A stretch of 32,000 bases of DNA from Candidatus Saccharimonadota bacterium (GCA_965231145.1 OZ246420.1:300001-332000); one strand, 5' to 3'. Shown: positions 1-32,000, counted from the stretch's first letter. A program made the numbers and translations. Notes: generated by a model not told the origin, from the sequence alone.

Positions 1-1787
1 TTTTCCGTGTCTTCTTCTACCGATCTCAGGAGGGCAGCATTAAATTCGATAGGGTAATTTGCTTTCAAATATGCTGTCTGATACGAAAGCATTCCATAGG
101 TCACTGAGTGCGACTTATTGAATGAGTAGAACGCAGCTGGTTCAATCATCTTCTCATAGACCCATCTTGAAGTCTCTTCTTTATAGTTTCTGAACGTCGC
201 AGCTTTTTCGATAAACTGACCTTTAATCTGCTCGATAACCTCCTTAATTTTCTTACCGATACCGCGTCTGAGATTGTCCGCTTCTGCAAGTGAAAATCAT
301 GCCATGGCTTGAACCAAGAACATGAGCTGCTCCTGATAGACGGCAATACCATAGGTGAGGCCAAGGATCGGATCAAGATCTTCTGTGAGTTTTCTTTGTT
401 CTTCTAACGCGGTTTCTTCATCGTACTTTCCAATGAGCAGATCATAGAGTTCAGGGAGCATGTATTCAATTGGCTCTTTCCCATGCTTTCTGTCAATATA
501 TCTTGGAATAAATTCCATAGGTCCTGGACGATACAGCGCACCCATCGCGATAATATCGTTTACGTCAGTTGGCTTTAGTTTTACCAAGAAATTTCTAATA
601 CCATCTCATTCAAACTGAAATACTCATGATGTATCTCCTTTCTGTAACACTCTTTCAAAGGTGTTCTTATCGTCGAGCGCAGGCTCAAACACCATCGTAC
701 GGAAATAATCTTCAAATAATTTCGGCAGCTTCTTGCCGGCTTTTGTATATTTTGCTTTCACGATCTTCATCGTGTTTTTAATAAGCGTCAGCGTTCTGAG
801 GCCCAGGAAGTCCATCTTCAAAAGACCAATGTCTTCAAGGTCGTGTCATTCGTATTGAGTTACTAATTGTTTATGTACTTCTTCGCCTGCCTTCCCTTGT
901 GGCTTTGGAGGATGCTGTACCGGCGCAAAGTGAGTGATGACGTCAGGTGCAATAATGATACCACATGCATGTACACCAGTTCCTCTTACCGTACCTTCGA
1001 GTTTGATCGCTTCGTCAAAAGTCTTCTTTAAGATAGGATCGTTGTCATACATGTTTTTGAGATCTTCCATCTGGTCGATAGACTCTTTGATGGTCTTTTG
1101 TGTAATGAGCGATGCGATGAAATTTGATCTGTCGAACGGTACGCCCATGGTTCTTGCAACGTCTTTAAACGCAGCACGTGCAGCCATGGTCATGTATGTT
1201 CCGATATGTGCAACTTTGTCTTTCCCGTATTTGTCTGCAACGTATTCTACTACCTTGTCTCTCTGTACGTCTTCGAAGTCGACGTCGATATCGGGCATAG
1301 ATACACGAGCAGGATTGAGAAATCTTTCGAAGAGGAGACCGTATGGAATAGGATCTACGTCGGTGATCCCTGTACAATATGCCATGAGAGAACCCGCAGC
1401 AGAACCACGACCTGGACCCACAGAAATATTGTTGTTCTTAGCCCGATTGATAAAGTCCTGTACGATAAGGAAGTATGTGTTATATCCCATTTCCTTTACC
1501 ACTTTGAGTTCATACTCTAAACGTTCGATATAACTTCCTATCGTTAGCTCGCCGTAAAATGTATTTGCATGTTTTTCAATAAACGTTTTTTTATTGTCAG
1601 TGTATGTTGCTCTTGTGAGTTCTCTGAGTTCTTCCGGTGTCGTTTCTGTCAGTTTTTTTACAAGCGTACCTGCAGAGGTAATTTCTACCATATCTAAAAG
1701 ATCTTGGTCTGACCAATGATTTTGTTGAAATCTTCTTCTCATGCCTGCGTAGGACAAATAACGCAGCTCAAATTCAAAAATATCCAT
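1..1787 (-). CDS. dnaE: DNA polymerase III alpha subunit, polymerase-core fragment (palm/thumb/fingers); own ATG at 1787, 3' end runs off the window
   Basis: ORF pieces 846-1787, 624-821 and 297-587 share one frame and join through in-frame TGA (846-848, 624-626, 606-608, 297-299), continuing to position 1. Motifs [40 protein letters not shown] and [17 protein letters not shown]. An in-frame TAG lies directly upstream of the ATG. Confidence 0.9.
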
Positions 1788-1793
1788 CTATTC

Positions 1794-1896
1794 AACTTAA
1801 ATCTTAAGACTAAAACCTAAAAACTTTTATAGGTACTATCATTGATGAAAATTTCCTTAGAAAAGCTTTTAGTTTTAAAGTTTACGTTTTTAGTTC
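1794..1896. repeat. Imperfect inverted repeat built from CTAAAA(C)/GTTTTAG words, upstream of the dnaE core fragment
   Basis: Left arm aacttaaatcttaagactaaaacctaaaaac; right arm gcttttagttttaaagtttacgtttttag. Exact 8-bp pairing of ctaaaaac (1817-1824) with gtttttag (1886-1893); the other words match only in shifted register. Confidence 0.4.
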
Positions 1897-1941
1897 GTTA
1901 GAGCGTTTATAAAAAAATGAGAATGAAAATCTATCAATAAT

Positions 1942-1970
1942 AAAAAAATCCTCACCGATGCAGTGAGGAT
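1942..1970 (-). terminator. Rho-independent terminator after the 1995-2585 gene
   Basis: On the minus strand: stem tcctcac/gtgagga with an 8-nt loop, followed by a T7 run. Confidence 0.7.
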
Positions 1971-1994
1971 GTTGTATTGTTTGCTTAATAGATA

Positions 1995-2585
1995 CTATGG
2001 CATAGGTAGTTCTCTACTGATGATGTCTCCCTTTTCTGTAATAGCTTCTCCGAAGTCAGGCACAAAATTGGTTTTTAGTTTTGCTGCATATGCCTGTATG
2101 CAAGGCTGAGCCGTGATGAGTAAGCGTAAGTGGGGAGAGGGAGGTAATAACTCCCATATGTTCTCCTTCCCGAATTTGGCCCATTTGTCTTGTGTGAGCT
2201 CGTCGCTTTCTTCTATGCTTACGACAAATACATTGTGTTTTGCCAGTTCTGCTTTGATAATGTCTCCGGATTCGCGATTTCTTTGGCGAGGAGCAACAAC
2301 AATGGATACGAAAGTAGGAAGATAGTTTGCCAGTAGAACAGCAGAAGCTTTCATTTGAGCTACGCCTTCTTCCATAAGAGGACCATCTTTCTCTTCAGGA
2401 CTAATTTGATTTTTTTTCTCGTAAATGCCATGGCGAAGAAGAATATTATTTCCAAATCTCCCTCTGCATTCTATTGTACGATGGCTCAGGTCTTGTGTGC
2501 TGGGGAAATTTCCAGCCTGACCTTTAGTAATGCTTCCAGCATAATGCGGGGAAGATAACGGATGTGGGTTTTTGTTCATGTGCAT
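1995..2585 (-). CDS. Histidine phosphatase superfamily (SixA/PGAM-like) protein, putative
   Basis: 196-aa ORF ending in TAG. ILLRHG...GPLMEEGVAQ...SIVVAPRQRNRESG resembles the RHG / LTxxG / SPxxRAxQT pattern of branch-1 histidine phosphatases. The second catalytic His is not obvious (LLITAQP). Confidence 0.4.
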   Translation of the reverse strand: MHMNKNPHPLSSPHYAGSITKGQAGNFPSTQDLSHRTIECRGRFGNNILLRHGIYEKKNQISPEEKDGPLMEEGVAQMKASAVLLANYLPTFVSIVVAPRQRNRESGDIIKAELAKHNVFVVSIEESDELTQDKWAKFGKENIWELLPPSPHLRLLITAQPCIQAYAAKLKTNFVPDFGEAITEKGDIISRELPMP

Positions 2586-2806
2586 ATATGTTTTTGTTGT
2601 TTTATGTGTGTTTGTATATTACTTATTGAATTGAAATTGTCAACATTTGTTCTTTGGGAAGTTTGATTGAGAAATTTTCTGAAATCAAGTAAAAAAGCCA
2701 TAATCAGGGACTCATGAATGAGAATTGTATTTCGATTGCCTTTGCAAATCATTTCACTATCACTATATGATGCAAAAGATTTTTAGTTACTAGTTCGAGA
2801 AACATA

Positions 2807-4726
2807 ATGACAGACAAGAAGCCGCAAGAATATGATGCATCCCAGATTAAGGTACTTGAGGGATTGGAGCCGGTAAGACAAAGGCCGGGTATGTATATTG
2901 GTTCAACAGATGTCAGAGGTTTGCACCACTGTGTGTTTGAAATCGTGGATAACTCAGTTGACGAGGCTCTTGCAGGATATTGTAAGAATATTTCTCTTAT
3001 ATTGAATAAAAATGGGTGGATTACCGTTAAAGACGATGGTCGTGGTATCCCTGTAGATAAACATGCAAAAACGGGTAAGTCTGCTCTTGAAACAGTGTAC
3101 ACCGTCCTTCATGCTGGAGGTAAATTTGAAAAAGGTGCATATAAAATTTCAGGAGGTCTTCATGGTGTGGGTGCGTCAGTAGTAAATGCACTTTCAACGC
3201 ATCTTAAAGTAACAGTTCATAAAAACGGAAAAGAGTACTCTATCAAATTTAAGCGTGGAGTGGCTGAACAAGAACTTCAGGTTATTGGAGACACAAAACT
3301 GCGTGGTACAACAGTAGAATTTCTTGCTGACGATACGATTTTCGAAACGATAAAATATAATTATGAAACCCTTGCTAGCAGGATGAAATATGCTGCATAT
3401 CTGACACCAGGTGTGACATTTACTATTACTGATGAGGCAACAGGAAAGTGCGAAAGATTTTACTATGAAGGTGGTATCAAAACATGGTTAAAGAATCTTG
3501 TTGATGATCAAAAACCCCTTTCTTCTTTGCATTATGTTATGCAAGAGGGAAATGATGTACTTGTCGAAACATCGTTTCAGTATGTCAATTCGAGCAATGA
3601 CAATGTACTTTCATTCGTCAATAATATTAGCACGACGGATGGTGGTACGCATGTAGTTGGTTTCAAAAATGCATTGGTGACTGTTGTCAATGAAGTAGCA
3701 AAAGCAAAGGGGAAGATTGATAATAAGATCGGTGAATTCCAGCCATCAGATATTACAGAATGACTCTATGCTATCGTTACGGTGAAGATCCCTGAACCTC
3801 AGTTTGAAGGACAGACAAAGGGAAGGCTCGGTAACAGTTACGTGAAGAAAGAGGTAGAAGATATTATGACTGATTACCTCAGAAAAAGTTTCAATGAAAA
3901 CGAAGAAGAATTTAATTCGATCCTTGAAAGGATCGTGCTCTCTGCGAGAGCAAGACTAGCGGCAAAATTCGCTCGTGAAACGGTTTTGAGAAAGAATGTG
4001 CTTGCAGGAGGAGTTCTTCCAGGAAAATTATCAGACTGTTCAAAGCGTGGAAGACATGGAACAGAGATGTATATTGTGGAGGGAGACTCAGCGGGTGGTA
4101 CAGCGAAGCAAGGACGTGATAGTGAGTTCCAAGCAATCCTTCCGCTTAAGGGTAAGATCTTAAATACTGAGCAGGCGATGGTACAGCGTATCATGGCAAA
4201 TGACGAAGTGAAAGCACTTATCACTGCTATTGGAGCAGGACTCAAGGATATGTACGATGAAGAAAAGCTTCGTTATGATAAGATCGTGATCATGACCGAT
4301 GCCGACGTAGACGGTGCACATATTAGAACACTTCTTCTTACGTTCTTCTTCAGATATATGAGACCGCTTATTGAAAATGCGCACTTGTATATCGCTGTTT
4401 CGCCTCTCTACAAGGTTAAACAAGGAAAGAAAGAGCAGTATATCTATCCTACGGATGATGCTGACCTTTCAGTCGCGTTGAAGAAATATGGATTTAAAAC
4501 TGATGAAAAATATGAGATCCAACGTTATAAGGGTCTTGGAGAAATGAATGCGGAACAGCTTTGGGATACAACGATGGATCCAGCAAAGAGACGCATGCTT
4601 CAGGTAACGGTAGACGACGCAGAGGAAGCTGATAAGCTCTTCCGTATCCTCATGGGTGAAGATGTTCTCAGTAGAAAGCATTTCATCCTGACACATGCGA
4701 AGAATGTGAAAGACTTAGATGTCTAA
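2807..4726 (+). CDS. gyrB: DNA gyrase subunit B
   Basis: ORFs 2807-3763 and 3782-4726 share a frame, joined by TGA 3761-3763 at the conserved E-G-L position ([25 protein letters not shown]). Motifs GLHHCVFEIVDNSVDE, GGLHGVGASVVNALS, EGDSAGG and DADVDGAHI. TAA stop. Confidence 0.97.
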
Positions 4727-4732
4727 AACATA

Positions 4733-4807
4733 GTTCATAAAGTTTATAAAGTTCGTAAAGTTAAAAATCTTCTCTACTTTCTACTTTATGAACCTTTAAC
4801 TTTTAAC
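4733..4807 (+). repeat. ATAAAGTT-word / CTACTTTATGAAC element, copy 1 (between gyrB and ruvA)
   Basis: gttcataaagtttataaagttcgtaaagttaaaa..ctactttctactttatgaacctttaacttttaac. GTTCATAAAGT (4733-4743) is the exact reverse complement of ACTTTATGAAC. The core is shared with copies at 6751, 22837 and 29144. Confidence 0.8.
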
Positions 4808-4821
4808 TGGTACGAAGTACA

Positions 4822-5373
4822 ATGTTTCATCTGTTCAATGGTCAGTTAGAGGTTCATGGAAACAAGAATTTTCTGACAAATGAGCTGTGTGGGATAGAGG
4901 TACAGTATAACGGAAAAGCAAAAAAAGGAACATGGTTCCTTTTTCCGTATATGGATGAGAATAATAAAACTATCCATTACTTTGCCTTTGATACGATTGA
5001 TCAGAAGCTTGTCTTTGAGCAGATGATGAAGATCTCAGGCATTGGTCCAAAGACTGCATTTGCTATCGCGGCTATAGATAAGAAAGAACTCCAGCATGCC
5101 ATAGACACCTTTGATGTCAAAGCGGTCCAGAAGATCCCTGGAGTGGGTCCCAAGACAGCAAAGAGGCTTCTGGTAGAGCTGAAAGCGACGCTCCGTTCAT
5201 CGGATATTCAAAAGCTTGAGATAGACGAAAAGCTTTTCAAAAGTATTGTGGCTACCATGAAGAACATGGGTTGGGACGCCAGGGCAGTCAGATCGAAGCT
5301 GCAAGAGTGTCCAGTGATATTGGACAAAGCACATGTGCAGGAAATTGTGAAATGGCTTATATCTGCTGTGTAA
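4822..5373 (+). CDS. ruvA: Holliday junction DNA helicase RuvA
   Basis: 183 aa with two helix-hairpin-helix motifs (ISGIGPKTAFAI, IPGVGPKTAKRLLVELK). TAA stop. Confidence 0.85.
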   Translation: MFHLFNGQLEVHGNKNFLTNELCGIEVQYNGKAKKGTWFLFPYMDENNKTIHYFAFDTIDQKLVFEQMMKISGIGPKTAFAIAAIDKKELQHAIDTFDVKAVQKIPGVGPKTAKRLLVELKATLRSSDIQKLEIDEKLFKSIVATMKNMGWDARAVRSKLQECPVILDKAHVQEIVKWLISAV

Positions 5374-5387
5374 TATAATCAATGTAC

Positions 5388-5420
5388 AAAAAAACCTCCA
5401 ATCATGGAGGTTTTTCTTTT
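5388..5420. terminator. Bidirectional rho-independent terminator (ruvA on plus, small ORF on minus)
   Basis: A-run, stem cctcca/tggagg with a 4-nt loop, then a T-run. Confidence 0.75.
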
Positions 5421-5434
5421 ACCCGAAGGGTGAA

Positions 5435-5557
5435 TTACTCACCAGCTTCTTCTGCTACTACTTCTTCTTCAGTTCCTTCAGTCATATCCTCAGCAGTATT
5501 TGCTTCAGTTGCAACAGTTGTTACTTCTTCTTCGTTGTTCTCGATCATATCGTTCAT
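5435..5557 (-). CDS. Small acidic protein (40 aa), hypothetical
   Basis: ATG..TAA ORF MNDMIENNEEEVTTVATEANTAEDMTEGTEEEVVAEEAGE, bracketed by terminators at 5578-5603 and 5388-5420. Below the ORF-track length cutoff. Confidence 0.3.
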   Translation of the reverse strand: MNDMIENNEEEVTTVATEANTAEDMTEGTEEEVVAEEAGE

Positions 5558-5577
5558 CGTGTCCTCATTTAAGGGAT

Positions 5578-5603
5578 AAAAAAAGTACTACTCAGTAGTA
5601 ACT
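5578..5603 (-). terminator. Rho-independent terminator after the dnaE-N / small ORF unit
   Basis: Minus strand: agttactac-tga-gtagtact (8 bp with one bulge) followed by T7. Confidence 0.6.
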
Positions 5604-5678
5604 GATGAATGGTACCTATTATTTTTGATAAATCAAGGGATTTCTGGCTTTTTACTATGAGAGTATTATGCGGCGTTA

Positions 5679-5810
5679 TTATCGTGTTTCTTCCTCTTCA
5701 TACTCTTCTTCTTCATTTTCGCCATTTCTTGCCTTCAGGTTATCTTCGAGTCCTATATTTTCGCTTTCAATATGAAAGCCGTGTCTTTCGAGTTCTGCGT
5801 TGGTAAACAT
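5679..5810 (-). CDS. Small acidic protein (43 aa), hypothetical
   Basis: ATG..TAA ORF MFTNAELERHGFHIESENIGLEDNLKARNGENEEEEYEEEETR. It starts 25 nt after the dnaE-N stop and is followed by its own terminator. Confidence 0.3.
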   Translation of the reverse strand: MFTNAELERHGFHIESENIGLEDNLKARNGENEEEEYEEEETR

Positions 5811-5835
5811 GGTCAATTGCTGCTTATCGTATAAA

Positions 5836-6753
5836 TTAGGCCTTCTGAGACTTTGCATAGAGCTCTGCGATATAGTCAGGACTCTTGTAGACCGGGAAGA
5901 GGAGCTGATGTAGTGGTATGTTTATATCAATGCTATCTATGAGCTTCTGATTATTTCCAATCCAACCGTCTATCTGTTCTTGCTGATAACCATTGGTTTT
6001 GAGGGTCTGAACAATTTCATCTTCACTCATGATGTGCCATTCGCCTTCTTTTTTCTTTCTGCCATGCTCATAATATTGCTTACCATCCTTGATGCATGTT
6101 GCAATATCGGCCGCATCTTTTTCGTCTGGTGAGATATAATGGAAGTTATTATCTACGACACAGGGTATAGAAAGGCTCTCGCTGAGTGTCAGAATAGCAC
6201 TATTTATTTTTTTGAGAGCTGGTACAGCTGTGTATGCTTGCGCTGTGACTTCAAAAAAGAATTGTTCTTCCGGGAAATATCAGCGATGGATACTCATCAG
6301 TTCTTCGATTTTCTTTGCGTTTTCTCACTGTTGGAGTAATCGCGCCAGATAGCTTCATTCTCCACCAATAAGGGCAATCAGATGCGTTGATCTCTCTTTC
6401 AGTTTTTCCAGCGGAAAATAAGGAATAGAAGCAGTAGAAGCTGTGTGCGCCTCCGATACTATTTCAAGAAGGGCGCGGTAGCCGTCATAGTTTTTCGCAA
6501 GAAGTACCGTATAACATGGTTTCTCCATTTTACCTTCTCTGACCACATGCGTACAGAGTTCAACACCCATAATAGGTTTCAAGCCTTCTTTTTTGGCTAC
6601 CTCATACTGCTGGATGCTTCCGTACATACCATTATAATCGGAAATAGGCATAGTCTCTTGCCCTAAACTTTTGATCTTTTTTGCTATAGGTTTTATGTCT
6701 CCTATGGCTTGCAGCAATGAGTAGTGACTATGGCCGTGAATATGATTGAACAT
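5836..6753 (-). CDS. dnaE: DNA polymerase III alpha subunit, N-terminal PHP-domain fragment (about 305 aa), encoded as a separate gene
   Basis: Single frame through TGA at 6355-6357, 6322-6324 and 6277-6279. MFNHIHGHSHYSLLQAIGDIKPIAKKIKSLGQETMPISDYNGMYG..GLKPIMGVE is the DnaE PHP N-terminus; IPCVVDNNFHYISPDEKDAADIATCIKDGK is the later PHP motif. It ends LFPVYKSPDYIAELYAKSQKA-TAA, with a second in-frame TAA three codons later. Start taken at ATG 6753, because the upstream ATG at 6783 lies inside the repeat. Confidence 0.88.
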
Positions 6754-6873
6754 AAAGCAGTTTATAAAGTTTATAAAGCTCAAACTAGTTCATAAAGTTT
6801 GTAAAGCTCATAAAGCTCATAAAGTTAAAACATCTTAAATGAGTTTAAACTTTCTACTTTAAGAACTTTTAAC
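6751..6873 (+). repeat. ATAAAGTT-word / CTACTTTAAGAAC element, copy 2 (expanded word array)
   Basis: cataaagcagtttataaagtttataaagctcaaactagttcataaagtttgtaaagctcataaagctcataaagttaaaac...tttctactttaagaacttttaac. Confidence 0.8.
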
Positions 6874-7043
6874 TGTGATGTGTATAAGAATTTCAGCTCG
6901 GTGTTCAATGTCAATAGTGACTGATTTGCATTACATATCGGACTCATTATACATAGATGTAATTGGAGAGGATAGGATAAAAAGAGGAATTGAGAAGCTG
7001 ATATTAGGAAGATTTTATAACCTGTTTTATTGTATAAAAGCTT

Positions 7044-9296
7044 ATGATTATGAAGAAATATATGCTATGCTGCATGCTTGTTTGTATGAGTGTCTTGGCT
7101 TCGTATGGAGTTACATCGGCTGCCTCATGGAATTTGCCATGAGTGACGATAGTCACCCGTGAGGAGTGGGGGGCTGATGAGTCGTGGAAGTATACTGCAC
7201 GTCCGGAGTATCAGGCCATGCTGAAAGATGAAAGTGATAAATATATTAGTGAGGCGGAAGAGGAAAGACAAAAGCAGGATGCCGAAAAAAACAGGACTGC
7301 TCGTCAATTTGCGCTTGAGCATTTTGCCAATGACATCTTTATCGATAGCGTTGTAAAAACAGAAAATGGAAATGAACTGTGGTGGCCATTTGAGTATAGA
7401 TATAATAAGTCGAAGGTGATCGTTCATCATACGACCAATAGCATCTCTGCCATAAAGACAGAAAAAGATATGAATGCGCTTTTGCAATCTGTCTATAAGT
7501 ACCATGCTTTTGCTAATGGGCGGGGCGATATTGGATATAACTTTATCATCTCGCCGGGTGGAGTTGTCTATGAAGGGAAGGCTGGCGGTGAAGGTATCAT
7601 TGGTGCACATGCAACATGGAATAATCAGCAGAGCATCGGGATTGCGCTTATTGGAAATTTCAATGATGAGCAGCCAACAGATGCGCAGATAAAAACTCTT
7701 ATTAGACTCATCACTTCACTTGCACAGAAATATAATATAGACCCGGAGAGTAAGACTGACTGGCATAAAAAAATGACTGCATATCCATATGTTTCTACAT
7801 TTCAAAATTATACCGTCGTGGGACATAGAGATGTCGGTGCGACTGCATGTCCAGGTGAAAACCTTTATAAATTGCTTCCTGCTATCCGCGATAGTGTCGT
7901 AAACAATTTGAAAAGAGAGGGTTATCTGGCAGCATCTACGCAACCGATAGTAACTACATCGGTGAAGCCAGTTACTACTAAGCCATCTATGCCTCTGCCC
8001 GCAAATTCACAAAAGAGTATGATTGGCTTAGCGCCAGTCAGTAGCAATGCAGCAGGTGTCTATCTTGTGCGTACGCGTACTGCAAATATGGGAACTACTT
8101 TGCCAAGATGTCAGGTATCAAGCAAAGATGTGCTTATTTCAGGCTGTATGTATCGTGGAGGAGAACTTATCATAGCAGTTAAAAAACGTTCTGCTAGCGT
8201 TGATCCTGGGGAGATCAATATTACTGCGACTTCGCGTACATCACAGGTGGTACTATCGGTGGAACTTATAAGTAACAAGACAACAACTGTCAAACCAAGT
8301 GCTCCGACAACTTCCACCGTTTCTTCACCAGCGATCACTAATCCATTACTTGAGCAGAGGAGGAAGCTGTTCTCGCTTCCTGCAGTTTCAGCAAATATCA
8401 AGATAGCATTGCCGACCTCTGCATCTGATGCACCTTCGTTTATGAAAAAAGATATGCGCGTCTTGCTGTACAATGCCTCTATGCTTTCTTCGTCATGGAT
8501 TGTTACGTGTAGCGGCTCATGTACTATTTCTGATACGCCGTTTACAAAGATTAATGTAAGCTATACTGGTGGAATGCTCGGCGTCCAGAAAAATGGACTT
8601 GTCCGGAAGGAGAGCGGACTTACTGTAGTAGCAAGTTCAGGTTCAACTCTTGCCATTTCTGATGCGTTGACGCAAAAGCAGTATGGTATCTATAGATGAA
8701 AGCTTGATATCTTACAGCAGCAAGTCAAAAAGATAGATGGAAACTATGTGACACAATATGCTCTTATCAATACGCTTCCCTTAGAACAATATCTTGCTGG
8801 TATCGCAGAAGCATCTGATGCTGAGCCTATGGAGAAGACAAAGGTCTTAGCATTGCTTTCGAAGGCATATGCGCTCTATTACGTGGGAGGAAGCAGTGCA
8901 CATCCTTCGATACCGAAAGGAGTTGTCTACAACTCTATAGACGATCCTCGCTTCTTCCAGAAGTATGTGGGAGTGACATGGGAACAAAGATCAAAAAATC
9001 GATGACCTGCGCTTGCGGCGACGAAAGATATGTATGTCGTCTATAATAATATATTGCCGATTCTTCCATACTTCCACTGTTCGCCAGGCTTCACATGGTC
9101 TGCGCGCGAGAAGTGGGGGTGGAATGATACTCCATATTTACAGTCTGTTCTTGATGATTCAGGTTGTACCACATTTGAATGACATGGAGTCGGACTGAGT
9201 GGACAATGAGCAACAAAGAAGGCAAAAGACGGTCTCAAAGCAGAGGATATTATTACGTATTACTATCCTGGGACTACGTTACAAATTATCAAATAA
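7044..9296 (+). CDS. Secreted peptidoglycan hydrolase: N-acetylmuramoyl-L-alanine amidase (Amidase_2/PGRP) fused to a SpoIID/LytB domain via a Ser/Thr-rich linker
   Basis: Single frame from ATG 7044 to TAA 9294-9296 through TGA at 7140-7142, 8697-8699, 9003-9005, 9180-9182 and 9207-9209. Signal-peptide-like N-terminus MIMKKYMLCCMLVCMSVLASYGVTSAAS. Amidase_2 motifs TREEWGADES, VIVHHT, GDIGYNFIISPGGVVYEG, VGHRDVGATACPG. SpoIID motifs LEQYLAGIAE, KVLALLSKAYALYY, G-HGVGLSGQ-G-A, IITYYYPGT. Confidence 0.85.
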
Positions 9297-9310
9297 TCAT
9301 ATTATAATAT

Positions 9311-9342
9311 AAAAAAGGACGTGCGTCGAGCGCGTCCTTTTT
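9311..9342. terminator. Bidirectional terminator between convergent genes
   Basis: aaaaaa-GGACGTGCG-tcga-GCGCGTCC-ttttt (GGAC..GTCC clamp hairpin with A- and T-runs). Confidence 0.7.
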
Positions 9343-9832
9343 ACGATCGAAGATCGTTGTGGGAATATCATTTATTTCTGAGTGTGATGTAGATAGGTCG
9401 AACTTTTTTATAGAAATTTCTACCATTGCCTTCGTTGTCCAGAAAATGTTTTTCTTCTTCCTCTATTATACTTTGGTCCATGTTTAATTCGTGAAGTAAT
9501 GTTTCTATCTCGTCAATTAGATGAAGCTTTCTTTGCGAGTTTCCATCTTGTAGTTCTGATAACGCGTCTTTATCTATAGCGCGATATCAGCCAGGGAAGT
9601 AACTATGAAAATTGTTGAAATAGCTTATAAAATTAGCATTTTCATCGTTTTGCATCTGTTTGAAAAAAGCCTCAATGTACTTTACGGGCATGTATGTGAA
9701 AAAGTCATGCGTTCCGATTTCTCCTAGCGTTATTTTAAGATCATTTGCGACAGTAACTTTTTGCTCTGTCATGATCGGAGTATTATTTTCATCTTTTTCT
9801 CAAGTAGGTTTTGTATAAGAAACGATACTCAT
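9341..9832 (-). CDS. Hypothetical protein
   Basis: Frame continuous from ATG 9832 (alternative ATG 9772) through TGA at 9800-9802, 9587-9589 and 9368-9370 to TAA 9341-9343. No motif recognised. Confidence 0.55.
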
Positions 9833-9862
9833 AGATTGGTAATACAGGTTAAATAATGTCTA

Positions 9863-10255
9863 TTATAAGTATATGTATTGCAAATATGTTGTCAAAAAAA
9901 GTCCCCGCAATCAGGGACTAGCTTTTACATAGTATTCTATTGTATAAGATGCATTGATGGTGCCGTCGTCTGTAGGATCAAACTTTGACTTGGTGATGCG
10001 GGCATGGGCGACATTAGCAGGAAGCTCTCTTAGGCATTTTGCTAGAACAGCGCCATACGGTTCGAGGTTGTTTACATGCATGTGGAATTCTTTGATTTCT
10101 CCTTTCCCTGGCTGATACTTATGTTTCATATAGATGCAATAAGCAATGCGCATAAGACCCAAGAGGATGAGAAATGCGGTAGCAATGCCAAGAATAACCT
10201 TCCATTGCTCAAATGATACACCCCAAAATGAGGTTTGAGTTGTGTTTAATAGCAT
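9863..10255 (-). CDS. Hypothetical single-pass membrane protein
   Basis: 114-aa track ORF with one hydrophobic helix (VILGIATAFLILLGLMRIAYCIY). Its nominal stop is TGA 9911-9913, so under table 25 it extends 16 codons to TAA 9863-9865. Confidence 0.55.
9894..9919 (-). terminator. Terminator-like hairpin overlapping the TGA codon at 9911
   Basis: Minus strand: agtccc-tgattgcg-gggact followed by T7. Confidence 0.45.
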
Positions 10256-10413
10256 AGAATGTGATTTTTGTGTTGTGATATGATACCGTTATGCAGGTTT
10301 ATGTCAATGAAATTACTCTTTGTCAGCGACTTGCTCTACATAGACTTTTTGGATAAGTCTCACGATAACAATTCCCTCGAATTTCAGCCCTTTTTCTGTA
10401 TAGTTACCGCACG

Positions 10414-12285
10414 ATGACTCATCTTCAAGAACTCTTACAGGAGATACAACGTATACCTACTGCTGACCTTAACGCTGTAAAGCGCGCTAAGAGAGATTTT
10501 GCGAAAAAATATAATATTTCTGACATCCCGAGTAATGTTGAACTTCTTAAAAAATACCGCTCATTAGTTGCCTCGGGGGACTATGAGGCCAATAAACATT
10601 TAGAATCACTTCTCAAGAAAAGAGCCATTCGCTCTGATTCGGGCATTGTGCCTATTCAAGTTTTGACGAAACCTTTCTGGTGTCCAGGGAAGTGTATCTT
10701 TTGTCCGAACGATGCAACCATGCCGAAGAGTTACATCAATACTGAACCTGGTGCCATGCGCGCATTGCTCAATCAGTTTGATCCTTACAAGCAAGCATAC
10801 AATAGATTACTATCGCTTCACTTAACAGGTCACGATACCGATAAGATCGAAATGATCGTGCTCGGTGGTACGTGGGATGTCTATCCAAATGACTACAAGC
10901 GTGATTTCCTGAAGTGACTCTATGACGCGTGCAATACGTTTGATCAATTTCTTGCAACGTATGAAAAGCATAATATCCGTGGCGGAAACTATAATATTGC
11001 AGACCTTAATATTGCATTCCCGGAGACGATAGAAGAGTCTATGGAGATCAATGAGACAAGCGCTCATCGTATCATCTGACTCACGATTGAAACAAGACCA
11101 GAGTATATGACTGATGAAAACTGCCAGATGTGGCGTAGTCGAGGAGTGACTCGTCTGGAGATGGGTTTGCAATCGATGTATGACGACGTGCTCGATGCTA
11201 ACAAGCGTGGTCATTCTGTGCAGCAGGCAAGAGAAGCGATGCATAAGATGCGTCAATATGGCTTCAAGTTTTCTATTCACTTCATGCCGTGACTCTATGG
11301 TTCAACGGTCGATAAAGATGTCGAAACCTTTCGTCTCGCATATAACGATCCGTACATCAAACCCGATGAGATTAAGTTCTACCCAACATCTGTTATCCCA
11401 AATACAGAGCTCTATGAACTCTATAGAAAAGGTGCATATAAACCGCTAGAAACAGATGATATTGTACATATTATTCGTACGGTACAATTGGATATCATTC
11501 CTTCGTACACAAGAATTAAACGTCTCATTCGTGATATTCCGTCGACGGAAATTGCTGCCGGAAGCAGCATCACAAATCTCAGACAGTTGACAGAAATAGA
11601 TCTACTTGCTGATCTTTCAAGGGATGAAGGGATGAGGGCTAAGTTGTATGAAAGGCTCTATGAGAATGAAAAGACATATGACTCATTGGCGCAGTATTTG
11701 TCTGTCCGGACTTGATCCGGACACCATCCTGATGCTGAATCAAGTTCAGCATGACAAGCTATAGAGACAAGTATTATTGGAACAGCGCCAGATATGAAAT
11801 CTCCAAGAAATTTTGTATCACTCGATACAAGAGCTCGTGAGATTAGAAACAGAAAGCTTAAAGCAGAACAAGAAGTGGCGAATCTGGTTATAAGAAAATA
11901 CCAATCATCGGTTGGTGAGGAATATTTTATTAGTTATGAAGACGAGCTTTGATATCTGTATGGATTTACGAGATTGCTTTTGCCAAAAGAAGGAGAGACT
12001 ATCGAACGAGCAGGACTTGGGGCAGGAACAGCGCTCATCAGAGAGCTTCATGTCTACGGACAGTTAGCTAAGATCCAAAACATAGATGTTGATGCAGATA
12101 AAAGCAAGACTCAACATAGAGGATTTGGTTCAAAACTTATGTATGCAGCTGAACAGATAGCAGCTCATTTCTGATATAAGAAGTTATCAGTTATTTCTTG
12201 AATATGAGTCAGAGAGTACTATAAGAAAATAGGATATCACAAAGAGGGAACTTATATGATAAAGCAGCTAGCATCTAGCAAATAG
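10414..12285 (+). CDS. elp3: Elp3-family radical SAM / GNAT acetyltransferase (tRNA uridine-34 carboxymethylation enzyme homolog)
   Basis: Single 623-codon frame through TGA at 10915, 11077, 11290, 11713, 11752, 11950, 12172, 12199 and 12205; TAG stop at 12283-12285. Motifs CPGKCIFCPND (radical SAM cluster), II-G-LTIETRPEY, GVTRLEMGLQS, HFMP-G-L, RIKRLIRDIP, QHRGFGSKLM and ISGIGVREYYKKIGY (GNAT end). Confidence 0.85.
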
Positions 12286-12333
12286 CAGCTCGGGATCCTC
12301 AAAAACAAAATTTATTATTAACCAAAACAAAAA

Positions 12334-12673
12334 ATGCTTAATTACAAAGAACTTATTGTATGGCAAAGAGCCATGGATCTCGCTGAAGACGTATATAAAA
12401 TTATTCGTGACTTCCCTAAGTATGTATGGATTGAGTGATCAAATTAGAAGATCGGTTGTTTCTATTCCTTCTAATATTGCAGAATGAATGCAAAGAACAG
12501 GAAAGAGTCAAGTACTCTTTTTAAGAATTGCACTAGGATCGTGATCTGAGTTGGAAACTCAAATGCTACTTGCAAAGAGATTGGGATATGCTAATAACAT
12601 AGATATATTACTAAATCAATTAGAAAACATATTGAAAATGTTGCAAGCGCTTAAAAAGAGAGTGAAAATATAA
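12334..12673 (+). pseudogene. Four-helix-bundle protein (23S rRNA intervening-sequence protein family, TIGR02436-like), with a +1 frameshift in helix 1
   Basis: Frame A from ATG 12334: MLNYKELIVWQRAMDLAEDVYKIIRDFPKY. Frame B from 12422: YGLSDQIRRSVVSIPSNIAE-G-MQRTGKSQVLFLRIALGS-G-SELETQMLLAKRLGY..., ending TAA 12671-12673. Total length is 340 nt, not a multiple of 3. Confidence 0.75.
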
Positions 12674-12710
12674 ATTGCTACAATCTATCTGCTAACTGCT
12701 ATCTGCCATT

Positions 12711-12902
12711 ATGTTAAAATTTATCAAAGACTTCTTCATTTATCCGTTCGCTAGCAATAAAGAATCGAATAGATTCGCGCAGTTTTTGCAGTTTGTGGGA
12801 AAGGATTATCCGGCATATTTTTGGGCGAAGCCGTCCGTAGGACGTATATTGGTGCTGCCGTTTCTTATGGTTCGTTTTGTATTTAAGAGGAGCGATAAAT
12901 AA
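12711..12902 (+). CDS. Hypothetical small protein (63 aa)
   Basis: ATG..TAA ORF only; no motif recognised. It lies between the repeat arm and holB. Confidence 0.25.
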   Translation: MLKFIKDFFIYPFASNKESNRFAQFLQFVGKDYPAYFWAKPSVGRILVLPFLMVRFVFKRSDK

Positions 12903-12938
12903 CTTTGTTTTAGAAATATTTTTTGTATAATTTGCCGT

Positions 12939-13844
12939 ATGATAGTAGGTAATAAGCAAGTACAAGAGGTCATGCGTCAGTATGTCCAGACAGTGAAAGC
13001 AAGCGGTGTGGTAACGGCTCCTTTTATGATTTTTCATGGGCCGGACTATGTCGGAAAGAGTAGTTTTGCGCTCGATCTTGCGCAAGAGCTTGTGGGTCCT
13101 TTTGGATATAGCGATATCTTGCATATTAAAGACATGTCGCATGTTATTGGAAAAAAACATACGTTGAAAGTAGAGCAAGGAGACGACATCGAATATGATA
13201 ATGGATTGAAATATGAAGACCTTGGTGCAAGAGAGATCCGTGAATGGATGGCGAAGACAGCAGCAAATGAATATAAAGTATTGATATTAGAAAATATAGA
13301 ACGTATGACGGTGAGTGCCGCAAATGCCTTCCTTAAGTACTTTGAAGAGCCGTTTGCAAAGACGTTGATCATTGCGACGACAAGAAATAAGAGTGAGATA
13401 CTAGAGACTATTATCTCTCGTGCGTTGCTTGTCGCGTTCTCCTATGTGAGCGATGAAGAAGTGAAGACCTTGCTTCAGCGTGAATATCCTGATACACCAG
13501 AACCAAAGCTCCATGCGTTAGTAGATCTCGCAGCAGGAAGACCATGATTTGTCCTGACGCTTATGGGTAAAGACAAAGAGATGATTGTTGATCTGCAGGA
13601 TAGCGTGCTTCGTTTTATCGCCATGCATCAGCAGTGACCGCGCGTAACAGGCGTCTTCCGTCTGCTCACAGAAATGCAAAAGAAGTGATATCTTGAGGTG
13701 TTTCTCGATACGTTGCTTTATCACTATGAGCGTGAACAGAACTATCAGATGATCTCAGAGCTTATTGAGACAAGAAAGAAACTTGGCTACAATATCTCTG
13801 GAGAAAATGTGCTTTTTAGCTTTGCATTGCACGAAGCTCAGTAA
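12939..13844 (+). CDS. holB: DNA polymerase III delta-prime subunit (clamp-loader AAA+)
   Basis: FMIFHGPDYVGKSSFA (Walker A-like), KVLILENIERMTVSAANAFLKYFEEP, IIATTRNKSEILETIISR. Frame continues through TGA at 13545, 13635 and 13686 to TAA 13842-13844. Confidence 0.8.
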
Positions 13845-13848
13845 GACA

Positions 13849-14325
13849 ATGTTAGCAAAATCATATAAACTTACAGGAAAAGATGTGCGCTTTCTTCTGC
13901 GCAAAAGATGACTTGTCTATGGGCAAGGCATGGTTTTTGCGATCTATCAGCAATATGATAATAGGTCGTATAACCAACGAAGTCTTCAGGTTTCAACCAA
14001 GATATCCAAATCGTCTGTGCACAGAAATTTCATTAAAAGACTTTTCTATGAACAGCTTGCAGAGGATCTGCCCGTAGAAAAAAAGATAGGAGAATGATAC
14101 TATAAAATCTTTGTCTACTTCCATAAAACCTTGCCTGAAGAGCTCGCAAAGCTTCTTGCAAATACTGATAAAAATGCTATAAAGAGCCAAATAAAAGCTC
14201 GCTTTCATGAGCACTTTAATTCATTTCCTGCGCTAGTATGTCGCTTCTGTGATTCTTCAAAAAAATCGGTCATGCCATTGAAAAGAAAACCAACCACATG
14301 AAATCCCTCAAGAAAAAAGAGCTAG
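13849..14325 (+). CDS. rnpA: Ribonuclease P protein component, with a C-terminal extension
   Basis: This frame is not in the ORF track because of TGA at 13909, 14095 and 14299. MLAKSYKLTGKDVRFLLRKR-G-LVYGQGMVFAIY...QVSTKISKSSVHRNFIKRLFYEQL matches the RnpA RNR-motif region. TAG stop at 14323-14325, overlapping the next gene by 28 nt. Confidence 0.7.
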
Positions 14326-15497
14326 ATGAGATAGAGCGTCTCTATAGCGAGCTTGAGCAAAAGGATGCAGAGTTGGAGCATGAAAAGGCGAAGGCTACTA
14401 AACATCATTGGGATACATCCAGTATTTTCAAATTCTGGATTATTGGTGCGCTTATCGTGTACGTATCATATCTTGCTTTTCAGACTTTGGATGTGATCTA
14501 TCTTATCGCTGCAGCGTTCATTTTTTCTATGGTCATGGATGCGCCGATTGCATTTTTCTCAAAGCGTATGAACAGAGGATTGGCTATCTTCCTTGCATAT
14601 TTCATCATGGTGATTATTATAGGAAGTTTGATGCTCTTTGTGCTTCCGTTCCTTTTTGATCAGATTGCGGATATTATTAGACTTGCTACTAACGAAGCAG
14701 GTGACTTCAGAAATCTTATAGCAACAGAAGGACTGGCGAACAGCATCTCTCGTATTGGTTGGTTGCCTGGTATGATCAAAGACTATATTCTCGATCCCAA
14801 TACACTCAATCAAATACAGAGTAGCTTGCAGCAAAACATCTCGGATATCGTTTCTCAAGGAACAACATATGCGACAAATATTGGATCATTTGCGGTAAAG
14901 ATCGTCACGGGAGTGTTCTCAACTATCGCGCAAATTGCGCTTGTGCTTTCACTTTCAGTCTTCTTCTCTATTGAAAAGGATAGCGTCATTAACTTCTTTG
15001 CTCGCTTATCAGGAAGCAGAAGTACAACGACATATGTGAAACTTCACCGTCTCTATGCAAAGCTTGGATACTGGTTGAAAGGACAGCTTATTGTCTGCTG
15101 CTATATTGGCGTTATGGTATTTATCTTGCTCAACATCGTTGGGCTCTTCGGTATAAACATACCAAATACAGGTTCTCTCTCGCTCATAGCAGGAATGACA
15201 AATATCTTTCCATACATCGGTCCTATCCTTGGATCCGTTCCGGCTCTTCTTGTCGTAGCAGTTGCACTTGGTTGGCCAGGTATCATTGCCGTACTTTGTA
15301 TCTATGTGGTGACACAGTGGACAGAGAATAATATCCTGACGCCGATTGTCATGAATAAGACACTTGGTGTAAGCCCTCTTCTTGTTTTCCTTTGTATGGT
15401 TATTGGAGGATTGGTCTTCGGTTTCATTGGAGTATTGTTCGCAGTACCAATCTCCGTAGTGATTAGCGTCTTATCTGAGCGTGAGAAAAAAGACTAA
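14298..15497 (+). CDS. AI-2E family transporter (PerM/UPF0118)
   Basis: 399 aa, multi-pass membrane protein. C-terminal signature TENNILTPIVMNKTLGVSPLLVFLCMVIGGLVFGFIGVLFAVPI. Confidence 0.8.
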   Translation: MKSLKKKELDEIERLYSELEQKDAELEHEKAKATKHHWDTSSIFKFWIIGALIVYVSYLAFQTLDVIYLIAAAFIFSMVMDAPIAFFSKRMNRGLAIFLAYFIMVIIIGSLMLFVLPFLFDQIADIIRLATNEAGDFRNLIATEGLANSISRIGWLPGMIKDYILDPNTLNQIQSSLQQNISDIVSQGTTYATNIGSFAVKIVTGVFSTIAQIALVLSLSVFFSIEKDSVINFFARLSGSRSTTTYVKLHRLYAKLGYWLKGQLIVCCYIGVMVFILLNIVGLFGINIPNTGSLSLIAGMTNIFPYIGPILGSVPALLVVAVALGWPGIIAVLCIYVVTQWTENNILTPIVMNKTLGVSPLLVFLCMVIGGLVFGFIGVLFAVPISVVISVLSEREKKD

Positions 15498-15505
15498 TAC
15501 ACTTA

Positions 15506-15570
15506 GCAGTTGGATTTTAGATGTTAGATTATAGCATCTTGCCAACATCTAAAATCTAACATCTAATTGC
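15506..15570. repeat. TTAGATGTTAGATT palindromic element, copy 1
   Basis: gcagttggattttagatgttagattatagcatcttgccaacatctaaaatctaacatctaattgc; the arms are reverse complements (ggattttagatgtt / aacatctaaaatc). Confidence 0.85.
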
Positions 15571-15578
15571 TTTCGATT

Positions 15579-16430
15579 ATGAGTAAAATAGGAGTAATAA
15601 GCTCGTGAGTTGATATGTTGGTGTTGTTTCGTTTCTTAGCGAAGCATGATTTTGAGTATCATGTTGTCTATGATGATTTGGGATGGCCTTGGGCAGATAA
15701 GCCATTTTCATATATGCTCGATCGTGCTCAGAAGGCCATCGATTATGCGGTGCAGCAAGGATGTGCACAGGTAATCGTGCCACCCGTGGTAGAGCTCGCG
15801 CTTCGCGCGGACAAGAACTATGCAAAGTATGTTATGCCGATCTATCAGCACTATGTTCTCGATGAATGTATGCCGCTTTCAGTGGTAGGAAAGATCGGTT
15901 TTGCTGGTGAGTATAATGATCTTCAGCAGAAAGATTTATTTGAGACATTGGTTGGTGAGTACGCGCCAAATGAGGCCCAGATGAAAAGAATAACAGAACT
16001 TCAGAAAAAGAAGCCGGCCTATAAGTGGTCATTGAGTTTCTGGTGGCAGGAGATCGTTATGTGGAAGTACTATCTCACGAAGCTCAGTTTCAAAGACTGG
16101 ATGGTGCATCAGAGTATGAAAGCTGATTGGCGTTATTTCAAAGATGCGTTGGTTGATACGATCATCCCGACAAGCTATGGTTTTTTTGCGTATGAGACAG
16201 TGCTCGGTAAATTTTTGAACAATAGAAAGCAAAGATTTCATAGACTTGCTCTCATTGAGAAGCAATTTAATATTCTTCTAGAGCAAAGAGTAGAGAGCGA
16301 AGAGCAGAACTATAATGTGGTGATTTCTTATACAGGAACCCTTGATCATCTTACGAGAGAAAAGAAGTGGATGTGGATGCTACAGAGAGGCAAGGAAGTG
16401 CAGGTAGAGACGAAGCATATATCTTTATAA
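15579..16430 (+). CDS. Glutamate racemase (MurI)-like protein lacking both catalytic cysteines
   Basis: Start ATG 15579, through TGA 15606-15608: MSKIGVISS-G-VDMLVLFRFL (compare MurI IGVFDSGVGGL). YDDLGWPWADKP (compare YxGDxxxxPYGxK). QVIVPPVVEL in place of the ACNTAS motif; DTIIPTSYGFF in place of DxxxLGCTHYP. Confidence 0.45.
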
Positions 16431-16462
16431 TTACGAGTTAACAGTTGCGAATTACGAATGAA
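16431..16462 (+). repeat. ATTACGA-word direct repeat (related to 28062-28097)
   Basis: aattacgagttaacagttgcgaattacgaatg; shares attacgaRtta / gttacgaatt words with the element after hrcA. Confidence 0.4.
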
Positions 16463-16479
16463 ATAAGGTATAAAATTTG

Positions 16480-16510
16480 CCTACTTTTTAGGGCAATGCT
16501 AAAAAGTAGG
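16480..16510. other. Perfect 12-bp stem-loop between the MurI-like gene and spoU
   Basis: cctactttttag-ggcaatg-ctaaaaagtagg. No adjacent T-run on the plus strand. Confidence 0.6.
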
Positions 16511-16559
16511 TCCCCTGCGGAAGGAAGAAAAAAGAACTTATTTTTATACTAATAATTCT

Positions 16560-17015
16560 ATGAGAAATATAGCCATCTTAGAAAATATTCGCAGTGTGTA
16601 CAATGTCGGAAACATCATTCGTACGGCCGATGCGCTATGATGGGATGTATGGTTTACTGGCTATACAGCGACGCCGGAAAGCAATCCAAGAGTGCATAAG
16701 ACTTCGCTTGGAGCAGAAGATCATGTAAACTGGAAGCATTTTGAGACAACAGAGGGTGCTTTACAGGCAGCCAAGGATTTATGATATCGCACTGCAGCAG
16801 CAGAGCTGGATGAGCATGCAATAGCGCTCAATATTTTCTCGCAGCAAAAAGAAAACCCCGTCGCCGTCGTATTTGGCAATGAGGTTGTTGGTGTCGAAAA
16901 AGACACATTGGAAAGGGTAGAGAGCATTGTGTTTATCCCGATGGCTGGCGTGAAGGAATCACTCAATGTGTGACAGACTGCAGCTATTTTTATGCGAGAG
17001 TTAAGAATGAGGTAG
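16560..17015 (+). CDS. SpoU/TrmH-family RNA 2'-O-methyltransferase
   Basis: LENIRSVYNVGNIIRTADAL-G-WD, VVFGNEVVGVEKDTL, IPMAGVKESLNV-G-QTAAIFMREL. TGA at 16638, 16782 and 16971; TAG stop at 17013-17015. Confidence 0.85.
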
Positions 17016-17528
17016 TATGTATTCTGCCTGTTGTAACAGAGGTTCATATTTTTCATACACAGTGTGTAGCATAAGATCGATGCTGTCTATAAGTACTTTA
17101 TAAGAAATTTCTGCTTCGTGTCTTTGTTCTTCGGAAGTCGCCTTAATAGTTCTATTATCTTCTTCCAGTGTGTCGAGAAAACTATTTATTTGCTGCTCAC
17201 ATTCATTGAGCTCATTGCGGATAGTAATGATATCTCCTAATTCCATATTCCCTAAGGATTCCTGAAAGGTCAAATTGTCCTTGTAAGTAGTTATCCTATA
17301 GAGCATTTCATAGAGGGCATGTTTCGCATTTATTATAGAAATTTTCATCTGCTCTTCAGTCGTATATTTTCTATTCTGTAGTACATTGATAAGCTCTGTG
17401 GTATAATTAGTGGAAAAAGCATTTCCCTTGTATGCTTTGTCGTAATTATGAGCTCTGTTCATAGCTTTTAACGCTAATTTACGTTGCGAATCTGGACTGT
17501 GACCGTCGTTGGAAATGGATGAACGCAT
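17001..17528 (-). CDS. Hypothetical protein (helical or coiled-coil-like composition)
   Basis: 175-aa ORF with a TAA stop, immediately downstream of the dnaA terminator. No motif recognised. Confidence 0.5.
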   Translation of the reverse strand: MRSSISNDGHSPDSQRKLALKAMNRAHNYDKAYKGNAFSTNYTTELINVLQNRKYTTEEQMKISIINAKHALYEMLYRITTYKDNLTFQESLGNMELGDIITIRNELNECEQQINSFLDTLEEDNRTIKATSEEQRHEAEISYKVLIDSIDLMLHTVYEKYEPLLQQAEYILPHS

Positions 17529-17539
17529 GTTTATTTATG

Positions 17540-17572
17540 AAAAAAGTACATATCTTATTATATGTACTTTTT
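17540..17572. terminator. Bidirectional terminator-like hairpin after dnaA
   Basis: aaaaaa-gtacata-tcttatta-tatgtac-ttttt. Confidence 0.65.
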
Positions 17573-17602
17573 ATTTCTTGTCAAATATTCTGTGTCTATC
17601 TT

Positions 17603-19069
17603 TTACAATCCATCTACCATAACCATGAGATCTTGCTCAAGCTGCTTATCGTGTCTCATGAGTTTTTCAAAGTTTTCGATAGCGTAGATCACTGTTGCGT
17701 GGTTACGCCCACCAAAGTAGTCTCCAATCTTTTCGAGAGTCCGGTCAAAGTACTTTTTCGCGATAAACATAAGCATCTGTCTTGTTTGGGAAATCTCTTT
17801 TTTTCTGCTATCGCCTCTGACGTCGTTGACAGAAATGTTATAATAATTGCATCCTTTTTCTACGATCTTGCTGAAAGCACCGCTACTTCTATTGCTGACT
17901 GCGGTTGGCTGATCGTTATCTTCTTCCTTGACCTTGTAACCAAGTGTGCTCAGAGAATCAAGGATGTCATCCTTATCGAGCTCTTTGTCGACAAGTGTTC
18001 TTCTCGTCATGAGGATATTGAGTACGCCTTCCAGCTCTCTGACGTTGGTTTTGATATGCTTCGCGATAAGTCCAAGGTTTTCATTATCAATACTTTCGCC
18101 ACGTGTAGCGAGCTTTGACTGGAGGATTGCAACTCTTGTCTCATAGTCTGGTGCCTTAATGTCGCACACAAGTCCAAATGCAAAGCGTGTTCTGAGTCTT
18201 TCTTCGAGGAGTGTTAGCTCTCTTGGAGCACGATCTGATGTAAGGATGATCTGCTTCTTCTTTGACTGAAAATCATTGAAGATATTGTGAAATACTTCCT
18301 GTGTCTTTTCTTTCTCAGCGATAAACTGGATATCATCGACCATGAGGACATCGATATTATCAAGTCTGACCATAAGATCGTGCATCTTGTTTTTTCTGGT
18401 TGCATCCACGATTTCATCGATGAGCTTCGTTGCAGGCAAATAGACGACAACCTTATCAGGGTAAAGTCTCATGATCTCATTGCCGATGGCTTGCATAAGG
18501 TGAGTCTTTCCCAGTCCTACTTGACCATAGATGAAAAGAGGATTGTAGACGAGACCTGGCTTCTCAGCCGTCTGCTGTGCTGCGTTAAATGCAAGTTTAC
18601 TGCTTGATCCTGCGACAAATGTGTCGAAAGTAAATTTGTCGTCGAAGAGGATACCAAACTGGTCGGTAAATGTCTTCTTTGTTTTTCCTTCGATTTTGAT
18701 TTCTTTTTCTGGTTTGTCAGAGATGTTAAGTACTTTTTTGAAATCTACGAGAAGGTCGTGTTTCCCTGTTTGAAATGGTCCGTAGCAGACAAGCTTTACC
18801 GAAAACTGAGGGTTATAGAGTTCTTCTATAGCGTTATTGAGGCCTTTTGTGAGAAACTTCTTGATCTGAGAGAGAGAAAACTCGTTTGCCACACCAATGA
18901 AAATATGTTTTGCTTTTTCGTCGATAGAGATGATTCCGCTTTTGCTGAGGAAGGTGAAGATCTTTTTCGGGTCATGATTTTGCCCAAGATGCACCACGAC
19001 TTTTGTCCAGAGGTCTTTGAGAAATTGTTTCTGCTCTGAGTCGTACTCATTGATCATATCTAGTAGCAT
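17603..19069 (-). CDS. dnaA: Chromosomal replication initiator protein DnaA
   Basis: 488 aa uninterrupted. YNPLFIYGQVGLGKTHLMQAIGN (Walker A), DVLMVDDIQF (Walker B), ILTSDRAPREL, C-terminal RKKEISQTRQMLMFIAKKYF...IGDYFGGRNHATVIYA (DNA-binding domain). Confidence 0.97.
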   Translation of the reverse strand: MLLDMINEYDSEQKQFLKDLWTKVVVHLGQNHDPKKIFTFLSKSGIISIDEKAKHIFIGVANEFSLSQIKKFLTKGLNNAIEELYNPQFSVKLVCYGPFQTGKHDLLVDFKKVLNISDKPEKEIKIEGKTKKTFTDQFGILFDDKFTFDTFVAGSSSKLAFNAAQQTAEKPGLVYNPLFIYGQVGLGKTHLMQAIGNEIMRLYPDKVVVYLPATKLIDEIVDATRKNKMHDLMVRLDNIDVLMVDDIQFIAEKEKTQEVFHNIFNDFQSKKKQIILTSDRAPRELTLLEERLRTRFAFGLVCDIKAPDYETRVAILQSKLATRGESIDNENLGLIAKHIKTNVRELEGVLNILMTRRTLVDKELDKDDILDSLSTLGYKVKEEDNDQPTAVSNRSSGAFSKIVEKGCNYYNISVNDVRGDSRKKEISQTRQMLMFIAKKYFDRTLEKIGDYFGGRNHATVIYAIENFEKLMRHDKQLEQDLMVMVDGL

Positions 19070-19124
19070 CTCTCCCGTACATATAAAATAAATCTATTAG
19101 CCGAGCTTATGAAAGTCATCAGAG

Positions 19125-19184
19125 TTTTCAACACAATTGTTGATAAAATGATTAAAAAAGTGGTTGACATATTTCTATTGATAA
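19125..19184. promoter_or_regulatory. Cluster of degenerate DnaA-box-like 9-mers upstream of dnaA
   Basis: ttttcaaca (19125-19133), tgttgataa = rc TTATCAACA (19138-19146), tattgataa = rc TTATCAATA (19176-19184). Each is 1-2 mismatches from TTATCCACA. Confidence 0.3.
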
Positions 19185-19227
19185 ATGGTGTCTGATGCGC
19201 TATATTTAAGCTCTAAAACGAAAACAT

Positions 19228-19626
19228 ATGAAACATATATTAAAAAAACTGCCGTGGCTTATTCGTGCCATCATAGGCTTTAGCCTGTTTATGACATTTG
19301 TCTATTGTGTCCTTATATGGCCGATAGATACGTTGTGTTGGTTGTTCCTGTGGACATGGGCAACAGAACAACTATCTAAGCATCGGCAGGAGGCTATTGC
19401 TATGCTTCTTGCTTTTGTCCTTGCCATGATTCCTACGGCTATAGTAATGGGCATAATGTATGCGTGCCATGTAAATGAATTTATACAACTCATTAGCTAT
19501 TTCGTAGTGTTTCTGTACGCACTATCTGTGGTTATTGATGAGGAGCGACAAAGGCCGTACATATGGCTATGGCAAAAATGCAAAAGGTTATTCAAAAAGA
19601 AAAATTATCACATTCACATCGGATAA
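19228..19626 (+). CDS. Hypothetical multi-pass membrane protein
   Basis: 132 aa with about 4 hydrophobic segments; TAA stop. Confidence 0.55.
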   Translation: MKHILKKLPWLIRAIIGFSLFMTFVYCVLIWPIDTLCWLFLWTWATEQLSKHRQEAIAMLLAFVLAMIPTAIVMGIMYACHVNEFIQLISYFVVFLYALSVVIDEERQRPYIWLWQKCKRLFKKKNYHIHIG

Positions 19627-19638
19627 AAACATAAAACT

Positions 19639-19998
19639 ATGAATTACATCATTGATCAAACAAAATTCTTTGCCGCTATAGAGCAGGCAACTACTAATCA
19701 TGTCGCGGTAAAAGATCTGATTTCTCAAATTAAAACAGAGAATACTCAGCCAATAGATGATTCTATCAGTGTACATGAGGATAACTTAGGAATCTTATTT
19801 GATGCATCCTTCAATATCTATGTACAGCTACAAGCTCTACTTAGTAATGAAAGGGTGGTGGAAAATGTAACACAGATGAAAGACTTTTTCGCTAAGAACT
19901 CTTCAGCGACCACTGTAGCTAATTGTATGGCTTATTTGTTAGGGTACAATCAAAAAGGCATTACAGATATCATGGTAGGATTACTAACTGAAAATTAG
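19639..19998 (+). CDS. Hypothetical protein
   Basis: 119 aa, TAG stop, followed by a strong terminator. Confidence 0.5.
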   Translation: MNYIIDQTKFFAAIEQATTNHVAVKDLISQIKTENTQPIDDSISVHEDNLGILFDASFNIYVQLQALLSNERVVENVTQMKDFFAKNSSATTVANCMAYLLGYNQKGITDIMVGLLTEN

Positions 19999-20013
19999 GT
20001 TTATAATAAATAA

Positions 20014-20042
20014 AGCCCCGGGGTTCTGCCGGGGCTTTTTCT
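20014..20042 (+). terminator. Rho-independent terminator
   Basis: agccccgg-ggttctg-ccggggct followed by a T-run. Confidence 0.85.
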
Positions 20043-20056
20043 TATAAAAACATATT

Positions 20057-20082
20057 AAAAAAGGACAGGAATAATCCTGTCC
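20057..20082 (-). terminator. Rho-independent terminator of the DUF1846 transcript (GTAG-prefixed GGAC..GTCC hairpin)
   Basis: Minus strand: GTAG-GGACAGGA-ttat-TCCTGTCC-TTTTTT. Confidence 0.75.
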
Positions 20083-20097
20083 CTACGAACGGTCCTG

Positions 20098-20147
20098 CGT
20101 GAATTGCATACGGGGAGGACGTAAAATATTACGTCCCTACAATATGG
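20098..20147 (-). repeat. Conserved 3'-region element, copy A (GTAG-hairpin plus CCCCGTATGCAATTCACG)
   Basis: Plus strand: cgtgaattgcatacgggg-a-GGACGTAA-aata-TTACGTCC-ctacaatatgg. The flanks are near-identical to 24298-24348. It contains the TAG stop (20137-20139) of the DUF1846 gene. Confidence 0.75.
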
Positions 20148-21228
20148 TATTATTTTTATTTATATATTCTTCTGCTTTTGCTTTGAGCTCATCAGCTTTT
20201 GAGAGCCATTCTTCTTTGCCTTCTCATCTCGCAATGATTTCGCCGTATCGAGTTTTTCTTCTATCGATTTCGGCGATCGATGCGGTGCAGCAGTTTTCAT
20301 CATTGATTATAGCTGAGCCTGCCATGTTGATGCCCATATCAGTCGGAGACTGATATTTTCTCGTGGGGTTAGTCGCAGGAAGAAAGGTGTCTGCAAGGTT
20401 TTTCACGATATCGAAGGCTTCGACATCACGATTGTAATTGACGCTTTTTACGCCATATGCTTTCTCGTGAAACGGATCGTACATGTTGTAGTCGCCAATA
20501 TCAATCGTCGCAGCTTCATAGGCAAGATTGATCGGATGTTCGAGCGGTATGTTCCAGATAGGAAATGTCTCGTACTTTGCATAACCACTGTCTGTTCCGT
20601 GCGTAAATTCATGGTAGATTTGCCCAAGGCACGTAGACATCTTTCCGCTGTTGGACGCAGCTCCTGTTACGATAACAAGTTTTTTGCTCACAGGAATATA
20701 CTCATCTTTGCCATAGCCATTTTTGCTGAGTACCTTCGCAGTATCGTGAGGGTAGCCATCCATGAGATATCTTTTCGCGATCTCATAACCGGCAAATGCT
20801 GTCATGACTCTGAGCATCGCAACACTGTTTCTCTGGTCGTACGGAATCATATTTACCGAGATGAAAGGCTTGATACCAAGCACAGCGCCAATGCGTTCTA
20901 CAATGTTTTTGCATGAAGCCAGGTAATCAACGTCTTTATTTGTAAGCTGACGATTCTCCGTAATGTCTTTATAGTTCAAACAAAAAATAATATCTGCGTC
21001 TGAGGCGAGGAGCCCAAATATTTTCTTTTTGCTTTCCGGATCAAATCCAGGCAACACTCTGGCTGCATGTGGATCATGGAGAAATTTTCCGCCGATCTCG
21101 AGATAGAGTCTTCCTTTAAATTGATTCATCCTTTCACGAATGGCTGACGCCTGGAGCTCAATATATTTCGCTCCATCAAAACCGATTTGTTCAGGAGTAT
21201 AGCTTATTACTTCAGATGAATTTATCAT
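20137..21228 (-). CDS. DUF1846 / UPF0371 family protein
   Basis: N-terminus FDGAKYIELQASAIRERMNQFKGRLYLEIGGKFLHDPHAARVLPGFDPESKKKIF is typical of UPF0371. The nominal TGA stop at 20224-20226 is read through for 28 more codons to TAG 20137-20139. Confidence 0.7.
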
Positions 21229-21265
21229 GCCGAAAGGAGAAATGAGTAAAAGAGAAAAGCTAGAA

Positions 21266-21332
21266 GCAATTAGATGTTAGATTTTAGACGTTGGCGTTTT
21301 TTGCTATAATCTAACATCTATAATCTAATTGC
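21266..21332. repeat. TTAGATGTTAGATT palindromic element, copy 2
   Basis: gcaattagatgttagattttagacgttggcgttttttgctataatctaacatctataatctaattgc; the GCAATTAGAT / ATCTAATTGC termini are exact complements. Confidence 0.85.
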
Positions 21333-21405
21333 TGTTTAGTATTGCTGTATAATTTAGTATACGAGTTTGTTTCTTTTTTGTCAAAATGCTCAGCATGACA
21401 TCTAT

Positions 21406-21433
21406 AAAAAAATCTCTGCGTTATGCAGAGATT
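21406..21433 (-). terminator. Rho-independent terminator of the SulP gene
   Basis: Minus strand: aatctctgc-ataac-gcagagatt followed by T7. Confidence 0.8.
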
Positions 21434-21437
21434 TCTC

Positions 21438-22685
21438 TTAGTCTGTATCAGTATCAATAATTTCTTTTTTCGGACGCCACTTCTTTTGAGCAGCAAGCAT
21501 GATATAGTAAATACATATACCAACTGCGACACCGATAAGTAGATCTTCAGCGAGTATTACGACAAATGTTACCACAAATGGGATGAACTCAAGAAGACCA
21601 GCTTTGTATTTCTCAATAAATTTGCTTGGCTTTGTTAGTTGATATCATGTCAGTACGAGTACTGCTGCGAGAGCAGCCATGGGTATCATGTTCATGTATT
21701 TCGCTGCAAAGAGGATCGCAACGATCATAAGCACTCCGTGGAAAATAGTAGAAAATTTTGTCTTTGCACCTGCTGAGAGATTGACGCTACTTCTGACGAT
21801 AACTGATGTTACTGGTAAACCGCCGAGAACACCAGCTGTCATATTTCCGATACCTTGAGCAACAAGTTCACGATTGAGTGAAGTTTTACGATCTTCCGGA
21901 TCGAGCTTATCAATTGCTTGGATACAGAGAATTGATTCGATACTTGCTACGAGTGCAATAGTGATAGCGCTGATGTAGATAGCAGGATTATCGAGTCACT
22001 GGAATGATGGATGGATGACCGATGCCCATGCGCTTTGGAGTGAGTTGATATTTGTTGGTAGGTTAACAAGCTGAGATGTAATTAGTGTTCGCTCAGGGAA
22101 ATATGCTTTGTAGAGGAGAGCGATAGCGATGGCGATGATCACCGCGATGATAGATGACGGAACTACCTTTAGTTTCTTTCCTATGGATGCATTTCGGATT
22201 GTCATGATAAGGATCGAAGTGATACCGATGATAAGTGCATTGTAAGAAATGTTCGCTATGTCCCAGTGAAATGAAGACATATTGATACCGAGCATGATAG
22301 GAAGTTGCTTAATGATAAGTGTCATACCGATAGCAGCAAGCATTCCTTTAATAACAGAAACCGGGATATATTTTGAAACCTTACTTGCTTTGGTGATTCC
22401 AAGAACTACTTGTATAGCTCCAGCGATGATAAGAGCTACTAGAAATGTACCAAATCCAAGATCTCCTATGGCGGTGACGACGATAGCCACGAGTCCTGCA
22501 GCTGGTCCTGAGACGCTCAACGATGAGTCGCCAATAAGTCAAACGATGATACCCCCAATAATACCAGCAACAAGTCCACTCATGAGAGGCGCGCCACTTG
22601 CGATTGCGATACCAAGACAGAGTGGTATGGCCACTAAAAAAACCGCTATACCAGCGGGTAAATCATATTTTAGATTCTTTAACAT
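21438..22685 (-). CDS. SulP-family anion permease (about 415 aa, no C-terminal STAS domain visible)
   Basis: One frame through TGA at 22548, 21996 and 21645. [57 protein letters not shown]; [35 protein letters not shown] stop at 21438-21440. Confidence 0.8.
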
Positions 22686-22836
22686 TTTATCGTAGATAGG
22701 TGGGATAAAAAAGCACAAGATCGCCTTTATAGACTTCTCAAAACGTAATACAATCCTTTTTTGATAATTTTAAATCTTGCAATTTTGTGTAGCATATATA
22801 TATATTACGTGCTATGAACCGCAAAGCGGCTCACCA

Positions 22837-22905
22837 GTTGAAAGTTCTTAACGTTCATAAAGTTAAAACCTTTTATGGACTTTCTACTTTATAAACTTTA
22901 CAAAC
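22837..22905 (+). repeat. ATAAAGTT-word / CTACTTTATAAAC element, copy 3 (immediately upstream of the J-protein gene)
   Basis: gttgaaagttcttaacgttcataaagttaaaaccttttatggactttctactttataaactttacaaac. Confidence 0.75.
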
Positions 22906-22913
22906 AGTTATAG

Positions 22914-23849
22914 ATGTACGATTTTGATCCGCAAAAAGACTATTATAGTGTGCTTGGTGTCAGTGAAAACGCTACTGAAGACGAGATAAAAAAAGCATAT
23001 CGTAAACTCGCCATGCAGTATCATCCTGATAGAAATAAAGGAGATAAGGCTGCAGAAGAAAAGTTTAAAGAGATCAATGCTGCCAATGATGTCATCGGAG
23101 ATAATCAGAAACGCCAACAATATGATGTTGCAAGAAAAGGAGGATTTGGTTGATTTGGAGGAGGAGGCTTTGGTGGATTTCAGACAGATGGAGCAACATT
23201 TCAGTTTGGTGGAGGAGATATAGGTGATATCTTTGGAGACTTGCTTGGTGGGTTTTTCTGAGGAGGAGCATATTCTAATAGACCTCGTAAAGGAGATGAT
23301 CTGGAGCTTGTAATGCAGATCACATTTGAGCAGTCATACTTTGGTTTTGACAGAGAGATTGAGTATGCTGTGATTACTGACTACGACCCACAGACAAGGC
23401 GTGCGCATGAGGCAAATAAGTCACTTAAGGTAGAAGTGCCGGCATGAATAGTCTCAGGGCAGTATATCAAGTTTACTGGCAAAGGACATGCCGGCCGCAA
23501 TGGCTGACCTGCAGGAGATCTCTACATCAAAATTGTCGTCAAAGCGTCGTCTGTGTGGCAACGTGAAGGCGATGATATTGTTGTGCTTACTGATGTTTCT
23601 GTGTTTGATCTCGTGCTTGGAGCAGAGATTCAAGTAGAGCATCCAGATGGCAAAATTACCGTCAAGATCCCGAAAGGAACACAAGTAAATGATATCCTCA
23701 AAGTTTCAGGAAGAGGTTTTGCAAAGGCTCATCATGGAGCTATGGGAAGCAAGAAGGGCAATATGCTCGTGAAGCTTCGCGTGAACATACCAAAGAAAGT
23801 AACGAAGAAAGAAGAGACGCTCTGGAACGAACTGGCAGGTAGAGCTTAA
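22914..23849 (+). CDS. cbpA: DnaJ-class co-chaperone without zinc finger (CbpA/type II J-protein)
   Basis: J domain [35 protein letters not shown] region with TGA as Gly ([14 protein letters not shown] at 23151; GGFF-G-GGAY at 23259). GRNG-G-PAGDLY (conserved GxPGDL). No CxxCxGxG repeats. TAA stop. Confidence 0.85.
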
Positions 23850-23987
23850 AAATAATAATTCGAAATTTTAAATGTTGAATTCTACATATAATCAGGAAAA
23901 ATCATTGATGATTAAAATCTGATATATAAGTGTTAGAGAGGCGTCCTACAGGGCGTCTCTTCCTTATTATGGGGGCTTTTTTACATA

Positions 23988-24015
23988 TTGACAAACCCCT
24001 TTTGGGGATTATAAT
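23988..24015 (+). promoter_or_regulatory. Consensus sigma-70-type promoter
   Basis: TTGACA (23988-23993), a 16-nt spacer, then TATAAT (24010-24015); both hexamers are perfect. The spacer contains CCCC-tttt-GGGG. Confidence 0.7.
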
Positions 24016-24049
24016 CCCCTTATAAACACAAATTAACACACATATTGAT

Positions 24050-24181
24050 ATGAAAAACATCCTCTATAGCGGCTATGCCGTCATCCGTATGGCTCTCTGT
24101 TATACACTGGGAGATCACTGTCTGTTTCCCGTGGAACAGAGCATAAAATTACTGGGAGCGTTTATAAAAATGCGCTTCTAA
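24050..24181 (+). CDS. 43-codon ORF inside an orphan ~215-nt transcription unit (small protein or structured sRNA)
   Basis: MKNILYSGYAVIRMALCYTLGDHCLFPVEQSIKLLGAFIKMRF-TAA. No convincing SD. An internal extended hairpin (ctctgtt..cac.ggga / tccc.gtg..aacagag) sits in the same interval. Confidence 0.35.
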   Translation: MKNILYSGYAVIRMALCYTLGDHCLFPVEQSIKLLGAFIKMRF

Positions 24182-24200
24182 AGATGTGAATTTAAGGTTG

Positions 24201-24235
24201 CTTCTTCCCTGGGTTTCTGGGGAGGGAGTTTTTTT
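24201..24235 (+). terminator. Rho-independent terminator of the orphan unit
   Basis: cuucuucccu / ggggagggag stem (10 bp including 3 G-U pairs), 8-nt loop, then T7. Confidence 0.65.
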
Positions 24236-24243
24236 ATATATGG

Positions 24244-24273
24244 AAAAAAAAGAGACATCCCGCGGGACGGCTC
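24244..24273 (-). terminator. Rho-independent terminator of ruvB
   Basis: Minus strand: gagccgtcccg-cgggatgtctc (imperfect stem) followed by T8. Confidence 0.7.
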
Positions 24274-24297
24274 TTCCTTTCTCTATGAACCTATAAA

Positions 24298-24348
24298 CGT
24301 GAATTACATACGGGGCGGAAGCATTACTAATGCGTCCCTACAGGATGG
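24298..24348 (-). repeat. Conserved 3'-region element, copy B
   Basis: Plus strand: cgtgaattacatacgggg-c-GGAAGCAT-tacta-ATGCGTCC-ctacaggatgg. It lies between the ruvB stop and the ruvB terminator. Confidence 0.75.
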
Positions 24349-24352
24349 ATAT

Positions 24353-25306
24353 TTACATTTTTATCCTACCTTTTCCTGTCTTTTCTATTTTTCCTAATTT
24401 CATGAGCAGTGGCTCGATGTCGTCTTCGACAGACTTTTCAGATATGCCGAGTTTCACTGCGATAGTCTTTACTCCGACCGGAGTGCCATCACATTCATCA
24501 AGTATATCCAGGTACTTTCTATGCAATGGTGTAAGGCCGCCTTTCTCTATGTTTATCCAGCGGTCAAAATCATTCCATAGCTCTTCAAGGAAGTGAAAGA
24601 TCTTTCCGTCGTGCTTTGTATGGGAAATAAGATAATCTCTTATCTTTACAATAAAGTTATGGATTTCTCTTGGCGTTGATTCTACTTTTTCTTCGATCTT
24701 TTCGAGTATGCTATGTGCAGCTTCAATAGTATAGAGCTTCATATATCTTTTGATGATCTCAAGCTTTTCTGCTTGTGAGTAATCTTGGAAATGAAACTTA
24801 TAGACAAATCTGTTTTTGAGTGGCCCAGCGATTGATTCCATCTTTGTCGTCGCCCCAATGAGCGTAAACGCATTGATGGGAATTCTGACATTTCCACCTT
24901 CCGGCATAACCATATCGATGACAAAGTCTTCCATAGCGATATAGAGGATTTCTTCGATATTTGGCTTGAGTCTATGAATTTCATCGATGAAAAGGATGTC
25001 TCCTTGTTCGATATTATTGAGGATAGATATTAACTCAGAAGGTTTAGTGATGGCATAGCCAGTTACTATTTTGATATTTACTCATAGTTCTTTCGCAACA
25101 ATCTGTGCAAGTGTTGTTTTACCGTGTCCGCTTTCTCCTGAAAAGAGTACATGCCCCAACGGATGCTGGCGCTGTTTTGCAGAGCTGACCGCAGTATGTA
25201 AAATTCTTTTAATTTCTTCTTGTCCAACAAACTCCTTAAGTAAAGAAGGTCTTGTTCCTATCTGTGCTTCCTGCTTCGTCTCGATGCTTATCTTCTTTAT
25301 TTCCAT
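24353..25306 (-). CDS. ruvB: Holliday junction DNA helicase RuvB
   Basis: ORFs 25082-25306 and 24353-24934 share a frame, joined via TGA 25082-25084. RPSLLKEFVGQEEIK, LFSGESGHGKTTLA (Walker A), ILFIDEIHRL (Walker B), LIGATT, winged-helix C-terminus. TAA stop. Confidence 0.93.
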
Positions 25307-25330
25307 CTTTAATCTTACTTACTATTAAAA

Positions 25331-25393
25331 GCGTTTAGATTTTAGATTATAGATTTTGGTAATGCTAACATCTAAAATCCAATATCTAATTGC
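25331..25393. repeat. TTAGATGTTAGATT palindromic element, copy 3
   Basis: gcgtttagattttagattatagattttggtaatgctaacatctaaaatccaatatctaattgc. Confidence 0.8.
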
Positions 25394-25397
25394 TGGT

Positions 25398-27197
25398 TTA
25401 TTGTATATTAGATCCTGTATCCGCGTTCACAGCTCCCGTTGTTTCCAAGCTTGTGCTTGTAGTAGTTGAGTAGCCAGGCTGTAAAGGAATGAGTTCTTTT
25501 AGTATGTAGTATGGCGTAGTGCTAGCAGGTCAGAGGATATAACTTGGTTTGCCGTCACCATATGGTCTGATGGTTCCTTCAAGTACCACTGTGTCATTGA
25601 TCACAAAGTTTGCTATACCAACCTTGGTTGAACCGTCGAGTGTAAAGACGTCACCATACCAAACATACTGTTTATCGAAGTAATTACGGATAGTATTTTT
25701 TGCAATCCTGTATGTTGTTCCGAAGAGATCAATAAGGAAATAGTCGCTTGCTTGGTCTTCGAGGAGATATGAGTTCATGATGATATAACCTCTTGCTCGA
25801 TCACCAGTATTGGTGATAAGCTGCTTCGAGTTATTGATCATCGTAATAAGCTTGTTTTGCATGACATCTGAGTTGAGGCTTTGTACAAGACCATTTTTTA
25901 CTTTGAGTCTGTACATGAGTGTACTCATTTCATATCTGGTAATAGGTTTATCGAAGTTAACCGATGATGTATCACTGATGAGTCCGAGTTGCTGTGCTTT
26001 TGTGAAGTAATTTGTCCATCGTGGAGATGGAGTCTCGTCTTGTGGTTGGTCAAACATTCTCAGGAGGACTGCTATAGCTTCTGGTCTTGTGAGTGACTTT
26101 TCAGGGTTGAAATATCCATCTCATCCTTTGAGGATGTTAAGCTTACATGACTGTTGAATCCATCCGCTGAGCGATGGGTCTGCAAGACCAATGTCTGTAA
26201 ATGTACAATTGCCTGGAGATACTGCGACTTTCCCTGGGAACATGATGTTTCTATATTGTACGAGCATCTTTGCTGCTTGGGCTCTGGTAAGCACATCAAA
26301 TGGCATAAACTCTGTTGTCCCTGAGAACTTTGTGAGACCATTGTCGAACATCCATCGTACTGTTTCTTTAAACTCTACGCTGTCTGTCACACTTGCCCCT
26401 CAGCCGATAAGGCTGAGTAATGCCTCACCGCTCGTAAGGGTTGTGCTACCTGTTGTCGTAATAGTTCCAGACGTCGTTGATCAACTTGTATATGTAATAG
26501 GTTGGATAGGTTCTTCGTCGGCATAGATCTTTTTAAATCTATGGAGTATGAGTGCGAGCTCGTATCTTGAAACAGGATTTTGGAAACGACTCATCACAGT
26601 TTCTTTTGTCATCCCAAGTTCTTGTGCTTTCACAAAATAGTTCGACCACCATGGCGATGCTGTTTCATCGAGATGTCCATCACTGAACATTCTGATAAGC
26701 GCAGCACTGAGCTCTGCTTTAGTGATTGTTCTTGAAGGAGCGAATAGTCCATTTGATCCTTTGAAGATTGTGAACTGACAGGCATCGAGTATGTATGGCT
26801 TAAGGGTAGGATCAGTATTTGTAGTGTCAGTAAACTGACAGTTACTGATGTCTATTCTTTGAGGATCCTGTACGTATGTTGAGAAAAACTGTGCAAGCAT
26901 TTTCGCTGCTTGTTCTCTTGTTACCATGTTGAAAGGGCTATATGTTTCTTGTGTATTGTATTTTGTAATTTGTGTATTATACATCCGCTGGAGAGCAACA
27001 TCGAATTCAGGATCGTTGATGATCGTCTTAGTTGTAACAATTCCTGAAGTGGCAGTGTAAGTGTCTGCTATAGCAGATTGGATGATTTCTCCTATAGGTA
27101 AATTTGATACATCTGCACCAGAGGCTGAAAATGCCTGAGTACCCATCATAAAAACTCATGCGGCGATACCAAAACTCATTTTATATATAGATTTCAT
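25398..27197 (-). CDS. Secreted surface protein with repeated S-layer-homology (SLH)-like modules
   Basis: One 599-codon frame from ATG 27197 through TGA at 27158, 26481, 26121 and 25530, among others, to TAA 25398-25400. Signal peptide MKSIYKMSFGIAA-G-VFMMGTQAFSA. Repeated modules of the type FTDxxxxDPxLxxxIxxxCxxxIxKG...F.P...xTRxxxAxxL. Confidence 0.7.
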
Positions 27198-27306
27198 TTG
27201 TGCATTTTAGAGAAATATAAAATCCATATAAACCTATACAATCTGCTACAACTTGCAATAGTTTTCTCACGTTTTTTCATGGTTTTATGATATAGTATAC
27301 TACGCC

Positions 27307-27334
27307 TTGCAACCCGGGAAAGTATGACTATATT
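27307..27334 (+). promoter_or_regulatory. Candidate promoter for hrcA
   Basis: TTGCAA, 16-nt spacer, TATATT, 39 nt upstream of the hrcA ATG. Confidence 0.3.
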
Positions 27335-27372
27335 CATACTGATCTAGTTTATTCTTCTAAATACTTTTTCTG

Positions 27373-28059
27373 ATGGCTGAGGATAAACTGCTGAGCCTTT
27401 TAGGTATCGTCATAGATAATTATATCAATAAATGAGATCCGATCGGGTCGAAGTTTTTGCATACTCTTGAAACGCTTGAATATGCGCCTTCGACACTCAG
27501 AAAGTATCTCAATCTCTTAGAAAAAGAATGATTGGTTTATCAGCCCTATAACAGCTCTGGACGCATCCCAACGGTACAAGGGCTCACGCTCTATCTGGAT
27601 GAATATATGGATCATAATCCCGAAGAGGTTATCGGAGAACTTGCTTTTGATGTGAATTATGCTCGTCAGGGGCTCAGATATATTGTGGAAACCCTTGGAA
27701 AGGTGGTCGATGGAGCCGTGGTTGGCTTCCTGAAAAACGATGAATATTATTTCCTTGGTATCAATAATCTGCTTCAGAATGCACAGTTGACAGACATGGA
27801 CACGACGAAATATATTGTGCAGTATATCGAAGATAAAAAGATCGTTATGGCTATCGATAGCCAACTTCTTAAAAAAGATAAAGTCTATTATACCTTTATC
27901 CAGTCTGATGAACATATTATCTCGGCGATCTACGCAAGGATTAACGTCAACGGATATGATGGTGTTATCACCATCCTTGGTCCGACAAGGACCAATTATA
28001 AGAAAAATTTAGAAGTGATTCGTAAATTCCTGACAAAGTATAATACCATGAACGGCTAG
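27373..28059 (+). CDS. hrcA: HrcA-family heat-inducible repressor (short form, about 228 aa)
   Basis: ATG 27373 through TGA at 27433 and 27529. LLSLLGIVIDNYINK-G-DPIGSKFL...APSTLRKYLNLLEKE-G-LVYQPYNSSGRIPTVQGLTLYLD matches the HrcA winged-helix N-terminus. TAG stop. Confidence 0.75.
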
Positions 28060-28061
28060 AT

Positions 28062-28097
28062 CAATTACGAATTAGAAATCACGAGTTACGAATTAAG
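28062..28097 (+). repeat. ATTACGA-word direct repeat (related to 16431-16462)
   Basis: aattacgaattagaaatcacgagttacgaattaag. Confidence 0.4.
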
Positions 28098-28130
28098 TAT
28101 TGCATATTTTATTTCCTTTCTTACCTAACA

Positions 28131-28553
28131 ATGATCGAGGAGTTACCAGGAGAAGAGGAGAACAATAATGGAGAGAGTAAAGAGCAGAGAGGAGAATGAA
28201 GGGTGGAGAAATGAGATGGTAATGAGACGGAAAAAGATCTCGATGCATTGAACGCGTCAGTGTTGCTATCGAAGGAAGATGCTGATCGTCAAAATGCAGA
28301 GAAGCAGGAAAGACAAGAAAGCAAAGAAGATATAGATGCATTGCATCATCAGATAGAAAACAATCCAAAATCCAAGATCCAAAATCCAGAATTACATAAG
28401 CAGAAATTAGGGGCAGCGAACTATGAACAGATGACAGAAGAAGAAATTGAAAACAGAGCAAATGAGGGTAGAAGAGAGTCAGTTACTACTGTGCAAAATA
28501 TGGTGCATAATAGTTCTGTTATTCCAAATTGGCTGAAGAAGATGACAAATTAA
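28131..28553 (+). CDS. Hypothetical highly charged (Glu/Lys-rich) protein
   Basis: ATG 28131 through TGA at 28197 and 28212, joining the 28248-28553 ORF. It sits where grpE often follows hrcA, but no GrpE motif is recognised. Confidence 0.5.
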
Positions 28554-28558
28554 TAATA

Positions 28559-28621
28559 GATACTGATACGAGATACAGATACATCGTTTTCGTATCAGTA
28601 TCAGTATCAGTCATCAGTATC
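28559..28621. repeat. GATACT/GATACA-word hairpin
   Basis: gatactgatacg (28559-28570) pairs perfectly with cgtatcagtatc (28591-28602), followed by further agtatc words. Confidence 0.75.
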
Positions 28622-28652
28622 ATGTATAGGTTTTAGATAACTAGAAATAAAG

Positions 28653-29141
28653 ATGAGCGCAACTATCATACAAAGTGCATGAGGTATAGTATATTATATG
28701 GCGGCTGACGGACAGCCAAGATATTTGCTTATCAAAAGACATGCTATGTCCGGTAAGATAGAATGGGTTGCGCCAAAGGGGAAACTACAGAAAGGAGAAA
28801 CGCCAGAACAAGGAGCTGTGAGAGAAGTAAGTGAGGAAGCAGGATTGTCTACAGAGAAGCTATTCATCAGGCAGAAGATTGGTTCGACAAGTTTGCGCAG
28901 CACGGAAAATCAAAAGGGTTGGATGGATAAAGACGTGACGTATTTTCTGATGTCATACGATGGTGATCCATCGGCTGTAAGAATCCAGACGGGCGAAGGA
29001 TATCTTGGGATCTACAAGTGGGCAAGCATCGATGAAGTCCTTGGGCTTATCTACTACCAAAACATGAGAGAGCTTTTCAGACAAACCTATAATATCATCA
29101 AAGAACTTGGAGTGAAAGATAAATTCGTTCAAGACCTCTAA
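28653..29141 (+). CDS. NUDIX hydrolase
   Basis: ATG 28653 through TGA 28680-28682 (SA-G-GIVYY). Nudix box GKLQKGETPEQGAVREVSEEAGL. TAA stop. Confidence 0.85.
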
Positions 29142-29143
29142 TC

Positions 29144-29221
29144 AGTTTATAAAGTTCTTAAAGTTTATAAAGTTAAAACACCTTATTTGTTTCTACTTTA
29201 TGAACCTTCAACTTTACGAAC
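29144..29221 (+). repeat. ATAAAGTT-word / CTACTTTATGAAC element, copy 4
   Basis: cagtttataaagttcttaaagtttataaagttaaaacaccttatttgtttctactttatgaaccttcaactttacgaac. Confidence 0.8.
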
Positions 29222-29250
29222 TATATTTTAGCTGATAAGCATTAGTTCAT

Positions 29251-29949
29251 ATGTTACATATTGTGTGGCATGGTCATAGTTTTGTAGAGATCGTAAGTGA
29301 TAAGGGGAGTATCCTTGTCGATCCGTTTATCACAGGTAATCCAAGATGTGATGTGAGTGTGGAACAGATGCGTGAGAAAAACATTATTGCGATCTGTATC
29401 ACACATGGGCATGGAGATCATATCGGTGATACTATGGCACTTGTTGCGTGAACAGAAATTCCTGTCATCTGTGAGTACGGTGTTGCTCAGTACTTTGAGG
29501 AAGTCGAAGGCTATTCGCATTGTCTCTATGGGGCAATAGGAGGAACAGTATCGCTTCATGATACTTTGAGCGTGAAGTTTTTTGCTGCAACACATGGAGG
29601 CAGAATCATGAAGACTGACAGATACTGTTCGCCAGCTGGATTACTTATTACCTATGAAGGCAAGAAAATCTATCATGCTGGTGACACATCGCTCATGATG
29701 GATATGCAACTCCTTGCAAAATACAAGATCGATGTGGCATGTGTGCCGATTGACGGCCTCTATAACATGGATATCGAAGATGCGGCACAAGCTGTCTCGT
29801 GGATAAAACCAACAACTGTGTTCCCTATACACTATGATACATGGCCGAAGATTCGTGTCGACGCAGTCGACTTTGCAAGACGCGTGATGGCGAGCAGCCC
29901 GACAGTACCGAAAGTACTCACCGCAGGACAGTATGTGGTGATAGAGTAA
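29251..29949 (+). CDS. UPF0173-type metallo-beta-lactamase-fold hydrolase
   Basis: ORFs 29251-29451 and 29566-29949 share a frame, joined via TGA 29449-29451. WHGHSFVEI, ITHGHGDHIGD, YHAGDT, PIHYDTWP. Confidence 0.8.
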
Positions 29950-30010
29950 ATTGGTTTGAAAGGAGAGAAGTTTTTCGTATAAGTTTGCTATTTATTGCGG
30001 TTATACTACC

Positions 30011-30469
30011 ATGGCATACCTTGATATGAATAAAGAAGAACAAGCATATTATAGAAAAAGACTGATGTGGAATATCATCCAGCTCCTTGTTGGTACCGTG
30101 CTTTTGCTTGCGGCATATGTGCATCTGCAGAAAAATAACGCAGAGAAAATGAGTATCTCGTCAGGAGTAGAAGTGCTTTCGCAAAAGGTAGTTTTGTGGT
30201 TTCACAATATTTTCAATCACAATGGTAGTCAGTATGAAGACCAATTGGCAATGCAGAAAAACTATGCTGAAGTGATCAATGTCGTGCAAAATTCGTCGTG
30301 TAAAGATAAGGTAGATGCAAATCTTCTTACTGATAAATACAATGATCTTCAGGATGATTCGGTTGAAGACTATGTGAAGAAAAGCGCAGATTACAATAAG
30401 TTTCTCATAGATTTCTATAGAAAGATTTCTGAGGTGTGTCAGAAGGAAGTACATACGCAAACGAACTAA
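30011..30469 (+). CDS. Hypothetical membrane-anchored protein
   Basis: 152 aa with one N-terminal hydrophobic helix (IIQLLVGTVLLLAAYV); TAA stop. Confidence 0.5.
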   Translation: MAYLDMNKEEQAYYRKRLMWNIIQLLVGTVLLLAAYVHLQKNNAEKMSISSGVEVLSQKVVLWFHNIFNHNGSQYEDQLAMQKNYAEVINVVQNSSCKDKVDANLLTDKYNDLQDDSVEDYVKKSADYNKFLIDFYRKISEVCQKEVHTQTN

Positions 30470-30482
30470 CTAAACTAATAAA

Positions 30483-30582
30483 CATGGTGTAATATCGTGT
30501 AACAATTGTGTAAGGTTGTGTAACATCGTTACTATCAATATTACACTATGTTACACGCTAAGCTTTACACCATTTTACACTG
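30483..30582. repeat. GTGTAA / TTACAC-word inverted repeat upstream of cysS
   Basis: Four GTGTAA words (30486-30530) face four TTACAC words (30541-30580). Several 8-9-bp registers pair exactly, e.g. tggtgtaa/ttacacca, cgtgtaac/gttacacg, gtgtaatat/atattacac. Confidence 0.8.
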
Positions 30583-30594
30583 TGACATATTGAG

Positions 30595-32000
30595 ATGGAG
30601 TTTAAGATTTTCAATACGCTGACTCGTCAAAAAGAAATTTTCACGCCAATCGACGAGAACAAAATCCGTGTATACTCATGCGGTCCAACGGTTTATTCTG
30701 ATCCTCACGTAGGTAACTTGCGTTACTTTTTTTTCTGTGGTTTGCTTGGTGATACACTTCGCCTAATCTACGGAAAAGAGCATGTGAAGCATGTGATGAA
30801 TATCACTGACGTAGGTCATCTCACTGATGATGGTGATGCAGGTGAAGATAAGATGGAAAAGGGTGCTCGCAGAGAGTGACTGACAGCGTGGGATATCGCG
30901 AAGAAATACGAGAATAATTTCAAAAAGTATATAGAGCAGTTACATATTGAGTTCGATGAACTGCCAAGAGCAACTGATAATATCCAGGAGCAAATAGATA
31001 TCATTAAAATGCTCGAAGAGAAAGCTTATACGTATGAGATCCCAGGAGATGGTATCTATATGGATACGAGCAAAATTGCTGACTATGGTAAGCTTATGTG
31101 ACCAAATTATCATAAACATCTTGAAGGTCTGCAGGCAGGAGCAAGAGTAGATATCGAAGGAAAAAGAAATGCCACAGACTTTGCTTTATGGAAGTTTTCG
31201 CCTGTAGATCAGCAAAGACAGATGGAATGGGATAGCCCATGGGGCAAGGGTTTTCCGGGCTGGCATATCGAGTGTAACGCAATGTCTCGTAGATATCTTG
31301 GAGATCATTTTGATATCCATACGGGTGGAGTAGATCATATTACGGTACATCACTCGGATGAAATTGCTCAGGCCGAGTGCAGTTATGCAGCCGAGAAACC
31401 ATGGGTAAACTACTGGATGCATGTGCAGTTTCTCAATATCAATGGAGCAAAAGTCTCTAAGTCAGCAGGAGATGATTTCAGTTTGCCTGCTTTAAAAAAA
31501 GAAGGAATATCTCCCGAAGATTTAAGGTTCTTTTTTCTTAGAGCTAATTATTGAACACAACAAAATTTCACATTAGAAGAGTTAAAAAGAGCTTCTATTG
31601 AGAGAAATCAATTGTGGACATCAATGAATTATTTATTGAATTCTACTTTTAACCTAGTAAAAGAAGTTTGATCTTTAGAGGATCTCGAGAATAATCTAAT
31701 AACTGATATGGGTAAACAAATGCTTGAAAAATTAATGACAGCACTACTTGATAATCTTAATGTAGTTAATCTCATTTCTACTATTTATGCTTATCGCAAC
31801 AGTTTTGTGCATGATCAAACCCCGACTCAACGAACATCTTCAATAAATTTTAATACTCAACATGATTTTCTAATTGATTTTGTTACTCTTGTTAAATTCT
31901 TTGATGACCAATTGTTAAAATTAGACTTATTTCAAGAAGTCTGGAAAAAAGAAATAACTACAACGCCTGAAATACATAAGATGGCAGAAGAAGCTTGGAA
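30595..32000 (+). CDS. cysS: Cysteine--tRNA ligase (3' end beyond the window)
   Basis: One frame through TGA at 30877, 31099, 31552 and 31669. [15 protein letters not shown] (HIGH region), [35 protein letters not shown] (KMSKS). Confidence 0.93.

Follow-up and report, generated by a model that had tools for sequence, protein, structure and literature searches.

Fission of the DNA polymerase III α gene just after the PHP domain in the TGA-recoding Absconditabacteria/SR1 clade

In the stretch of DNA analysed here (the window; 32,000 nucleotides), the gene for the DNA polymerase III α subunit, dnaE, is divided directly behind the PHP-coding part into two genes, each translated on its own, as an earlier note made from the sequence had proposed. 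The PHP gene lies at 5836-6753 on the minus strand (305 aa; stop TAA 5836-5838; Pfam PHP E=4e-26), and the gene for a polymerase core without PHP, of which the 5' part occupies 1-1787 on the minus strand (595 codons; Pfam PF07733, PF17657), has an ATG of its own at 1787 and extends past the window start. The split is a single old fission that has been inherited by the whole TGA-recoding clade (Absconditabacteria/SR1). The two products probably constitute a natural two-piece enzyme, namely a two-subunit, non-covalently assembled Pol III α of the DnaE1 type.

The window reads TGA as a sense codon, in keeping with code 25 (TGA = Gly): gyrB (2807-4726, plus strand) is uninterrupted only when its TGAs are translated, and the two dnaE pieces contain three and four in-frame TGAs. 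The TGA in ...QYE(TGA)HDLE aligns with the QYDG of the family consensus, and an in-frame TGA is present in 39 of 40 related PHP genes. The in-frame stops are where the earlier note had placed them; the PHP piece ends ...LFPVYKSPDYIAELYAKSQKA at a TAA, with a second in-frame TAA four codons on, and the codon directly before the core ATG is TAG. The two genes are non-adjacent, and the roughly 4 kb between them hold a histidine-phosphatase-like gene co-oriented with the dnaE pieces (1995-2585, minus; Pfam His_Phos_1 E=3e-5), as well as gyrB and a ruvA-like gene (4822-5373, plus; Pfam HHH_5 E=7e-13) on the opposite strand. The gene orthologous to gyrB in L001 has GyrB Pfam domains, and the ruvA-like gene occupies the same position there. 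The interval is completed by two small acidic minus-strand ORFs. One of them, directly downstream of the PHP gene (5679-5810; 43 aa from an internal Met, MFTNAELERHGFH...), is kept in L005 as MYTNKELERNGFH..., while the other (5435-5557; 40 aa) has the C-terminus ...EEAGE, with which its L005 counterpart also ends, and L001 has a similar one. Three terminators had been reported between the pieces. The intrinsic-terminator-like hairpin and T-run at 1948-1970 (minus), between the histidine-phosphatase-like gene and the core gene and just upstream of the latter, is clean (10-bp stem with five GC pairs, TTTTTTATTA tail); the two further hairpin and T-run sites, at about 5387-5413 and 5577-5603 (minus), were spotted by direct reading of the sequence, the latter being GC-poor. 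A single transcript of both halves is ruled out, as had been claimed.

Profile alignment of the PHP piece extends over residues 6-286 of E. coli α and 7-289 of the Taq protein, so that the gene is the equivalent of E. coli α residues 1 to ~286 followed by a C-terminal tail helix of 12-15 residues. Stand-alone homologues (n=29, 36-77% identity) are each about 265-327 aa long, and about 60 clusters (at 50% identity) of ~300-aa proteins, one family member being from Candidatus Vampirococcus lugosii, match the PHP profile end to end and rank above any full-length DnaE. The most conserved stretch of these proteins is the C-terminal LFPxY...I..LY, which leads into the palm in contiguous DnaE; L285, F286, P287, Y289 and I295 are invariant and L298 and Y299 nearly so. 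Beyond the invariant LFPxY motif follows a family-specific helix, encoded in the window by 5839-5883 (minus; SPDYIAELYAKSQKA), and the tails vary from 12 to 20 residues across the family, with 15 after LFPVYK in the window. An AlphaFold2 model of the PHP orthologue P0002 (pLDDT 85.9) finds Pol III α PHP domains as its best Foldseek matches (TMq 0.75-0.80), other PHP enzymes reaching at most 0.41. The modelled fold of the stand-alone protein is thus specifically that of the Pol III α PHP domain.

Judged against the nine-residue metal-binding motif HHDHEH[C/H]DH, the criterion used in PMC12926913, the PHP site in the window reads H-H-Q-Y-E-Y-G-N-H and keeps four of nine canonical residues, short of what defines the proofreading exonuclease of the Taq/Mtb DnaE1 type. 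This degeneration is seen across the family (n=70), with Tyr at site 4 in 60 members and Gly at site 7 in 62; H1, H2, E5 and H9 are mostly retained. The PHP subunit is therefore probably structural rather than a nuclease; the degenerate site argues against nuclease activity, short of proving its absence. The suggestion that both halves keep intact motifs accordingly holds for the polymerase core and fails for the PHP active site.

The core aligns from residue 319/320 of E. coli α and 378/379 of the Taq protein (E. coli 320-794; Taq 378-848), and in the window it covers palm, thumb and fingers, with PF07733 (DNA_pol3_alpha) at residues 70-329 (E=1.5e-92) and the finger domain PF17657 at 332-530 (E=3e-48). 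The catalytic Asp motifs PDxDxDF and KxDFLGL are intact, as SMPDIDVDF and LLKMDFLGL. The N-terminal PHP domain expected in the same polypeptide of a DnaE1-type protein is missing, the PHP ORF in the window being 4 kb off. The window stops short of the (HhH)2 β-binding region (PF14579). The core orthologue P0030 (998 aa, without PHP) has this region, as do most of the 120 top-ranking core homologues (55-85% identity), none of which has PF02811. The start codon and head helix (1728-1787, minus) correspond to the helix with which the palm opens in contiguous DnaE (EKYFRRLCYDGLHRYY type). Of the best 120 homologues, almost every full-length one starts with MxxxEFELRY, and in 31 aligned orthologues M1 and R9 are invariant and E5, F6, E7 and L8 nearly invariant.

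Alignment of both fragments, by which the earlier note had advised that the break be defined, puts the end of PHP at about residue 286 and the start of the core at 319/320 of E. coli α. The closest contiguous DnaEs (P0289, P0300 and P0238) have a lineage-specific linker helix of 20-27 aa exactly at the split site. The PHP tail aligns with the linker helix of P0300 (289-305) and the core head with its next helix (315-332), and an AlphaFold2 model of P0300 (pLDDT 88.8) shows these two helices joined by a loop at 306-314, all above pLDDT 90. When concatenated, the N-fragment tail and the C-fragment head are colinear with all three proteins, with no overlap and no residue of the latter left over. 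The break therefore falls in a loop that joins two linker helices, in a linker whose expansion is seen already in contiguous DnaEs of the sister lineages, which are likewise TGA-recoding.

A complete stand-alone PHP ORF, with TGA as sense, was recovered in 40 species-level genomes. Only in the two closest relatives does the core lie 4.2-4.6 kb downstream of the PHP gene; in the other 38 of the 40 the core gene was not found in the flank of the PHP gene (up to 10 kb), and on contig JBAYUS010000001.1 the two are ~82 kb apart. Contigs that could be checked at both ends each have one PHP gene and one core gene. In one genome the PHP ORF continues into a 653-aa product (P0158), and in one MAG (L048) it is frameshifted. 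Both genes are under purifying selection: in comparison with L005, pN and pS are 0.17 and 0.92 for the PHP gene and 0.085 and 0.74 for the core gene. A neighbor-joining tree of the polymerase core (no support values) unites all PHP-less cores in one clade, whose sisters are contiguous DnaEs, P0289 first and then P0209, P0300 and P0238; the name Gracilibacteria is attached to P0209 and P0300. The corresponding tree of the PHP domain is poorly resolved and has no support values.

Several other explanations of the split have to be weighed against a two-piece enzyme. It is extremely unlikely that the arrangement is an artefact or a product of decay, such as a misassembly, a chimeric contig or a rearranged dnaE pseudogene with a functional polymerase elsewhere. 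The source is evidently metagenome-type sequence, but both ORFs recur, ends unchanged, in 40 independently assembled species-level genomes and hundreds of contigs, and the core keeps its catalytic residues and has an invariant start Met. Misassembly, which the earlier note had wanted excluded, is excluded by the recurrence of the two-gene arrangement, mostly unlinked, across these genomes; its companion concern, decay, left no signature, pN being far below pS in both genes. The earlier note had also read the two new ends as copies of one helix, that is, as a rearrangement with a short duplication. If dnaE, or only a short segment, had been duplicated and the copies had then undergone complementary loss, one helix would have been left in overlapping copies at the new ends; this would account for the fact that both ends are amphipathic helices with a similarly placed aromatic residue (YIAELYAKS versus FELRYLSYA). 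However, the N-tail is a separate linker helix that stands in tandem with the head helix in P0300, P0238 and P0289, and the tail part of the PHP profile has no match in full-length DnaEs, which follow the profile only to about position 295. A direct hhalign comparison of tail and head detected no similarity, the sole match lying elsewhere and being non-significant (probability 0.4%). The supposed resemblance is not borne out, the N-tail as a copy of the C-head helix was rejected given the colinear alignment, and a duplication route is very unlikely.

Covalent rejoining of the halves, either by a split intein or by trans-splicing of the two mRNAs, deserves hardly any credence. Such an intein has a dnaE precedent in cyanobacteria (cited in PMC3919608), but here the N-fragment ends 12-20 residues past LFPxY, the core opens directly with extein-type sequence, and the fragments already cover every residue of their contiguous relatives. 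In agreement with the earlier note, there is no Hint or intein Pfam match and no Cys/Ser/Thr at +1 following an HN motif, and the N-fragment lacks the terminal N-intein of about 100+ aa, opening with Cys/Ser, that marks the cyanobacterial type; nor does the window contain any Rfam family, group I and II introns included. As no intein rejoins the halves, the enzyme would have to act as two polypeptides. More serious, if still improbable, is the proposal that the PHP-less core replicates alone and that the PHP protein no longer binds it, having taken up a new role as a phosphoesterase or as the partner of another protein. The genes are unlinked in most genomes, so that co-regulation is not obvious, and bacterial stand-alone PHP proteins with other roles exist, such as the PolX-like PHP proteins described in PMC12926913. 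Against this, PHP enzyme chemistry of any kind would require a metal site that is degenerate here, both fold and sequence are specifically those of a DnaE PHP domain, one PHP gene accompanies one core gene wherever both contig ends can be checked, and the C-terminal motif that is most conserved in the PHP protein is matched by a nearly invariant N-terminus of the core.

Under the favored two-subunit reading, the first gene would make a PHP module with a short C-terminal helix, whereas the second, separately transcribed and translated, would make a palm-thumb-fingers-(HhH)2 core whose first residues form the first palm helix. The two proteins may then reassemble non-covalently as an α-like heterodimer; putative docking elements would be the N-fragment tail (LFPxYxSPxxIxxLY) and the C-fragment head (MxxxEFELRY), both strongly conserved. 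Given the degenerate nine-residue site, the most likely role of the PHP subunit, as in E. coli, is to stabilise the core or to offer a platform for binding; it is unlikely to be the proofreading nuclease. The relatives show a stepwise route to gene fission, in which expansion of a linker is followed by a break in a loop and then by dispersal of the two genes. A bolder and rather doubtful extension is that throughout the candidate phylum the PHP module is a dissociable, separately expressed subunit, whose amount or binding could be regulated apart from the core; it might, for example, be an exchangeable stabiliser or an adaptor bringing in a proofreader. If true, such a subunit would represent a replisome architecture unseen in any studied bacterium.

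The inactive PHP domain of E. coli is a docking site for ε, and in every C-family replicative polymerase studied, to our knowledge, PHP is covalently attached at the N-terminus or, in PolC, internally. A natural fission spanning a whole clade implies that the PHP module could be provided in trans, and offers a ready-made system for the old question of whether an inactive PHP domain acts in core stabilisation, allostery or proofreader recruitment. Annotation pipelines label the halves 'PHP domain-containing protein' and 'DNA polymerase III subunit alpha'; consequently, domain surveys and completeness checks would misjudge the dnaE of Absconditabacteria. We found no published description of a two-gene PHP/core α; a split PHP appears in neither of the surveys PMC3919608 and PMC12926913, and the latter is silent on CPR bacteria.

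Compared with DnaE1-type α subunits (E. coli 2HNH/5FKU, T. aquaticus 2HPI, M. tuberculosis 7PU7), the two pieces together show the same domain order of PHP, palm-thumb-fingers and (HhH)2 and the same catalytic Asp motifs. They differ in that PHP is a separate polypeptide from a separate, usually unlinked gene, and in having the extra linker helix at the break and an insertion of ~55 aa behind the first palm helix. The PHP metal site resembles that of E. coli in being degenerate and differs in this from those of Taq or Mtb. The closest relatives of both fragments are the contiguous Gracilibacteria-type DnaEs (P0300, P0209, P0238 and P0289), all of which share the 55-aa insertion, the linker helix being common to P0300, P0238 and P0289. 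Their PHP metal sites are degenerate too, but they are encoded by one ORF (1102+ to 1331 aa), whereas the loop after the linker helix is interrupted in the split clade by a stop, a start and other genes. A replicative-type polymerase encoded by two genes and assembled as a non-covalent heterodimer with no inteins is known in PolB1/PolB2 of Methanothermobacter thermautotrophicus; this belongs to family B rather than C and to another domain of life, is split at another point and has no evolutionary relation to the system described here. Cyanobacterial split DnaE likewise derives from two genes at distant loci, but there the polymerase is split far downstream and intein halves ligate the products into one chain (PMC3919608), whereas here the break comes right after PHP and no intein is present. 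In the E. coli α PHP constructs (PDB 4GX8/4GX9, an α-ε chimera), the ~270-residue PHP domain is an independent folding unit, and the model of the stand-alone PHP protein superimposes on it with a TM-score of ~0.72 normalised by either length; those constructs are engineered fragments, whereas the PHP protein of the split clade is the product of a natural gene.

Under the standard bacterial code this region of the window breaks up into many short ORFs and gyrB itself is interrupted; with TGA read as sense (code 25), gyrB is recovered whole as a single ORF (2807-4726, plus strand), and two dnaE-derived ORFs appear on the minus strand. All three are intact only when TGA is read through, and these TGA positions correspond to glycine in homologues. 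Public translations of related proteins often carry W where a code-25 TGA sits, which suggests that they were made with TGA as Trp. The first dnaE-derived ORF, the PHP gene (5836-6753, minus strand), encodes 305 aa with PHP as the sole Pfam domain (E=4e-26), and ends in a TAA that is followed four codons later by a further in-frame TAA. The second, the core gene (1-1787, minus strand), runs beyond the window edge; its 595 residues inside the window form the N-terminal part of a protein that has the catalytic (E=1.5e-92) and finger (E=3e-48) domains of Pol III alpha. It starts at an ATG immediately preceded by a TAG codon, and a clean terminator (1948-1970, minus strand) lies directly upstream of it. 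Between the two pieces are found gyrB, a ruvA-like gene on the plus strand and a His_Phos-like gene on the minus strand, the latter two recognized by Pfam. The description in the earlier note of a dnaE split into two ORFs, each with its own stop or start, and separated by genes on both strands and terminators, is therefore accurate.

Immediately 3' of the PHP gene is a small, very acidic ORF of 43 aa (5679-5810, minus strand), and a second one of 40 aa (5435-5557, minus strand) also lies downstream of that gene. Both are kept in the closest relative (L005; 11015-11146 and 11255-11395), where the second likewise ends in ...EEAGE, and L001 has a similar acidic ORF; more distant relatives lack them, and they are restricted to the window's own clade. 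The window is also rich in other replication and recombination genes, namely dnaA (17603-19093, minus strand; Bac_DnaA, E=5e-60), holB (12903-13844, plus strand; DNA_pol3_delta2, E=2e-20) and ruvB (24353-25318, minus strand). The window ORFs that were checked include nothing resembling dnaQ.

The PHP-family profile aligns to residues 6-286 of E. coli alpha, ending at ...RLGEYFLPQFPTGD, and the core-family profile aligns from E. coli residue 319 (Taq residue 379) onward, the first ~80 core residues being too divergent for alignment to solved structures. The break thus falls a few residues past the PHP domain itself, where the palm begins. In the core, both catalytic motifs of the polymerase (PDIDVDF and KMDFLGL) are preserved.

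For four genomes with the split gene, the PHP-protein tail and core head were concatenated and aligned with contiguous relatives; the joined fragments are colinear with the contiguous DnaEs, with zero overlap. The core head is the ordinary first palm helix (cf. EKYFRRLCYDGLHRYY in a Firmicute DnaE and EELFFRKLCWIGTIERY in the contiguous DnaE P0209), and the PHP-protein tail SPDYIAELYAKSQKA matches a linker insertion of 20-27 residues that is present in the contiguous DnaEs P0289, P0300 and P0238 and missing from P0209 and the Saccharibacteria and Firmicute proteins. Comparison of the PHP and core families with hhalign detected no similarity between tail and head, the single non-significant hit (probability 0.4%) lying outside this pair. 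The earlier note had proposed a rearrangement with a short duplication, as the two facing ends both resemble the same helix; given the colinearity and the hhalign result, such an origin is not supported and was rejected. In an AF2 model of P0300, a natural contiguous relative (pLDDT 88.8), a helix (289-305), a loop (306-314) and a second helix (315-332) are each predicted with pLDDT >90, and the split position maps to the loop between the two helices. For the stand-alone PHP orthologue P0002, AF2 likewise predicts a helical tail (residues 293-305; model pLDDT 85.9). On the PHP side of the break the conserved positions are L285, F286, P287, Y289, I295, L298 and Y299, and on the core side M1, E5, F6, E7, L8 and R9; the new termini are among the best conserved parts of both proteins. 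A separate insertion of ~55 aa follows the first palm helix (core residues ~25-80; window 1548-1715, minus strand). It is common to all split cores and the contiguous Gracilibacteria-type DnaEs, is absent in the aligned Saccharibacteria and Firmicute DnaEs, and shows a weak, non-significant hhalign resemblance to the PHP tail.

Searches with the PHP protein recovered 29 homologues of ~265-327 aa each with 36-77% identity, and those with the core recovered 752 proteins (E<=1e-120), of which the best 120 (55-85% identity) all lack the PHP Pfam domain. Nearly all the full-length proteins among these 120 begin with MxxxEFELRY; M1 of the core is invariant across 31 aligned orthologues. A scan with one genome per species gave 52 loci, 40 of which have a complete PHP ORF that stands alone even when TGA is read as sense. 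Only in the nearest relatives, JAUIDC010000001.1 and JAGOPC010000003.1, does the layout of the window recur, the core following on the same strand after 4.2-4.6 kb; in the other 38 of these 40 loci there is no core gene near the PHP gene within the flank examined (<=10 kb). Contig JBAYUS010000001.1 (461 kb) has the PHP gene at ~265 kb and the core at ~348 kb. In comparison with the closest relative, the PHP gene shows a pN/pS of 0.17/0.92 and the core one of 0.085/0.74, and both genes are under purifying selection. The conservation across genomes together with the purifying selection excludes gene decay and also misassembly, which the earlier note had wished to see ruled out. Two exceptional cases were encountered. 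In P0158, a protein of one relative (653 aa, from a 28.5-kb NCBI contig), the PHP-type residues 1-308 run without a stop into ~340 aa more, which open with a membrane-protein-like stretch, MSDLAFFVWLVLLF...; a stop codon could have been lost or genes fused. In one MAG (L048, 8671-9871) the PHP gene lies in two overlapping frames, reflecting either a sequencing-error frameshift or a pseudogene.

Rejoining of the two products by an intein or at the RNA level is likewise excluded on sequence grounds: a Hint domain is absent, as in the earlier note, no residues are left over, the fragment ends run colinear with those of contiguous DnaE, and an Rfam scan of the window gave no matches. A tRNA scan of the window was also negative. 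As to the role of the PHP protein, Foldseek searches with its model retrieved the PHP domains of Pol III alpha (TMq 0.75-0.80), other PHP enzymes scoring <=0.41, which identifies it as a DnaE PHP module, distinct from other types of PHP protein. The metal site of the PHP protein, nine residues in all, is degenerate (H-H-Q-Y-E-Y-G-N-H in the window versus HHDHEH[C/H]DH); of 70 family members, 60 have Tyr at site 4 and 62 have Gly at site 7. When the published criterion for active and 'inactive' PHP domains (PMC12926913) is applied to these nine residues, the subunit is classed as 'inactive'. The PHP metal site is likewise degenerate in the contiguous sister DnaEs, and its loss is older than the split. 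It is unlikely that the core works alone and the PHP protein has another role, as the active site is degenerate, the fold is specific to DnaE and the junction ends are conserved. The PHP protein and the core would dock via their conserved termini and the normal PHP-palm interface, with the former serving as a structural or adaptor subunit.

To trace the spread of the split, a PHP profile built from database sequences was run against 1.84 billion representative proteins. The first ~60 representatives are almost all ~300 aa long and match the profile over its full length (470-222 bits), one stand-alone member being from the described Absconditabacterium Candidatus Vampirococcus lugosii; there is then an abrupt change to full-length DnaEs of 1150-1250 aa (<=213 bits), which cover only profile positions 1-~295 and never the tail. 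The best contiguous matches are P0209 and P0300 (both Candidatus Gracilibacteria), P0238 and P0289, the gene for the last being a single ORF of 1331 codons on its contig. In a neighbor-joining tree of the core, which carries no support values, the PHP-less cores form a single clade with P0289 as sister, followed by P0209, P0300 and P0238, and with other bacteria outside; the PHP-domain tree lacks the resolution to demonstrate a single origin by itself, the core tree being clearer. In-frame TGA codons occur in the PHP gene in 39 of the 40 related loci. Many records labeled 'uncultured Candidatus Peribacteria bacterium' have in-frame TGA and a split dnaE (L010, L013-L018, L022, L024-L029, L036, L039, L041, L052), and this label is probably wrong. 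A 'Ruminococcus' locus (L045) was rejected as a close contiguous relative, with its 47.6% G+C, TGAs apparently only upstream of the start and the look of an ordinary Firmicute-type DnaE1. The split is most simply read as a single fission in the ancestor of Absconditabacteria/SR1, after it parted from the Gracilibacteria-type lineages with a contiguous gene. Expansion of the linker was probably followed by a break in the loop and then by dispersal of both genes.

Gene neighborhoods offer some hints on the ancestral arrangement. An amidase-PHP pair is retained in SR1 genomes and a ruvA/gyrB-core group in the P0038 clade; these synteny hints suggest that a layout like that of the window could be old. 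No partner ORF 3' of the PHP gene is universal among the related loci compared. Several SR1 genomes have a conserved ORF of ~120 aa directly 3' of it (L002, 10868-11233; L007, L011, L023 and L033), with the motifs ...IQEEFSRS.N.RTACF... and ...PEKDTQP.DEEKENLFK.L and no Pfam hit on record. At the locus of the contiguous sister P0289, alaS (L059, 1-985) lies within 3-8 kb of dnaE, and it is also found near PHP in an SR1 genome (L002, 2129-3709) and near the core in the P0038 clade (L060, 858-2486); this proximity may be left over from an ancestral neighborhood.

In public annotation the two halves are separate entries, a 'PHP domain-containing protein' and a 'DNA polymerase III subunit alpha'. 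No description of the PHP/core split was found in the literature searched, including surveys of bacterial C-family polymerases (PMC3919608, PMC12926913) and the Vampirococcus genome paper. The polymerase of these genomes is a DnaE1 encoded by two genes without an intein, an arrangement conserved across a candidate phylum.
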